From NCBI GenBank assembly GCA_963754655.1, contig CAVWGN010000001.1, positions 2,784,001 through 2,848,000 of the forward strand: a stretch of 64,000 bases of DNA, in the 5' to 3' direction. The position numbers were made by a program, and so were the translations under genes. The notes under the pieces were generated by a model. That model worked only from the letters and a program-made list of their open reading frames with translations. It had not been told where the DNA came from and ran no database searches. Numbering within the stretch: the first letter of the stretch is position 1; each line of letters opens with the position of its first letter. The DNA is from an uncultured Chlamydiae bacterium. Its GTDB lineage: Bacteria; Chlamydiota; Chlamydiia; Chlamydiales; Parachlamydiaceae. This document shows positions 1 through 64,000 of this stretch, in pieces.

Positions 1-1
1 T

Positions 2-178
2 GCACTTCGAACTGCTATTACTTTGGTGATCACTCAGTTGCTAGATACAATTCTTTTCAGTTTTGCTGGCTTATATGGAATCGTTGCCTCGATCACACAT
101 ATCATTGTCATTAGCTATCTGATCAAACTCATGGTGATCTTCTGTTTTACCTCTTGTGTTAGGTGGGCAAAAGCATGA
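2..178 (+). CDS. yhhQ: 3' end of queuosine precursor/queuine transporter (YhhQ/VUT family), truncated by window edge
   Basis: Frame 2 translates ALRTAITLVITQLLDTILFSFAGLYGIV...WAKA*. The hydrophobic QLLDT.LF motif fits YhhQ. The stop overlaps the tgt start (ATGA 175-178). Confidence 0.7.
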   Translation, partial: ALRTAITLVITQLLDTILFSFAGLYGIVASITHIIVISYLIKLMVIFCFTSCVRWAKA

Positions 179-1305
179 AATCCTTTTATTTCGAACTCAT
201 TCACCGTTCAAAAAAGTCACGAGCTCGCGTAGGGCGCATTCATACCTCTCATGGCGTGATTGACACTCCAAACTTTGTTGCGGTTGGGACTAATGGAACT
301 GTCAAAGCCCTCGATAACGCCCTTCTGCATGAAATTGGGCTGCAGCTCATGTTTTGCAATACTTATCATTTGCTGCTGCAGCCAGGAACAGAAGTAGTGA
401 AAAAGGCGGGCGGGCTTCATCAGTTTATCCATCGCAAATTGCCCATTATTACTGATTCAGGTGGATTCCAAGTTTTCAGTTTGGCTTATGGATCAGTTGC
501 TGACGAACTCAAAAGCCGCGGTACAAAAAAGCAAGGAGGATCTGTTCTTAAGATCACAGAAGAAGGGGTTCTTTTTCGCTCTTATCGCGATGGGGCCAAA
601 GTCATGCTGACTCCAGAGAGTTCGATTCAAGCGCAAAAAGATTTAGGCGCTGACATTATCATTCCCTTTGATGAACTTCCTCCTTATCACATTTCGCCCG
701 AAGCCCTTAAAAAATCGATAGCCCGTACGCATCGTTGGGAACAACGTTCTTTGGAAGCTCATTTGAAACAGCCCCAAGGGCAAGCGATGTATGCGGTGAT
801 TCATGGAGGCATTGACCTTGAGCTTCGCAAAGCCAGCTGCGATTTTTTAACTGGGTTACCTTTTAATGGATTTGCCATTGGGGGAAGCATGGGAAAAAAC
901 AAGGAAGAAATGCATACGCTTCTTTCGTACACTCTTCCTTTACTTCCAGAGGAAAAACCTAATCACTTGCTTGGCATTGGCGATTTAGCTTCGATTGAAC
1001 GCTGTGTCCCTCTGGGCATTGACACGTTTGACAGCTCTTATCCGACACGTTCTGCTCGTCATGGAATTTTATTGACCTCTCAGGGAGGAATGAACGTGAC
1101 CAAGGCTGAAAATGCTACCAATTTTTCTCCCATTGAAAAGGACTGTGGTTGTCCAACGTGCGCCAAATTCACGGTTGCTTACCTGCACCATCTTTTCAAA
1201 GCCCGGGAGCTGACGAGCATGAGTTTGGCTACTGCTCATAATCTCTATTTCATGGTTCGCTTCATGCAAAAATATCGCGAACAAATTTTAGAAGATCGCG
1301 TTTAG
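175..1305 (+). CDS. tgt: tRNA-guanine transglycosylase (chlamydial queuine-inserting type)
   Basis: ARVGRIHT.HG..DTP, NTYHL, TDSGGFQVFSL, DTFDS and CGCPTC...H zinc motifs. Confidence 0.95.
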   Translation: MKSFYFELIHRSKKSRARVGRIHTSHGVIDTPNFVAVGTNGTVKALDNALLHEIGLQLMFCNTYHLLLQPGTEVVKKAGGLHQFIHRKLPIITDSGGFQVFSLAYGSVADELKSRGTKKQGGSVLKITEEGVLFRSYRDGAKVMLTPESSIQAQKDLGADIIIPFDELPPYHISPEALKKSIARTHRWEQRSLEAHLKQPQGQAMYAVIHGGIDLELRKASCDFLTGLPFNGFAIGGSMGKNKEEMHTLLSYTLPLLPEEKPNHLLGIGDLASIERCVPLGIDTFDSSYPTRSARHGILLTSQGGMNVTKAENATNFSPIEKDCGCPTCAKFTVAYLHHLFKARELTSMSLATAHNLYFMVRFMQKYREQILEDRV

Positions 1306-1508
1306 AATTTATCCTACGCAGTATTTTGTTTTACTATAATCACGAATTTTTTCCTTTTTAGCTAAAAATGGAAAAAATAGTCTCAATTAATTATTTTCAG
1401 CATTTCAGTAGAATCTTAATTAAATAAATGTTTATAATTATATTATAATTAATTTGATTTAATTTAATGTTTAACATTTTCATTTAATCATTTAAATATG
1501 GTCTATTT

Positions 1509-2327
1509 ATGCAATATTCTATGTCTAATTTAAAATTATTGTCTAATCATAAACAAGAAAAAGCTGTTACAAATCAAGATTCAGAGGTAGATAAAGTTTA
1601 TAAAGAATTAATTGATAGTGAAATAGAAAACTTACTACAAAGTGAAGAGACTTATCAATTCCAATCTACGCCATTAAAACCAGCCAAGGCAATAAAAGAA
1701 GATCATAAGCGCCAATTAAAGGAGGAATTAGAACAGAGGGAACTGAGAGGACATATTGTACAAGCCTATGATTTAATCATGAATCAGTTGCCTCAAAAAG
1801 TCTCTTTGGCAGAATTTGATCAGTTAAAAGGGGAATTTGAAAAAAGTGTTAATCATTTTGATGACATTTCTCAGAAGCCTGCTGAATTCATTGATCAACT
1901 TAGCTCTTTGCAAGAAATTTATGGAATTTCCGATGAGAGCATGACGCTCATTTATTCTTTGGCTTATGGCTATTTGGAAAAACGAGAATTCAAAAATGCA
2001 GATTCTTTGCTTTACTTTTTAACTTTGCTTAATCCCACAGTCAGGTCTTTTTGGATTGCTTTGGGAATCAGTTTGCAAAACCAAGGCAAATATGAAGAAT
2101 CGAAGATCATGTTTGAAACAGCCCAGACCTTAGATTCAGACAATCCTGAAGCTTTTATTCTAGGGGCTCAAGTCGATCTTCAACTGAACAATTCTGAAAT
2201 GGCACAGGAACAACTCAAAATTGCTGAAAAAATTATTAATCATTCCAATCATCTAGATAACAAACAAGATTTAATAAACCAGATAAATAATCTAATAATG
2301 CAAATAAATTTAAATAAACAGGATTAA
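1509..2327 (+). CDS. TPR protein, SycD/LcrH-like type III secretion chaperone with N-terminal extension
   Basis: YSLAYGYLEKREFKNA..L..L..LNP....W.ALG...Q..G.Y TPR pattern typical of class II T3S chaperones. Confidence 0.65.
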   Translation: MQYSMSNLKLLSNHKQEKAVTNQDSEVDKVYKELIDSEIENLLQSEETYQFQSTPLKPAKAIKEDHKRQLKEELEQRELRGHIVQAYDLIMNQLPQKVSLAEFDQLKGEFEKSVNHFDDISQKPAEFIDQLSSLQEIYGISDESMTLIYSLAYGYLEKREFKNADSLLYFLTLLNPTVRSFWIALGISLQNQGKYEESKIMFETAQTLDSDNPEAFILGAQVDLQLNNSEMAQEQLKIAEKIINHSNHLDNKQDLINQINNLIMQINLNKQD

Positions 2328-2332
2328 TCTTT

Positions 2333-3388
2333 ATGACTTCTAATAATGATATTAGAATAGGTATAGGTGGTATTTCTAGTGCTCACTCAGCCCCCCAAAC
2401 TCAGCAAATAGGGGCTGGTGATCAGCCACCTTCATCGGCACAAGTAGAAGCCGAGCTCAAGAGTACCACAAATGCTTCAAAGCCTATAAAAAGTGAAATT
2501 CGCTCAAAAACTTTGGATGTGATTGGTCTAAAAGCCTCAGCAATTGGATTGGGAATAGTGGGAGTATTAATTTCTCCTATTAGCCTGACTTTAGGACCTG
2601 TAATAGGTTTAATTATGGCAGGAATTAATGCCTTTAAAAAAAGAGATGAACAGCGGCCGATTGGAGGAGAAAAAGACACAAAAAGATCTGAATTAGCTAA
2701 AAAACAATCAAATATAAATGAATTAAAATCTTATGTTAAGGCAGGAGCGATAGGTTACTTTGTATTAGCACAGCTCCAATGGCAAAAGGCAGAAGGCAAA
2801 CAATCATCCTTTCAGGAAACTAAGCAAACAGAAGCCGAGTTAACACCCGATATAGCACTCCCAAAAGCTCCACAAGCAAGCCAAGTAAGTAAGAAAACAG
2901 ACGATAAATTAAAAAATTTATCTCAACAAAAAAAACAAATTAAAACAGAAATAGAAACAATAAATAAGAATATACAAGAAATCGAACAAAAAATAGGAAA
3001 AATACAAGAAAATACTATCAAAGAAATAAAATCTATAAAAGAAAAGCAAACTAAGTTCCAACAAGAACATCAAAAGAGAATGGGTGAAATTAAAAATTTT
3101 TCTGAGCTTGATAGGGAAATAGCTCAAGAAATGTATATGCGCACTTTACAGTCAGCGGGAGAAAAATCAAATTCACAGATACAAACTGCAGAATCAAAAT
3201 CACAGGCAGAAATAAATCGATTAAAAAATAAACAAAACGAGTTAAAATTAAAACATTTAGAACCAAAGCAAGAAGAGTTAAAATTAAAAACAGAAGAATT
3301 AACATCACAACGACAAAAATTAACTACAAAAAACCTATCAGAATTAATTCCGCCTTCTACAGGCACACCTACATATACCGGCCTTTAA
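2333..3388 (+). CDS. Putative T3S substrate (translocator/Inc-like): ~33-aa hydrophobic segment plus long K/E/Q coiled coil
   Basis: S/Q/P-rich N-terminus, AIGLGIVGVLISPISLTLGPVIGLIMAGI segment, coiled-coil C-terminal half; 5 bp downstream of the TPR gene. Confidence 0.45.
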   Translation: MTSNNDIRIGIGGISSAHSAPQTQQIGAGDQPPSSAQVEAELKSTTNASKPIKSEIRSKTLDVIGLKASAIGLGIVGVLISPISLTLGPVIGLIMAGINAFKKRDEQRPIGGEKDTKRSELAKKQSNINELKSYVKAGAIGYFVLAQLQWQKAEGKQSSFQETKQTEAELTPDIALPKAPQASQVSKKTDDKLKNLSQQKKQIKTEIETINKNIQEIEQKIGKIQENTIKEIKSIKEKQTKFQQEHQKRMGEIKNFSELDREIAQEMYMRTLQSAGEKSNSQIQTAESKSQAEINRLKNKQNELKLKHLEPKQEELKLKTEELTSQRQKLTTKNLSELIPPSTGTPTYTGL

Positions 3389-3436
3389 AAGGTTAAGATG
3401 AGCTATAAAGATTCTAAATACCTTTATCATTTGGAA

Positions 3437-5182
3437 TTAATGCTTCTTGAGATAAGTTTTCACTTTTTTTAATGGAAGAGTATTAAAGACATTTTCCTTT
3501 GCAAGCCAACCTTTGCGAGCAATATTGATCCCAGCACGAACGTATTGCAAATCGCTTGTGCTATGGGCATCGGGATTGATACAGCACTTCAATCCTTTTT
3601 CCGCGGCTTTGTGCCAATAACGCCAATCCATATCTAGTCGCGTGGGCTGGGCATTTAATTCCATGATTTTATGGTTAGCAATGCAGGCATCGATGACTTT
3701 ATTTAAATTGAGAGCATAAGGGTCTCTGCGCAATAATAAACGGCCTGTCACATGTCCCACAATAGTTGTATAAGGATTTTCAATCGCTTTAATGAGGCGA
3801 GCCGTCATGGTTTGTTCATCTTGCTTGAAAGCACGATGAACCGATACAACGACGTAGTCTAATTCTTTAAGAATGTCATTTGAAAAATCTAATTGGCCAT
3901 TTGTTAAAATATCGCATTCCAGGCCAGCAAAAACATAGAGGGAATATTGACCCGATTGATTGATTTGACGAATACGTTGAATTTGCTCCAAGAGACGATC
4001 TGCCTGTAGGCCATTCGCTTGATAACTCGATTTTGAATGATCTGCAATTCCAAAATATTCCCAGCCTAATGCTTGCGCAGCTGTAATCATTTCTTCTAAG
4101 GAATTGTGACCATCTGATTCAGTTGTGTGGCAATGAAAAACGCCCCGAATGTCTTTTTCTTCAATGAGTATGGGCAGTTTTCCTTTTTCAGCCGCTTCAA
4201 TTTCCCCCATTTCCTCACGTAATTCTGGAGGAATATAAGACAATCCCAATGCTTGATAAACCTCTGCTTCAGTTATCTCTTTTTTAGAAAGTTTAGAACA
4301 AGCAGCAGGAAGAGTGGGATCGATGGGTTCAAGGCTATATTCACTTAAGCTAAAGCCCTGCTCATTGGCTCGTTGACGTAATTTGATATTGTGCCCTTTA
4401 GATCCTGTGAAGTAAACTAAGGCAAAACCATATTGTTTAGGTGAAACAATTCTAAGGTCAGCTTGAATTCCTTGTTTTAAACGCACAGAAGACTTAGTGG
4501 ATCCCTTGGCTAAAATTTTATCTACCCAAGGTTGAGTCGTAAACCACTCCATAATAGGATCTGGTACAGAAGAAGCCACTAAAAAGTCCAAATCCCCTAC
4601 TGTTTCCAACTTACGCCGCAGACTTCCTGCGATTTCTATTTTTTGTACTCCCTTAAGCTTGGACAGTTGTTTTAAGATTAATTCGCCAATTGGCAGGGCT
4701 TCCCACCAAAGTAGCCGATGTCCGCTTGTTTGAAATCTTTTAATGCTATTTAAAATATTTTCCTGAGTTTTTTTACCAAAATGAGGCAATTCTGCAATGT
4801 GTCCCTTACAACAAGCATCAAGCAAATCTTCAATACTTTTAATTCCCAATTCTTTATAAAAAAGATTAATTTTTTTACTGCCAAGTCCAGGAACTTTAAA
4901 TAACTCCATTAAGCTAGCTGGCACAGATGTTTTAAGCTTTTCATAATAGGGAAGTTGCCCTGTTAAAACTAGAGTGGTAATTGTTGCGGCAAGGCTTTCC
5001 CCAATCCCTGGGACTTCTTGTAAACGCTCCTCTTTGACAAGAATGTCAAGATCCTCTTCCAAATTTTCTAGCGCTCGTGCTGCACGATGATAGGCTCGCA
5101 CTTTAAAAGCATTCTCTCCTTGCAGCTCCAATAAAGTTCCCATCTCATCAAGCACTTTTGCCACATCGTATTTGTTTATCAT
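3437..5182 (-). CDS. polX: DNA polymerase X / PHP 3'-5' exonuclease
   Basis: N..KVRAY.RAA, HhH VPGIG, AGSLRR..ETVGDLD, FTGSK.HN, PPELRE; PHP motifs HCHT, DHS, DAH. Start placed at MINKY. Confidence 0.93.
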   Translation of the reverse strand: MINKYDVAKVLDEMGTLLELQGENAFKVRAYHRAARALENLEEDLDILVKEERLQEVPGIGESLAATITTLVLTGQLPYYEKLKTSVPASLMELFKVPGLGSKKINLFYKELGIKSIEDLLDACCKGHIAELPHFGKKTQENILNSIKRFQTSGHRLLWWEALPIGELILKQLSKLKGVQKIEIAGSLRRKLETVGDLDFLVASSVPDPIMEWFTTQPWVDKILAKGSTKSSVRLKQGIQADLRIVSPKQYGFALVYFTGSKGHNIKLRQRANEQGFSLSEYSLEPIDPTLPAACSKLSKKEITEAEVYQALGLSYIPPELREEMGEIEAAEKGKLPILIEEKDIRGVFHCHTTESDGHNSLEEMITAAQALGWEYFGIADHSKSSYQANGLQADRLLEQIQRIRQINQSGQYSLYVFAGLECDILTNGQLDFSNDILKELDYVVVSVHRAFKQDEQTMTARLIKAIENPYTTIVGHVTGRLLLRRDPYALNLNKVIDACIANHKIMELNAQPTRLDMDWRYWHKAAEKGLKCCINPDAHSTSDLQYVRAGINIARKGWLAKENVFNTLPLKKVKTYLKKH

Positions 5183-5215
5183 ACAGCCTATCATATAAAT
5201 TTTTTTGAGTAGCAT

Positions 5216-5371
5216 CCTAGTACTCAACCACATTAGTTTTTGCCTATTGGGACTGCTTGAAAGCCCTGGGGTTGGGATGAGATGATTCTCTTGTAGTCCT
5301 TCAGACTAGATGACGAGGCCAATCTAACCCAGGACGATGTCCTGGGCTATTTTATTTGAAGCTTTCAGGCT
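5216..5371. repeat. Solo MITE-like end (CCTAGTACTCAACCACATTAG...) followed by one three-hairpin REP-like arm
   Basis: 5216-5276 matches 56221-56277. Hairpins AGTCCTTCAGACT, CCCAGGACGATGTCCTGGG and AAGCTTTCAGGCT lie at 5293-5371. Confidence 0.75.
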
Positions 5372-5408
5372 ATTAAACAAATCAAGCTATTGGGTTATTT
5401 AAGGAATA

Positions 5409-6203
5409 TCACGATCGCTTCCCCGGTTTAGATGCTACATAGACAACTGCTTGCTCATTTTGCTCAAAAGATTCATCTATGATACTCACGGCTGAAAAAC
5501 CAGCCTTTTCTAATAAAAGTTCCATTTCAAAACGGTGATACCATCTAACCATATATTCCTCTTCTTCGGTATGGCTGAATAGCTCATGGACCCATTTTTC
5601 ATAACGACTTTGGGTCTTTTCTATTTGCTCTTTGAAATTGACGGTCACAGTTGATTTGTGAACAATTTGAAAACCATCAGTGGAATGAACTGTTCTTTCA
5701 AAAAGCCTTTCTTTTGATTCATCCATCAACACTGAGCCATTAATGTTTTCTTTGATTGCATCCCATGGGATAAAAGTTTCAAGCACAATCCTTCCGGCAG
5801 GTAATAGTATTGAATGGAGATTTTTTAAGATGTTAAACGCTTCTTTTCGATCTTGAATGAGCTGAAAAGATCCTATAGCGATGAAAATAAGATCATATTT
5901 TCGAGGGAGGTCAAGTTTTTGAAGAGATTGATGGTAAAGTTTCACCCCAAGACTTTGGTCAGAGCAACGTTTTTGGCAGCTTTGAAGCATGTGGATAGAA
6001 TTGTCGACACCTTCTACAACTAATCCCCCTTTAAGCAGAGGAATGAGAAGTCTGCCCGATCCGCACATCGCTTCAAGGATAGGACCTTTTGCCGTTCCAA
6101 GAAGCTTTTCATAAAATGCAATTTCTTTAGGGCCAGCTTCTGGTTTAGTTAGATCATAAAATTCAGTGCACAAACTTAAATAGGAAGACTGCATTTGCTT
6201 CAT
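5409..6203 (-). CDS. Class I SAM-dependent methyltransferase
   Basis: ILEAMCGSGRLL, GVDNS..ML, YDLIFI motifs. Confidence 0.85.
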   Translation of the reverse strand: MKQMQSSYLSLCTEFYDLTKPEAGPKEIAFYEKLLGTAKGPILEAMCGSGRLLIPLLKGGLVVEGVDNSIHMLQSCQKRCSDQSLGVKLYHQSLQKLDLPRKYDLIFIAIGSFQLIQDRKEAFNILKNLHSILLPAGRIVLETFIPWDAIKENINGSVLMDESKERLFERTVHSTDGFQIVHKSTVTVNFKEQIEKTQSRYEKWVHELFSHTEEEEYMVRWYHRFEMELLLEKAGFSAVSIIDESFEQNEQAVVYVASKPGKRS

Positions 6204-6213
6204 TTGATTTTGC

Positions 6214-7293
6214 CTATAGCTCGTAGATTTTCCACCAATTTGCAAGGAACTCTTCATCTAACTTTTCTTCTGCGCGAGAATCAAATTGCTCCCAATCGAA
6301 CAAAGGATGCTCGCCGCCGATCAAAAGATCAAAAATGTGCCTATATATTTTCATTCCGTTGGCACTATTTGTCATGATGACGAAACCTGTTTGCTCGTTT
6401 TGAAAGGCCAAGCATTGAAATGTTCCATTATCTCCTGAATGCCAAGAAGAGCTCCCTTTAGGAGTTATTTCAATTCCCCATCCTAAGCCCCAGCCAATTT
6501 CTTTGTTAATTTGAATTTGGATTTCGGACATAGCGGAAAACTGTCTTGCCACAATCATAAATTTTGCATAGTCTGCGGCCGTTGTGTGAAGACTAAATGA
6601 GGCAATGGCTTTTACCGGTTTCCACTTTTCGATTGGGCGACCTTTTTGATCATGAGGAGATGCTGCTTGAGCCGCGTAACCCTTTTTCCAGATAAAGCTG
6701 CTATTATTCATCTTTAGTGGCGTTAAAACGTGTTCCTGCATATAGGAAGCTAAAGAATCTCCTGTGATCTGCTCTATCACTCGGCCAAGATAGCAGTAGC
6801 TTTCCCCTGAATAAGCAAACTGGCTTCCCGGATAAAACTCTAATTTCAATGGATCGCCTGGCTTTAGATTAGCAGTAGGAAATCCTGCAGTATGCGAGAG
6901 AACATGCCTTAAAGTAACAGCAGATAAAAATGGGTCGTCGGATTCTGGGCTTGGTAAATAGGTGCTTAGGGGTTGGTCCATTTCCAGGAGTCCTTTTTCA
7001 CATAATTCTAGGGCTGCATAGGCAATCAGCGGTTTGCTTAAAGAGGCCGCCTCAAAAACAGTGGAAGAGGTTACAGGATACTGAGAAATGCTATTCTTAA
7101 CCCCACATTCAAAAGTCATGATCTTTTTTTCAGAGATCAATGCCAATGACAAACCAGGAATATCATACGTCTTTATGAGTTCGGATAGAGATATAAGGTT
7201 TTTTGTTTCAAACATGTATGGGTTTTGATTTGGAATGTTAGTCTCTGAACAATCGCGGAAGAACTCGCAAATATCATATTTAGGAAGATCCAT
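6214..7293 (-). CDS. Serine hydrolase, beta-lactamase (AmpC-like) family
   Basis: FEAASLSK (SxxK), LSHTAG, F.YSG, WHSGDNG motifs. Confidence 0.88.
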   Translation of the reverse strand: MDLPKYDICEFFRDCSETNIPNQNPYMFETKNLISLSELIKTYDIPGLSLALISEKKIMTFECGVKNSISQYPVTSSTVFEAASLSKPLIAYAALELCEKGLLEMDQPLSTYLPSPESDDPFLSAVTLRHVLSHTAGFPTANLKPGDPLKLEFYPGSQFAYSGESYCYLGRVIEQITGDSLASYMQEHVLTPLKMNNSSFIWKKGYAAQAASPHDQKGRPIEKWKPVKAIASFSLHTTAADYAKFMIVARQFSAMSEIQIQINKEIGWGLGWGIEITPKGSSSWHSGDNGTFQCLAFQNEQTGFVIMTNSANGMKIYRHIFDLLIGGEHPLFDWEQFDSRAEEKLDEEFLANWWKIYEL

Positions 7294-7592
7294 TTTCTTT
7301 TTTTAAAATGCCTTGCATTTGTATTTCCATCAAAATTCCACAGGAATATTAATTTTAGAATGTGAGAGGAAATGTGTTTTACGGCCAATCAATGAACCAA
7401 ACTGTTTAGGAGAATATGTATTTTTCATAGACACATTTTATCTTATTTATTTATATTTTTTAATAATTATTATCTACTCCTAAATCTGCATCATATTTCT
7501 ACTTTTTATTTTTTCTTAAAAAAGGTATGTAGAGGTTATACAAAAAAGAAAAAAGGCAAAAGTGCTCAATAAAATAGGATAACCTATCTCAT

Positions 7593-8498
7593 ATGTCAAA
7601 AAAGAAAAAATCTCAGTTTATCCTGATGAAAACCTCTTGGTGGATGACACTCCTTGTAGGTGTTGTCATTGGAATGATATCGCAACAAATTCCAGAGGTA
7701 AAGTTTTACACCGATGAACTTGTTCGGCCGATAGAAAAACATCCTATTTTCAAAGAGTTAAAAACCAAAATCGGTCGTCATCTCCATGACGATAGCATGG
7801 ATTTAGCTGATCAACAAATCCCTTACTCACATTATTCAGAAGAAAATCCCCTTTCAAGCCATCCTGTTTCTTCATTCATTATTCACCGATCTGGTTATTC
7901 TTTAGCTTATGATGCACGCACGCGTAATCCTGCGTGGGTTTATGAGCATCTTACAGCAGATAACCTTAAAGGCGATGTCGATCGCTTACACTTTAAATTT
8001 AAAGAAGATGATCGCATTCCACAACATTTAAGAGCCACTCTTGCTGATTATAAAGGACAAGGCTTAGATCAAGGACATATGGCTCCTGCCGCCGATCATC
8101 GCTCAAGCGAAGAGAAGATGAGCGATACTTTTTATTTAACAAATATGTGTCCACAATGCCCTCAATTCAATCGTGAATATTGGTCTCAACTTGAGAGGCA
8201 TGTGCGTGACCTGACTAAAGAATATCGGCACGTTTATGTCGTCACAGGACCTCTTTATTTGCCTTATCATGAAGGTAAAAGACGTTTTGTTAAATATCAA
8301 GTCATTGGCCCGAATGATGTAGGTGTGCCTTCTCATTTTTTTAAAGTCATCACGCTTGAAGATCGGCGAGGAAAACGGGAAATTCAGGCTTATGTTTTAC
8401 CCAATACATTTATTCCCTCAGACACACCTCTTAATCACTTTAAGACAACAGCTCAAAAAGTTGAAAAAGCTGCAGGTCTTATTCTATTTAATCAATGA
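7593..8498 (+). CDS. DNA/RNA non-specific endonuclease (EndoG/NucA family) with N-terminal membrane anchor
   Basis: YDARTRNPAWVYE, DQGHMAPAADH, TFYLTNMCPQ, FNR..W..LE, VPSHFFKV. Confidence 0.9.
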   Translation: MSKKKKSQFILMKTSWWMTLLVGVVIGMISQQIPEVKFYTDELVRPIEKHPIFKELKTKIGRHLHDDSMDLADQQIPYSHYSEENPLSSHPVSSFIIHRSGYSLAYDARTRNPAWVYEHLTADNLKGDVDRLHFKFKEDDRIPQHLRATLADYKGQGLDQGHMAPAADHRSSEEKMSDTFYLTNMCPQCPQFNREYWSQLERHVRDLTKEYRHVYVVTGPLYLPYHEGKRRFVKYQVIGPNDVGVPSHFFKVITLEDRRGKREIQAYVLPNTFIPSDTPLNHFKTTAQKVEKAAGLILFNQ

Positions 8499-8593
8499 TT
8501 TATGCTCATCAACACACCTGACATTAGGGAAGAAGTTTCATTCATTCTATTTTATGATTTGTTAGTGATTGTCAATTTAAAAAGGAGAAATGT

Positions 8594-9094
8594 ATGAATA
8601 CTGAATTCAATGGATTTCCAAGCTATATAGCCATGACTTTTGAGGAGATGACCAGAGCCTGTTATGACAAAGAAACTCTTAAGATACCATCAGATGAGGA
8701 AATAAAAGAAATTCAAGAAACAATACAGACCATGCAACTGGCAGGAAGAATAATAGGAGGTGGAGGAACTTTCACATGCTTAGGAGTGAGTTATATGGTT
8801 TGGCACATTCCAAGATTCGGACGAGGGTTAAGTTTAATGGCAGGGCTTACAGCAATTGGAATAGGCACCTTTGGATATCATGTCACAGTTTCTGCTCAAC
8901 GTCTTCAAGAATTTGCTAATCAGTGGATTAAAAAAAATATTTATAATACCAATGAATTGGCAGCAACAAAAATGATAAACATAGAGTTTAGGAAAAAGAT
9001 GTTAAAAACCGCAATTGAAGACCTCGCTTTGCTACGTATTCTTTACAAAGGGGCTATTGCTCAGGCATTGTCCGCAGACACTTCGCAATGTTAA
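8594..9094 (+). CDS. Hypothetical membrane protein (two close hydrophobic segments)
   Basis: ORF with AGGAG RBS; bilobed hydrophobic region aa ~50-95. Confidence 0.6.
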   Translation: MNTEFNGFPSYIAMTFEEMTRACYDKETLKIPSDEEIKEIQETIQTMQLAGRIIGGGGTFTCLGVSYMVWHIPRFGRGLSLMAGLTAIGIGTFGYHVTVSAQRLQEFANQWIKKNIYNTNELAATKMINIEFRKKMLKTAIEDLALLRILYKGAIAQALSADTSQC

Positions 9095-9113
9095 CACTTT
9101 GTGAAGCACAAGA

Positions 9114-9605
9114 TTAAGTTAAATTATTTTCTTTAGATAAATACCGATATTCATGCCAGGTTAAGAGAATAATGATAACATCCAAAATCGTAATAAGTAT
9201 AAGTAATATCGAGTGCGTAAATGTAAATCGATACAATTGATACATAATAAATAAACCAAAAAAGACTAGAGCTGTAGGATAATACCAGATTTTATTTCGC
9301 CAGAGACCTACGACTAACCACAATTTGATCATTCCATGGCTTAACAAATACAAAGCAGCGAAGTGCTTAGAACTTATGGAAAAATTCTGCGCCCATTGTA
9401 AAAGATGATTTGCTATAAAATTTCGGGGATTTTCAGCAAGTTCAGCTTGAGTGAAATGTTGGACAAAACAGAGAATCCATTTTTCTGAAATTAAATAAGT
9501 CCCTATGCTACCAAAAATCTCGAACAGCGCAAAAATCCCTTTACAGATCAGGCTAATTTCAAATAAGCGACGTAGATTTTTCTCTTTTAATCTCTTAATA
9601 TCCAT
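9114..9605 (-). CDS. DUF2127-like membrane protein
   Basis: KG....E, YLLSHG.IKL.LV.GL, LDVIII.LTW.EY pattern. Confidence 0.75.
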   Translation of the reverse strand: MDIKRLKEKNLRRLFEISLICKGIFALFEIFGSIGTYLISEKWILCFVQHFTQAELAENPRNFIANHLLQWAQNFSISSKHFAALYLLSHGMIKLWLVVGLWRNKIWYYPTALVFFGLFIMYQLYRFTFTHSILLILITILDVIIILLTWHEYRYLSKENNLT

Positions 9606-9782
9606 ACTTTTATAAGTAAATCCTATCATTAATATAAAACTATTCAAAAAAAGCTACGAAGAAAACAATAAAAGTCATTTTTGGTGAGCACTCAAAACAC
9701 TTAGGATCAATACAACACGGTTTGGATGTCATCTCAACTGTCTAAAATAAAATATGTGTAAGTCTTAGCTTTTTCTATCCCA

Positions 9783-10204
9783 CATTCCTAGACCAGGAGA
9801 ATAAGTTTTTTGAATTAGTTAAGGGCTGCTAAGGGCCCTGTCGTTAGGCCTGAAGGGCCGTCATGTTACAGCTCAGGTCGAAGCGAAGCGGAGGCCTGGG
9901 TAAAATAAAAAAAGAATCGAGTCCTGAAAGGACGGCATAAATTAATCCCACAAATATTCGGTGTTCTTTTTGAGAAGCAAGATATTTTTTCTCCTTCTAG
10001 AGCTAATGTAGAGATAGAAAATCCTCCATTCCCTTGCGAAGCGAAATCACTCCTTTGAGTATGCCGTCCTTTCAGGACTCGATTTTTTTTTATTTTACCC
10101 AGGCCTCGGCTTCGCTTCGACCTGGGCTATAACATGACGGCCCTTCAGGCCTAACGACAGAGCTCTTATCTAATTCAAAAACTTATCTTCCTGGTCTAGG
10201 AATG
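9783..10204. mobile_element. Non-autonomous palindromic element: CTAG-bounded outer inverted ends, inverted three-hairpin arms and an internal tnpA remnant
   Basis: CCTAGACCAGGA...TCCTGGTCTAGG outer ends. Arms ~9838-9939 and ~10060-10162 are reverse complements. The spacer encodes TnpA C-terminal motifs on the minus strand. Confidence 0.85.
9942..10045 (-). pseudogene. Degenerate, internally deleted IS200-class tnpA fragment
   Basis: Minus strand in shifting frames reads FASQGNGGFSIS, KYLASQKEH, EYLWD*, versus FGWQDGYGVFSVS, DYIKRQKEYH, KYLP* in the intact TnpA at 18159-18605. Confidence 0.7.
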
Positions 10205-10415
10205 GGATTCTATGCATGAAAACAACGCAGTTTATGGCGGCCTATATGAGAAGACAACAAATAGCCAATTATATCTTACAAATGGAAACAAAATAAACAG
10301 TTCATACCCATCTTCTAAATAAATGATAATCATTCATTAAATCTTACGCTCTATCTTGGGGCGTGTTTGCAAAATGCTAGTATCCTAAGATTATAAAGAA
10401 TGGTTTAGCATCAAC

Positions 10416-11522
10416 TTAACTGGGTGCTCCGTGTAAGGGAGGGGCTTGTCTTTCAAATGGGGGCCTGAGTCTATGGGCTTTCTTCCTGGATTTAGTGTGA
10501 TGCTTCTGTTTAGGTGAAAGAAAAGCATTTCCAGCAAGGAGGGCTGTATCTAGAATTTCCCGAATAGCTTTCGAATATTTATATGGATTTTGTGGGTCTA
10601 TTACACCGGCATCGCGATCTAAATCCCATGTCATAATGCCAAATAATCCATTTGATACAGCATAGTGAGTAAGGGTTTGTGCATCATTAAGAGAAAGAAA
10701 ATGGCCAATGTCATCATTTCCTGGCATAAGACCGAGCTGGAGCATGCTGGCAGGGATTCCCCATCCTTCAGCATAATTGGGAGCTGGAAAAGTGCCAATC
10801 GGACCTGTATAAGTTACAATGTCCGCCTCGATTTGCTGAGAATATGAAGGAGCTCCAACCCAAATATCATACTCCATAAAGTTGATAGAATCGACCGTTT
10901 TTGCATCTGCTACTTTCTGAGCCAAAATCTTCCAATAAGTTCCCCATCCTTGACCTGGAATAGTAAGAGAGATAACTTTTCCTGGCAGAGCATTTCTCAC
11001 TTGAGTAAAAAAGCTAAACAATTGTTCGGCAAATTGTTCAGCGTTTATCCCTGTAGGAAGAGGATCCTCAATGTCAAAATCAATGCCATCAAAATTATAA
11101 CTAGTAACGACATTTGTGACTCCTGCTACAAGGCTAGGAATATTGTTCGGCCAACCATACGTCTGACTAATGAAGTAATTAGGGCCTGCATAAGAAGCTC
11201 CTCCATATGATATCTTGACTTTTCCATTTTGCGAATGCACAAAGGAAATTATTGTTTGTACATCAGTGGTAGGATTTGTAAACTGAATGCCATTTAATCC
11301 CGGAAATGTATAGGAAGCGAATGCAATATTTAAAATGACTCTATTATAGCTTGTTGGAGAGTTCGATGGTGTAGGAGGCAATCCAGTCATGACTTGATAC
11401 CACTGACTGTTCCAACTTTCTAGATAGGTCTCATAAATTGGCGTCCCCATGATTGGATCTTGTCTAGTAATCCCCAAAACAAGTGCTAAAGTAAAAAAAA
11501 TGCGTAGAATATTTTCTTTCAT
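10416..11522 (-). CDS. Secreted GH18 chitinase-like glycoside hydrolase
   Basis: Signal peptide; KVKISYGG, FDGIDFDIED (DxxDxDxE), MEYD, GIMTWDL. Confidence 0.88.
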   Translation of the reverse strand: MKENILRIFFTLALVLGITRQDPIMGTPIYETYLESWNSQWYQVMTGLPPTPSNSPTSYNRVILNIAFASYTFPGLNGIQFTNPTTDVQTIISFVHSQNGKVKISYGGASYAGPNYFISQTYGWPNNIPSLVAGVTNVVTSYNFDGIDFDIEDPLPTGINAEQFAEQLFSFFTQVRNALPGKVISLTIPGQGWGTYWKILAQKVADAKTVDSINFMEYDIWVGAPSYSQQIEADIVTYTGPIGTFPAPNYAEGWGIPASMLQLGLMPGNDDIGHFLSLNDAQTLTHYAVSNGLFGIMTWDLDRDAGVIDPQNPYKYSKAIREILDTALLAGNAFLSPKQKHHTKSRKKAHRLRPPFERQAPPLHGAPS

Positions 11523-11639
11523 ATCTGTACTCCTTGAAAAAACTCAAGCTAGCACTCATCTAATAAAAATAGAAATAAAATTTTTTAAAATTTAAGCCGC
11601 AACCGATTGGATAGAAGCGGGGCTGCTTGCACAACTTCA

Positions 11640-11873
11640 AAACAACTGAGCTTTAGGAGTCTGAAATTTTTTCTCACTTTAATTCACTCCTTGACTTCTA
11701 TTTCTTATCAAGATGCTCGCAGCCTAATTTTAGGAGCTATTGATTATGCTAAAAATTTAGATATGAAACCTTACGCTGAGTGGAATAAAGTCAAAGTGTC
11801 TATTGAAGGCGATCAACCTTATGAAAATAAGTTTTTTCCTAAGTCGCGGAAGCGACGACAGAGGTGTATATGA
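11640..11873 (+). pseudogene. Probable gene fragment of unknown family
   Basis: Protein-like stretch ISYQDARSLILGAIDYAKNL..KPY.EW without a credible start. Confidence 0.3.
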
Positions 11874-11932
11874 CTCATTCCTATCAGCTGCATGATTTCT
11901 ATCTTAGGTTGTTTCTTTCCCGGAAATTCGTT

Positions 11933-13702
11933 TTAATTTTCTTTTATACCTGATTTTCCATTGCGCAAGATATGTTTTAGAATTTCGCTACTTCGTAATC
12001 CGATCATCATCGCAGATGCTGTCGTATTGATATCAGGAATTTCCGGACAGATGGAGTTGTCCGCTACAAAACAGTTCGTTGTGCCATAAACACGTGTGTC
12101 ACCATCTACCACTCCTCCGGCTTTCAGAGGTGCCATTTTACAGTGCGATGCAAAGTGGCGTGCATCTGCTCCAAGATTGGTGTTATTTTTCACATACGCC
12201 TCAACCACTGCATCGTCATAGTTGAAAAAGCATGACGACGTTAATTGGGTCTTGTGGAATGGGTTTATAGAAAAAAATCCTGGGGTCGACGAGGGCTAGT
12301 TGTGCAAGCAAATTGCGAATATAGACTTTGATGGCATTCTTCATATTCTCCAGGTCTACAGGATCTTGGTAAACAGCCATCACTCGCTGCAGCTATCTGA
12401 AATGGGTTGTCACTTTGAATGGTGACACTTCCCTCACTTTTTGGATTCAAAAGCTCAAATCCAATGAATGAGTAGGGGAACTGGTGTTAGGTCGTTAGCT
12501 GGGACGAATTCGAACAAAATCTGTAGCATTCGTGGATCACTGGCACTCCCCCCACTACCGGTAAGTAGACATTATGGATAGTAAATGCATACGGTGCCCC
12601 ATCTGGTATGCCATTATCTGCTGGGATTTGCTAGCAAAGTAATGGACATCAGTGGATGGTTTTTGAGATGTTTCCCTACATTCTCATTGATGAACACAGG
12701 CTTGATCCCTGCATTCTTTAGTGTTTTTTTCGGTCCTATGCCCGAAAGTTGGAGTATCTTGCTACTGTTGATGCCACTTGCCAAAACAACAGCTTTCCGA
12801 GCGCGTGCTTCTAAGAGTTGACCATCCTTGATAAATTTTACTTTTTTGGCACGCCCATGTTTGTTAAATACTATTTTATCAACTACAGCATCAAAGATCA
12901 CACGTAGTGTATGCCCGTTAACTCCGTAACCTTCTGGCGTCATCACTTCACTATTTAAAAATGCTGTCGCGCTACTCACTCGCTTGGTACCAGTAGAATC
13001 AATCAGCCACTGCGCACGAGTATCTAGGCAATTCTCAACACTGGGATCATTATAGTCTACCACCGTTGGAATTCCAGGAAACGCTTCCTGCGTCACGGGC
13101 AATAAGATATCTCTTGTCATCTGCGACACTGTAGGTGTCTGTAGGACATGGACAGGACCTTTCTTTCCTCGCGCCCTTGGTGTGATTGTCAATCCTTGGT
13201 AGTTCTCAAGATCCTTGAAGGTTTTCAAAATTTTATCCAGACTCCAATTGTCGCTGCCCGAAATTTCTTCCCAACGCGAATAGACGGCATTCGAGCCACG
13301 ACCATAGTATAATCCATTAACCGATGAGCCACCTCCCAACATCATTCCTGTGATCCAATCACCCCCTACTCGTCCATTGAGCATTGGCTGCGGCTCAGTT
13401 TGTCTCCATCCCCACCAAAAATACTTGTAAGCTGCTGTCGCAGGTAATAGGAGTGCTGGGAGACCCACAGCCTCTATTTCTGGATCACTTGTTAAATTTG
13501 GACCTGCCTCTATGCCTAATACTGAAAAGAGACCATTCTCCGATAGCTGGTTCATCAATACGCAACCTGCCGCTCCACCACCCACTACTATGATATCTGC
13601 CTCGAGGCACTTTTCTTTGACTGGCATTCTGAAGGATTGATCCCCGAAAAGGCTAACAGTAGAAATTACTAAAGCAAAGGTCATATATTTGAGTTTCATC
13701 AT
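11933..13702 (-). CDS. GMC (glucose-methanol-choline) oxidoreductase, split by several frameshifts
   Basis: DIIVVGGGAAGC, LGGGSSVNG, LQLSGIGP, VGKHL..HP, NPKSEGSV, VVDGDTRVYG..N..VADNSI.P, NTTASAMMIG spread over three ORFs; signal peptide. Confidence 0.85.
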
Positions 13703-13909
13703 ATTTGGTCTCCCTACCTTATGAACAATAAAAAAAAACTGTTTTTTCAAATTTTGGCACTAAATGCAGCCTCAGCAAAATGTATAGAGGCCCTGAAAAG
13801 ACTTAGAGAAAGGTGAGATAAACAAAGGTTTTCAAGATAAAATATTAATAGCCACGTTATGCAATTGTAACTCATTTGAGCAGCACAGCATCCTGATCAT
13901 ACTTTACAA

Positions 13910-14806
13910 CTATCTCTTAAAGGACATAGAATTTCCCATTGCTCTTCTGAGAGCAGGAGCAAAACGAAGGATTAGCTCATCCCTTTCAGCGTTGATTTTG
14001 GGAACCACGTATTCGGCTGCATCATTTGTTCCGCAGTTCCCCCCCCATTTTTTTAGCCTGGAAAGCTTTTTGTTATAGAAATTGTGTCCATCTCCTGCCC
14101 AATAGTGATTGATGCGCAATTGATTGGTTTGAACATAATCGCTTTCCATTTCTTCCTTTAAAGGCATTCTATCGGTATTTACGGCAAAATAGTCTGGATA
14201 AAAAATGGGGAGATGAGGGTTTGTAAAATGAGAGGCTCGCTCCGGCCTCACAATGGTTTTGACGTAGACATTCGGAGGGAAATTTTTAGCCGAGCAGCAG
14301 GTGAGCGCTTCAATGAGCAGTTGACCGGGAGGAATTTTCCAAACATGGGAAGGTCCAAAAACGCGCCAATTCACCCCTAATCCACCAAACATCTCATACT
14401 TTTTTAGGATTGCCGGAACTGTCGGTTCATTCATCGGGAGAAAATATTCATCGATGTCTATAAATGCCAGCCACTTGCAAATGCCACGCGATTTCTTCAA
14501 ACATTCTGTATAACATTCGCATTGGAGCGGATTAAAAGCCATAAGACTATCAGCGGATTGAGTGACATGATTTAAATCCACCAAACCAGAACGGATATAT
14601 GGCTGAAGCACCTCTTGAAAATTGTCGCCGCTGCGATGATTATATAAATAGAAATGCTCCACACCCATCAGACGATTGTACTCGATCCATTCTTTTAAAT
14701 AAGGAGCTTCATCTTGGAAAATCGCACAAACGGCAAGTTGATAGCTGTATTCCGCTTGGCAAAAGGAAGCTAAAACAAGAAAAAGAGTAATAATGAATAA
14801 TTTCAT
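13910..14806 (-). CDS. Glycosyltransferase family 92 / GT2-like protein
   Basis: LAVCAIFQDEAPYLKEWIEY...GVEHFYLY, WLAFIDIDEY, INHYW. Confidence 0.85.
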   Translation of the reverse strand: MKLFIITLFLVLASFCQAEYSYQLAVCAIFQDEAPYLKEWIEYNRLMGVEHFYLYNHRSGDNFQEVLQPYIRSGLVDLNHVTQSADSLMAFNPLQCECYTECLKKSRGICKWLAFIDIDEYFLPMNEPTVPAILKKYEMFGGLGVNWRVFGPSHVWKIPPGQLLIEALTCCSAKNFPPNVYVKTIVRPERASHFTNPHLPIFYPDYFAVNTDRMPLKEEMESDYVQTNQLRINHYWAGDGHNFYNKKLSRLKKWGGNCGTNDAAEYVVPKINAERDELILRFAPALRRAMGNSMSFKR

Positions 14807-14989
14807 AAATTAAATTGTAATAGTGAGGGAAGCTTTCGCTTTCAGAAAACTATCTCAAAAATTTCTTGGAGTCAAGTATTTTTTTTGAATCCTTAATAAT
14901 CATCACTTATTTTTCTAGTGTCTTCAAATGAAGTAGTTGTAGTAAATCCTTTATTTGGCTTACAAAAAAGTTCTTTCGAAACTATTAAG

Positions 14990-15150
14990 TTACTAGGCCT
15001 GTAGTTAGCTATCACACTTTCCCACGCCGTGCGTATATTTGCAGGCCGTTTTCCATCCTTGCTAGGAAATACATGCTGACTAAAAACTAATCTATGAACA
15101 CATTCTCCTTTCAAGTACTCGACAACAACTTTAGTTAATAGCATCGCTTT
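14990..15150 (-). pseudogene. Tyrosine recombinase (integrase) fragment
   Basis: HVFPSKDGKRPANIRTAWE resembles the VFP...DIRTAW segment preceding the HxxR box of phage integrases; flanking sequence is not integrase-like. Confidence 0.5.
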
Positions 15151-15283
15151 TCTTGATTCTAAATTACTTATAATGTTATAAGTGTTCATAATTAATTATT
15201 CTGTTAATTGCTTAGCCGTAGGGAATTATAACCTGAATATCTTGGTTTATTTTTTTTATTTATAAAAACAATTAGGTAACTTA

Positions 15284-15637
15284 ATGTATCAAATTAGTTC
15301 AATTCACACTGTCCTACCTACATTCATAGCTGGCTTTATAGGATTTTGCTACGGAAAATTCAGTGAAGTAAGTCCTTTAAATGCAGCAGCAGCATTTGCA
15401 ATCTCTTATTTTGCACTCAATATTCTTTCAAATCGTTGGCAGAAGGTTGTTAATACGAGTTATTTAACAGACTACGATGCCTGGAGGTCACTAATTGCGG
15501 TGAATGCAATCTGGGGAATCGCTTCCATCATTGCTTTTAGGCAATTAAATTTAATTGCCGGAATAGGGACAGTCATCCTATCAGGCTGCCTAGCTTCAAG
15601 AGTGTATCACCTTTATGATAATCCTTATGCCAGGTAG
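15284..15637 (+). CDS. Small hypothetical 4-TM membrane protein
   Basis: Four hydrophobic segments; AT-rich upstream region. Confidence 0.6.
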   Translation: MYQISSIHTVLPTFIAGFIGFCYGKFSEVSPLNAAAAFAISYFALNILSNRWQKVVNTSYLTDYDAWRSLIAVNAIWGIASIIAFRQLNLIAGIGTVILSGCLASRVYHLYDNPYAR

Positions 15638-16025
15638 TTCGACTAAATATTGATTTGTTAAATAGCAGTAACCAAACTTGTTGCATAAGTTGGAAATAGA
15701 GCCATAGATAATTTTCTTGACGTCATTCAATTGCTATTCTGTAAAGAATAGAGGCTTCACGGCAAATGCGGATCGGCGTGGAATATGAGAATGTGAGGAT
15801 TATAAAGAGTGGGAAGGTGGAGGATGTAAAGTAGATGAGGGAGGCGAGTAAATTTTTATTTTTTAGTTAAAACAACTTTCGCTTACATCCATACCACGTC
15901 ATTGGAATTTATTTATTTTTATTCCTTGATATTAAATATTTTTAATTTTTATCAAAGAATAGAGCTTAATAAGCTTGTCGTACTCGAAGGGCTGCAAGTG
16001 TCAAATATTTTAATAAAAAACTTTA

Positions 16026-16128
16026 CAGAGAAAACTCTAGCACGCCATGAAATTCCCATATATGAATTTGTCATGGCAAATCATGCAATATCACGTCGTT
16101 TACTGGCCTATATTTGGCCCGCAAAATT
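16026..16128 (+). repeat. ~100-bp direct repeat, left of the hip module
   Basis: CAGAGAAA..CTAGCA.GCCATGA...TCATGGCAAATCATGCAA.ATCACGT...TACTGGCC.A.ATTTGGCCC.GCAAAATT matches 17865-17971. Confidence 0.8.
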
Positions 16129-16193
16129 CTTTTTATGACTTCCTTTATCCTCTTATCACGCTAAATCTGATTTTGTCGTAAATCAATCATTCG

Positions 16194-16288
16194 TAATTAC
16201 TGCTATAGCAGCAAAAAATTCCGCTCCTAGCTCATTTTTATAGTAAAATTTTCAAAAAAATGCATAATTACTGACATAGCAGTAATTA
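16194..16288 (+). promoter_or_regulatory. Two palindromic operators upstream of the hipB-like gene
   Basis: TAATTACTGCTATAGCAGCAAAAA (16194) and TAATTACTGACATAGCAGTAATTA (16265). Confidence 0.65.
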
Positions 16289-16298
16289 ATGGGTAAAG

Positions 16299-16538
16299 AT
16301 GAATGCAAACAAAATAGGCAAAATGGTTCATTTTCATCGCAAAAAGAGTGGCTTATCTCAAGAAGAGCTCGCCAGGCTTGCTGGATTAGGTAAAACAGTC
16401 ATTTTTGATATTGAAAAAGGAAAACTTACCGTTCGTCTAGCGACTCTATTAAAGGTTTTAGAAGTATTGAATATTAAAATGGAATTTCAAAGCTCATTGA
16501 TGGGCCTATTTGAGGAACAACTAGATGAAAAGAGCTAA
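16299..16538 (+). CDS. hipB: HipB-like XRE HTH regulator
   Basis: RKKSGLSQEELARLAGLGKT.I..IEKG HTH; first gene of an overlapping three-gene operon. Confidence 0.85.
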   Translation: MNANKIGKMVHFHRKKSGLSQEELARLAGLGKTVIFDIEKGKLTVRLATLLKVLEVLNIKMEFQSSLMGLFEEQLDEKS

Positions 16539-16836
16539 GGTATTTGTTAATGGCACTCTGGCAGGTGAGCTTCAGGAAATTGAGCGAGGCAAAAAATATC
16601 TTTTTATCTATCTAGACACTTATGAGGGACCCTCTGTTTCTTTAGAAATGCCTCTATCAAAATCTGTCTATGAATTTGATCGTTTTCCTCCATTTTTCGA
16701 GGGTTTACTTCCAGAAGGAATCATGTTAGAAGGGCTTTTGCGGCAAACCAAAATAGATCGGCATGATTTAATGTCTCAAATTATTACAGTTGGAGAAGAT
16801 CTTGTTGGAAATGTTACAATAGAGGCCGCAGAATGA
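16525..16836 (+). CDS. hipS: HipA N-terminal domain protein (HipS-like antitoxin)
   Basis: A.VFVNG.LAG.L, VSL.MP, PPFFEGLLPEG, D.VGNV. Confidence 0.8.
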   Translation: MKRAKVFVNGTLAGELQEIERGKKYLFIYLDTYEGPSVSLEMPLSKSVYEFDRFPPFFEGLLPEGIMLEGLLRQTKIDRHDLMSQIITVGEDLVGNVTIEAAE

Positions 16837-17759
16837 ATCGCTGCCCCATTACATACGAATTATGTGGAAAGCAGAAATACTCAACTAAAGGGATTAAGCT
16901 ACTTTCTAAAAATTTAAAAAATCTAAAAAATTTTCCTTATACTTTCAAAGAACAGATACAATTAGCAACTCAGCTTGCAGCCAAATTATCAATTCAAGGG
17001 ATACAACCGAAATTAAGTATCAATTTGAACGTTACAAAGGAAGAGTTTGAAATTGTAGAAAGAGATGGCAAATTCATCTTAAAGCCCCCGCATCACATCT
17101 ATGACGAACTTCCACAAAATGAAGATCTCACTATGAAATTAGCTAAAATTGTAGGGATAGAAGTTCCTCTTCATGGTATGATTTATAACATTGATGATTC
17201 TTTAAGCTATTTTATTAAACGGTTCGATCGATTACCGAGAAATCAAAAAGTCGCAGTTGAGGACTTCTCCCAAATTTTAGGTTTTTCTCGAGAAACAAAG
17301 TACGAATCCAGTATGGAAAAAGTGATTTCTGTCATACAGAAACACTGCACATTTCCTGTTATAGAAAAGTTAAAATTATTCCGTCTTGCAATCTTTAATT
17401 TTCTTGTAGGAAATGAGGATATGCATTTGAAAAATTTTTCATTAATTAGGCGGGAGAACAAAGTAGAACTAAGCCCTGCTTATGATCTTTTAAATACAAC
17501 AATTGTTACCAACGCTCAAGAAGAAATTGCTCTTCCCATAAAAGGGAAAAAAAGAAACCTTAATCGAGCTGATTTTATCGCATATTTTGGAATTGAAAGA
17601 TTAGGTTTTACTGAAGCTGTACTAAAAGAAGAAATTTTAAAATTTGAGAAATCACTAGATTTCTGGCATCTTCTTATAGATCAAAGCTTTTTATCGCAAA
17701 AACTGCAGGCACGTTATCACGAATTAATAAAAGGGCGTTGGCAACGAATAAAGAAATAG
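16833..17759 (+). CDS. hipT: HipA-family kinase toxin (HipT-like)
   Basis: LSIQGIQPK P-loop, ILKP, NE.LTM.LA, RFDR, EDF.Q, GNEDMHLKNFS, LSPAYDL. Confidence 0.88.
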   Translation: MNRCPITYELCGKQKYSTKGIKLLSKNLKNLKNFPYTFKEQIQLATQLAAKLSIQGIQPKLSINLNVTKEEFEIVERDGKFILKPPHHIYDELPQNEDLTMKLAKIVGIEVPLHGMIYNIDDSLSYFIKRFDRLPRNQKVAVEDFSQILGFSRETKYESSMEKVISVIQKHCTFPVIEKLKLFRLAIFNFLVGNEDMHLKNFSLIRRENKVELSPAYDLLNTTIVTNAQEEIALPIKGKKRNLNRADFIAYFGIERLGFTEAVLKEEILKFEKSLDFWHLLIDQSFLSQKLQARYHELIKGRWQRIKK

Positions 17760-17864
17760 TGGTTGAAAAGAGCTGATTGCCTTTAAAACAGTTGAATTCT
17801 AACGTGTTTTGTATCCTGTTTGGTATTTGTCGCTCGTGAGGCCATCTAACGCCTCCTAACTTTC

Positions 17865-17971
17865 CAGAGAGAAATCTAGCATGCCATGATGACATTTCAG
17901 CATACGAATTTATCATGGCAAATCATGCAAAATCACGTGATGTACTGGCCCACATTTGGCCCCGCAAAATT
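17865..17971 (+). repeat. ~100-bp direct repeat, right of the hip module
   Basis: Matches 16026-16128. Confidence 0.8.
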
Positions 17972-18059
17972 ACTCGAAATAATTTTTATTTAATGGATAG
18001 TAGTCATGGGTGCAGGCATAGCTCAATATCATCAACTTAAAGACATTGGTTGATGCGAA

Positions 18060-18154
18060 GCGGCGCTAGCCGCGCCGGATAATAGACGTGGGTGGAGGCG
18101 CAGCCGAAACCCACGGTAAGCTTAGGAGAACCTTAAGCCACGTAGTGGCGCAGC
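18060..18154 (+). repeat. Three-hairpin REP-like arm abutting the tnpA stop codon
   Basis: GCGGCGCTAGCCGC, CGTGGGTGGAGGCGCAGCCGAAACCCACG, GCCACGTAGTGGC; same family as the arms at 19.8-21.9 kb and 56.5-58.1 kb. Confidence 0.85.
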
Positions 18155-18158
18155 TTTT

Positions 18159-18605
18159 TCAAGGCAAATATTTCTCCTCATACTGAATATTGTAATGGTT
18201 AAGAAAAAGAACGAATTCTTCCCGAAATGTGAATTTTTTATGATACTCTTTCTGACGTTTAATATAATCGATCACCTTCTCAACAGTAGAAGGACTAACG
18301 GAAAAGACACCATAGCCATCTTGCCATCCAAACAAATCTTGCTTTGAAAGATCCTTCATAAATAAAGAAGATTTAGCTTTAACCGCACGCATGAGACTTG
18401 AAATAGCAATATTGGGATGTAAACTGATCAAAAGATGAACGTGATCTTCAATTCCACCAATGCAAATTAATTTTCCATTCTCTTTTTTAATAACACCTCC
18501 AATATAGGCATATAGCCGGTCTCGAATTTCAGGTTTAATGAATGGCAATCGATTTTTTGTGGACCAAATCACGTGGAAAGTCAAGCAAGCAAATGTGTTA
18601 GCCAT
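18159..18605 (-). CDS. tnpA: IS200/IS605-class HUH (Y1) transposase TnpA, REP-associated candidate
   Basis: H.IWSTKNR, DHVHLL (HUH), WQDGYGVFSVS, YIKRQ (catalytic Tyr); no tnpB adjacent. Confidence 0.92.
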   Translation of the reverse strand: MANTFACLTFHVIWSTKNRLPFIKPEIRDRLYAYIGGVIKKENGKLICIGGIEDHVHLLISLHPNIAISSLMRAVKAKSSLFMKDLSKQDLFGWQDGYGVFSVSPSTVEKVIDYIKRQKEYHKKFTFREEFVLFLNHYNIQYEEKYLP

Positions 18606-18902
18606 AAATCCACCAATATTAAAAATAAATATTTATAGATTAGACTATTTTTATCCTTCTTATCAAGAGCTAATATCAGAACAAATCACCTTCTAGATAG
18701 GCTTTGCGTTAAACAAAATCTAGAAAGTCATTAGGAAAGCCTCGATCAAACTGATCAACGCTTATGTGTGATAGAGTAGCCGAGCTGATAACAAGAGCAA
18801 TAAACTTTCATTGATTCATTAATCATTAAATATTTCCACCTGAAAAGAGATAACATTTTATTGATTTTTGTTCGCAAATTTGCTAACAAAAATAAAGAGA
18901 AT

Positions 18903-19273
18903 ATGACTAAAACGAAAGTTGTATTTTACAAAGAGAAAGATGAAACGACAGCTCCAGTACTTGAATGGTTGGATACTATTCCTTTAAAGGCCCGCTTAAA
19001 ATGTCTGACAAGAATTGAAAGATTAAAGGAAGAAGGACATCAATTGCGTAGACCAGAGGCAGATTTCCTCAGAGATAAGATTTATGAATTGAGGGCAAGT
19101 TTACAAGGCATTCCTATAGAATTCTCTATTTTTTTCACGGCAATACGGCTGCTGTTTTGTCTCATAGAATTGTAAAAGAGGATTGTGTTCCTCCGATAGA
19201 GATTGACAAAGCAATACATCGCCGAAAAAATTTTGAGATGAATCCAAAAGCTCACACATATGAGGAGAAATAA
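18903..19273 (+). CDS. RelE/HigB (Gp49-like) toxin, 1-bp frameshift near 19113
   Basis: PV.EWLD...IYELR, then in the alternative frame YRILYFFHGNTAAVLSHRIVKE...EIDKAIHRR; stop 2 bp before the antitoxin start. Confidence 0.8.
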
Positions 19274-19274
19274 A

Positions 19275-19619
19275 ATGGCTAAACACAAAAATAAGCCAAC
19301 AGATGATGCAGTTGAAATTTTGCATCGCCGTCTCGTTGATGATGATCCAGAAAAAGTTGCTGAACTAGAGAAAATTCGCGCTGACAATGATGTAGCAAGA
19401 AAGATTTACGACTTGCGTACAAAAGCAGGACTTTCTCAGAGGGAACTTGCTAAATTAGTTGGAACTACAGCATCGGTTATTTGTAGATTAGAAGACGGTG
19501 ATTATGAAGGGCATTCATTGGCTATGCTTAATCGTATTGCTGCTGCACTCGATAAGCGAGTCGAAATTCGTTTTTTGCCTATTAAAGGAAAATCGCATTC
19601 AAAACATGCTCATAGGTAA
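19275..19619 (+). CDS. XRE HTH antitoxin (HigA-like)
   Basis: LRTKAGLSQRELAKLVGTTASVICRLEDG; downstream of the toxin. Confidence 0.85.
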   Translation: MAKHKNKPTDDAVEILHRRLVDDDPEKVAELEKIRADNDVARKIYDLRTKAGLSQRELAKLVGTTASVICRLEDGDYEGHSLAMLNRIAAALDKRVEIRFLPIKGKSHSKHAHR

Positions 19620-19852
19620 TAAATATAACTTATAAGGCACTCTGAGGTAGCTTATAAGGAAAACATTCGGAGTTATTCTCTAAGAGGGGTCAGGCTTGGC
19701 ATTCTAAATCCTAGCCTATGGCTAGGTAATCGGAATTTTTTATCTTTGTTTTTGCAATGTTGCTTAATCCATATCATTCCCTCAGCGACAAGCGGCGTTA
19801 GCCGCGCATGGATAGTAGCCGTGGGTGTAGGCGCAAGCCGAAACCCACGGCT

Positions 19853-21176
19853 AGTTGTGTCAAGTATTATGTGCAAATTGGTAAGAGATCTCATTAGGTT
19901 AAGCTATTTTTTCAACGCTCAGTTGTTCTTGTTTCTTTTGCTCTTTTAATAGATCCATATTTAAATATCTTTTATCTACCCATCCCTCATGAACCTCAAC
20001 TGCAATTGCTAATATCAATCTTAAGCAACTCTCTTCATTTGGAAAAATTCTAATAACGTGTGTTCTTCTCTTAATTTCTTCATTTACTCTCTCGAGTAAG
20101 TTCGAACTTTTTAAATGCTTATGATGTTGTTTTGGAAACTGGTAAAACGTTAATGTCTCAAAAATATTTTCCTCCACCCATGTACATAACTTTGGATACT
20201 TCATCATCCACTTCTCTAGCCACATATTCAAATCTGTTTTGGCTTCTTTAATATCCTTTCTATCATAGATCCATCGCAATTCTTGTAAGCAATCGTCGTT
20301 TGCTTTTCTTGGTAAATAATCAATTGCATTTCTTAAGAAATGAACATAACATCTTTGCCAAGGGATTTGATAAAATACTTCCATTATCGCTTTCCTAAGC
20401 CCTGCATGCTCATCACTAATAATCAACTCAACTCCTATTAATCCTCTTTCTTTCAATCTCAATAGAAAATCTTTCCAACTATTGTGAGATTCTCGATTTG
20501 CAATTTCCACTGCTAATACTTGCCTGTAACCTTCTCCATTCACACCTACTGCAATTAATATAGCCTGCGATTTTACTATCCCATTTTCTCTAACTTTCTC
20601 ATAACGAGCATCTACAATTAGATAAGGATAAACTTCTGTCAATTTTCTATTTGCAAACTGCTTTAAGTCCTCGTCCAAGCTCTTATTGATGTTGCTTATT
20701 GTCGTCGCTGAAAATTCATGTCCGCAAAGTTCTTCTGTGATTGCCTTCACTTTCCTGGTTGATACTCCTTGGACATACATTTCTGCTAGAGCTGATACTA
20801 ATGCTTTTTCCGATCTTTCATATCGTTCAAAAAGCTCGGTAGAAAACATTCCCTCTCTGTCTCTTGGTACTTTTAGCTCTATATTGCCTATTCGCGTCAC
20901 TAAGTGCCTTGTATAATAACCTGCTCTATAGCCTTTTCTTTCTTTGGATCTTTCACTCTTATTTGCTTCCAAAGTCTCGATCATTTCGGCTTCTAAAAAA
21001 TTTTCGAGAGCAGTTTTCATAAGAGACTTCATTAAATCAACATCTTGTTCAATAACTTCTTTAGATAATTTGTTTTTCTCAATAGAATACTTTTTGGTCA
21101 TGGTATACCTCTTTTTGTAGTTAATAAGAGATCATCTTACCATGACCTTTTTTTGCACATAATTTTTTACACAATC
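19853..21176 (-). mobile_element. IS256-family insertion sequence (1324 bp), copy 1
   Basis: Imperfect TIRs GATTGTGTAAAAAATTATGTGCAAA / AGTTGTGTCAAGTATTATGTGCAAA; 8-bp TSD CCACGGCT (19845-19852, 21177-21184). Confidence 0.95.
19899..21101 (-). CDS. IS256-family (mutator-type) DDE transposase
   Basis: VPRDREG.F, MYVQGVSTRKV, YLIVDA.YEKVR, ISDEHAGL, WQRCYVHF.RN, SSN.LER.N.EIKRRT. Confidence 0.95.
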   Translation of the reverse strand: MTKKYSIEKNKLSKEVIEQDVDLMKSLMKTALENFLEAEMIETLEANKSERSKERKGYRAGYYTRHLVTRIGNIELKVPRDREGMFSTELFERYERSEKALVSALAEMYVQGVSTRKVKAITEELCGHEFSATTISNINKSLDEDLKQFANRKLTEVYPYLIVDARYEKVRENGIVKSQAILIAVGVNGEGYRQVLAVEIANRESHNSWKDFLLRLKERGLIGVELIISDEHAGLRKAIMEVFYQIPWQRCYVHFLRNAIDYLPRKANDDCLQELRWIYDRKDIKEAKTDLNMWLEKWMMKYPKLCTWVEENIFETLTFYQFPKQHHKHLKSSNLLERVNEEIKRRTHVIRIFPNEESCLRLILAIAVEVHEGWVDKRYLNMDLLKEQKKQEQLSVEKIA

Positions 21177-22008
21177 CCACGGCTACCCTCAAAACAAATT
21201 TGAGCCACGTTAGTGGCGTAGCATTCGTTTAAATAAAAATTGCTCCACAATCACAATTTCCTACGCCACTAACGTGGCTTCATTTTTTTTACCATACACC
21301 GTGGGTTTCGGCTTGCGCCTACACCCACGGCTACTATCCATGCGCGGCTAACGCCGCTTGAGCGATAAATTCAGCTTCCGGGGATTTGCCACAAGCATTT
21401 CGTTCCTAGCCTATGGCTAGGCAATCGAAATTTTTTATCTTTGTTTTTGCAATGTTGCTTGATCCATATCATTTCCCTCAGCGACGAGCGGCGTTAGCCG
21501 CGCATGAATAGTAGCCGTGGGTGTAGGCGAAGCCGGAACCCACGGCTACTATCCATGCGCGGCTAACGCCGCTTGAGCGACAAATTTAGCTTCCGGGGAT
21601 TTGCCACAAGCATTTCGTTCCTAGCCTATGGCTAGGCAATCGAAATTTTTTATCTTTGTTTTTGCAATGTTGCTTGATCCATATCATTTCCCTCAGCGAC
21701 GAGCGGCGTTAGCCGCGCATGGATAGTAGCCGTGGGTGTAGGCGAAGCCGGAACCCACGGTGTATGGTAAAAAAATGAAGCCACGTTAGTGGCGTAGCAT
21801 TCGTTTAAAAAACATTGCTCCACAATCACATTTCCTACGCCACTAACGTGGCTTCATTTTTTTTACCATACACCGTGGGTTCCGGCTTTGCCTACACCCA
21901 CGGCTACTATCCATGCGCGGCTAACGCCGCTTGAGCGACAAATTTAGCTTCTGGAGTTTGCCAGGAGCTATTTTGTGACTAGCTTCGTGGATAGTCAGTC
22001 GGAATTTT

Positions 22009-22316
22009 TTATCTTTGTTTTGGTAATGTGGCTTGATCTACATAGGTTTTGAAGGCTTGCAGATCTAACATGTAGCGCCCGCCAATCTTCTTTACGCATT
22101 TCATTGCAATAGGATTGCGGTGTTTTAGAAGATTTAAAACTTTTCGCTGAGAGCTCTGAAAATAGACCGGTTTTTTGAGAAAACAAAAGAGCACATAATT
22201 ATTAGATGTGATGGGTGCTGTGAAGGAGAAGGTTTTTATAAGCGTTGTATTAAACCTTTTGAAGATATAGGAAAATATATTAAAGAACCGTGCGTTCTCT
22301 TTTGAATATATGTCAT
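22009..22316 (-). pseudogene. Degraded excisionase-like small DNA-binding protein
   Basis: GGAGG RBS and ATG at 22316; C-terminal CVKKIGGRYMLDLQAFKTYVD resembles the wing of island Xis-like proteins; frames are broken. Confidence 0.45.
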
Positions 22317-22418
22317 ATGAATAACCTCCATTTTGTTTGCGCTGGCCCAGAATTGGCCCAGATTTTGGCGTTTCGATAGTTAGGAGGTGATAGGTAGCCG
22401 GCCAAACAGCTATTAAAG

Positions 22419-22446
22419 CGGCTTAAGTCAATCAAGACTTAAGCCG
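22419..22446 (-). terminator. Hairpin downstream of tRNA-Leu
   Basis: CGGCTTAAGTC-aatcaa-GACTTAAGCCG. Confidence 0.55.
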
Positions 22447-22496
22447 TTTAAAGAGAAGGTAACGAAGTCAAAGACCACCCTTCTAACGGTTTGGCA

Positions 22497-22580
22497 TGCT
22501 CGGAAAAGGACTCGAACCTTCACGGCCAAAAAGGCCAAGGGATTTTAAGTCCCTTGTGTCTACCATTCCACCATCCGAGC
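22497..22580 (-). tRNA. tRNA-Leu (anticodon TAA)
   Basis: Minus strand GCTCGGATGGTGGAATGGTAGACAC-AAGGGACTTAAAATCCCTT-long variable arm-GAAGGTTCGAGTCCTTT-TCCGAGCA. Confidence 0.95.
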
Positions 22581-22752
22581 AAAAATGTACTAAAAAATTA
22601 CCTCTTCTCTATTAAACAGTCAAGCGCTTTTTAAAACTTATTATCCATGCATCATTCCCATCTCCCTCTTTAGAGAGAGCATCAACCTTAAAAAGAAAAT
22701 TGACTAGGTCCCTTTCTACTCTTTTAATAGGATTTAAGCCAATTTTCTTTTC

Positions 22753-22780
22753 GCAAGGCTTAAAATTCTTTAAGCCTTGC
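22753..22780 (-). terminator. Hairpin after grgA
   Basis: GCAAGGCTTAAA-attc-TTTAAGCCTTGC. Confidence 0.65.
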
Positions 22781-22788
22781 TTTCTGAT

Positions 22789-23853
22789 TTAACCTTCCTC
22801 ATGATCAGTCTGAGGCTGATTCTTTGGATCCTTTTCTTCTTCTGGAGCATAGGGAGATTCGGTTGTCAGGCTGATATCTTCTTCTGCATAAAGAGGAAGG
22901 GCGGAGTGAGGTTTTTCTTCTTCCTCTTCTTTTTCGTTTTCTTCAAAAATTAAGTTTTCTTCTTCTAACTTCTGTTCAACGTTCTCAGTTTCTGCATCTG
23001 CCTTTGACTCTTCTTCTATATACGCCTCATCTTTTTCAATTTCAGTTAAATTAGACTCTTCTGGAAGTTCTGTGGGCTCAAAAGCTGGCTCTTGTAAAGA
23101 AGGCAGCATTTCGTCTTCATCTTCTTCATTGAGTAATTCCTGCACCTTATCGTGTGGTTTATAGTGATCTTCTTCTGTTAAATAGAAGGCCCCTTTGAAT
23201 AAATCATTTTGACGGTAACGACTAATAGTCTCTGAAATGAGTGTAGGTGGCGGTTGCAATAACGAGGAGAATAGAGTAGAGACTACCGGTGCGCCTTCTA
23301 ATAGTGTTTCCACACCTTCCTCTGGAGGAGGAATAGTGATTTTCTCATCTTCAAGAGGAGGAACAGTAGGTTCAACAGTTTCTTTTGCTTCTTCTTCACG
23401 TCCTCGGCGCTTGCGATAATGGCGGCGGCGATCGCGTCTTTTATCCACACGAACTTCTGGGCGCCCTTCTGTTGTAACTTCAGCGCCTGACTGGATTTCC
23501 TCTTGCACCGTCCCTTCTTCAGCAGTCACAATTTCTATTTTCTCTTCCTCACGAGGGGCTTTAAGATTTCCCTCTTTGCCTCCACCAATTTTGATCGAAC
23601 GATCAAGCCCTACATTTTTTAGCACCATGCGGGCTTCCCTGACTTCTAAAACTTCATAATCTGAAACAGGAACAAGAAAAGCTTTAGGCCTTTCTAAGGA
23701 GCGAAAAAATAAGGCATGGCCAAATGCAATAATTTCAACTGCATCTACAAAATATTCTTCTTGTCCTGTGCTTTTGCTACTTCTAATAACGAGTTTATAT
23801 CCCTCTTTAGGAGTAATAATCGTCTCTATAATAGGTTCGCGCGTAAAATCCAC
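22789..23853 (-). CDS. grgA: Chlamydial transcription factor GrgA (CT504 homolog) with long acidic tail
   Basis: N-terminus M.FTREPIIET.IT.KEGYKL.IR.SK and FRSLE..K.FLVP.SDYEV.E; basic RRRHYRKRR patch; syntenic with gap-rplQ-rpoA. Confidence 0.8.
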   Translation of the reverse strand: MDFTREPIIETIITPKEGYKLVIRSSKSTGQEEYFVDAVEIIAFGHALFFRSLERPKAFLVPVSDYEVLEVREARMVLKNVGLDRSIKIGGGKEGNLKAPREEEKIEIVTAEEGTVQEEIQSGAEVTTEGRPEVRVDKRRDRRRHYRKRRGREEEAKETVEPTVPPLEDEKITIPPPEEGVETLLEGAPVVSTLFSSLLQPPPTLISETISRYRQNDLFKGAFYLTEEDHYKPHDKVQELLNEEDEDEMLPSLQEPAFEPTELPEESNLTEIEKDEAYIEEESKADAETENVEQKLEEENLIFEENEKEEEEEKPHSALPLYAEEDISLTTESPYAPEEEKDPKNQPQTDHEEG

Positions 23854-24515
23854 GGTATTTCATCCCATTGTTAAGTGTTTACGACCAGATAAGTTTTCTT
23901 TAATGGATTAAAAGAATTCTCATCTCAGAAAGTGTCTTAAAAATGCTGCACTTTTAAGACACTTCCCAGGCCATTTAATAAAGACCCATCACTTAACAAG
24001 GTGTATACAAGAATGATTCCAAGCTTTTTCACGCTTGAAAGATATTCATTTGGTCATTGATTTTCACAAGAATAGAATATTCCATCCTGCTAACCAAGAA
24101 GCTCTTTTTCATTTGATTTATCCAGATCATTGCTGTACCGTTCAAGACAAAATAAAACTTGATCGACGGTGTTTTTCAAACATTTAGTTCTATAGATAAA
24201 TTTCTCTGACTTCCACAAGTTGCGAAAACTTCAAGTCTATTAGGCAATTAAAAGAGGCTACTTGTACTTAGCTCGACCAAACTTTTCACCTTCAAGCATT
24301 TGCTAAGATTCATATTTTCAGGCCAGTAACATACAACCCTTTTTTTCAGAGCAAACACCTTTTTAAGTTGGGCCTTAACGTATCTATTGCCAGGGCAACT
24401 TCGCCCTAGCAATGAAGTGTTTACGACGAGCAGATCTCTCATGATTCCATTGATTTATGCATGCATCATTCGTTGCTAATTAACATCGTAAACTCCATAA
24501 AAGCTCACTCTTAGT

Positions 24516-25548
<1,033 letters not shown>

Positions 25549-25736
25549 TGGCATAAGTTCCTCTTTATTGTTCTTCTTGGAAAATAATCTATTACGATCA
25601 TGATTGTAAAGAAAAACTCTTGCATGAGGAATTTGACTGATTGGAGTAGACAATTTGTTTTCTTGCAATTCTATTAATGGTTGAAAATCAATCTATTCCT
25701 TAGAATCGACGATGCCATTAATGCATAAGAAAGTTC

Positions 25737-25768
25737 ATTAAACTGTAGAATGATCTCTACAGTTTAAT
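25737..25768 (-). terminator. Hairpin at the end of the ribosomal protein operon
   Basis: ATTAAACTGTAGA-atgatc-TCTACAGTTTAAT. Confidence 0.65.
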
Positions 25769-25801
25769 AAAACTCATGTAACTCACTACTAAGGATGGAG
25801 A

Positions 25802-26230
25802 TTAATCAGCTAAATACTCAATGACGCAAGTTTGGGCATTATCGCCGACACGGTATCCCTGCTTAATGATGCGTGTATAACCGCCTTGGCGCTGAGCAAA
25901 GCGAGTCCCAAGCTCCTCAAATAGTTTCACAATAACCAAACGATCATCGTTATAAGAGTTGGTGTTGCCCTCTTTAACCGCTCTACGCTCTTTGGGAGTG
26001 AGCGTATTAAATTGAATCATGAGTTCTGCAATCGCCTGGCGACGTGCAGCAAGCGTACCCTTTTTAGCTAAAGTAATCATACGGTCAGCATAGCGACGCA
26101 GAGCTTTAGCTTTAGGCACAGTCGTCTGAATACGTTCATGGGTAATCAAAGATTTTAACATGTTTGCAAACATGCAACGTCGGTGAGACGTCGTGCGATT
26201 GAGCTTACATGTTTGATTGAGATGTCTCAT
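25802..26230 (-). CDS. rplQ: 50S ribosomal protein L17
   Basis: MRH...KLNRT.SHR, RI.TT.PKAK, R.GGYTRI.K. Confidence 0.96.
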
Positions 26231-26237
26231 ACTTTAC

Positions 26238-27364
26238 CTACTTAGACTCTTCATGTTTTAATAATTCTTTCTTTTTCTTTTTTTCTTCGCGATATTGCTT
26301 GATCTTTTCTTTGACATTATCAGGAGTAATTCCAAATCGGCTGAGATCCATGCCAAGATGAAGACCCATTTCATGCAATTTCGCTTTAATTTCATTCAGA
26401 GATTTTTTACCAAAATTTCTAAATTCCAGCATTCTGCGCTCTGGAATGCACACAAGTTCAGCCAATGTTTCAATATTGGCACCTGTCAAGCAATTTGCAG
26501 AGCGAACAGAAAGCTCAATTTCATCAATACCTAAAGAAAGCTTATCCATCAGTTCATCTTGATCGCCATCGCGATCCCCTCCTTTTTCATCAAAAGAAAG
26601 GACATAGTGATTGAATTGGTTGAACACTTCAAAATGCTTGAGACCAATTTGAGCAGCAAAACTTAAGGCTTCAGCAGGAGTAATACGCCCATCTGTCGTC
26701 ACTTCAATGATTAAGCGATCAAAATCTGTATCTTGTCCAACACGTGTATTTTCGACATAATAGTTCACTAGACGAACAGGAGAAAAAGCAGAGTCGATAA
26801 GAATTTCATCAGAAGTTTTATCTCTGTACGACATGTCGCTCAGAAGGAACATAACCACGTCCAAAAGCAATGCGCAAATCAATTTGACGGCGCATAGGCT
26901 TGGTGACAGTGAAGAGATGTAAGTCTGGATTGACAACTTCAAAATTACCTTCTTGCAACGACATCTCCTAAGCGTCACATTGATATTGCCCTTTATTGCG
27001 ATCAAGATCGTCTTGTGTAACTTCAACAATTTCGTGAAAATGCGTGTTTCTCGCGACATTGGGCACATCATCCATCGGCAATTTACGTAATAAGGCACCT
27101 TTAAAATTGAGGATGATATTTGTCATATCCTCTACAATGCCTTCAATCGCCATGTATTCATGAGGGATACCTTCAATGCGAACGGAAATGATAGCTGGCG
27201 CTTCAAGTGAAGAGAGCATCATGCGTCGCAGAGAATTGCCAATCGTATGTCCAAATCCTCTTTCAAAAGGCTCTGCAATATAGCGAGCAAAGTTGGATTC
27301 AGGCATCATCTTGATCAACAATGATCCGTTGGGGCATTTCAAATTTGCCATATTTAACTGACAT
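26238..27364 (-). CDS. rpoA: RNA polymerase alpha subunit (frameshifted in the assembly)
   Basis: [54 protein letters not shown]. Confidence 0.95.
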
Positions 27365-27509
27365 GAAGTGGCTCCTATAAAATAATAGTTGAAACCGTAA
27401 GTGCTTGGTCTTTAATTAGGCAATCGTTAAATCAAAATCTGATGGCTTAGCTCGATGGAATATTCAGCATAAAGCCCATTTAACCAAACATCTCATACAC
27501 GATTAATTT

Positions 27510-27920
27510 TTATACACGACGTCTTTTACGTGCACGACATCCGTTATGAGGAACAGGTGTCGTATCGCGAATAGCAGTAATCGTTAAACCTGCACTTTGC
27601 AATCCTCGAACGGCTGATTCGCGCCCAGCACCGGGTCCTTTCAAGTTAACTTCCACTTCCTTCATTCCAAGCGAGGTTGCAATCTTAGCTGCATCTTGTG
27701 CGGCAACAGTAGCGGCAAAAGCAGAAGATTTTCGCGATCCTGAAAAGTTCACTTTTCCTGCAGAAGCCCAAGAAATGACTCTTCCTGCTGGATCTGTAAT
27801 AGCAATGATCGTGTTGTTAAAAGTTGCTTTAACATGTGCAATTCCTGATGGGACATTCTGTGAGACTCTTTTCTTTGTCTTAACAGGTTTTTTTGTAGGA
27901 TTAGCTGTTTGCTTACTCAA
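27510..27920 (-). CDS. rpsK: 30S ribosomal protein S11
   Basis: [26 protein letters not shown]. Confidence 0.97.
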
Positions 27921-27944
27921 AGTTAAGAACTCCTCTACTTACTC

Positions 27945-28313
27945 TTATTTTTTCTTATTAGCGACAGTTTTACGTCGACCTTTACGTGTTCTCGAATTCG
28001 TTTTTGTACGTTGTCCACGAACAGGTAAACCAAGACGATGGCGCATTCCACGATAGGAATGAATGCTAATTAAACGTTTAATGTTATTTTGAACTTGACG
28101 ACGAAGATCACCTTCTACTACATATTCAGATTGCAAGAGACCGTTGATGCGGGCAATATCATCTTGAGTCAGTTTATGCGCGCGCATGTTTGGATCTAAG
28201 CCCAATTTATTAATGATTTCATTAGATAGATGTTGACCAATTCCGTAAAGATATGTCAAACTAATTTCTAATCTTTTGTTATCTGGTATATCGATACCTA
28301 TGACTCTAGGCAT
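27945..28313 (-). CDS. rpsM: 30S ribosomal protein S13
   Basis: [25 protein letters not shown]. Confidence 0.97.
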
Positions 28314-28384
28314 TGAACTCTCCTAATTTTTCCAAAACGAACTATAAATTTTATAGAAATTTCCCTTTTATTGCAACCCTGAAC

Positions 28385-29779
28385 CTAATATGATCGATTA
28401 GGTTTATTTAACGACCCTTTAACTCTTCCCTTTTTCATAAAGCCATCATAGCGTTTCATCAACAGATGAGATTCAATTTGCTTCATGGTATCTAGCACCA
28501 CTCCCACCAAGATTAGAAGAGCTGTTCCTCCAAAAAAGTAACTAATGGTCTGTGAAACCCCAAGCAAACGACTGACCATCGTTGGCAGAATCGCAATCAA
28601 GCGCTAAAAAAATGGCTCCCAATAATGTGACTCGATTCATTGTACTTTCAAGATAATCTTGAGTAGGCTTTCCCTGTCTGATTCCTGGAATAAATGCTCC
28701 ATTTTTCTTCATATCAGAGGCAATTTGATCGGGACGAAACTGTGTTGCTGTCCAGAAGTAGGTAAAGAAAATAATCAAACCAACAAACAGCACCAAATGC
28801 AAGCCGCTTCCTGGAGAAAGCCAACTGGCTATCTCGCCCAACCAATTACCACGTCCCACAAAAGTTCCCAGAGTAGCAGGAAACATCAAGAGCGACGAGG
28901 CAAAAATGACAGGAATGACACCTGCATAGTTAATCTTAAGAGGAATATAGGAGTTACCTCCTTGTACTTCCTTTCGTCCGACAACTCGTCTGGCATGTTG
29001 CAAAGGAATACGCCGATGTCCTTGAATCACAAGAATCGTAGCAAGGGTCACGGCCACAAAAACCCCACCAGGACTAGGATAGAAGAAAAGTTCATCTGTC
29101 CAGATTCTTGGGAGTCAAGATTAAGCTGTTGCAAAATCAATCCCATGGCTGTAGGAATTTGCGATAAGATTCCCAAACAGATAATCAGACTAATTCCATT
29201 GCCAATTCCTCTTTCTGTGATTTGCTCCCCCACCCACATCAAGAACATAGTTCCTGTTGTCATAGTAAAAATGGTGATCATATAAAAAAGCCAAGGAACA
29301 CCAAATAATGTAATGTCAAGCAATTCACCTGCTACAATTCCTGGGCGCGAAAGGTTCATTTGCAACGCATACTTGGCAAATAAAGCCGCTTGCAAAAATG
29401 AAAGAATCACGGTGAGAAAACGGGTCCAGCGGTTAATTTTTCGTTTTCCTATGTCTCCATTTTCACGCATTTCTCTCTGCAAGCTGGGAATTAAGGCTAC
29501 AAGCAGCTGCATGATAATGGAAGCGGAGATATAAGGAGTCACACCTAAGGCGATGACAGTCATCTGGGAGAAAGCTCCACCAGAGAAAATATCCACCATT
29601 TGGAAAAGGTTTTGGCTTCCTCCGGTTGCATGTCGGAAAAAACTCACGGCAATTTCTCCATTAATGCCTGGGACTGGAATAAAACTTCCAATACGACAGA
29701 CAGCCAATAGAAGAAGTGTCAAAAGAATTTTCGACTTGAGCTCAGGTATTTGAAAAACGCGTGTTAATCCGTTTAGCAT
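28385..29779 (-). CDS. secY: Preprotein translocase SecY (frameshifted in the assembly)
   Basis: [56 protein letters not shown] across three frames. Confidence 0.95.
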
Positions 29780-29834
29780 CTCTCGACTATGGGGTTAGGG
29801 GTGCATCCGTCACACTATCTATGTTAGATTCCTT

Positions 29835-29948
29835 CTGTTGAATCTTGGAATTTGGAAGGGACTAAAAGGATTAAAGGACATAAAGGACAAGAGATTGTTT
29901 TTGTCCCTTTGGTCCTTTATGTCCCTTTCAAATTTCAAGATTCAACAG
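29835..29948. repeat. Intergenic palindrome with internal 9-bp tandem units (AAAGGAC-type)
   Basis: CTGTTGAATCTTGGAATTTGGAAGGGAC...GTCCCTTTCAAATTTCAAGATTCAACAG with repeated AAAGGAC / GTCCTTT. Confidence 0.8.
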
Positions 29949-29961
29949 GAAGTTGATCCAC

Positions 29962-30414
29962 TTACTTTTCAACTTCAAAAGCAATTTTTGCACGTGTCAA
30001 TTTTTCGCGTGCACTATCAGATAAAGCTTGAACGCGAATCGTGAGTTTCTTTGTCAATTCACCTTTTCCTAACAGTTTGATTCCGTAGGTAGGCCCACTG
30101 ATAAAACCACGTTCTTTCAATGTTTCAATGCTGACTATTTCACCATCCTTAAACATTCCGTTCAATTGCTCTAAATTGATAACGTCATATGCACGACGAA
30201 AACGAGCATTGTTAAATCCACGGATAGGAATTTTCATAAAAAGAGGCATGTTACCCCCTTCCTTACCCAAGCGTCTCTTATAACCAGCACGAGCGCCTGC
30301 TCCTTTCTCCCCGCGTCCGCATGTCTTGCCTAGCTTAGAACCAAGCCCTCGGCCCACACGCTTTCTTGCTTTTGCAAGACGTGTTGTATTTTTCAATTTA
30401 TCTAGCGAAATCAT
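29962..30414 (-). CDS. rplO: 50S ribosomal protein L15
   Basis: RKRVGRG.GS..GKTCGRG.KG. Confidence 0.96.
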   Translation of the reverse strand: MISLDKLKNTTRLAKARKRVGRGLGSKLGKTCGRGEKGAGARAGYKRRLGKEGGNMPLFMKIPIRGFNNARFRRAYDVINLEQLNGMFKDGEIVSIETLKERGFISGPTYGIKLLGKGELTKKLTIRVQALSDSAREKLTRAKIAFEVEK

Positions 30415-30417
30415 ACG

Positions 30418-30921
30418 TTATCCTTGTAACCCTCTTTTCTGCTTAATCTCATCGCGGGTTGATAATTTTCCGATGGCTTCGAAGGTTGCTTTAACTTGGT
30501 TAATGGGATTATTGGCTCCCAAATTTTTAGCCATAACATCTTTAATACCTGCCAATTCAAGAACAGCTCTTACCTTTGAACCTGCAATAACACCCGTACC
30601 GGCAGGAGCTGGCTTCAATAGAACTGTCGCACCATCCCAGTGAACAATAATTTCATGTGGAATCGTGGTTCCTTCCATAGGACAATGAATGATATTTTTG
30701 CGGGCGGCTTCACCACCTTTGCGAATGGCATCTGTCAATTCATTTGCCTTAGCAAAGCCATAGCCCACACGTCCTTTTCCGTCGCCAACTAAGATCAGGG
30801 CAGAAAAACTAAATTTACGGCCCCCTTTGACCACTTTAGAGCAACGATTGATATATAATACTTTTTCAGTTAGCTCGTTTTCTGATTTTTCTTTCTTTGG
30901 AGACTCACTGTGTTTTGCCAT
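30418..30921 (-). CDS. rpsE: 30S ribosomal protein S5
   Basis: KVVKGGRKFSFSAL, PA.AGTGVIAG. Confidence 0.97.
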   Translation of the reverse strand: MAKHSESPKKEKSENELTEKVLYINRCSKVVKGGRKFSFSALILVGDGKGRVGYGFAKANELTDAIRKGGEAARKNIIHCPMEGTTIPHEIIVHWDGATVLLKPAPAGTGVIAGSKVRAVLELAGIKDVMAKNLGANNPINQVKATFEAIGKLSTRDEIKQKRGLQG

Positions 30922-30943
30922 GATTCGTCCTTATTCCTTTCCT

Positions 30944-31315
30944 TTAAAATTGAAGTCCCCCAGCACGAGCTGCATCTGCAAGCTCCGCTAGGATGCCATG
31001 ATATTTAAAGGGTCCGCGGTCAAAGACCACTTCTTTAATATTTTTGCTCTTGGCAATTTCTGCAATCTGCTCACCTAATTTACGAGCAGAAGCTTTATTC
31101 TTTTTATTGAACTCCGTATCCCGGAATTCTTTTGCAAAAGTCGCAGTCCCACCTAAAGTAGTACCTGTTTCGTCATCGATGAGTTGCGCTTGAATATGGC
31201 AATTACTTTTGACAACACAGAGGCGAGGCTTCGTGCTTGTTCCTTGAAGAAGCTTACGCACTCTCAGGGCACGTTTTCTACGTAAATAATAACTATTTTT
31301 CGTTTGATTAAACAT
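30944..31315 (-). CDS. rplR: 50S ribosomal protein L18
   Basis: PRL.V, VVFDRG...YHG, AR.GGL.F. Confidence 0.96.
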   Translation of the reverse strand: MFNQTKNSYYLRRKRALRVRKLLQGTSTKPRLCVVKSNCHIQAQLIDDETGTTLGGTATFAKEFRDTEFNKKNKASARKLGEQIAEIAKSKNIKEVVFDRGPFKYHGILAELADAARAGGLQF

Positions 31316-31332
31316 ATTCAGTCCTTGAATGA

Positions 31333-31875
31333 TTACTTCTTAGCAGCAGCCTTACCCGCTTTCTTACGTACATATTCGCCAACATAACGAATTCCCTTTC
31401 CTTGATAAGGTTCGGGTGGACGTTTGCTGCGCACAGTGGCTGCAAATTGTCCCACAAGGTGCTTATTAAACCCAGAAATGCTAATGAGGGTATTTTTATC
31501 CACTTTAACTGTCAATCCTTTAGGGATAGGCAATTTAGTAGGATGGGAAAAACCCAGTTGAAGATCTAATAAATCGCCTTGGACAGCAGCGCGATAACCG
31601 ACGCCAATCATTTCCAGACGCTTTTCAAAACCTTCTGTCGTACCAATCACCATGTTATGAATTAAGGTACGGTAAAGACCATGGTAATGGTTGAGATCAG
31701 CCTTCTCATCTTCTAAAGCAACAAGAACTTGATTGCCTTCCACTTTAACCTGAATGCCAGGAACGAGCGGTTGATGCAAAGAACCTTTTGGGCCTTTGAC
31801 GAAGACTTCAGTATCTGATACTTTTACCTCTACGCCTTTGGGAAGAGGAATGGGAAGTTTACCTTTACGAGACAT
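31333..31875 (-). CDS. rplF: 50S ribosomal protein L6
   Basis: MSR.GK.PI, RPPEPY.GKGIRY. Confidence 0.97.
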
Positions 31876-31893
31876 TATCGCTTTCTCCTATTC

Positions 31894-32295
31894 TTACCAA
31901 ACCAAACACAGAAGTTCACCACCAATTCCAAGCTGGCTTGCTTCATTGCCCGGCATGACTCCCTTGGAAGTCGAAACAATGGATAGCCCCATGTTGCCAT
32001 AGAAGCGAGGAATATCTTGGTGGCCAACATATTTGCGCAAACCAGGTTTAGAAATTCTTTTTAAGCCTTGAATCACAGGACGACGACCGCTTGTGTATTT
32101 CAAGAATAAACGGATTGTACCACGTTGACCATCATCAACTTTGACAAGATAGTTTTCGATAAATCCTTGACTCTTGAGAATTTCAGCAAGGGTTTGCTTC
32201 ATTTTGCTCCAATCCACATCTACATACCGATGCTGAGCTTTGATGGCGTTGCGAATCCTTGTGAGGAAATCGGCTACTGGGTCACTAACTGCCAT
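31894..32295 (-). CDS. rpsH: 30S ribosomal protein S8
   Basis: DP.AD.LTRIRNA, SKPGLR.Y, GGE.LC.VW. Confidence 0.97.
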   Translation of the reverse strand: MAVSDPVADFLTRIRNAIKAQHRYVDVDWSKMKQTLAEILKSQGFIENYLVKVDDGQRGTIRLFLKYTSGRRPVIQGLKRISKPGLRKYVGHQDIPRFYGNMGLSIVSTSKGVMPGNEASQLGIGGELLCLVW

Positions 32296-32312
32296 GATTT
32301 CTTCTCCTATCT

Positions 32313-32872
32313 TTAAGCTGCTACCGAAATCGGTAAGTTTTTAAATGGAACGCCTAATAATCTTAAAAGTTCTACGCATTCTTCATCTGTCTTAGCACTC
32401 GTTACAAATGTAATATGCATTCCTTGCGCTCTTTTAACTTCATCCAAGTTAATTTCAGGAAAAATTTGCTGGTCATCTAAGACCGAACGAATAATTTCCC
32501 ATTGCCATCACACTTAGAAGAAAAACCTCTAAAGTCGCGAATACGAGGACAAACGATATTGACGAAACGATCAATAAAATCGTACATTCTTTCACCGCGC
32601 AAAGTGACTTTGATTCCAATAGGTTGTTTTTCACGCAGTTTAAAGTTCGAAATAGCTTTTTTGGCTTTTGTCACAATGGGTTTTTGACCTGAAAGCATTG
32701 TCATTTCTTTGACGCAATCCTGAATAGAGTTCTTATCTTTGGATGCTTCGGCAATTCCCATGTTAATCACAACTTTCAATAAGCCAGGAACCTGCATAGG
32801 GTTCTGATAATTAAACTTCTCTTGTAATGCTGGCTTAACTTCAGCTTGATATCTCTTTTTTAACCTAGACAT
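32313..32872 (-). CDS. rplE: 50S ribosomal protein L5 (frameshift near 32495)
   Basis: [16 protein letters not shown]-terminus QQIFPEI...QGMHITFVT in the alternative frame. Confidence 0.95.
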
Positions 32873-32885
32873 TGGCTTCTTCTAC

Positions 32886-33240
32886 TCACTTAGGTTTTTT
32901 TACTGAACGGTAGACCATTTCTTGATCGCCTTGCTTGTAGACAAACTCGCGATCTCCTTGTTCATTCTGTACGCACTTTCAACTTGGCTGCTGTATCGCC
33001 TTCTACGCAAACTTTTACGTTAGAAATATGAATGGGTCTTTCAATTTCAACGATTCTGCCCTTAGGAGCTTCTTGGCTTTTTTTCACATGCTTTTTACGC
33101 ACGTTAAGTCCTTGAACAACAACTTTGTCTCCTTTACGTGATAAGACAGTACCCATAAGACCTTTATTGTTGCCAGCAATGGCAACCACCCGATCTCCCT
33201 TGCGAATCTTTTTGTTTGATTGATTTGGCTTATTTTCCAT
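32886..33240 (-). CDS. rplX: 50S ribosomal protein L24 (frameshift near 32965)
   Basis: KIRKGD.V..IAG.NKG, E.PIHISNV; C-terminus continues in another frame. Confidence 0.93.
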
Positions 33241-33262
33241 CTCTTCCTAGCCTCTTTATATG

Positions 33263-33631
33263 TTAAATCACTTCTGGAGCCAGTGAGCTAATTTTCAAAA
33301 ATTCCCTATCACGAACTTCACGTGCGACAGGTCCAAACACACGTGTTCCACGAGGGTTTTTCTTATCATCAATCAGAACACAGCTATTAGTATCAAAGCG
33401 AAGCTTAGTGCCATCTTTACGCTTGATGTAAGATTTTGTCCTAATAATGACAACCTTGACAACATCGCCTTTTTTGACGCTTCCTTCCGGCAAGGCATCT
33501 TGTACAGAAGCCACTACGATATCCCCAACATGGGCATAACGACGCTTCGATCCACCTAATACTTTAAAGCATTTTACCCGTTTAGCACCCGAATTGTCTG
33601 CAACTTCGAGTTCGGTCTCTTGTTGAATCAT
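33263..33631 (-). CDS. rplN: 50S ribosomal protein L14
   Basis: [25 protein letters not shown]. Confidence 0.97.
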
Positions 33632-33740
33632 GACTTACAAACTCCATCATCATTTTCTTTTTGGAGAGTCGGGAATAACATCTTCCGGCTTCTCCCTCTC
33701 TTTTATATTTTCTTCTGGCTCTCGGCTTGCTAACTTCTGC

Positions 33741-33989
33741 CTACACCACTACACGCCAACGCTTCAATTTCGATAAAGGGCGTGTCTCAACAATCTGTAC
33801 TTCATCACCAATTTGCAAAGGAGCAGATTCATTATGGGCGTAAAACTTCTTAGCACGCGTCACCACTTTGCCATATTTAGGATGGCGAAAAGTGCGTTCT
33901 ACTTTAACCACTACAGTCTTTTGCATCTTGTTAGAAACAACAATTCCTTTCTGAACTTTGCGAATTCCTCTTTCTTGTTCCATAGCCAC
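33741..33989 (-). CDS. rpsQ: 30S ribosomal protein S17
   Basis: [20 protein letters not shown]. Confidence 0.97.
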
Positions 33990-33992
33990 CTT

Positions 33993-34208
33993 TTAGCTTG
34001 ATTGAGTTTGGTTTTGGCTACGCTTTTCAGTCATGACCGTCAATAGACGCGCAATGTCTTTGCGAGCGTGCCTGATTTCATGTGGCTTTTCGCGCTTCTT
34101 CTGCGATTTAAACTGATTAATCAGTTCGAAAAGCTTTTTACAAGACTCATCGTAAATCGCTTCAAGTTCATCTAAACTTTGATCTCTTAAATCTTTCGCT
34201 TTATACAT
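33993..34208 (-). CDS. rpmC: 50S ribosomal protein L29
   Basis: AKDLR, RKDIARLLT; position in the operon. Confidence 0.93.
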   Translation of the reverse strand: MYKAKDLRDQSLDELEAIYDESCKKLFELINQFKSQKKREKPHEIRHARKDIARLLTVMTEKRSQNQTQSS

Positions 34209-34214
34209 ATTTCC

Positions 34215-34634
34215 TCAAACTTGTTCTACGCGTTCAACAAATCGGGTCTTCAGTCCCAGCTTAGCAGCAGCGCGGCGTAAAGCAGCTTGTGCCATATCTT
34301 TTGGTACGTTGGCCACTTCAAATAGGATGCGTCCTGGTCTCACAACGGCGACCCAGTGATCGACTCCTCCTTTACCTTTACCCATCCGAACCTCTGCAGG
34401 TTTCTTCGTAACAGGTTTGTCAGGGAAAACGCGAATCCACACTTTACCCCGGCGTTGAAAAAAGCGGTTAATCGCTACCCGGCATGCTTCGATTTGTTGG
34501 TTCGTGATCCAACCTCTTTCAAGAACTTGAATTCCAAACTCTCCAAAGTGAACAAAATTAGCACCTTTGCTGAGTCCAGAAAATTGTCCTTTCTGCATCT
34601 TACGATGCTTAGTGCGTTTTGGCATTAGAGCCAT
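34215..34634 (-). CDS. rplP: 50S ribosomal protein L16
   Basis: [23 protein letters not shown]. Confidence 0.97.
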
Positions 34635-34636
34635 GG

Positions 34637-35281
34637 TTAGCCCTCCCTCTTCACTAAATTGTCTTCACCACGGTAGATCCACACTTTAACTCCAATGCTT
34701 CCATAGGTAGTTTCTGCACGGCCCATCGCATAATCAATATCAGCGCGAAGTGTATGAAGAGGAGTGCTTCCTTCTTTATACCATTCGGTGCGCGCAATTT
34801 CAGCTCCGCCAATTCGTCCAGAAAGTTGAACTTTGATTCCATAAGCGCCTGCATCCATGGAAGATTGCATCGCTTTCTTCATCGCACGGCGAAAAGGAAT
34901 ACGTCTTTCGAGCTGCTTGGCAATACTATCTGCTACAATTTTAGCATCCATATCAGGACGCTTGACTTCTTCAACAGCGATCCAAACTTCTTTGCCAGTC
35001 AGCTTACTAAGTTCGGATTTCAAAATATCAATCTCAGCACCTTTCTTACCAATGACAAGGCCTGGGCGAGCTGTCACAATCGTGACTTCCACTTTTCCGC
35101 TCATTCGCTTAATCTTAATCGTTGATACGCCGACTAAAGCAGGTTTTTTCATCAAGTAAGAACGAATGATTCGATCTTCATTCACCAATTCGCCAAATTC
35201 TTTTTTGTTCGCATACCATTTGGAGCGCCAATCACGTGTACGAATCAGGCGGAAACTGATTGGATTAACTTTTTGTCCCAT
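34637..35281 (-). CDS. rpsC: 30S ribosomal protein S3
   Basis: [27 protein letters not shown]. Confidence 0.97.
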
Positions 35282-35291
35282 TCATTACTCC

Positions 35292-35627
35292 TTATTGATT
35301 GCTTACAATCACAGTAAAGTGGCTTGTTCTCTTCATAATCGGATGGCGACCACCACGGTTTTTGGGTTTTGCCCTTTTAAGCGTTGGACCCGCATCGACA
35401 CGCACTTCGACCACTTTCAGATTCTCACGTCGCATGTCTAGCTGTGTTTCCGCATTGGCAACAGCACTATCTAATGTTTTTTTCAGTAAGCGTCCTGCTC
35501 TGAGGTTGCTAAACATCAATTGCATGGAGGCTTCAGGAACCGATAGTCCACGGATCAGTCCAGCAGCCAAACGGGCCTTGCGAGGACTAATACGAACATA
35601 TTTGCTTATGGCTATAGCATTATTCAT
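35292..35627 (-). CDS. rplV: 50S ribosomal protein L22
   Basis: [20 protein letters not shown]. Confidence 0.96.
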
Positions 35628-35641
35628 CTTATTAGCAACCT

Positions 35642-35906
35642 TTATTTCTTAATAGGATGTCCTTTAAATGTACGTGTGGGAGAAAACTCGCCCAAACGAT
35701 GACCGACCATGTTATCGGTGACAAATACCGTAAGATGTTTACGACCATTGTGCACTTCAAATGTATGTCCCACCATATCAGGCGTAATCATCGAACGTCT
35801 AGACCACGTCTTAATGGGTTTTTTACGTTCCCTCATTATTTTGAGTGGAGACCTTTTTTTGTAGATGGTGATCAACAAAAGGACCTTTTTTCAACGATCT
35901 TCCCAT
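35642..35906 (-). CDS. rpsS: 30S ribosomal protein S19 (frameshifts near the 5' end)
   Basis: [10 protein letters not shown] start; [22 protein letters not shown]. Confidence 0.94.
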
Positions 35907-35908
35907 AT

Positions 35909-36754
35909 CTACTTCTTCCTTCGACTTTTAACGATAAGCTTATTAGATTTCTTATTCGATCTTGTGACGAGTCCTTTTGTATATAGACCCCAAGGTGTTT
36001 GTGGCGTATTACCTTTATGCTTACCCTCACCACCGCCGTGTGGATGGTCAACAGGGTTCATCGCTGTACCACGAACAGTAGGACGGATCCCTTTCCAACG
36101 CATACGACCTGCTTTGCCTTCACTGCGCAGATTGCGCTCTGGATTAGAAACCGCACCAAATGTCGCTCGGCAATTTTCATTAATCATCCGCACTTCGCCA
36201 GAAGGCATACGGATGGTTGCATAACCGCCACTACGTGCCATTAATTGAGCTGAAAGACCAGCTGAACGAACAAGTTTGCCTCCGCGGCCAGGATAAAGCT
36301 CGATATTGTTAATCACAGAACCCAAAGGCATAAACTTGAGCTTCATGCAGCATCCCACATGAAAAGGAGGCTGATCACTTGTTTGAACGGTATCGCCTAC
36401 TTTTAAGCCTTGAGGAGCAATAATATAGCGCTTTTCCCCATCAGCATAATTCAGCAAGGCAATATAAGCAGTGCGGTTAGGATCATATTCAATGGAAGCC
36501 ACACGAGCTGGAATATTTTCTTTATCGCGCTTAAAATCGATAATGCGATAATGCTGTTTGTGTCCTCCCCCCTTATGGCGGCAGGTAATATGGCCATTGT
36601 TATTGCGCCCATTTGTTCTTCTCTTAGGCAATAAGAGTGACTTGGTAGGCTTAACCTTGGCTTTTCTATCATCACTGATACGTGTCAGGCGCTCATGAGT
36701 AAGCAGGACTAGCTGACGCGTTCCCGGTGTAATGGGTCGATATTTTTTAAACAT
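35909..36754 (-). CDS. rplB: 50S ribosomal protein L2
   Basis: [34 protein letters not shown]. Confidence 0.97.
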
Positions 36755-36771
36755 CTGCTCTCAAAGCTCCT

Positions 36772-37107
36772 TTATACATTATCCAGATTATCGCCGGGTC
36801 GCAAGGTAACAATGGCTTTCTTAAAAGCACTTTTGAAACCTGGTCTGCCACGCACGCGTCTGGCCTTTGCTTTGACATTGATAGTGTTAACCGCTACAAC
36901 TTTAATTCCTTCATTTTTATAAATCTCTTCAATTGCTTGGGCAATCTGATGCTTATTTGCATTGCGATCGACGATAAACACATATTTTGGAGATTTACAA
37001 CGTTTAAGCGAAGGGTTACTTTCAGCCGTTTTTAATCTTTGCAACATCATCGACTTTTCAGTCACATATTGATGCTTTATCACTTGATAGACGTTCTTTT
37101 CTGCCAT
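36772..37107 (-). CDS. rplW: 50S ribosomal protein L23
   Basis: VTEKS, V..VNT.NV, KKAIVTL. Confidence 0.95.
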   Translation of the reverse strand: MAEKNVYQVIKHQYVTEKSMMLQRLKTAESNPSLKRCKSPKYVFIVDRNANKHQIAQAIEEIYKNEGIKVVAVNTINVKAKARRVRGRPGFKSAFKKAIVTLRPGDNLDNV

Positions 37108-37124
37108 GACTTGTGACTCCTTTA

Positions 37125-37808
37125 TCAGGTTAACCATTGGTTCAATTCATGCAGAGCAGACTCTGTCAGAATAATATCGCGCGCAACCATGACATCATAA
37201 CCGCTAATGTTCGATGCAAGCATAAAGCTCGTTTTTGGCAGATTTCGCATACTTTTCACAAAGTGATCATGCTTAGCATGGCTAACGCTAACACGTTGCT
37301 TTTTCCCTTCTGTTTCCACTTCAGCAAATGTGCTTTCTCCCAAAAACAATACACGGCCACTAACATCTAATCCTTTCAGGAAATCGGCAATTGTTTTTGT
37401 CTTAGGAGCGCCCATTTCAGTATTTTCAATTAACCACACGCGACTTCCTCTTAGCTTTTCAGCAATTAAGAAGCGGATGGCTGCTTTACGCTCTTTTTGA
37501 TTAACCTTGACATGTTGATCAAACTTGGGTTTTGGTCCAAATACTCGACCACCGCCTCGATATTGAGGAGCAACAAGAGAGCCTTGACGAGCACGTCCTT
37601 GCCCTTTTTGAGGGTGAGGCTTCTTAGTTGTATGTCTAACCTCAGCACGGGTTTTTGTATTCGCAGACCATTGCCTTGCATTGGCTCGCAGTGCGACAAT
37701 GTAATCTTTTATCATTTGGCTGTTGGCTTCAGCATTGATCAGTTTTTCGTCAACGTCAACTTGACCAATTTCTTTACCAGCAAGATTGTACTTTTTAAGT
37801 ATAGCCAC
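37125..37808 (-). CDS. rplD: 50S ribosomal protein L4
   Basis: TKTRAEV, QKG.GRAR.GS, GGG..FGPKP. Confidence 0.96.
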   Translation of the reverse strand: MAILKKYNLAGKEIGQVDVDEKLINAEANSQMIKDYIVALRANARQWSANTKTRAEVRHTTKKPHPQKGQGRARQGSLVAPQYRGGGRVFGPKPKFDQHVKVNQKERKAAIRFLIAEKLRGSRVWLIENTEMGAPKTKTIADFLKGLDVSGRVLFLGESTFAEVETEGKKQRVSVSHAKHDHFVKSMRNLPKTSFMLASNISGYDVMVARDIILTESALHELNQWLT

Positions 37809-37830
37809 AATTCAACTCCACAAGATCTTA

Positions 37831-38508
37831 TTACTTATGACTCTGATTCTTCTTTGGCATTTTCTTTTTGGCTTGCGTCAAATAAACCAAGCCATTGCGC
37901 GGGCCAGGAACTTGTCCTTTCACCACGATCAAATTATTCTCTAGATCAACTTTAATCACCTGAAGATTCTGAACAGTGATTCTTTCATTTCCCATTTGTC
38001 CAGCTTTTTTTCCACCTGGTAAACCACGTCCGGGTGTTGAACGCATCCCTGTTGAACCTGCATGGCGATGAAAACCAGACCCGTGAGAAGCAGGTCCACC
38101 AGCAAAATGGTGACGCTTCATGACCCCTTGATAACCTTTTCCTTTAGAAATGGCTGTTGCATCTACAAATTCCACTTCACCGAAAATATTTACGTCAATT
38201 TCTTGGCCTAATGAATATTCCTCTTTGGAATCTGTTCTCGATTCTAATAAATGACGACGAGGTCCAACCCCGGCCTTTTTAAAATGACCCAGCTGGGGTT
38301 TTCCTGTTCTCGCTTCAATTGTATACTGCGTTTTACCTGACACCTTTTCAAAACCCAATTGAACAGCGGTATAACCATCTGTTTCTTTTGTTTTAACCTG
38401 GGTGACAACATTTGGCTCAGCTTGGATCACAGTGCACACGATGACATTGCCTTTTTCATCAAAAAGCTGCATCATGCCACGTTTTTTCCCCATCATTGTA
38501 AGCGCCAT
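37831..38508 (-). CDS. rplC: 50S ribosomal protein L3
   Basis: GKKRGM.Q.F, SKGKG.QGV.KRH, SHGS..HR. Confidence 0.97.
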   Translation of the reverse strand: MALTMMGKKRGMMQLFDEKGNVIVCTVIQAEPNVVTQVKTKETDGYTAVQLGFEKVSGKTQYTIEARTGKPQLGHFKKAGVGPRRHLLESRTDSKEEYSLGQEIDVNIFGEVEFVDATAISKGKGYQGVMKRHHFAGGPASHGSGFHRHAGSTGMRSTPGRGLPGGKKAGQMGNERITVQNLQVIKVDLENNLIVVKGQVPGPRNGLVYLTQAKKKMPKKNQSHK

Positions 38509-38929
38509 ATAATCAATCCTTAATCAAATTAATGATCCGCTATTTTTCAACAAACTTAGAGCTTGCTTTAATCTATTAACAATAACATCAAGATTGCGGC
38601 TTTATCGCATGTGGCAAGTTACGCACGAAGCACGTTCTTACCAGAGCAAACAAAGCAATTTTGAATGAATTAGCAATCTACTAGAAAGCTAAAACGAGAA
38701 GATTAACAAAAGCACCTATTTTTTTACAAGCGAAAAGCTTAAATATTTGTGATTTAATGAATTTTCAAGGAAAAAAGGGGAAATTTGGAAAGGATATCTC
38801 TCTCTTAAATCTTTAAATCTCAAACAAATAAAATAAAAATTTTTTATTTTTTGTCACTGATGACTTCTTTATTCTACCAAAATAACACAAAACGATAAAA
38901 TATTTTTTAAACAAAGAGATTTCTGAGGA

Positions 38930-39250
38930 GTGTGATTAAATCTGGGAGTTTATATTTTTTAGCAGATCGATACGAAATAGTAGGGCGGCGGTAGCCGCTT
39001 TTCAGGGGGAAGCTCCGTATGAAGCGAGCTTGCGAGCGGAATGCGGGTGTAGGCAAGATAGTATTGAGCTGCGGAAGCAGCGTAAGATCACTTACACCAC
39101 TTCCGCGGTTGATATTTTATTGATGTCCACCCCGCGCATTCCGCTCGCAAGCTCGCTTCATACGGGGCTTCCCCCTGAAAAGCGGCTACCGCCGCCCTAC
39201 TATTTCGTATCGATCTGCTAAAAAATATAAACTCCCAGATTTAATCACAC
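38930..39250. repeat. ~320-bp palindromic REPIN/MITE-like element with ~118-bp near-perfect arms
   Basis: GTGTGATTAAATCTGGGAG...GGAATGCG and its reverse complement; internal hairpins GCGGCGGTAGCCGC and GCTGCGGAAGCAGC. Confidence 0.92.
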
Positions 39251-39338
39251 CCATTTCTGCGAAATCAATTTAAAAACACCTTAGCATCCACAGGATACCT
39301 TAATATCAAGCACGATGTCCCCGGAGGGGACAGCTATT

Positions 39339-39878
39339 CTATTTATGTGATGCACTTTTCTCTTTTTTTCTTCCTTTAATTGGAATTTCGATACAATCCC
39401 CTTCTTGCAAGAAACATTTTCTTTTACGTATTGCATTGAGATCAGCCTCTGGCAAGATTTGCAGCTGATTGACCAGTTCACAGCAACGAGTTCCACTGAG
39501 AATCACCAAAGGTCCCGGCTGACGGGCCGCCCCTGCAAGTTGTATTGTAATTAAGCGTCGTTCAGGAATATGTAAAAGTTGGCCATTGCGCAGTTTTCGA
39601 CGCCAATTTAATTGGCTAAGATCAGCAGAAGATAGAGGTTGAGCTTGCTCAAGAAGATCCTTCAATTTTGCATTGAGTGGCAAACGATAAAGACCAGGCT
39701 TTGCAACTTGGCCTTCAATTCTCACTTCGAGAACAGTAGCGATGGACTCAGGAGGCAAAGAGGAGGTTTTAAAAGCAGGTTTGGGTCGATGTAAAGCAAA
39801 TCCCGCCAAAGCCAATAAGACGAGACAAAATAAAAGAATAATACACCATTCGTGAATAGGAAGCTTAGCAGTCATCAT
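39339..39878 (-). CDS. Membrane-anchored SLBB-domain protein (ComEA N-terminal-like)
   Basis: TM helix, then two V.I.G.V..PG.Y.L....L.DL repeats; no HhH domain seen. Confidence 0.7.
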   Translation of the reverse strand: MMTAKLPIHEWCIILLFCLVLLALAGFALHRPKPAFKTSSLPPESIATVLEVRIEGQVAKPGLYRLPLNAKLKDLLEQAQPLSSADLSQLNWRRKLRNGQLLHIPERRLITIQLAGAARQPGPLVILSGTRCCELVNQLQILPEADLNAIRKRKCFLQEGDCIEIPIKGRKKEKSASHK

Positions 39879-40878
39879 TAAAAAAAGTAGGCTTAGAGGC
39901 AAGAAAAAATGCAAATAATCCGACGGATTTGGCAATCAAAGCTAAGCTATTAATCAGTCTAAGATTCTTGCTTTGAATATTGACAAGTGCGTAAATACAT
40001 TCTGCTATGGAAACAGCCATGAGCCATTTGGCATCTTTCGTCTCTTCCGACGTCAAATTTCCTTCCCACAATGACGTCGCAGCTTCTAAGAATACGATTA
40101 TGTAGCCTGCACCTATGGCTCCCCAAATCCAATCATCTAAATTATGCTTGGGTACCCAGGCTAAAAGCGGAAAGCGTCCAACAGCATGGGCGTATGGCAT
40201 TAAATCCATCAACAACCAACTCCTCAAAAAAGAGGGCATACAGGCAATGTCTACAACAACAAATATGGCAGAGGACATCGCTTCGAGCCAAGAAATTTTT
40301 TTAAGAGGAATGGTGAGATCTTGCAGGTTAATATCGTGTGGATTAAAATCTTTTTTAGGCTCATCTTCCAAAGTTTCCTCAAACCAATTATGGAGAATGT
40401 TCTTCACCTCTTCTTCTGTTCTAAAATCCAGCTCATCCTCTACCATTGTCTCCAAAAAAGATTCTAGCTGCTCTCGAGCGAATTGGTGTACCTCGGAATC
40501 GCGATTTTGCCCCTGATCATCTGGAATACCCAAGTGCCAGTTATCACATAAGATCACTTCCAACTGATCCAAGATGGCATATTCATTCAAACGCTGAGCA
40601 GTATAGGGGTGAAGGAAATAGCGAGGAAGGCGACAGAAGCCATAAAAATCAAAAGAAGGTGCAATGTCTAATACAGCAATAAGATGGGGAAAAGAATGAG
40701 TTTGACGGCTAAAATTGATTTCTCGAAGGATCGCAAGGGCAACGATACATGTCTTTTGAAAAGCTCCGGGATCACGCCTTATTTTATCAAGCTGAATCAT
40801 TGTGACAGCTAAAGCTTGTTTGGCAAACTCATAACATGAAGAGAGACAACCACAAGCTTCAAAACACCCAAGTCTCAT
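39865..40878 (-). CDS. Hypothetical membrane protein, paralog 4 of the cluster
   Basis: Shares FQK.C.VA.AIL, DFY.F...P..F, VD.....L..W.L.D, AK..GL with 42008-43207. Confidence 0.75.
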   Translation of the reverse strand: MRLGCFEACGCLSSCYEFAKQALAVTMIQLDKIRRDPGAFQKTCIVALAILREINFSRQTHSFPHLIAVLDIAPSFDFYGFCRLPRYFLHPYTAQRLNEYAILDQLEVILCDNWHLGIPDDQGQNRDSEVHQFAREQLESFLETMVEDELDFRTEEEVKNILHNWFEETLEDEPKKDFNPHDINLQDLTIPLKKISWLEAMSSAIFVVVDIACMPSFLRSWLLMDLMPYAHAVGRFPLLAWVPKHNLDDWIWGAIGAGYIIVFLEAATSLWEGNLTSEETKDAKWLMAVSIAECIYALVNIQSKNLRLINSLALIAKSVGLFAFFLASKPTFFNDDC

Positions 40879-41103
40879 TATTTTTTCTTGTTTAATTTTG
40901 GAACGTTTGATGTTGCCAAAATCATTAAATAAATTCAATCAAGATATTCATAGTCGTAGTTAAAAGATAGGTCATTAAAAATTCCCTAAAAACAAATGAC
41001 AAAAACTCTCATGCCCCCGTAAACAGATAAGGTCCAACAAATGGCTTTGCTGGACCTTTTAGGGTGCTTGACCGCCTATTAAGATGAAACAAATTTGCAA
41101 AAA

Positions 41104-41961
41104 TTATCTATAACCTGGATGCTCAAAGCGCTCTTCTCGGGCTTTATCGCATTTCAAAATCAAACTAATTAAACTTGCATTTTGTGTGACAACATCAATA
41201 ACGGCAAGAGTCCAAAAATATTGTCTAGAAATTAAGAAATTGCTGCCACTAATGAGCGTCATTTTACCAATGCCACCTGTCAACTTGAGCAAGTTTTCAA
41301 TCGTCCAAAAATGATTGCTTACCAAGCAACTATAAGTCGTCCAGCCTGAGGCCAAGAAAACAAAAAAATCTTTGGGTTTATCACACCAACAATTTAGAAC
41401 CGGAATATCCTCAACAGTCCAATTTTGTCCATTAAGAGTAAATAATTTGATTGATCCAAATTGATTGGCCAATTGCGAACAAAGTGGAAACTCTAAGACT
41501 TTGTATTTTTGTAAAAATTTAGCTGTTTCAAAAGGATTTCCAATGCCATAAAGCAGCTTGACCCAATCTATGGGTGAATTATCCTTATCTGGATTAACTC
41601 TAGGGAGAGTAAATTTATAGCCCTTAAATTCTTGTGTGACTTTATCATAATCAGCTTTAATGAAATCACATGTTGAACCAAACACTAATGTGGCATAATA
41701 AAGATCTTTTTGCGCTTCTAAAGTCTTCAAGCAATGCTCAAACGTTCCTTTGATAGAAGGAATTAATTCTAACATTCTTAAATTGGCAATCATGGCTTTA
41801 GCAAATTTCTCAAAGCCATTCAAGCTATAGATATCATACATGACATTACTGCTTGCTTCGCCGACAGCAATCATGCCTTTTTTAGCTTTTATTCCCGCAT
41901 TAATAAATTCTATGCAATAGCTATCAAATGCATTGCCTATATTATTTATAACATCAACCAT
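41104..41961 (-). CDS. Hypothetical membrane protein, paralog 3 (most divergent)
   Basis: GFEKFAK, FLQKYKVLEF..LANQFGS, hydrophobic C-terminal helices. Confidence 0.7.
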   Translation of the reverse strand: MVDVINNIGNAFDSYCIEFINAGIKAKKGMIAVGEASSNVMYDIYSLNGFEKFAKAMIANLRMLELIPSIKGTFEHCLKTLEAQKDLYYATLVFGSTCDFIKADYDKVTQEFKGYKFTLPRVNPDKDNSPIDWVKLLYGIGNPFETAKFLQKYKVLEFPLCSQLANQFGSIKLFTLNGQNWTVEDIPVLNCWCDKPKDFFVFLASGWTTYSCLVSNHFWTIENLLKLTGGIGKMTLISGSNFLISRQYFWTLAVIDVVTQNASLISLILKCDKAREERFEHPGYR

Positions 41962-42007
41962 TTCAATCCTCGAATATATATGAATTAATAAGTGATCATC
42001 TTTTTAA

Positions 42008-43207
42008 TTATGCGGCTGGCGCAGCTTCTGGCTTTTGAAAAAATTCGGGCTCAGGCCGAGTGATAATATTTAAAAGTCCCAGAGACTTAGCACCAATCGC
42101 TAACCACTGTAAGTAGGCATGATTAAAGTGTGTCTTACCTATTTGATTTAAAAAGATTGCAGTAAAGAGAGTAAGCTCTGCAGTAGAAGTGACGACATCC
42201 CATCTTGCATTGCGTTTCTGCTGTACTGTTAGATTCTCATCATACAATTTGCGAGCCGCTTCAAAGAGTTTCCATGAAAAAGCTGTGCACACAAGTCCAA
42301 CGACCCATTTCTCTAAATGATGATTTTTTACCCATTGAAAAGCAGGATATTGCCCTATTTGTTCTGCCCACTTAGCGGTATCGATCAATTTCCATCCCTG
42401 AAGGTATAATCCTACACATCCAACATCAACAATCATCCAGTTGAGAGAGAGAATTCTTTCAGCCAAAGGAACATGACGTATCCATTGTGCAACGTGATAA
42501 TCTTGATTCTTTTTATTTAAATCGGAAAGATCAACCATTTTTAAATCATGATGGGTGATGCGATCGAAATCATACTCATTAAAATCTGCCTTTTTCATCT
42601 CAATTAAGCGTCTGTATACAACGTCTTTAAATTCATCGAGACTACGATAAGCATCATTATTCTCATCCATTTTTTTCAATTGAGCTTTTAAACAATCACG
42701 CAGAAGTTGGCGTAAACTCAGAAAATCTACATCATAAGCCCCGTCAAATTGTTCATTAATTTTTTCTCTTTCGTGGTCTATGTCGATTTCATCACGCCCA
42801 TTCTCTATTCCATCAATGTCGATAATAGGTTCTATTTCAACATCAGACAGAAAAACCAATTTTCGATAAATAAATCGGGCCATATCTTCTAAGACAAGAT
42901 TTTCATCAATGACTTGCGCATTGACAGGAAAAAACCATTGACGCGGCTGTTGCAAAAAGCGATAAAAATCATGCATACCTGCAGTCGCCAAAGCAAAGGA
43001 AAAACGGGATAAAACAGCCGCTCCTGGATTATTAATAATAATTAATTGAAGAATTGCAAAAGCAACCTGACAAACTTTTTGAAAAAATTCTGGGTTGTTG
43101 CGTAAGTCCTTTATTTTCAACATATTAGACATTGTTGCTTGTTGAGTCGTATGGCAATAATGCTTAAATGATTGAGCGACGCCTTGGAAGGCTCCTTGAA
43201 TATCCAT
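42008..43207 (-). CDS. Hypothetical membrane protein, paralog 2 (acidic insertion)
   Basis: NPEFFQKVCQVA, LQGWKLIDTAKWAEQIG, LAIGAKSLGL; AGGAG RBS. Confidence 0.75.
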   Translation of the reverse strand: MDIQGAFQGVAQSFKHYCHTTQQATMSNMLKIKDLRNNPEFFQKVCQVAFAILQLIIINNPGAAVLSRFSFALATAGMHDFYRFLQQPRQWFFPVNAQVIDENLVLEDMARFIYRKLVFLSDVEIEPIIDIDGIENGRDEIDIDHEREKINEQFDGAYDVDFLSLRQLLRDCLKAQLKKMDENNDAYRSLDEFKDVVYRRLIEMKKADFNEYDFDRITHHDLKMVDLSDLNKKNQDYHVAQWIRHVPLAERILSLNWMIVDVGCVGLYLQGWKLIDTAKWAEQIGQYPAFQWVKNHHLEKWVVGLVCTAFSWKLFEAARKLYDENLTVQQKRNARWDVVTSTAELTLFTAIFLNQIGKTHFNHAYLQWLAIGAKSLGLLNIITRPEPEFFQKPEAAPAA

Positions 43208-43570
43208 CTTAATACTCCTAACGATTATTTGTATGGGAAATTAATTTTGCAGAACATTGTAATTAAAATCAAGAAAACAAATTTTAAGCAAAATAATTTA
43301 ATTTATTAAAGACTTCAAAAGATAGGAAAGACTAAGAGACGCCTTCAGATTCATTTAAAAATCAGAGCCAAACAATCAACAGTCTTTAAAAGTCAAATTT
43401 ATTAATGGAAAAAGACATAGGTCTCTGTTCAGATTAAAAGAATAGACTCATGCACTTATTGTAATGAGTGTTAGTCAAGAACTTTTATTCTTAAACGGAC
43501 ATGAAGATAGATGCAAAGTAGATAAAAATCTGTCCCCCATTCGAGCATAAAGGGGGCCCAGATAAGAGAA

Positions 43571-44536
43571 TTAAGGCTGCATGACAATGAAAATCACACC
43601 TGTTCCTTTAGCAAAAATTGCTAAACCCACAACAGTCAGCGGATTGAGAGCAAATACAAGAGGAAGAGAGGCAGCCGTAAGCTCAACTCCTGCAGCAACG
43701 AAATGAAGCAGCGCCTTGCGTAATTCTTTAGAGGCGTTTTTTTTATCCTCTTCACTGACAGCCTTATAAAGCTCGATCCCATGAATAATGGCTTGATAAG
43801 AAGCCTCGCCAACAGTTAAGACGAGTCCTGCAATTGCAATACCTCCTAAAACTGTATCTGCACCGAGCTCTATAAAAAACATAAAGACACGCGATTGGCT
43901 TCCAATGGTCGCTGCTAATTGAGATAACTCAAGAATGTGCCATTTTTGCAATGATAAGATATTGCTTCCAAGATCGGCAATGGTGAAGCAAAACATATAC
44001 AAAGATTGCGTAATCGGACGAGCTTTCTGCTCAATCATTACCTGTCCTGCAAGAATGTTTATCTGACGCGCATTTGAATAACCATGGTTGCTTAAACTCA
44101 CTCTAATGGCATCTCGAACTTCGCCTTTACTATGATATTTCTCAACAGACATGACCTCCTTAAAAACCTCATTTGCAATAGTTTTCTGCTGGTCCTGCTG
44201 AGTTGAATCTCGATAAGAAGCAGACAATGAATTTTCAATTGATTGTTTTAAGAGATCTGTGTCCAAACTATTTTTAGAAAAAATATTAACCCAATACATT
44301 AGATTTTTGTAGCTATTATAGAACTGAATCAGGTCGGTTGACTCTTTCATGACATCAATAATTTTACGCTCCTGAACTTTTCCAAGACGATATAAGTCAA
44401 CAGCTGCAAAGATTTTGACTGCTATTTGCAAGACTTTTCTACCACCCGAAGGGTTAGCGGCTATTTTTTTTACTGCATAATCTCCAGCAGTTGCCAAATA
44501 GTTAACAGGGCGAGAAACAAACTCTATTAAATCCAT
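43571..44536 (-). CDS. Hypothetical membrane protein, paralog 1
   Basis: NPSGGRKVLQIA, LQKWHILELSQLAATIGS, LAIFAKGTGV. Confidence 0.75.
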   Translation of the reverse strand: MDLIEFVSRPVNYLATAGDYAVKKIAANPSGGRKVLQIAVKIFAAVDLYRLGKVQERKIIDVMKESTDLIQFYNSYKNLMYWVNIFSKNSLDTDLLKQSIENSLSASYRDSTQQDQQKTIANEVFKEVMSVEKYHSKGEVRDAIRVSLSNHGYSNARQINILAGQVMIEQKARPITQSLYMFCFTIADLGSNILSLQKWHILELSQLAATIGSQSRVFMFFIELGADTVLGGIAIAGLVLTVGEASYQAIIHGIELYKAVSEEDKKNASKELRKALLHFVAAGVELTAASLPLVFALNPLTVVGLAIFAKGTGVIFIVMQP

Positions 44537-44764
44537 ATTACTCCCTCAAGTATCTTATTATATTAATATTTATTTATTACTTAGTTTAAAAAATTAAATC
44601 TTTAAGCTATAATTATATCAACTTATAACATTAATATAAATAGTTTCGTAAAAAATTATTGATAAATTTAAATAAGATTAATAAACAACATCTGTTTGTA
44701 TTTATTTACGAGGAATAAAGAGCCAGACTTTTAAATTTGCTAGAAAATAGATAAGAATTGACCT

Positions 44765-45727
44765 TTAATCCATAGGGAGAAATTTGAACTGAAGGGAAGA
44801 GCGGGAAATTCCACGCATTAATTCTTCTGAAGACATGTTTTTTTTACCCTCTAATTGCACTTCTAACAACTCTAAAGCTTGATCTCCCGCTGCAATGATT
44901 AAATTACCCTGGGTTTGATGGGCATTCAATACAGTTCCGGGTTCTGTATGCGCACAAGAGAGGATTCTTGTTCGATTGATTTTAAGGCGTTTTTTTTTCC
45001 CTCTAACTAAGACATAGCACCAAGCTCCCGGATAAGGATTAACACCTCTTACGAGATCATGCAATTTTTGTGCGGATTGATTCCAGTGTATTTCGCAATC
45101 TTCCAGCTCAATTTTTGGGGCCAATGTGGCTTGCAAATGATCTTGCGGCGTACGCGACGGCTCTGCATTCTCAAAAGTTTGAATCACATGAAGAAGAAGT
45201 TCTTTACCCGCTTCGCAAAGAGCTTGTTCCAACTCTCCAAATAGAGTTTCAGGACCAATTGGAACCTTTACCTTTTCTATCATATCGCCCGCATCCATTT
45301 TCTTGACCATATGCATAATGGTCACACCTGTTTCAGTTTCTCCTGCCATAATACAGCGTTGAATTGGAGCAGCTCCCCGATACTTAGGCAACAGGCTAGC
45401 ATGCAGATTAATACAGGCGCGGCGCGGGATGTCTAATAGAGGTTGTTTGATAATTTCTCCATAGGCTACTACGACAAATAAATCGGCGTCATACGATCTA
45501 AGCACATTGGCAAATTCAGGTGTAGAGACAATTTCTGGTTGGGAGATAGGTAAGGAAGGAACATGGGCAAGTGCCGCCATTTTGACAGGTGTTGCAACTG
45601 GAGTACCCGAGCGCCCCTTAGGTCGATCAGGCTTAGAAATGACAGCGACGATATTGACCTTGTACTGAAGCAAATATTCAAGCACGCGAGCAGCAAACAA
45701 AGGCGTTCCAAAAAAAACAACACGCAT
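44765..45727 (-). CDS. fmt: Methionyl-tRNA formyltransferase
   Basis: FFGTP.FA, INLHASLLPKYRGAAPIQ, MDAGD. Confidence 0.96.
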   Translation of the reverse strand: MRVVFFGTPLFAARVLEYLLQYKVNIVAVISKPDRPKGRSGTPVATPVKMAALAHVPSLPISQPEIVSTPEFANVLRSYDADLFVVVAYGEIIKQPLLDIPRRACINLHASLLPKYRGAAPIQRCIMAGETETGVTIMHMVKKMDAGDMIEKVKVPIGPETLFGELEQALCEAGKELLLHVIQTFENAEPSRTPQDHLQATLAPKIELEDCEIHWNQSAQKLHDLVRGVNPYPGAWCYVLVRGKKKRLKINRTRILSCAHTEPGTVLNAHQTQGNLIIAAGDQALELLEVQLEGKKNMSSEELMRGISRSSLQFKFLPMD

Positions 45728-45733
45728 ATGAAC

Positions 45734-46588
45734 CTATCTCACTAAAGCAGCCGTTTCTACCTCTTCATCTTCTTGAGGAGGAAGCTCTTCTTCGGCTCCT
45801 TGCAGGCACATTAAACCACGTTTTGTATGGCGGCAGAATTGCACAAAATGTTGAATTTCAGGCAAGGGATTTAATTCTTCTTCAATACGCTTGAGAGCTT
45901 CTTCGATATGAAGCTGAGAGCGATAGAGAAGTTTAAAGGCTTTGCTCAATTCGCGACGTGTGTCAAGAGGAAATCCATGGCGCTTCAATCCGATAATATT
46001 GAGACCTCCAAATTTATAGGGAATTCCTGCTCCGATTGTATAGGGTGGAATATCATGGGTGACACGGCTCATTCCTCCCACCATTGCATAGCGGCCAATG
46101 CGTACAAACTGATGAATAGGCGTCATACCGCCAATGATGGCGCAATCTTCTAATGTGACATGTCCAGCCAAAGTGGCATTATTGCTCATAATAACGCGAT
46201 TTCCAACTATGCAATTATGAGCCACATGGCAATAGGCCATGATCAAACAATGATCTCCCACTTGAACGATCGAATTTTCCTGACAAGAAGAATTAATCGT
46301 GACAAACTCGCGGATATCACAATTTTTGCCAATTTTAACGAGGGTCTTTTCCCCGCGATATTTGAGATCTTGTGTTTTAGTCCCGATGCTGGCTCCGGGA
46401 TAAATTGTCGTTCCCGACCCAATTGTGGTATACCCATCAATGTAAACATATGATTTAATAGTCACATTATCCTCTAAAACAACATGAGGAGAATTGATGA
46501 CAACATAAGGTTCAATGGTGACATTGCTTCCTATCTTTACGCCAGGTGCAATGATTGCTGTAGGATGAATTTGATTCGAGTTTTTCAT
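45734..46588 (-). CDS. lpxA: UDP-N-acetylglucosamine O-acyltransferase
   Basis: Hexapeptide repeats, QDLKY.GE, MAYCHVAHNC, HQFVRIG. Confidence 0.96.
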   Translation of the reverse strand: MKNSNQIHPTAIIAPGVKIGSNVTIEPYVVINSPHVVLEDNVTIKSYVYIDGYTTIGSGTTIYPGASIGTKTQDLKYRGEKTLVKIGKNCDIREFVTINSSCQENSIVQVGDHCLIMAYCHVAHNCIVGNRVIMSNNATLAGHVTLEDCAIIGGMTPIHQFVRIGRYAMVGGMSRVTHDIPPYTIGAGIPYKFGGLNIIGLKRHGFPLDTRRELSKAFKLLYRSQLHIEEALKRIEEELNPLPEIQHFVQFCRHTKRGLMCLQGAEEELPPQEDEEVETAALVR

Positions 46589-46614
46589 GGTGTCAACTGG
46601 GCTAAAAATTCTTG

Positions 46615-47079
46615 TTATATCTGACTTTTATTCACAAAGACAAATCCAATCTCAGCTTCCACGGCAATCTTATCATTGACAAGCGCTTCTGCTTTGACGC
46701 GTCCCCCTTTACCGCTAAAATGCAAACCTTGTCCCCGCAAATGGAGAACATCGCCTGGTTTAACTGGCAGACGAAATTTTGCGTGATTGACGCTAAGGAG
46801 GATAGCAATTTTATCACCAGGGCTCTTAAGATGGACCAAAATGCCTCCAGCTTGCGCTAAAGCTTCAAGAATCATCACTCCAGGCATAATGGGAACCTCT
46901 GGAAAATGTCCTTGAAAGAAAGCTTCATTAATCGTAACATTTTTTTGTGCTAGAATATAGCCTTTATCTACATCGATTTCCAAAACGCGATCAACTAAGA
47001 GAAAGGGATAGCGATGGGGTAGAATGCTCAGAATCTGTTTAATATCTAAAACTTGAGCTTGATTAGACGGGTTAACCAT
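46615..47079 (-). CDS. fabZ: 3-hydroxyacyl-ACP dehydratase
   Basis: LPHRYPFLLVDRV, GHFP..PIMPGV..LEALAQ. Confidence 0.96.
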   Translation of the reverse strand: MVNPSNQAQVLDIKQILSILPHRYPFLLVDRVLEIDVDKGYILAQKNVTINEAFFQGHFPEVPIMPGVMILEALAQAGGILVHLKSPGDKIAILLSVNHAKFRLPVKPGDVLHLRGQGLHFSGKGGRVKAEALVNDKIAVEAEIGFVFVNKSQI

Positions 47080-47960
47080 TAATGATTCTCCATCGTAATA
47101 TGATTTAAAAGGCGTTGAGCAAAAGCAAAATTAGAGGCATGTCCAGAACGAAGGGCAATGACGTGAGCATGAAAATCAAAGCCAATCAACGCAAGATCTC
47201 CAATAAGGTCTAAGATTTTATGGCGAGCCATTTCATCTGGGAAGAAAAGTCCCCCTTTGCTAAGAATGACATCATCCTTAATCACCACAGCATTATCTAA
47301 ACTTCCTCCCTTAATCAATCCCTTATCTATTAAAAAAGAAATTTCTTTATAGAGCGAAAATGTACGGCAAGGAGCAATTTCTTTCTTAAAATTTTCCTCA
47401 TTGATTAAAACAGAGTGGAATTGACCGCGCAAAAAGGAGCAACCTGGATAACTCAAAGTGTAGCTAATGCGATAGCCGTTATAGGGAAGAGCAATGAGAT
47501 GAATATCCCCTTCAGACCAATAAACAGGCTGCTGAATTTTTACAATGTGAACAGAATGTTCTTGTTCGCGCACTCCAACTTTTTCGATCATTTCGACAAA
47601 GACATCAGAACTTCCGTTTCCTACTGGCGGTTCAATGCTTGAAATCTCAATGCACAAATTATCAATTTTATAAGCTTTAATAGCCGAAAGGACATGCTCA
47701 ACAGTGTGGATGCGAACATCATTAATTCCAATAGTCGTGCTGCGAGAAGTATCTTGAACATATTCTACGGTCGCTGGAATAACAGGCTGGCTCGGCAAAT
47801 CAATGCGCTTAAAAACAATCCCTGTTCCTTCTTTAGCCGGACAAAAGCGGAGGCCGACTTCTTTTCCCGTATGAATTCCAATACCAGAAAAAGAAGTTGA
47901 ATTTTTCAATGTCCGTTGCTTGCGTACAATAGTTTCTAATGCTGGATTGACAGTAATCAC
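47079..47960 (-). CDS. lpxC: UDP-3-O-acyl-GlcNAc deacetylase
   Basis: QRTL, GIG.HTG, TVEH.LSA, RHKILDLIGDL. Confidence 0.96.
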   Translation of the reverse strand: MITVNPALETIVRKQRTLKNSTSFSGIGIHTGKEVGLRFCPAKEGTGIVFKRIDLPSQPVIPATVEYVQDTSRSTTIGINDVRIHTVEHVLSAIKAYKIDNLCIEISSIEPPVGNGSSDVFVEMIEKVGVREQEHSVHIVKIQQPVYWSEGDIHLIALPYNGYRISYTLSYPGCSFLRGQFHSVLINEENFKKEIAPCRTFSLYKEISFLIDKGLIKGGSLDNAVVIKDDVILSKGGLFFPDEMARHKILDLIGDLALIGFDFHAHVIALRSGHASNFAFAQRLLNHITMENH

Positions 47961-48198
47961 ATCAACCTTTTTTTTGATTAAGAAGTAGTACTCTTATAGG
48001 TGTATCAGCAGGGAGCATCTTAATGAACGTTAAGGATTTTGGGCAAGTTATTTTAAAGTTGATTATTCAAAAAGTGTTTTAATACTAAGAGCCCTGTCTA
48101 TTATATTTATAATGTTGACATAAAAATTATACGTAATTTAATATCAACTTAATTAAAATCACTTATATTATAATTTAATAATTAAAAAAGGATTTATT

Positions 48199-48633
48199 AT
48201 GATGGGAACTGCTAGTTTACTTATAACAACGACAATGCATGGGGTCTATGCAGGAGGCATGTCTTATTTCATGCGAGCTACAGCTTTGGATCAAAAAGTT
48301 TTTGACTTTGTGACTCCCAAATTTAGCCATGCGTTTGGATTAGGCCTAGTCGCTGGATTGACTCATCTCACCTTAAGTGCAGTCAATCGCAAACTTACCA
48401 GCACAACTTTTACACCTCAAACGGGAATGTATGCCGCAGGTTATGATAAGAAATCAGATTTTCCAAAAGTCTATGAAATTTGCCGGGCAATCATACCGAT
48501 TATCTCAGCATTCAGCTCTACTTATTTATTGAGACAAATGAACTATTCCATTCCTTACGGTTTTACTGCAGTGTGCTTGATTCCATACGTGATGATTATA
48601 GTCGCACAATCACTTCAACAGGACTTCGAGTAA
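48199..48633 (+). CDS. Hypothetical membrane protein inserted between lpxC and lnt
   Basis: ORF with AAGGA RBS, very AT-rich promoter region, several hydrophobic segments. Confidence 0.6.
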   Translation: MMGTASLLITTTMHGVYAGGMSYFMRATALDQKVFDFVTPKFSHAFGLGLVAGLTHLTLSAVNRKLTSTTFTPQTGMYAAGYDKKSDFPKVYEICRAIIPIISAFSSTYLLRQMNYSIPYGFTAVCLIPYVMIIVAQSLQQDFE

Positions 48634-48693
48634 TTTTTAGGCGATGTGTGAACTTCCATAAGGAAAAATTCACGCCTCGCGCAATTGTTATTG

Positions 48694-50391
48694 CTATCTT
48701 TCCTCCTCTTTTTTCTTCCAGCTAATTCCTCCCAAAAGGCATAAACTAGATAAGAGGATCACTGGCAGATCTCCAGATTGGGCATAAACCGTTTGGTAAT
48801 GATAAAGAGGGACACTTAAGCGAATGGAATCGGCCACTTCTTGGACTTGCATGTGATCGTCTCCTAAAACACCTACAATGCGCCCCAGGCTATCCACTCC
48901 CCCTGTCACCCCCGTATTGCAAGCCCGTACAAGGGGCATACCATTTTCTACCGTTCGTAAGCGAGCATGATCGAAGTGCTGCTTTGGCAGGCACGAATGA
49001 GGATACCATCCATCATTCGTCAAGTTAACTAATAGCTCGGCTCCCTTGACACGATTTTCGCGCATAAGATGGCCATACATTTCCTCATAGCAAATTGAAG
49101 TTCCAAAAAGGACAGGACCATCAAATATCTTGGCTCCTTTGCCGCTTGTAAAAGATCCCGTAATGCCATATTGAGCGGCCAATCGTTGGCACCAGGCAAA
49201 GGGAATATATTCCCCCATCGGCACCAAGACTTGCTTTTCATAGCGCTTAGGCAATTGATTGCTTCCAGGAATAAAATGAAAAGCTGCACTGTAAGATTCT
49301 GCCTTGCGTTGATTGACATAAAAGCTATCTTCCAATCCGATTATGACGTGCGCCTGAAAAAAATTGGCCAGTGTTTGCGCCAAATAAGCATTGGAAACAA
49401 GCCATTGTCTCCCAGTCCCATTGTTAGCCCATAATGAATCGATATAGGGGCTTTCAGCATGGGAAGGAAATGCTTTTGAGACATCTCCAAATAGTTCCTG
49501 AAATAAAGATTGAACTTCATCGACAGGAAAAACGTGATGATAAGTTCCATAGGGAACAAGGTATTCGGGAAATACGATCAGATCAATTGTCTGCCCGACG
49601 TGTTTTTGCAAGGTAGAAAGAGCCTGGCGCCATTCACCTAGAACAAATTGACGCGCCTCATCAGCACTTTGAAAGGTCAGATTTTCTTCTATGGGGAGGG
49701 CAGATTGTACAAGAACAACTTGCAAAGTTTTTGAATGGTGCACAAAGGCCTGTTCATGTAGAGTCAGATGCCCCCAGCCAACTGCATAAGGCAATAAGGC
49801 CGCTCCCCCCCCTGCGGCCCACTTCAACCAAGACTTAGGCTGAATCCAAGCACGCAAAAAGAGAAGATTCGTCAGAATCACCCAAAAAGACAATCCGTAA
49901 ATGCCTCCTAAAGAGGCCAATTGCAAAGGATAAAGCGCACTGGATAGGGATAAACCCACTGGATTGAAGGGCAAGCCAGAAAGAAGAAATAAACGGGACC
50001 ATTCCAACAGTGTCCATAAACCCGCTAAAGCCAAGAGTCGGGGAAAATGACGAAAAGTCTGAGGTTTAATCCAAATGGCCACCAATCCCCATTGCGCTCC
50101 CATCAGCCAGGCACAAAAGAGAGTCACGCCGTAAATATAAAGATAAGGATGCGAGAAAAACCAAGAAAGCTGCACCACTTGAACGCCTGCATACCAACCC
50201 ATTGCCACGCAAAAACGTTCCTTGGCATTGGGAATCTCTAAAAGAACTCTCCAAAAACAGGCAAATCCTCCAATGGCCGCAACAAGCCCCAGCCACCCGC
50301 TCCAAAGTGGCTGGCCAAAAGCCACAATGACAAAGGAAAGAACGAGCAAGCCGCTCTTTTGCCAAGAGGTTAAAGAAAAAATTTCATTCAT
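48694..50391 (-). CDS. lnt: Apolipoprotein N-acyltransferase
   Basis: Multi-TM N-terminus, VFPE, K..LVP.GEYIP, ICYE, N.TNDGW, RACNTGV. Confidence 0.94.
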   Translation of the reverse strand: MNEIFSLTSWQKSGLLVLSFVIVAFGQPLWSGWLGLVAAIGGFACFWRVLLEIPNAKERFCVAMGWYAGVQVVQLSWFFSHPYLYIYGVTLFCAWLMGAQWGLVAIWIKPQTFRHFPRLLALAGLWTLLEWSRLFLLSGLPFNPVGLSLSSALYPLQLASLGGIYGLSFWVILTNLLFLRAWIQPKSWLKWAAGGGAALLPYAVGWGHLTLHEQAFVHHSKTLQVVLVQSALPIEENLTFQSADEARQFVLGEWRQALSTLQKHVGQTIDLIVFPEYLVPYGTYHHVFPVDEVQSLFQELFGDVSKAFPSHAESPYIDSLWANNGTGRQWLVSNAYLAQTLANFFQAHVIIGLEDSFYVNQRKAESYSAAFHFIPGSNQLPKRYEKQVLVPMGEYIPFAWCQRLAAQYGITGSFTSGKGAKIFDGPVLFGTSICYEEMYGHLMRENRVKGAELLVNLTNDGWYPHSCLPKQHFDHARLRTVENGMPLVRACNTGVTGGVDSLGRIVGVLGDDHMQVQEVADSIRLSVPLYHYQTVYAQSGDLPVILLSSLCLLGGISWKKKEEER

Positions 50392-50452
50392 CTGAAGGAT
50401 TCAATTAATATTTAATTTCAAAAGAGACCGCTAGCAAACAAATGGCATAAAC

Positions 50453-52906
50453 TTAATATACTAAAGAGTTTAACTCAGAACTATTTAATTTCGAAGAGAT
50501 AATTTTATCTAATAAGACCAGTGGAGGAAGAGAAGGTTCTTCCGCTAATCCCTGATGATAAATAACAGTAGAGGGAGTCAGGGCGGGCAACGTATTGGCC
50601 TCAATTAAAATCATTTTTTCGGTTAGCCGATTAAAGAAAATATCTAGGCGAGCATAATTTTGGATTTTCAACGCTTGCGCAGCTTTTTCCACAAGTAACT
50701 TAATCTTTTGGGTGGCAGAAGAGGAAAGAATCTCTGTGGGAGGTGGCGTGAGATTGATCCCGGTGCCTCCTTGAAATTTTTCTTCTAAGCTAAGAATGGC
50801 TCCTTCTGCTACTGTGATGCTGGGATTCAAGGCATGATAGATGCCTCTTTGCTCTAGAATTCCAACAGTGAGTTCAATCCAGCCTTCTTTCGGAATAAAA
50901 TTCAATTCACTCTGCTCAATGACAATGCCATCCGTTTCGATATAGGGTTCTAAGAGGTACTCTCCTGTCAAGGAGGAAGGCATTTCAATGGTTCCAAATT
51001 GATTGGCAAATGCAAAAGGGGGAATAAACGCTGCTTTTTGATACAAAAAATGACAATAGCGTTCAAGATCTTCCGCTGATTGCAACAGCACAATCCCTGC
51101 CGAACAGCCATCGCAACGAGGCTTCACAATGAGGCGCTGGCTTGCTAATTCCTGGCACCACTGCTGCCACAAACTTTCGAAATCTGTAATTGAGCATCCT
51201 TCAAATTGCGCGAGGCAAACACTTTTTTTAGGAATTGTGAAGATTTCTGAATCAGCTAAGCGCTGAATTGTTTGCCCTGTCAAATATTTGTCCATGCATA
51301 GCGCAGAGACTTTTGAATCTGAGCCATTAAAAGGAATCTGGTAGGATTCTAAATGGCGCTGCAACGTGCCATTTTCCCCTTCTCCTCCATGCAAAGCAAT
51401 AAAAACAAATGCATTGTTTTTCCGAGCGCGGTCCATAAATTGATTTAAAGGCATCTGGATTGGTTGAGAGTGGGGCTTTGATTGAATGCCGAGTTTTAAC
51501 CGAATGGCATCGATAAGATTGTGCCAATTTTCCTTTTCTTCCTGTGCACTCAGACAATTGGCATAAATCTCTTCAACTGTATGATTAAGAGTAAAAGAAT
51601 AAGGCAATTCCCAGATCCCTCCTTGAGGATCAAAAAGAAAAGGAATAGGTGCATGATAGTGAGATTGCAAAAGTTTGAGCCAGACATTGGTTCCGCTCAT
51701 AAGGGAAACTTGACGCTCAGCATTGTGGCTACCGAATAAAACATAGACAGGCAATTTTGATTGATGAGTTTCCTTCTTTTCTTCTACCGGAAATGTCAGT
51801 CCATACCGTTGACAAGTTCTTTTGAGGATATATTCCAACGCTTGCTGATGCGTCATTCCAAGAAGAGAGGCTTGGCGGAAAAGAAAACTATTTTGTTCTA
51901 ATCCGCTAACGGGATTAATATCTGTGAAATAAAGACTTTTCTCTTTCACAACCCATCCATCTAAGCGCACAAAATCACGCATTCCAAACAATTTGAAGAT
52001 CTGCTCTGCTTGCTTGCGAATCTCATGAGTCGTGAATGGATCAAATCTTGGAGGAGTATGATAAGCGGCCTGATTGGTCGGCAAATATTTTTTGCGGTAA
52101 TCAAAAATCTCATTGCATTCATAGCTGAGATCCACTTCTGTGGGAATCAAAGCAACAGGTTCTCCTTGCCAATTTTCAAATACGACAATGGTAAATTCTT
52201 TGCCCATGCAAAAAGGTTCGAGTAAAGCATTGCAATCCAATCCTCGTGTAAAAATTTCTTGCACTTTTGCAAAAGCCTCCTGTGGAGTCGTAACAGAATA
52301 GACTCCAATGGAAGATCCTCCAATGGCAGGTTTAACAATCGCCCTCTGCAAAGCATGCTGACGAAAAAAATCTTCAATAAGACTCTGCAGATCTTTTGTT
52401 TGATTGGAAAAAACGGCCTGAGACAGGGTAGAAAACCCATGATGGCGCAACGTTTCGGCTGCTTGATGTTTACGAAACATCCATTGGCAACAAGCACTGC
52501 TATGCCCGACAAAAGGAACATGGTAAAGCTCAAGTAATGCTTGAATGTCACCATCTTCTCCAAACGCCCCATGGATGACGGGAAAAACGAGGTCGACCGA
52601 TTTTAAAAGTTGCTCCAGAGCCGATGGATCAAGCCAAGCTGCGGTTTGGCTAAGTTTAAAATCAAAATCGGCAGGTGTATTCGAATAAAGCTGGGCATGT
52701 GAAATACGATAAAACTGCTTTTGATAGTCAACGTAAACTGGAATAATTTCAATTTGCGTTCCTTGTAAGTGGTCCATGACTGAACGCGCTGAATTAAGAG
52801 AAATTCCACGCTCTTGCGAAGGGCCTCCACAAATCACAGCCAGTTTAAAGCGCGATACTTGCATAATGTCTTCTTGAAATTGCTTGCCAAAGAGTTCTCC
52901 AATCAT
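50453..52906 (-). CDS. ddl: Double-domain (plant-type) D-alanine--D-alanine ligase
   Basis: Two Ddl units: GGPSQERGISLNSARS / FPVIHGAFGEDG and ERQVSLMSG / FIALHGGEGENG ... EANTLP. Confidence 0.88.
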   Translation of the reverse strand: MIGELFGKQFQEDIMQVSRFKLAVICGGPSQERGISLNSARSVMDHLQGTQIEIIPVYVDYQKQFYRISHAQLYSNTPADFDFKLSQTAAWLDPSALEQLLKSVDLVFPVIHGAFGEDGDIQALLELYHVPFVGHSSACCQWMFRKHQAAETLRHHGFSTLSQAVFSNQTKDLQSLIEDFFRQHALQRAIVKPAIGGSSIGVYSVTTPQEAFAKVQEIFTRGLDCNALLEPFCMGKEFTIVVFENWQGEPVALIPTEVDLSYECNEIFDYRKKYLPTNQAAYHTPPRFDPFTTHEIRKQAEQIFKLFGMRDFVRLDGWVVKEKSLYFTDINPVSGLEQNSFLFRQASLLGMTHQQALEYILKRTCQRYGLTFPVEEKKETHQSKLPVYVLFGSHNAERQVSLMSGTNVWLKLLQSHYHAPIPFLFDPQGGIWELPYSFTLNHTVEEIYANCLSAQEEKENWHNLIDAIRLKLGIQSKPHSQPIQMPLNQFMDRARKNNAFVFIALHGGEGENGTLQRHLESYQIPFNGSDSKVSALCMDKYLTGQTIQRLADSEIFTIPKKSVCLAQFEGCSITDFESLWQQWCQELASQRLIVKPRCDGCSAGIVLLQSAEDLERYCHFLYQKAAFIPPFAFANQFGTIEMPSSLTGEYLLEPYIETDGIVIEQSELNFIPKEGWIELTVGILEQRGIYHALNPSITVAEGAILSLEEKFQGGTGINLTPPPTEILSSSATQKIKLLVEKAAQALKIQNYARLDIFFNRLTEKMILIEANTLPALTPSTVIYHQGLAEEPSLPPLVLLDKIISSKLNSSELNSLVY

Positions 52907-53080
52907 TATGGCTATCCTTTCTTTTCCCTACAAGTTTTCTTAATTCGAGATCGCTATTCGCAAGTTAAAGGAATAAACAATCACCTCTGGACACTAATAG
53001 GTCAGACCAAGCAAAATGGTTGTATAATCAAAAAACTTCCTCTTAAAGCAAGCGCTTACAATTTTAATACAATCTACTGA

Positions 53081-54217
53081 ATGACCATGAGCAAAGTCCC
53101 CTATCGCGAATACCATCTTCTTGAGCTTTTAGAAAGTTATAGCCGACAAACACGCCCCCTTGATTTATTCATTAGCTATTATTTTCGCGATCATCCCGCC
53201 CTGGGATCCAAAGACCGCGCCTTTATTGCTGATACAATCTACGCTCTTGTGCGCTGGCAAGCCTTATTGGATTATTTAGCCCCTTCTTCCTCTTGGAAAG
53301 ATCGCTACCAGACTTATTTAAACGTCAATTTTGATCAATTGCAGCAACGAAACGATGTCCCTTTAGCGACCCGCGTCAGCTTTCCTCCCTTCCTATTCGA
53401 TCTCTTAGTCAAGAGTTATGGACTGGAAAAAGCACACGAACTCTGCTTAGTTTGCAATACACCTGCACCAACGACAGTTCGAGCTAACACGTTGAAAATC
53501 AGCCGCGATGATCTATTAAAGCGCTGGAAAGAGCTTTATGACGTCTCTTCAACTTCTTTTTCGCCTGATGGAATCATTTTTCACAAGAAAATGAATTTTT
53601 TTCAGTTAACTGAATTTAAGGAAGGATTATTTGAAGTCCAAGATGAAGGAAGTCAGTTGCTAGCACATTTAGTAAAAGTACAACCAGGCCAACAGATTCT
53701 CGATTATTGTGCAGGATCAGGTGGCAAAACCTTGGCCTTTGCCCCTGCTATGCAGGGAAAAGGGCAAATCTATCTCCATGACATTCGCTCCTTTGCATTG
53801 CAAGAAGCACGCAAAAGACTGCTTCGAGCAGGCATTCAAAATTATCAAATTCTTTTACCCGATAGTTCCCATCTCTCCAAGTTAAAAAAGAAAATGGACT
53901 GGATTTTAGTCGATGCTCCCTGTTCAGGAACAGGCACCTTACGGCGCAATCCTGACATGAAATGGAAATTTGATTCCAATATGCTTGCTCGTTTGCTGGG
54001 ACAACAGCGCATGATTTTTGAAAAAGCATTAAGTTTTCTCCAACCCAAAGGGCGCATCGTCTACGCAACTTGTAGCGTCTTAAAAGAAGAAAATCAATTA
54101 CAAGTCGATCATTTTCTATCGACTTATTCTCTCCAAATAGAAGGGGAGCTTTTTCAGACGCTTCCTACCTTAGGAGGCATGGATGGCTTTTTTGGAGTTG
54201 TTCTTAAAAGAGCATAG
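53081..54217 (+). CDS. RsmB/NOP2-family RNA m5C methyltransferase
   Basis: EVQDEGSQL, DYCAGSGGKT, LVDAPCSGTG..RRNP, YATCS. Confidence 0.92.
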   Translation: MTMSKVPYREYHLLELLESYSRQTRPLDLFISYYFRDHPALGSKDRAFIADTIYALVRWQALLDYLAPSSSWKDRYQTYLNVNFDQLQQRNDVPLATRVSFPPFLFDLLVKSYGLEKAHELCLVCNTPAPTTVRANTLKISRDDLLKRWKELYDVSSTSFSPDGIIFHKKMNFFQLTEFKEGLFEVQDEGSQLLAHLVKVQPGQQILDYCAGSGGKTLAFAPAMQGKGQIYLHDIRSFALQEARKRLLRAGIQNYQILLPDSSHLSKLKKKMDWILVDAPCSGTGTLRRNPDMKWKFDSNMLARLLGQQRMIFEKALSFLQPKGRIVYATCSVLKEENQLQVDHFLSTYSLQIEGELFQTLPTLGGMDGFFGVVLKRA

Positions 54218-54281
54218 GGCTATCATAGAAGAGTTCATCTCTTTTTTTATTAACAATTTTAATCGCTCAACTTGTTCTTTT

Positions 54282-55358
54282 ATGAAAAATCAATTTTTTA
54301 TTTGCCTAACACTCGCTTTAATGAGCTCATCAAACATACAAGCGCTTAACAATGAATCTCTTTTTAATCCTCGACAAGAAGAGTCTAAAATTTATATCAA
54401 TAATCGCATTTTAGCTCGTGTGAATGGCAAGCCTATTTCAACATACGATTTAATGAAAAAAATGGACTTAGCTTTTTTTCGTCAATATCCCCAATATGCC
54501 GGATCTATTGATGCACGCTTTCAATTCTATGAAATGAGTTGGAAGCCGGCGTTAGACGAAATGATTGATAAAGAGCTCATTTTAGCTGATGCCCAAGAAA
54601 GTAAAATTGAAGTCAGCAGTGGAGATGTCCGACAAGAAATTGAACTCTCTTTTGGTCCCAATATCATTGCCAATTTGGATAAAGCAGGCCTGAGTTATGA
54701 AGAAGCTTCTAAAATTATGCAAGAAGACATCATTATCCGCCGTCTACTTGCTGGACGAGTACATTCCAAAGCATTGCGTCAAGTCACACCTAGCAAAGTC
54801 CGCCAAACTTATGACACATTTATTCAAGACCCAGCAAATACTCGCTTGACTCAATGGTCTTATCGCATTGTGACGATCAAAGAACGCAATCTGCAAAAAA
54901 CGGAAGAAACAGCAAAGGCAGCTTATCAGCTTTTAATGCAAGGAGTCTCGCTAGATCAACTCTCTGCTCAGTTAAAAGACCGCAAAATCCTTGGCCGCAA
55001 AGGCAAAGTGACTGTTTCTAATGTCATCCAACATAATGACAAAGAGATTTCAAAAGACTATCGCGATATTTTGATCACTTTAGATAAAGGGATGTATAGC
55101 CAGCCCTTCGCTAATAAAAGCCGCAGCAGCAAGACGACCGTTTATCGCATTCTGTCGATTGAAGAGAAAAATCCGGGAGGCATTCCCTCTTATAAGGAAA
55201 TGGAAAGCATTTTGAAAGAAAAGCTATTGGATCAAGAAATTGATAAGGAAACAGACCTTTACCTTCAAAAATTGCGACAACATTATCATATTCGCCAAAA
55301 TGAGTTAGAATCTTTTTTACCGCCTGGTTATCAGCCATTTATATTTAAAAAGCAATAA
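54282..55358 (+). CDS. SurA-like periplasmic chaperone
   Basis: Signal peptide, NRILARVNG..I, L.EMID..LIL..A; directly upstream of rsmA. Confidence 0.7.
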   Translation: MKNQFFICLTLALMSSSNIQALNNESLFNPRQEESKIYINNRILARVNGKPISTYDLMKKMDLAFFRQYPQYAGSIDARFQFYEMSWKPALDEMIDKELILADAQESKIEVSSGDVRQEIELSFGPNIIANLDKAGLSYEEASKIMQEDIIIRRLLAGRVHSKALRQVTPSKVRQTYDTFIQDPANTRLTQWSYRIVTIKERNLQKTEETAKAAYQLLMQGVSLDQLSAQLKDRKILGRKGKVTVSNVIQHNDKEISKDYRDILITLDKGMYSQPFANKSRSSKTTVYRILSIEEKNPGGIPSYKEMESILKEKLLDQEIDKETDLYLQKLRQHYHIRQNELESFLPPGYQPFIFKKQ

Positions 55359-56215
55359 TGTCCATTTATAAACCGAGTGAATTACGTCTTTTTCTTGATC
55401 AATTAGGAATTTTTCCCAAAAAAAGGCTTTCTCAAAATTTTCTAATAGATGGAAATATCATTCGCAAAATTGTAGCAACAGCGGAAGTCCAATCTGAAGA
55501 TACGATTTTGGAGATTGGTCCAGGGCCTGGATCTTTGACTCAAGCGCTTCTGGAAACGGGAGCTCATGTGGTAGCGGTAGAAAAAGATGTGGTTTTGGCA
55601 CAAGCCTTGGAGCGTTTGCAAACTCCTGCTCAATCTCTGAGTCTCTTTTGCCATGACATCTTAACTTTTCCTTTAGAAAAGGAAATGGCTCGCTTGATGA
55701 AAGAAGGGCAAAAAGCCAAAGTCATTGCGAATCTTCCCTATCATTTGACAACGCCTATTCTTGCCCAATTAGTCCCTCTTCGGGGGTTATTTTCTTCTTT
55801 AACTGTCATGGTGCAAGAAGAAGTGGCAAGGCGTTTCACAGCGCAACCTGGCACAGCTGACTATAGTTCGTTTACTCTTTTTTTGCGTTTTTATACAACG
55901 CCTCATTATGCCTTTAGTGTTAGCCGCAATTGTTTTTATCCCATCCCTAAAGTCAATTCCGCGATTGTCATTCTTCAACTACGAGAGCCGCCGTTAAGCG
56001 GCGAGGATGTCACGACTTTTTTTCAGCTGACACGCACAGCTTTTGAACATCGTCGCAAAATGCTACGAGCGTCTCTTAAGCATTTATTTTCCTCGCAGAA
56101 AATTGAAGAGGCTTTAGAGAGCATTGGACAAAACCCACTCGCACGTCCTGAAACATTATCTTTAGAACAATTTCTACAATTGCATGCTCTTCTGTTAAAG
56201 GTGGACCCAACGTGA
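55358..56215 (+). CDS. rsmA: 16S rRNA m6,2A dimethyltransferase
   Basis: KK.LSQNFL.D, LEIGPG.G.LT, ANLPY, MVQ.EVA.R, F.P.PKV.SA. Confidence 0.96.
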   Translation: MSIYKPSELRLFLDQLGIFPKKRLSQNFLIDGNIIRKIVATAEVQSEDTILEIGPGPGSLTQALLETGAHVVAVEKDVVLAQALERLQTPAQSLSLFCHDILTFPLEKEMARLMKEGQKAKVIANLPYHLTTPILAQLVPLRGLFSSLTVMVQEEVARRFTAQPGTADYSSFTLFLRFYTTPHYAFSVSRNCFYPIPKVNSAIVILQLREPPLSGEDVTTFFQLTRTAFEHRRKMLRASLKHLFSSQKIEEALESIGQNPLARPETLSLEQFLQLHALLLKVDPT

Positions 56216-56288
56216 CAGAGCCTAGTACTCAACCACATTAGTTTTGCCTAGTGGGGCTGCTTCAAAGCCCGGGTTGGAAATAGCCCAG

Positions 56289-56437
56289 GGCCGGGACTTA
56301 ACAAAGAACTATTTTGGGCTTGATATTCATCGCGCCAATTTAACAACACGGCGCCTGTAATAGACTTTAGAGGCATATTTCCCGAAAATGGCGCGAAAAA
56401 CATCAAGCCCAAAACAGTTCTTTGTTAAGTCCCGGCC
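56289..56437. mobile_element. 149-bp MITE-like element with ~36-bp TIRs
   Basis: GGCCGGGACTTAACAAAGAACTATTTTGGGCTTGAT ... ATCAAGCCCAAAACAGTTCTTTGTTAAGTCCCGGCC. Confidence 0.8.
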
Positions 56438-56572
56438 ATAGGCTAGGAACGAAATGCTTCTAGCAAACTCCAGAAGCTAAATTTGTCGCTCAAGCGGCTT
56501 TAGCCGCGCATGGATAGTAGTCGTGGGTGTAGACGCAAGCCGAAACCCACGGTGTATGGTAAAAAAAATGAA

Positions 56573-57896
56573 GATTGTGTAAAAAATTATGTGCAAAAAA
56601 AGGTCATGGTAAGATGATCTCTTATTAACTACAAAAAGAGGTATACCATGACCAAAAAGTATTCTATTGAGAAAAACAAATTATCTAAAGAAGTTATTGA
56701 ACAAGATGTTGATTTAATGAAGTCTCTTATGAAAACTGCTCTCGAAAATTTTTTAGAAGCCGAAATGATCGAGACTTTGGAAGCAAATAAGAGTGAAAGA
56801 TCCAAAGAAAGAAAAGGCTATAGAGCAGGTTATTATACAAGGCACTTAGTGACGCGAATAGGCAATATAGAGCTAAAAGTACCAAGAGACAGAGAGGGAA
56901 TGTTTTCTACCGAGCTTTTTGAACGATATGAAAGATCGGAAAAAGCATTAGTATCAGCTCTAGCAGAAATGTATGTCCAAGGAGTATCAACCAGGAAAGT
57001 GAAGGCAATCACAGAAGAACTTTGCGGACATGAATTTTCAGCGACGACAATAAGCAACATCAATAAGAGCTTGGACGAGGACTTAAAGCAGTTTGCAAAT
57101 AGAAAATTGACAGAAGTTTATCCTTATCTAATTGTAGATGCTCGTTATGAGAAAGTTAGAGAAAATGGGATAGTAAAATCGCAGGCTATATTAATTGCAG
57201 TAGGTGTGAATGGAGAAGGTTACAGGCAAGTATTAGCAGTGGAAATTGCAAATCGAGAATCTCACAATAGTTGGAAAGATTTTCTATTGAGATTGAAAGA
57301 AAGAGGATTAATAGGAGTTGAGTTGATTATTAGTGATGAGCATGCAGGGCTTAGGAAAGCGATAATGGAAGTATTTTATCAAATCCCTTGGCAAAGATGT
57401 TATGTTCATTTCTTAAGAAATGCAATTGATTATTTACCAAGAAAAGCAAACGACGATTGCTTACAAGAATTGCGATGGATCTATGATAGAAAGGATATTA
57501 AAGAAGCCAAAACAGATTTGAATATGTGGCTAGAGAAGTGGATGATGAAGTATCCAAAGTTATGTACATGGGTGGAGGAAAATATTTTTGAGACATTAAC
57601 GTTTTACCAGTTTCCAAAACAACATCATAAGCATTTAAAAAGTTCGAACTTACTCGAGAGAGTAAATGAAGAAATTAAGAGAAGAACACACGTTATTAGA
57701 ATTTTTCCAAATGAAGAGAGTTGCTTAAGATTGATATTAGCAATTGCAGTTGAGGTTCATGAGGGATGGGTAGATAAAAGATATTTAAATATGGATCTAT
57801 TAAAAGAGCAAAAGAAACAAGAACAACTGAGCGTTGAAAAAATAGCTTAACCTAATGAGATCTCTTACCAATTTGCACATAATACTTGACACAACT
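56573..57896 (+). mobile_element. IS256-family insertion sequence (1324 bp), copy 2
   Basis: Same TIRs as copy 1; 8-bp TSD AAAATGAA (56565-56572, 57897-57904). Confidence 0.95.
56648..57850 (+). CDS. IS256-family transposase
   Basis: Translation identical to 19899-21101. Confidence 0.95.
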   Translation: MTKKYSIEKNKLSKEVIEQDVDLMKSLMKTALENFLEAEMIETLEANKSERSKERKGYRAGYYTRHLVTRIGNIELKVPRDREGMFSTELFERYERSEKALVSALAEMYVQGVSTRKVKAITEELCGHEFSATTISNINKSLDEDLKQFANRKLTEVYPYLIVDARYEKVRENGIVKSQAILIAVGVNGEGYRQVLAVEIANRESHNSWKDFLLRLKERGLIGVELIISDEHAGLRKAIMEVFYQIPWQRCYVHFLRNAIDYLPRKANDDCLQELRWIYDRKDIKEAKTDLNMWLEKWMMKYPKLCTWVEENIFETLTFYQFPKQHHKHLKSSNLLERVNEEIKRRTHVIRIFPNEESCLRLILAIAVEVHEGWVDKRYLNMDLLKEQKKQEQLSVEKIA

Positions 57897-58449
57897 AAAA
57901 TGAAGCCACGTTAGTGGCGTAGGAAATGTGATGGTGGAGCAATGTTTATTTAAACGAATGCTACGCCACTAACGGGGCTCAAATTTGTTTTGAGGGTAAC
58001 CGTGGGTTTCGGCTTGCGCCTACACCCACGGCTAATATCCATACGCGGCTAACACCGCTCGTCGCTGAGGGAAAGGATATGGATCAAGCAACATTGAAAA
58101 AACAAAGATAAAAATTCCGATTACCTAGCCATATGACGGGACTTAACAGAGAACTGTTTTGGGCTTGATGTTTTTCGCGTCATTTTCGGGAAATATGCCT
58201 CTAAAGTCTATTACAGGAGTGGTGTTGTTAAATTGATGCGACGAATATCAAGTCCAAAAATAGTTCTTTGTTGAAGCAGCCCCACTAGGCAAAAACTCAT
58301 GTGGTTGAGTACTAGGGCGCAGCGGCGCGGCGACTGAATCGTTGCTTTAAGCCTACGCTCATCTCTTAAATTAACGCATAAGGATTTAAAACCATCCCAA
58401 TAGGCCAAAACTAATGTGCCAGAGTACCAGCTATCACTGTTGAAAAGAA

Positions 58450-59739
58450 TTAATGCGCTTTGAATCTTCGCCAAATAAATCCTAAAACTGCAATTCCAAT
58501 TAATCCTCCCGCAAAAATGAATAGCCAAGGAAGATAGGATAGAGCAGTTAGCCAATTATAAGGCCAAGCAAATTTGACCTCTTGAGCGGCCAAAAGAGGC
58601 ATTTCTTGTAAGACTTGCCCCTTGGCTGACACAAGGCGCAAATCTGCCACTGGCTGATCTTTTAAAATAGGAAGCGATAATGGCTGCCGCCAATAGAGCA
58701 AGCATTTGACTCGAGGATCTTCGGCAGGATAATATTCTAAGATTAAGGGCTCTGTTAGATAAGTTTTAATAGGACCATTTGCTTTGGGTAATGTCATCTC
58801 AAAAGTCTGCGGCCCCCCTTTCAAAAAGATGCGCTGAACTTTGGGTTGATTAAAAGCAGACTCAAATAATTTGATGGCATCTTCAAAAATGGCATTGCGG
58901 TCTTGGTAGCCTAATAAAACTACAATTAGCGTTCTTCCCTCTGAGCGAGCAGCTCCCACAAAGTTTTTTTTAGCTTTAGCATGATAGCCTGTCTTAACTC
59001 CAATGGCCTTGGAATAATAAAATTTTCCTGGTCGAAGCAATCGATTGGTCTGTAAAAGAGTTGTTGCTGCTTGTTTATTGGTTTTAGGGCGCAAAAAACG
59101 GGGTTGTGAGACAATCTCACAAAAAAGGGGATGTTTCAAAGCTTCCTGCGTCATCAAAGCTAAATCATAAGCAGTCGATTGGTGTTGAGGATCATGTAAG
59201 CCATGAACATTGCAAAAATGGGTATGGTGACATCCAATTTCTTTTAGATAAGCATTCATTCCTTCAATAAAAACAGGAATGGTAGGTCCTAAATAGTGCG
59301 CAATTACATTAGCAGCATCATTTCCCGATGAAATTAGCATACCATATAATAACGTGCGTAAAGAAAGAATTTCCCCTTTTTTAAGTCCAATATGCGTTCC
59401 ATCAGGCTCTAGCCAATGAGCAGGCAAAGTATAATTAGCTTTACGCTTTGCCTCTTGAGTGAGAGTGACCAAACAATCATTTTCTGCCGTAATGGGCACG
59501 TCCCATTTTTCTTCCCCTATCTTTAAAGCATAGAGGGCCGTAGCAATCTTTGTTGTACTGGCAGGGAAATGGGGCATAAAAGCTTGATACTCAAACAAAA
59601 TATCTCCTGATTGAGCATTCATTAAGAGGGCTGCTTCCCCTTTAACTTCAAATTTTAGAGGTTCAGCTGCCAAGTAGACGCTAAGGAATAAATTAAGCCA
59701 TCCTAACTTAAAACCAAAATCCTTAATGTGAAATCGCAT
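58450..59739 (-). CDS. dac: D-alanyl-D-alanine carboxypeptidase (peptidase S11)
   Basis: PASTTK (SxxK), SGNDAA (SxN), GVKTGY (KTG), C-terminal TM. Confidence 0.92.
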   Translation of the reverse strand: MRFHIKDFGFKLGWLNLFLSVYLAAEPLKFEVKGEAALLMNAQSGDILFEYQAFMPHFPASTTKIATALYALKIGEEKWDVPITAENDCLVTLTQEAKRKANYTLPAHWLEPDGTHIGLKKGEILSLRTLLYGMLISSGNDAANVIAHYLGPTIPVFIEGMNAYLKEIGCHHTHFCNVHGLHDPQHQSTAYDLALMTQEALKHPLFCEIVSQPRFLRPKTNKQAATTLLQTNRLLRPGKFYYSKAIGVKTGYHAKAKKNFVGAARSEGRTLIVVLLGYQDRNAIFEDAIKLFESAFNQPKVQRIFLKGGPQTFEMTLPKANGPIKTYLTEPLILEYYPAEDPRVKCLLYWRQPLSLPILKDQPVADLRLVSAKGQVLQEMPLLAAQEVKFAWPYNWLTALSYLPWLFIFAGGLIGIAVLGFIWRRFKAH

Positions 59740-59933
59740 ATCTCGCCAAAATTTTTGCCTTTCTTCTATACCTGAAGTTATCTCTAATCTCAAGTTAAAA
59801 TTAGTAATAAAATAAATAAATATGACATAAAATTAAAACCATCCGATATGAAATAAAAATATAAATTAATTTAATTGAAATTGTTTAACAAATTAAGTTA
59901 AAATAGTAGTTAGATAGCTAAGAGAGGCTTTCT

Positions 59934-60368
59934 ATGTATAATTTGTCGATAATAGAAGAATGTTATAAGAAATTTATTAAAGGATTATATTCCTGGATTC
60001 CGGAAGGAATTTATTTTATTAATCTAGAACTTTTGCATCATTTTGATTTATTACACTTTCAACCGCGTGTTGAAAGTAAAGATCCGATTTTGACTCGTTA
60101 TTTCCAAGTTTTTGAGTCTCCTGAAAAAGTCACTTTACTGAACGACGAATTTGTGATTTGGATCATGCCGGAAAAAGTCGATCGCACTTCTTTAACCTAC
60201 ATCTTAATTGCCTTAAACCGGGAAAATCAAGAGCCTCAATTAGAAGTCGCTTTTATTGCCTCAGGAGTTTATAATTCTTCTAAACTTGTTTTAAAAGTTT
60301 TAGAAAGGTTCTTAGTGGAAATTCAAGAAACAGAAATGATTCTTTCTAAATATCAAGATAGTGCTTAA
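59934..60368 (+). CDS. Conserved chlamydial hypothetical protein (CT550-like by position)
   Basis: Divergent from dac and convergent with rsbW, as in Chlamydia; ASGVYN.SKLVL.VLE motif. Confidence 0.65.
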   Translation: MYNLSIIEECYKKFIKGLYSWIPEGIYFINLELLHHFDLLHFQPRVESKDPILTRYFQVFESPEKVTLLNDEFVIWIMPEKVDRTSLTYILIALNRENQEPQLEVAFIASGVYNSSKLVLKVLERFLVEIQETEMILSKYQDSA

Positions 60369-60385
60369 GAATCTAGGGTAAACTT

Positions 60386-60865
60386 TTAGACGTCCAAGTA
60401 TTTGATCAAAGACAGCATATTCCCACCCTCAAAACGTTGATATTCTACCTTATCCATCAATCCTATTAAAATATAAATTCCATATCCTCCTAAAGAATTT
60501 TCTGATTTCCCGAGAATAGTAGAAACGGAAGGAGGTGGATTGGGAACACTTTCTATGGGGTTAAAAGGAATTCCTTGATCTTTGATGATGATTTTGATTC
60601 CAATTTTAGGAGTAGAATGTTTACAGGTAATTTCAATTGTTCCCTTACTTTTAGGATAGCCATAATTAATGATATTAACTAGAGCCTCTTCAGCAGCAAG
60701 AGTGAGTTGATCTAAAGCATCTGAGGGAACATGGTGAGATTTTCCATACTCTTTAATAAACTCAAGCATATCATAGAGACGCTCGAGTTCGGCTGGGAAG
60801 ACTTTATGATACATAGTTGTCAGTCCTTCCAATAAGGAGAACATTAGCAAAATACTCAAAATCAA
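60386..60865 (-). CDS. rsbW: Anti-sigma factor kinase RsbW
   Basis: LA.EEALVNII.Y.Y, I.DQG.PFNP, GG.GIY.L..LMD.V.Y. Confidence 0.88.
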   Translation of the reverse strand: MILSILLMFSLLEGLTTMYHKVFPAELERLYDMLEFIKEYGKSHHVPSDALDQLTLAAEEALVNIINYGYPKSKGTIEITCKHSTPKIGIKIIIKDQGIPFNPIESVPNPPPSVSTILGKSENSLGGYGIYILIGLMDKVEYQRFEGGNMLSLIKYLDV

Positions 60866-60868
60866 TCC

Positions 60869-61438
60869 CTACCAGCTATTAATCACATAATCCACAATCT
60901 GCTCTGCAAGATATCGATTGAGTGGATGCATAACAGCATCGCGTGCAGCATCGATATCGTTTAATTGACCCAAAGAAAAAATATTCATTTTATCGCGCGT
61001 TGTATAATAAGTGTGGTCAAAATCTGTACTAGCGGTAATTTGTGTGGGTCCCCTCACTATTTGGCCTGTTCCACTCTCAATAAGAAGAACTTCAGAGATG
61101 GCGGTGACACGTGTTTCCGTTGGAATAATCGATTTCTTTAATCGACCCGTTTTTTTGCGATCATAGCGAAAATCAATATTTTCTTCACGAAATTCAACAA
61201 GTTTAATTTTTAGAATGAGATCGCCTCCACAACTTACGTAGCGAAAAGCGCCGGAAGTACTGAGCTTTTTAATGACGTCTGTTGTCAATTCCCCTTTTTG
61301 GTCACCCTCGGCATAGGGAACTGAAATCGTTGCATAACGCTGTGATAATTCTCCTCGCCCAAATTGGTATTGACAACCAAATAAGAAATATCCCACTACT
61401 ACTACAAGTAATAACCCTTTAATCTTGGCAAGGAACAT
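60869..61438 (-). CDS. lptE: LptE-like lipoprotein
   Basis: Lipobox LFGC, then .Y.F; C-terminal LAEQIVD helix; downstream of bamD. Confidence 0.6.
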   Translation of the reverse strand: MFLAKIKGLLLVVVVGYFLFGCQYQFGRGELSQRYATISVPYAEGDQKGELTTDVIKKLSTSGAFRYVSCGGDLILKIKLVEFREENIDFRYDRKKTGRLKKSIIPTETRVTAISEVLLIESGTGQIVRGPTQITASTDFDHTYYTTRDKMNIFSLGQLNDIDAARDAVMHPLNRYLAEQIVDYVINSW

Positions 61439-62708
61439 ACTGGTCTCGGTGCTTAATGGCGCTATAATGCCACAGTCCAAGAGGTTGCTCCTCCTGCTGG
61501 TTAATATTTTCTGGATAAGGCATTTCTCCTTCTATTCCTTCACATATCTGCGATGGCTCGCAAGAACATTGCGCTATTTCCCTTTTCTTTGTTAGGCTAT
61601 AATGCACATATTCCTGCACTTGAGGTGGTGGCAGAGAAACTTCAGAACAAAAAGGAATATCGCTATATGAAGGAGCTTCTGCACTAACTGGGATTTCTTT
61701 TTCTTCCTCACACATTGCAGGGGGCGCAACTTCATCCAAACAGGAAACTGACTCTTCTTCAACATACCCTAAAGAAATAAGACGTGAACGACAAAATTTC
61801 GCCACTCGTGTATCTGGAAATTCTTCAATTGAACTTTGGAAATAAATGGCTGCAGCATCAGGTTGCCCTGTGCGCTCATAGAACAATCCTAGATCGCACA
61901 ATCCTTTTGCATACATTTCTTTAATGCACCAGACAGCCTCTTCGGCAATCGTCACTCGTTCATCACGGGGAAAATCATCTCTAAATTTACGGACATTAAG
62001 TTCTGCCAAAGCTAAAATATCAGGATTTTGAAATTCTAATCGACTTTGCTGGACATAGGCATCCGCAATATTGAGATAACAAATTGGAACAATATCATTT
62101 TTAGGAAATCGGCGAATCATTATTTGATAAGTTTCTATGCAATTTCGATATTCCCCCATTTTTTTGAGCAAATCAGCTTTAGAATAAAGAGCTTGAATGG
62201 CTAATTCATGGTTAGGCAGGGCAGCCACAACTTCATCATAGATGATAAGAGCTGAATCCTGAGCTGACACCCATTTGGGTAAATAACGCATTTTAAAGGG
62301 ACGTTTTTTCTTTCCCCCCTTAAAATGTTCAGCAATGCAAAATTTATAACGCACCGCATCCTCAAAAAAAGTTGGATGCTGAGAAGCTTTAAGATAATTT
62401 GAGAACTCTTCGTTAGCAAAATCATATTCTTTCATCTCAAAGTAACTCACAGCTAAGTAATAAGAGGCCTCGGCAGCCGCATCTGAATCAGGAAAATAAA
62501 AAATAACCTTTTCAAATTCGGAGGTAGCACCACGCCAATTTTCGCGATTATAATATTTACAGCCCAAATTATAGCGTTTTGTCAAATAACAATTGGCTTC
62601 CTCTTCTGATTTGAAATATTTTGATTTTGGCTTTAATGCATGCAATGAGGGTGAACACAAAGTCAAAGCAGTTAAGATACAAAGAGTTGAAATTAATCTT
62701 ATTTTCAT
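61419..62708 (-). CDS. bamD: BamD-like TPR outer-membrane assembly protein
   Basis: Signal peptide; TPRs with FEK....FP.S, F...FP....V..A, G.FYER......A.IYF....EFPDT. Confidence 0.75.
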   Translation of the reverse strand: MKIRLISTLCILTALTLCSPSLHALKPKSKYFKSEEEANCYLTKRYNLGCKYYNRENWRGATSEFEKVIFYFPDSDAAAEASYYLAVSYFEMKEYDFANEEFSNYLKASQHPTFFEDAVRYKFCIAEHFKGGKKKRPFKMRYLPKWVSAQDSALIIYDEVVAALPNHELAIQALYSKADLLKKMGEYRNCIETYQIMIRRFPKNDIVPICYLNIADAYVQQSRLEFQNPDILALAELNVRKFRDDFPRDERVTIAEEAVWCIKEMYAKGLCDLGLFYERTGQPDAAAIYFQSSIEEFPDTRVAKFCRSRLISLGYVEEESVSCLDEVAPPAMCEEEKEIPVSAEAPSYSDIPFCSEVSLPPPQVQEYVHYSLTKKREIAQCSCEPSQICEGIEGEMPYPENINQQEEQPLGLWHYSAIKHRDQYVPCQD

Positions 62709-62906
62709 AGGGAACTCTCAATAGTAAAGTGAAGGATACAAGAGTAAAGGATTCAAGGGAAAGGAAACAAGAAAAATAAATAGACAAATGAGGAATTTAT
62801 AAACAATTGAGCCAAGATGGTCGGTTTTTTTGCCGCCCATCCTGGCTCTAAATTTCATTTGGCTGTAGTCTTTCAATCACACCAAATAGACACCTCGCCT
62901 ATCATG

Positions 62907-64000
62907 CTATCCTGCAATTGCCATAGCTTCTACAATGTCATCCACCGTTTTCTGCTCACGCTCTACGATTTTTTCGCAAACACGTTTGAGTTCATTAAAA
63001 TAAAGGCTATTGCTTGTAATCAGTCCTTTTTCAGCTTTTTTGCTTAGGCCGCGATCAATAGATTTGCTCTCTAATTCAGAAATTATATTTAAGCATTCTT
63101 GAGCTGTGATTTCGCCATTTATAACTTTTTTGCCTAAAAGCTGCTGAAATTCATATAAATCTGGCTTATTGATTTTATAGTCTTTGTTTAGGTTAAAAGG
63201 CAAAGAGATCGCTTCTTTTCCGACCTGAATCTCTACCATTCCAGCTGTGTGAGATTGAGTGGATCCCTTGATAAATCGGTTCCACCAACCAGTTGAACGA
63301 CTGTTAAATTTTACCTTAACACACTCTTTCTTGTTTGGATTCGTATCAATTAAAATGACACTTCCATTCACAAAATCATCAACTTTATTGAGGATAGCAT
63401 TCCGATGATGAATCGCTGCGCCCCCTCCAAGACCACCCGCCATTGCGCCAACCCAACCTCCTACGCTAAACCCAACCACTGCCCCGGGAATCACACCCAA
63501 GGCCACACTCAACGTTCCAAACTTATCGTCGCTAAGTTTTTTTCCATCTTTTAGATCTGTTGAAAGTTCATTTAATAAAATTGTAATATCTTTATTTCTT
63601 GCCTGGATATGATCCAACTCTTCTTTTGTGTCATCAATTTTTTGTTCGTATTCTCTTTTTACCTTTGCTTGGGCTTCAATTAACTCCAATTTATTTTTTG
63701 CACGCTCTATAGCCAGGATTGATTGACCATAGGCATTATGCTCCTTGTCCTGAGCGCATTCTAAAGCTTGCAACCCTATATCCATTTGCTCGTTTCCTTG
63801 CTTGATCACCTTCTGAGCAGCTAGACACTGCTCTTGAATCCTTTTTGCAATCTTAATGAATTTTTCTAGTTTTTCGCTGTCAGTGATCTCAGCTGTTTGA
63901 ACTAATTTAAATAATTCATCAAATTGCTTTAATGCGCGCATAAAGATTTTATTGGCATTTGCGAATCTTTTCTGACTTAAGTTAAAAGAATCTTTAGCAA
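62907..64000 (-). CDS. Coiled-coil protein with glycine-zipper hydrophobic hairpin (5' end beyond the window)
   Basis: Frame stays open to the window edge; LSVALGVIPGAVVGFSVGGWVGAMAGGLGGGAAI follows a long coiled coil. Confidence 0.65.
   Translation of the reverse strand, partial: AKDSFNLSQKRFANANKIFMRALKQFDELFKLVQTAEITDSEKLEKFIKIAKRIQEQCLAAQKVIKQGNEQMDIGLQALECAQDKEHNAYGQSILAIERAKNKLELIEAQAKVKREYEQKIDDTKEELDHIQARNKDITILLNELSTDLKDGKKLSDDKFGTLSVALGVIPGAVVGFSVGGWVGAMAGGLGGGAAIHHRNAILNKVDDFVNGSVILIDTNPNKKECVKVKFNSRSTGWWNRFIKGSTQSHTAGMVEIQVGKEAISLPFNLNKDYKINKPDLYEFQQLLGKKVINGEITAQECLNIISELESKSIDRGLSKKAEKGLITSNSLYFNELKRVCEKIVEREQKTVDDIVEAMAIAG

Follow-up and report, generated by a model that had tools for sequence, protein, structure and literature searches.

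The window analysed here, a stretch of 64,000 nucleotides (C1:2784001-2848000) in a 3.16 Mb genome assembled in two contigs (G000), holds at positions 9779-10207 an element of 429 bases that is organized as a mirror-image repeat. Two arms of 96 nt, each with the potential to form three hairpins, enclose a spacer of 118 bp, and outside each arm lies a 57-bp outer end, here called the shell, with CCCAC as the terminus of the element. The left shell (9779-9845, forward strand; terminus CCCACATTCC) carries a 10-bp insertion absent from other copies, and the right shell (10153-10207, reverse strand) ends in a variant terminus. A 6-bp target-site duplication, TTCTAT, flanks the element at 9773-9778 and 10208-10213. 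The earlier note on this DNA had placed the element at 9783-10204 and was right about its presence, but the true ends are 9779 and 10207. The left arm (9846-9941, forward strand; hairpins at about 9847-9859, 9871-9901 and 9921-9933) and the right arm (10060-10152, reverse strand) belong to a structure whose two sides, 9830-9913 and 10085-10168 (84 nt), show 94% complementarity. Folding of the whole stretch gave -166 kcal/mol (z -22.6), a value reached by none of 100 shuffles, while a single arm taken alone is no more stable than its shuffles (z -0.3 to -1.7). Part of the right arm (10098-10152) scores 38 bits on the Rfam family RF01687, Acido-Lenti-1 (gathering threshold 37), against 25.5 bits for the left arm, and two arm hairpins pass; matches to miRNA families lay far below gathering, reflect the long hairpin and were discarded. 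Being short, non-coding and bounded by terminal inverted repeats, the element is MITE-like.

The spacer consists of pieces of a tnpA gene on the reverse strand. Next to the left arm, which lies downstream of the tnpA stop, come the last 17 nt of the gene including its stop codon (9942-9958), identical to those of the intact tnpA at C1:396202-395750 in the same genome, followed by decayed codons 92-123 (9960-10048) and by the gene's leader and ribosome-binding site (10049-10059), which is fused to codon 92 after deletion of the start codon and codons 1-91. Two deletions have thus brought the ribosome-binding site next to codons 92-123, and these next to the last codons. Aligned to C1:396202, codons 92-123 are 82% identical, with one codon lost and a frameshift, and are separated from the final 17 nt by a 68-nt gap; the HUH motif is lost and the codon for the catalytic Tyr115 is kept. 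The remnant makes no protein: it has no start codon, and frameshifts are present in every copy aligned. The distance from its stop codon (9942-9944) to the inner hairpin stem is 8 nt, compared with 9 nt at the window's own tnpA (18159-18605, reverse strand); the earlier note had taken the stop to abut the arm in exactly the same way at both places.

That note had also read three peptides in the spacer as the C-terminal motifs of the window's own TnpA. The peptides do occur on the reverse strand at 9942-10048 in the order given, but in three different frames, and it is the choice of comparator that fails. The gene at 18159-18605 is an intact Y1 tnpA (PF01797) of a different arm family, with an arm downstream only, and no significant match links it to the spacer (tblastn E 0.13 with a 141-nt subject; DNA score 17 against a null mean of 19, equalled or exceeded by 428 of 500 shuffles), so that it was rejected as parent. 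The likeness to a TnpA C-terminus holds instead for C1:396202, with a DNA score of 85 where the best of 500 shuffles reached 27, and the seven other loci tested scored between 15 and 32. A profile search was likewise significant: a DNA profile built from 63 relatives, with the genome itself excluded, finds the spacer at E 2.7e-4 genome-wide. The genome contains six full-length genes of this type. When the spacer was searched in 400 genomes (two candidates scored per genome, G117 excluded), the sole substantial outside match was to an intact tnpA in G024.

C1:396202 was rejected as the direct and recent parent, the remnant being just 82% identical to it and about as distant from it as from the related genes L049, L050 and L054. 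The remnant is about 80% identical to intact genes, with changes spread over all codon positions: differences from four intact genes at first, second and third positions number 5/5/6, 6/5/8, 5/5/9 and 5/4/8. Among the intact genes, compared over nearly the same block, the counts are 1/3/7, 0/3/9, 0/1/7, 1/1/9, 1/2/2 and 0/2/9 and fall mostly at third positions. This difference in distribution indicates that the gene died and decayed first, and that a single decayed copy spread later.

The gene at C1:396202 belongs to the same arm family as the element. Its downstream arm, with outer end, is identical to the left arm (9846-9941) at 93 of 96 nt, while the upstream arm is degraded (78/93) and lacks the outer end. 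The product, of about 148 aa, has the marks DHIH, WQ and Y---Q--HH, has no Y---NP, and contains a Y1_Tnp core (PF01797, E 6e-25); it fails the RAYT model NF047646 (22.8 bits, cut-off 80) and passes the IS200 model NF033573 (64.3, cut-off 55). By this motif signature it would be assigned to TnpA-Y1 subclass 1.2. The gene is under purifying selection, with 30 of its 46 differences from L049 at third positions. In relatives among the other Chlamydiota, this arm family is found on both sides of an intact tnpA in L049 (87% protein identity), L050, L052, L053 and L055, and around a broken tnpA in L057. The suggestion that the arm family with TGAA loops has its own cognate TnpA is thereby borne out, by C1:396202 in the genome itself and by relatives with both arms intact; with a significant TnpA match and intact arm-tnpA-arm units both in hand, the derivation of the spacer from a tnpA stands. 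A wider set of 108 related tnpA loci was reduced to 90 scored loci after removal of 5 (duplicates or own-genome) and 13 (short flanks). Inverted flanks with a score of at least 60 were present in 37 of the 90, and none of 66 control flank pairs reached a score of 40. Over 25 offsets, 2 of these 37 intact genes had a repeat of at least 5 bp at their arm ends, and the intact units in relatives have no shells.

Seven copies of the element with both termini are present in the genome, namely the window copy and those at C1:233967, 629810, 960405, 972914, 1797106 and 2325054. They share identical junctions and lie at unrelated sites. The copy at C1:629810 is interrupted by another element, which has rve and IS481 zipper domains; the six uninterrupted copies are 97.1-99.3% alike, a mark of recent spread. 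Three further copies are damaged or variant: a partial one at C1:2444757, one at C1:1250587 with a third deletion and a 73-nt spacer, and a sister remnant at C1:1345670 (74/89 nt identical), which has the second deletion in common and another arm subtype. The outer hairpin is the direct neighbour of most full-length shells. Target duplications are of 6 bp in five of the seven copies, of 5 bp in one and absent from one, to be set against 452 of 200,000 random pairs and 6 of 84 cross-pairings of real flanks with slack. With the first, uncorrected ends just four of seven copies reached 5 bp; the ends of the window copy and of C1:1797106 were moved by 1-2 bases, for 1-2-base terminal changes, and placed after the flanks had been seen, and three of the five copies with 6 bp deviate from the usual end in their last 1-2 bases. 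The copy at C1:2325054 is nested in an older shell, and in homologous shells the duplicated word is present a single time. Targets are AT-rich and, in a scan for 110-codon frames, intergenic, except for short frames over two copies. No empty site of a sister strain was seen: the flanking gene was not found in three same-genus genomes with one query, and sequencing run X1 gave nine short contig pieces and no joint. The earlier description of the element as caught mid-formation is contradicted by these observations, as the remnant is an old fossil that was later copied as a finished unit to seven sites with target duplications.

Arms of this family are dispersed through the genome, with 332 matches (259 of at least 80 nt) at 158 loci and one close tnpA. 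Adjacent full arms form 93 outward-facing, 7 inward-facing and 11 tandem pairs. A tnpA remnant is present in all seven inward pairs, while the 93 outward pairs have no trace of tnpA and are therefore not products of collapse. Outward pairs flank an intact gene on both sides in L050, so the outward form needs no collapse. They also sit in a different shell (b-shell), with duplications of 6-10 bp (mode 8) in 21 of 61 cases and none in 40. The same target word as that of the outward pairs is used by a 12-copy IS with 8-9-bp repeats, one copy of which gave no Pfam match. A 12-copy IS with a 439-aa frame and no Pfam match (C1:2444899-2446759; L018:1441-2760) inserts at the middle arm hairpin. The inward spacer occurs in graded states of collapse, at 450 nt when intact, 118-119 nt and 73 nt. 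The proposal that such palindromes arise by internal deletion of arm-tnpA-arm elements thus holds for this element, given the tnpA remnant, C1:396202 and the arm-tnpA-arm relatives, but not as a general route, since inward pairs are 7 of 100 inverted pairs. In two other genomes (G020, L155-L184; G033, L156 and L158) inward doublets are many and have their own AT-rich outer extensions. Inward pairs with spacers of about 14 nt occur at 21 of 30 loci in these genomes (L158 and L160 being one place), without a consistent duplication at the arm ends; an origin of these spacers from tnpA cannot be proved. A close tnpA was not found in G020 with the query used, the best match being 41%.

Collapse is not confined to this element: tnpA relics with different junctions also occur in a second arm family of the genome. 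Its intact tnpA genes lie at C1:2542103 and 2544233 and its collapsed derivatives at C1:428831, 452869, 1398700-1398904, about 1508800-1508629, 167114, 413085 and 3099479, three of which enclose an inverted copy of the gene's 3' end. At C1:1398265-1398650 a chimera combines the left end of the element, a 270-bp inverted-repeat insert and a second-family arm. A third arm type, with inverted repeats of about 200 bp, accompanies an intact tnpA at C1:2939095-2939976 and has 3'-end relics at C1:2432309 and 2658090. A TnpB-encoding IS (PF01385, PF07282), which we take to be IS607-like, joins the sister remnant to a third-family arm at C1:1345768-1347599. Older variants of the outer end, some truncated or with other cargo, were seen at C1:2328214, 2330924, 2333960, 453794, 370683 and 1255995.

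Elsewhere in the window, its own arm family occupies 17889-18158, 19709-21983 and 56281-58430, and two near-identical 1.3-kb copies of a Mutator-family IS (PF00872) lie inside it at 19852 and 56573. Another long palindrome (38930-39250; 116-nt arms, 99%) represents a further hairpin family that also adjoins the copy at C1:2325476. A two-gene pair at 16525-17759 presumably resembles a HipA-type toxin module. Locus L140 (OLNL01003293.1) is unrelated to the element and contains bacterial genes after what we take to resemble a microvirus-type gene block.

We consider the element to be a non-autonomous composite mobile element with a tnpA fossil, moved in trans by a DDE enzyme, and give this reading a probability of roughly 60%. 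Deletions removed codons 1-91, and about 68 nt close to the end, from an IS200-like Y1 gene of putative subclass 1.2 with inverted three-hairpin arms, and the tnpA scrap then decayed in the absence of selection. The unit of arms and 57-bp outer ends was later copied to at least seven AT-rich intergenic sites with 5-6-bp duplications. The mover was probably a DDE-type transposase acting in trans on the outer ends, in which case the arms and the remnant ride as cargo. Conversion among copies may have kept the arms alike and the downstream arm of C1:396202 current, while its coding part stands about 18% apart from the remnant. Staggered cuts and duplications such as these are a mark of DDE enzymes. 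IS200/IS605 elements, as described in the portions of the literature consulted, have neither terminal inverted repeats nor larger duplications (PMC2817692; PMC3119063, Table 4), which makes a DDE transposase on the outer ends the likelier mover. No transposase with matching ends was found among the multi-copy IS of the genome that were examined; such an element may be single-copy, decayed or lost. PF01609 gave 48 matches, and none of the multi-copy families fitted when their ends were compared (15 families, ends recovered for all but one); IS1380 was rejected after a profile search of the genome with no matches. No convincing inverted pair was found around a gene. The terminal 19-mer, with one mismatch allowed, gave chance-like single matches in two of 400 other genomes, without the rest of the element; metagenomes gave five matches, none with the rest of the element, and plasmids no match.

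The same failure to find a DDE enzyme with these ends favours a different mover, namely the subclass 1.2 Y1 TnpA itself, a dimer of which would introduce nicks at the two ends and connect these to staggered nicks in the target, yielding 5-6-bp duplications. As the arms are inverted, they present the same hairpin set on opposite strands. The only enzyme gene that touches a shell end is C1:396202, on its downstream side, an intact near-cognate gene under purifying selection, and the association of most full-length shells with the outer hairpin fits as well. No such chemistry is reported in the literature passages compared, however, and none of those consulted describes an HUH transposase that makes 5-6-bp target duplications. 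Moreover, C1:396202 has no upstream shell, intact units in relatives have neither shells nor, with 2 of 37 exceptions, duplications, the inward doublets of G020 and G033 lack consistent duplications at the arm ends, and other arm pairs use other shells and other duplication lengths. We therefore regard a Y1 mover as unlikely, and equally so the broader notion that subclass 1.2 Y1 enzymes are transposases of symmetric elements, reading inverted three-hairpin ends of the Acido-Lenti-1 kind on opposite strands with 5-6-bp duplications; if it were true, the seven-copy family and the tnpA at C1:396202 would form a ready substrate-enzyme pair.

Somewhat less probable still is that a REPIN formed in place by a general route for these palindromes. 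The graded collapse, the short spacers at 21 of 30 loci in G020 and G033 and the several independent tnpA relics of the second arm family speak for such a route, but the seven copies with the same junctions at unrelated sites refute formation in place, the remnant is old, the 14-nt spacers cannot be shown to derive from tnpA, and 93 of 100 inverted pairs have the outward form that flanks intact genes in L050. We hold it to be comparably improbable that host repair or recombination spread the copies without a dedicated transposase, by capture of hairpin DNA at staggered breaks. The copies with 5 bp or no duplication, the variation of termini by 1-2 bases and chimeric copies such as C1:1398265, which joins this shell to another arm family, would be accommodated, but seven insertions with the same terminus within 1-2 bases and one main duplication length argue against it. 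A chance match, or a functional short peptide or RNA in the spacer, might be suggested by the poor match to the window TnpA and by the listing of the arm motif as an sRNA in Rfam, but is highly improbable, as chance is refuted by the shuffles (0 of 500) and the profile, and a peptide is opposed by the missing start codon and the frameshifts.

Through this fossil, a palindrome without a gene is linked to one particular transposase lineage by its sequence and not by neighbourhood alone. It lends support to the collapse route in the case of one doublet orientation; the commoner orientation is left unexplained by that route. Subclass 1.2 TnpA, which has been listed without repeats, gains a candidate DNA substrate. 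The target duplications leave two options: Y1 ends ride as the cargo of a DDE enzyme, which is likely, or there is an HUH enzyme capable of making duplications, which is unlikely. Our literature search found no report of subclass 1.2 arms, though subscription papers and supplements (PMC6006769, PMC3733652) may hold one; nor did it find a multi-copy, duplication-flanked element with a subclass 1.2 fossil beside a near-cognate gene, and supplements may list such flanks.

Among known systems, TnpA-Y1 subclass 1.2 as characterized in the available part of Quentin et al. 2018 (PMC6006769) shares with the genes described here a length of about 150 aa, the marks DH[IV]H, WQ and Y---Q--HH, low copy number and divergent paralogs. 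No REP is listed for it there, whereas the genes here come with inverted arms of three hairpins each and with gene-less derivatives that are dispersed. REPIN-RAYT systems and REPtrons (Nunvar 2010, PMC2817692; Bertels & Rainey, PMC3116915 and PMC3337134; 10.1101/2021.07.10.451892) likewise combine a single-copy HUH-Tyr gene between inverted palindromic doublets with doublets that are widespread without the gene, and the two inverted palindromic units of our element pair into a long hairpin as in a REPIN. Two REPIN doublet orientations have been described (PMC3337134, in the part available), and the outward pairs around the L050 gene resemble REPINs around a RAYT. As far as the excerpts go, rayt 3' ends captured between REPs were already reported (Nunvar 2010, PMC2817692) and an origin of REPINs by fusion of flanking palindromes already proposed. 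The enzyme here, however, lies below the RAYT cut-off and is devoid of Y---NP, the class 2 mark, the arms are 96-nt three-hairpin units, and the unit that moves is bounded by an outer shell and by target duplications. Read by eye, the arm sequences showed no GT[AG]G tag at the foot of their three hairpins. The label REPIN is thus not retained, as the enzyme is not a RAYT and target duplications are present.

A possible parallel is IS200 Group 3 of Bertels et al. 2017 (10.1101/119735), which comprises IS200-side genes without duplicates and with abundant flanking 16-mers. TIRtrons (TIRYT) resemble our units in having tyrosine transposase genes in long inverted repeats and dimers elsewhere, but 20 of 26 belong to subclass 2.1 and the rest to 2.2 or 2.5, while the genes here are of class 1 (Di Nocera 2013, PMC3733652). 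The PATEs of Haloquadratum are core-deleted, non-autonomous IS200/IS605 derivatives, some with C-terminal coding remnants, yet the pages consulted give them neither terminal inverted repeats nor target duplications, both of which our element has (PMC3119063). MITEs resemble it in size (about 420 bp), in young copies that lack coding capacity, and in having terminal inverted repeats together with 5-6-bp duplications, but the interior of our element comes from a Y1 locus, and none of the multi-copy IS examined had its ends. Finally, the Acido-Lenti-1 motif (RF01687), listed as an sRNA in the passages seen of Weinberg 2010 (PMC2864571), is recast here as the end structure of a tnpA unit.

Follow-up and report, generated by a model that had tools for sequence, protein, structure and literature searches.

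A stand-alone tnpA gene in a chlamydial genome adjoins a three-hairpin repeat that recurs across the chromosome in several sub-families of one layout, as an original prediction made from the sequence had proposed. We consider it probable that gene and repeats form a REPtron-like unit run by an IS200-side enzyme, consisting of a subclass 1.2 TnpA, its cognate single-stranded DNA (ssDNA) arm and gene-less doublets of such arms. The window referred to throughout is the whole 64-kb stretch of DNA that was analyzed. Its predicted chlamydial host is confirmed by a same-genus genome, G002, which belongs to the Parachlamydiaceae.

A Three-Hairpin Arm Beside tnpA

The gene and the repeats next to it comprise the following features.

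18159..18605, minus strand: tnpA, an intact Y1_Tnp ORF for a 148-aa Y1 HUH transposase, assigned to TnpA-Y1 subclass 1.2
18060..18149, plus strand: cognate three-hairpin arm, pointing to the tnpA 3′ end (covariance model, 39.8 bits, and folding)
18060-18073: H1, small hairpin of the tnpA arm
18082-18085: TAG-ending tetranucleotide of the tnpA arm, at the end of a 12-nt spacer after H1
18086-18116: H2, long hairpin of the tnpA arm, outermost pair mismatched
18137-18149: H3, small hairpin of the tnpA arm
17993..18022, plus strand: degenerate piece of a second arm, comprising the spacer, TAG and the beginning of H2, repeat family D6

The predicted abutment of an intact tnpA and a three-hairpin arm was borne out. 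The arm lies 9 nt past the stop codon and, as ssDNA, folds into three hairpins (z = -2.85; 1/200 shuffles equally good). No arm was found upstream of the window tnpA, which is thus one-armed, on its 3′ side only. We designate the arm family of this gene T1 and the families of paralogous tnpA lineages T2-T5. The window holds these further arms, among which the 39-kb doublet was likened to T2 arms, and the 5.3-kb arm to T4, by eye.

19792..21217, plus strand: T1 arm split by IS256 (H1-TAG-H2 at 19792-19850, H3 at 21204-21217)
21255..21940: T1 cluster without MITE (repeat listing and covariance model)
21255-21367, minus strand: inverted T1 arm of the MITE-free cluster
21487-21573: collapsed double-footed unit of the MITE-free cluster
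21693-21803, plus strand, and 21829-21940, minus strand: head-to-head T1 pair of the MITE-free cluster
56484..58068: T1 head-to-head doublet split by a second IS256 copy (arms 56484-56553, plus strand, and 57955-58068, minus strand)
9777..10206: T3 doublet (arms 9837-9943, plus strand, and 10056-10161, minus strand), with an Rfam Acido-Lenti-1 match at 10098-10152
38930..39250: doublet with arms akin to those of paralog T2 (38975-39091, plus strand, and 39086-39205, minus strand), with an outer 116-nt inverted repeat
5293..5381, minus strand: single T4-like arm (weak model score; folding)

A covariance model built on 27 arms (the tnpA arm and 26 from other genomes) scored 27-57 bits for the arms at 19.8-21.9 kb and 56.5-58.1 kb, in agreement with the inverted T1 pairs predicted there. 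Sequence-divergent arms had been proposed at three further places; those at 9.85/10.1 kb (32 and 39 bits) and 39.0 kb (19 and 18 bits) were recovered, but the one at 5.3 kb was weak (9.4 bits, E 0.33). Folded as ssDNA, the 21.7-kb arm gave z = -4.24 (0/200 shuffles as good) and the 5.3-kb arm z = -2.54. The divergent sub-families do share the predicted layout, but they match arms beside other paralogous tnpA genes elsewhere. A genome-wide BLASTN search returned 81 T1 hits, so the arms are not confined to the window, and the 77%-identical tnpA orthologue in G002 also carries an arm. Absent from the prediction were the IS256 elements that split both T1 pairs, the flanking MITE at 56-58 kb and the one-armed state of the gene.

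An IS200-Side Enzyme of Subclass 1.2

The enzyme had been thought to be a RAYT. We rejected this membership: the window TnpA scored 22.9 bits with the NCBIfam RAYT model NF047646 (cut-off 80), compared to 73.3 bits with the IS200 model NF033573, above its cut-off of 55. Six further homologues behaved in the same way with the RAYT profile (≤32.9 bits), and the class 2 (RAYT/TnpA-REP) motif Y-x-x-x-NP is absent from the alignment. In profile and fold searches of the PDB, ISDra2 and IS608 TnpA ranked first; the E. coli RAYT 4ER8 was missed by the sequence-profile search and ranked 30 by fold.

The alignment places the HuH motif at residues 55-57, W94-Q95 and the catalytic tyrosine at Y114. Its 148 aa, DH[IV]H, WQ, short core and C-terminal tail of ~30 aa give the protein the signature of subclass 1.2, an assignment made from length and motifs by alignment rather than with the HMM of the published authors. 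In the Y motif of the subclass, Y-x-x-x-Q-x-x-HH, residues Y114, Q118 and H122 are invariant across 22 aligned rows, and W94 and Q95 are likewise invariant in the alignment. In the window TnpA, Y replaces the first H of the HH pair; the orthologue and paralogs retain both. The low copy number and low within-genome identity typical of the subclass were found here too. Judged by its sequence, the window enzyme is a subclass 1.2 TnpA-Y1 of the IS200 side and no RAYT.

An ordinary IS200 copy was rejected as well, as dispersed near-identical gene copies are lacking. Nor did we find the layout of subclass 1.1 insertion sequences (ISs), in which left and right hairpins on one strand flank the gene, near-identical copies are dispersed and tnpB is often present. 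The window tnpA is under purifying selection, given a dN/dS of 0.16 versus the G002 orthologue; the neighboring hipA-like gene gave 0.11 in the same comparison. The branch of the window gene is longer than that of the G002 orthologue (0.36 versus 0.08). A homodimer model of TnpA scored 0.75 (best of three controls, 0.00), with pLDDT of at least 88 and agreement between runs in at least 96% of contacts; the score mark was reached by 20/30 solved pairs and 1/23 single chains. Because dimers of like proteins have already been solved, this model conveys likeness only.

Arms at Homologous Loci

We assembled 188 homologous loci (29 from chlamydial relatives or the genome itself, 79 from genome contigs and 80 from metagenome contigs), of which 31 were excluded for short flanks. 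Among the 157 scored loci, 116 (74%) carry an arm pointing at the gene, 62 have arms on both sides and 41 have no detected arm; the detector made no calls in 942 shuffles or 252 distant windows. An earlier, stricter detector found arms at 49/73 loci (5/438 shuffles, 1/126 distant windows, 13/146 in wrong orientation). The metagenome subset, obtained after the arm layout had been defined, has an arm at 45/59 loci. Arm-bearing loci span Chlamydiota, Planctomycetota, Verrucomicrobiota, Acidobacteriota and Bacteroidota. A window-only or chlamydia-only repeat was rejected, the arms being genome-wide and also beside homologues of other phyla, and the system is not special to chlamydiae.

In an alignment of 27 arms, 96% of stem cells are paired and 15/18 pairs show two-sided changes, compared to at most 50% paired in slid-alignment controls; these figures are biased in favor of the structure, which was read from the same 27 sequences (the window arm and 26 chosen for a 20-nt H2).

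The gene is patchy, occurring in 25 of 60 relatives. Arms found by the covariance model track it, being present in 23/25 genomes with the gene versus 7/35 without, six of those seven being <90% complete. Among genomes at least 90% complete the counts are 18/19 versus 1/23, although kinship among the genomes makes all such counts overstate the co-occurrence. Of G001, G002 and G003, G002 alone yielded T1-type doublets; it has the orthologue. The sole near-complete genome with the gene but no arms, G035, has two divergent homologues (36%) with no arm detected (L027).

Five Paralog Lineages, Each With Its Own Arm Type

Subclass 1.2 is represented in the genome by five divergent lineages, with six full genes and one partial gene between them. 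Proteins of the remaining five full genes share 41-45% identity with that of the window, and the paralogs are scattered over different parts of a quick tree in which 41 of 108 inner branches are open. Each lineage adjoins a distinct arm type. Arm queries returned 81 (T1), 6 (T2), 74 (T2-related), 344 (T3), 57 (T4), 156 (T4-like) and 174 (T5) blast hits, together 69 kb or 2.2% of the chromosome, figures that count hits rather than loci and come from families that can overlap. About 98% of the arm territory lies outside ORFs of at least 100 aa. Multi-copy, non-coding, inverted doublets of a repeat that flanks a Y1 gene are thus present, as in REPINs. The single fixed locus and vertical inheritance of RAYTs were not seen: the gene is patchy, its neighbors other than the hip genes differ in G002 and the paralogs are scattered. 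At one locus (L145; G000 C1, 2541000-2549000) three close T4 copies, one of them truncated, lie within 6 kb, and downstream arms are partly lost.

Gene and both arms might instead be an autonomous two-ended transposon, like a TIRtron, that is still hopping, with the gene-less doublets as its MITEs. The doublet at 9.8-10.2 kb invites this reading: it aligns to both T3 gene flanks and retains 92 nt of tnpA coding DNA, and so is an internal-deletion derivative of a T3 gene-plus-arms unit. The separate tree positions of the paralogs, the patchy gene in a variable region and the trio of T4 copies would fit as well. Such an element, however, should not lack dispersed identical gene copies, and here the other paralogs reach the 41-45% identity given above versus 8-14 near-identical copies for each of the true ISs in this genome. 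Viral contigs yielded a single fragment (one partial match among 19 candidate stretches), and tail-to-tail doublets, which gene deletion cannot yield, dominate family T3. We regard a still-hopping transposon as improbable, and it can be partly true alongside the REPtron-like unit that we prefer.

An Orphan "Small RNA" Family

The arms overlap with an Rfam family, Acido-Lenti-1 (RF01687), whose motif, according to the alignments, reads H1-spacer-TAG-H2 on the opposite strand. In the window, the gathering score is reached by the T3 arm at 10098-10152 (38 versus 37 bits). RF01687 also matched 148 of 150 scored candidates in this genome; cmscan matched 5 of 20 homologous loci scanned (of 80). RF01687 occurs in 19/25 relatives with the gene and 6/35 without. 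The T1 arm beside the window tnpA falls below the gathering score. The family differs from the arm in having no H3 and, at its gathering score, misses long-H2 arms such as T1. The three-hairpin system probably explains this orphan "small RNA" family. The available text of Weinberg et al. (2010; PMC2864571) classes Acido-Lenti-1 as a probable RNA of unknown function, and the family is still without a function in what is accessible of two 2026 preprints (10.64898/2026.10.21.760802; 10.64898/2026.02.09.704811). Our literature search, which covered only a minority of subscription journals, gave no publication in which such arms are connected with subclass 1.2 or Acido-Lenti-1.

Taking the Rfam entry at face value, the arms would be RNA elements (the Acido-Lenti-1 sRNA, terminators or mRNA stabilisers) with DDE transposons and MITEs as their sole means of spread and TnpA a bystander. 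Rfam does list the motif as an sRNA, many loops read as UNCG tetraloops on the Rfam strand, and in this genome MITEs carry most of the T1 and T3 copies (see below). The loops themselves speak otherwise. C-GNA-G is the prevailing loop of both H1 and H3 (36/75 and 32/75 arms). In 30 of these 68 a base other than C is adjacent, so that the loop fails as an RNA C(UNCG)G yet remains a DNA GNA mini-hairpin. Under the stability rules for DNA GNA mini-hairpins and RNA UNCG loops, the loops therefore fit the DNA form better, 30/68 lacking the base needed for RNA. The fixed orientation towards tnpA, the tight gene co-occurrence and the existence of MITE-free doublets are also at odds with a bystander TnpA. 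RNA elements are thus a very improbable explanation, far behind the ssDNA arms of a REPtron-like unit.

Hitch-Hiking and Insertion Sequences

Several mobile elements are layered onto the T1 arms of the window.

56293..56433: palindromic ~142-bp MITE M, which forms the left side of an M-T1-M composite and whose insertion site is the H2 foot of an arm from another family
58138..58276: the MITE M copy on the right, with a degraded outer end and an approximate end coordinate
19853..21176, minus strand: IS256-family element at the end of H2, with a 400-aa Mutator transposase (19899-21101) and an 8-bp target repeat
56573..57896, plus strand: another IS256 copy (100% identity with the one above; 8-bp target repeat)

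The genome contains 72 complete copies of MITE M. In our hand count, 23 of 30 T1 loci have M on both sides, four on one side and three on neither, and two of the three M-less loci are the arm and cluster adjoining tnpA. At the 20 T1 loci with both outer ends intact, again counted by hand, the outer 7-mers are equal (9) or one mismatch apart in 17, a match that is partly expected since many M targets share the consensus CCCWGGG; rarer targets also match on both sides. The targets of M-T1-M are the H2 stems of other arm families. T1 copy number in this genome thus largely reflects hitch-hiking in a MITE sandwich with 7-bp target repeats, and the terminal and target repeats point to mobilization of the DDE type. 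For this reason it is no evidence of activity by the window TnpA.

T3 doublets are likewise mostly nested in MITE shells. That duplication depends on the cognate Y1 enzyme, as in REPINs, is favored by the co-occurrence of gene and arms, but not by these MITE-borne T1 and T3 copies. In G002, four of the five T1 doublets read sit within a different terminal-repeat pair, and the fifth is near tnpA. MITE-free doublets in G007 and G022 combine conserved hairpins with variable spacers, occur in both orientations and often have no visible target repeat; they were read by eye in 40 hand-picked regions, several of which (in G007, G020 and G023) are nested too. These shell-less doublets argue against generalizing MITE hitch-hiking beyond this genome.

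Among the 72 paired ends of MITE M, no long element with M's ends was found as an autonomous partner. A candidate mobiliser of the MITE shells is a 1.86-kb IS present in 11 copies (L140:174-1870, G000 C1), with 102-aa and 419/439-aa ORFs, which makes a 7-bp repeat at CCCWGGG-type sites, the same target type; its 419-aa protein has no family in Pfam or NCBIfam.

Both T1 inverted pairs of the window are split by the identical 1324-bp IS256 copies. Genome-wide, all eight IS256 copies are flanked by arm or doublet-spacer sequence, seven with 8-9-bp repeats, and they sit at differing positions in three arm families. IS ends lie ≤60 nt from an arm in 13/16 cases for IS256, 8/10 and 4/6 for elements that we take to be IS481-like, 16/25 for a presumably IS427-like element, 12/31 for the 419-aa IS and 5/11 for a 375-aa IS5/IS1182-like element. 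The proportion is low for what we assume to be another IS5-like element (2/50) and a tnpB element (1/25), with 21% of non-coding DNA available. Insertions of the 375-aa element (L141, 11 copies) fall at the H3 loop in T3 arms, and those of the IS481-like elements within the H1-TAG spacer. In the one soil metagenome run searched, contigs were short and of low depth and gave neither joints across elements nor an empty site.

A Possible Cut Site Between Paired Hairpins

H1 and H3 are two copies of one motif, with a shared loop type and shared 5′ A-G and 3′ G-N-C-A-G flanks, and they covary within an arm. In G015 (L162:1-520), about seven hairpin-TAG-H2-spacer units of 69 nt form a tandem array before a tnpA start, in which one hairpin doubles as H1 and H3. 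About 16 arms (18 detector calls, two doubtful) have no H2 and keep H1, the spacer, TAG and, 22-29 nt on, H3 (L083, L088, L090, L098, L102, L111, L112, L118, L119, L238 and L242). Those placed in the tree form one Bacteroidota-rich clade (SH-aLRT 96), in which H2 is dispensable. TAG had been read as a hairpin foot, which these arms show it need not be; its retention without the middle hairpin favors a junction cut site over a REP-type guide foot.

The spacing of the arm points the same way. The spacing on the H1 side is 12-13 nt in 165/178 cases, and that on the H3 side is mostly 21-24 nt (119/160); as the detector windows were bounded at 11-14 and 17-28 nt, the agreement with IS608 spacings amounts to a maximum within limits set in advance. 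The consulted portion of He et al. (2011; PMC3201880) describes IS608 TnpA as a dimer with two hairpin sites. It cleaves at a distance of 10 nt on the 3′ side of the right hairpin and of 19 nt on the 5′ side of the left one, and forms a right-end/left-end (RE-LE) junction. The likeness of the arm to this junction favors TAG as the cut site of TnpA, a role that we rate as plausible, if slightly short of an even call.

TAG also stands at the H2 foot in most arms, where the tetranucleotide is GTAG in 52/75, and H2 starts with CC and ends with GG in 101/110, as expected of a RAYT-type foot. RAYT genes are flanked by inverted GT[AG]G-footed hairpins; here the unit has three hairpins, the window gene is one-armed and the footed hairpin is missing from some arms. 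Accordingly, we weighed RAYT-like chemistry by an IS200-side enzyme, in which TAG-H2 would be a true REP, TAG a guide selecting CT cuts, for instance in the adjacent inverted arm, and H1 and H3 accessory. The foot ends in AG, the bases selecting CT in group-3 RAYTs as far as the sources at hand describe them, and the invariant W94/Q95 are implicated in GTAG contact in E. coli TnpA-REP in the available text of PMC6006769. The inverted arm-gene-arm layout and dimers of both orientations also mirror REPtrons and REPINs. A true REP is nevertheless difficult to reconcile with the H2-less arms, and H1 and H3, accessory under this chemistry, are conserved and covary as much as H2. By eye, H101 and R104 of the E. 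coli enzyme have no counterpart in the alignment. We therefore regard RAYT-like chemistry as unlikely and prefer a cut at TAG within a fixed junction.

A mutual-information scan of 110 arms for an IS608-type guide returned only stem pairs and the H1-H3 similarity, the near-invariance of TAG leaving such a scan without power, and no H1 or H3 flank fits the IS608 pairing rule well. Partial copies of families T1-T5 gave no decisive breakpoint exactly at TAG, as MITE and IS layers obscure the ends.

In the mechanism that we propose, a TnpA dimer with two hairpin sites would engage H1 and H3 while the DNA is single-stranded, probably at replication forks. The arm would be a frozen IS608-type RE-LE junction, in the order hairpin, 12-13 nt, TAG, optional H2, ~22 nt, hairpin. 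TnpA would nick after TAG and exchange strands between arms, which may yield doublets, tandem units and occasional moves. The arms are inverted around the gene, a layout that one-strand peel-and-paste cannot excise.

Left and right flanks are mirror images of each other, over variable lengths of up to at least 167 nt, in T3 doublets of G000 C1 and in L122, L128 and L130, and they include copy-specific variants. Such flanks fit strand exchange between inverted arms; they also fit plain template switching at palindromes. Doublets in G007 (L120-L132) end at a conserved 5-7-nt motif ~15 nt outside H1, with variable bases between; this motif is a candidate cut or target motif.

A Possible Island at the tnpA Locus

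Two further features define the surroundings of the gene.

16299..17759, plus strand: HTH antitoxin with a HipA split into N-terminal and C-terminal domains; these genes also adjoin the tnpA orthologue of G002
22496..22581, minus strand: tRNA-Leu, near the end of the variable region

The hip module is bracketed by a 74-nt direct repeat (16047-16120 and 17889-17962, 82%) and has its orientation to tnpA reversed in G002. A second toxin-antitoxin-like pair, made up of a Gp49/DUF891 (HigB-like) ORF and an HTH ORF (18861-19619), lies between tnpA and the repeat cluster. A short ORF at 22009-22194 (minus strand) is conserved beside the native T1 doublet in G002 and is excisionase-like by position only. 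In G002, hipA again lies beside tnpA, an ORF that we take to be integrase-like is near, and the other neighbors differ. The position by a tRNA-Leu, the hip and toxin-antitoxin genes and the partial conservation in G002 suggest an island rather than a fixed domesticated locus. T1 may have arrived with the gene, probably on this tRNA-Leu island, and formed the local cluster; it would then have spread mainly as cargo of a DDE-type MITE pair targeting the H2 stems of other families.

Relation to Known Systems

In Table 1 of Quentin et al. (2018; PMC6006769), subclass 1.2 is entered as REP = "no", a descriptive entry and no sequence criterion, and the accessible text describes its genes as generally without terminal structures and mostly from Cyanobacteria and Bacteroidetes. 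The proteins studied here agree with that account, as far as it was available, in length, HuH, WQ and Y motifs, C-terminal tail, low copy number and low within-genome identity, and differ in that 74% of loci, in five phyla, carry a conserved three-hairpin arm. The arms at 116/157 loci correct the description of the subclass, not its membership.

With REPtron/REPIN-RAYT systems, as covered in the consulted parts of 10.1101/2021.07.10.451892 and PMC8266576, the present system shares a Y1 gene with inverted hairpin repeats, dispersed non-coding doublets, one repeat type per paralog, (G)TAG beside a hairpin and repeats that serve as IS landing sites. It differs in its enzyme, which is class 1 rather than class 2, and in its unit, which is ~90-130 nt with three hairpins compared to one hairpin of 20-40 nt. 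Here TAG persists without its hairpin, and the gene is patchy and in a variable region, whereas theirs is a fixed, vertically inherited site.

IS608 and ISDra2 are the closest solved structures, and within the available text of PMC3201880 they share a dimer like that modeled here and two small hairpins at RE-LE-like distances. Unlike in those elements, both hairpins are fused in one arm, the arms are inverted around the gene, and we found no tnpB, no identical dispersed copies and no guide. TIRtrons/TIRYTs (Di Nocera et al., 2013; PMC3733652, as accessible) also have Y1 genes bracketed by long inverted repeats, and gene-less families; they are class 2, all 26 TIRYTs being so placed in the available text of PMC6006769, and single repeat families of PMC3733652 may overlap with the arms described here. 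Finally, IS families including IS256 that prefer REP sites are described in the accessible part of Tobes and Pareja (2006; PMC1525189); here MITE pairs also carry one repeat family into others.

Implications

REPIN-RAYT systems have been said, in the literature available to us, to have evolved "possibly only once." Such a system in the IS200 part of the tree would represent either a second origin or the missing step from IS ends to REPINs. We tentatively raise, while leaning against it, the fuller proposal of a second independent REPIN-like origin from the IS200 branch. The arm would be a fixed RE-LE junction with one dimer on both small hairpins, a cut at TAG and H2 a variable passenger at the cut site, and Acido-Lenti-1 would be the DNA substrate of a 148-aa cut-and-join enzyme with many orthogonal enzyme-arm pairs. 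If true, strand exchange between inverted arms would account for both-orientation doublets and variable mirror-image flanks. One genome here offers five natural enzyme-arm pairs for the study of specificity. It also illustrates that repeat copy number can reflect MITE hitch-hiking instead of the adjacent enzyme. As the arms make up the 2.2% of the chromosome covered by the arm-query hits and draw several IS families, they shape the landing sites of mobile DNA.
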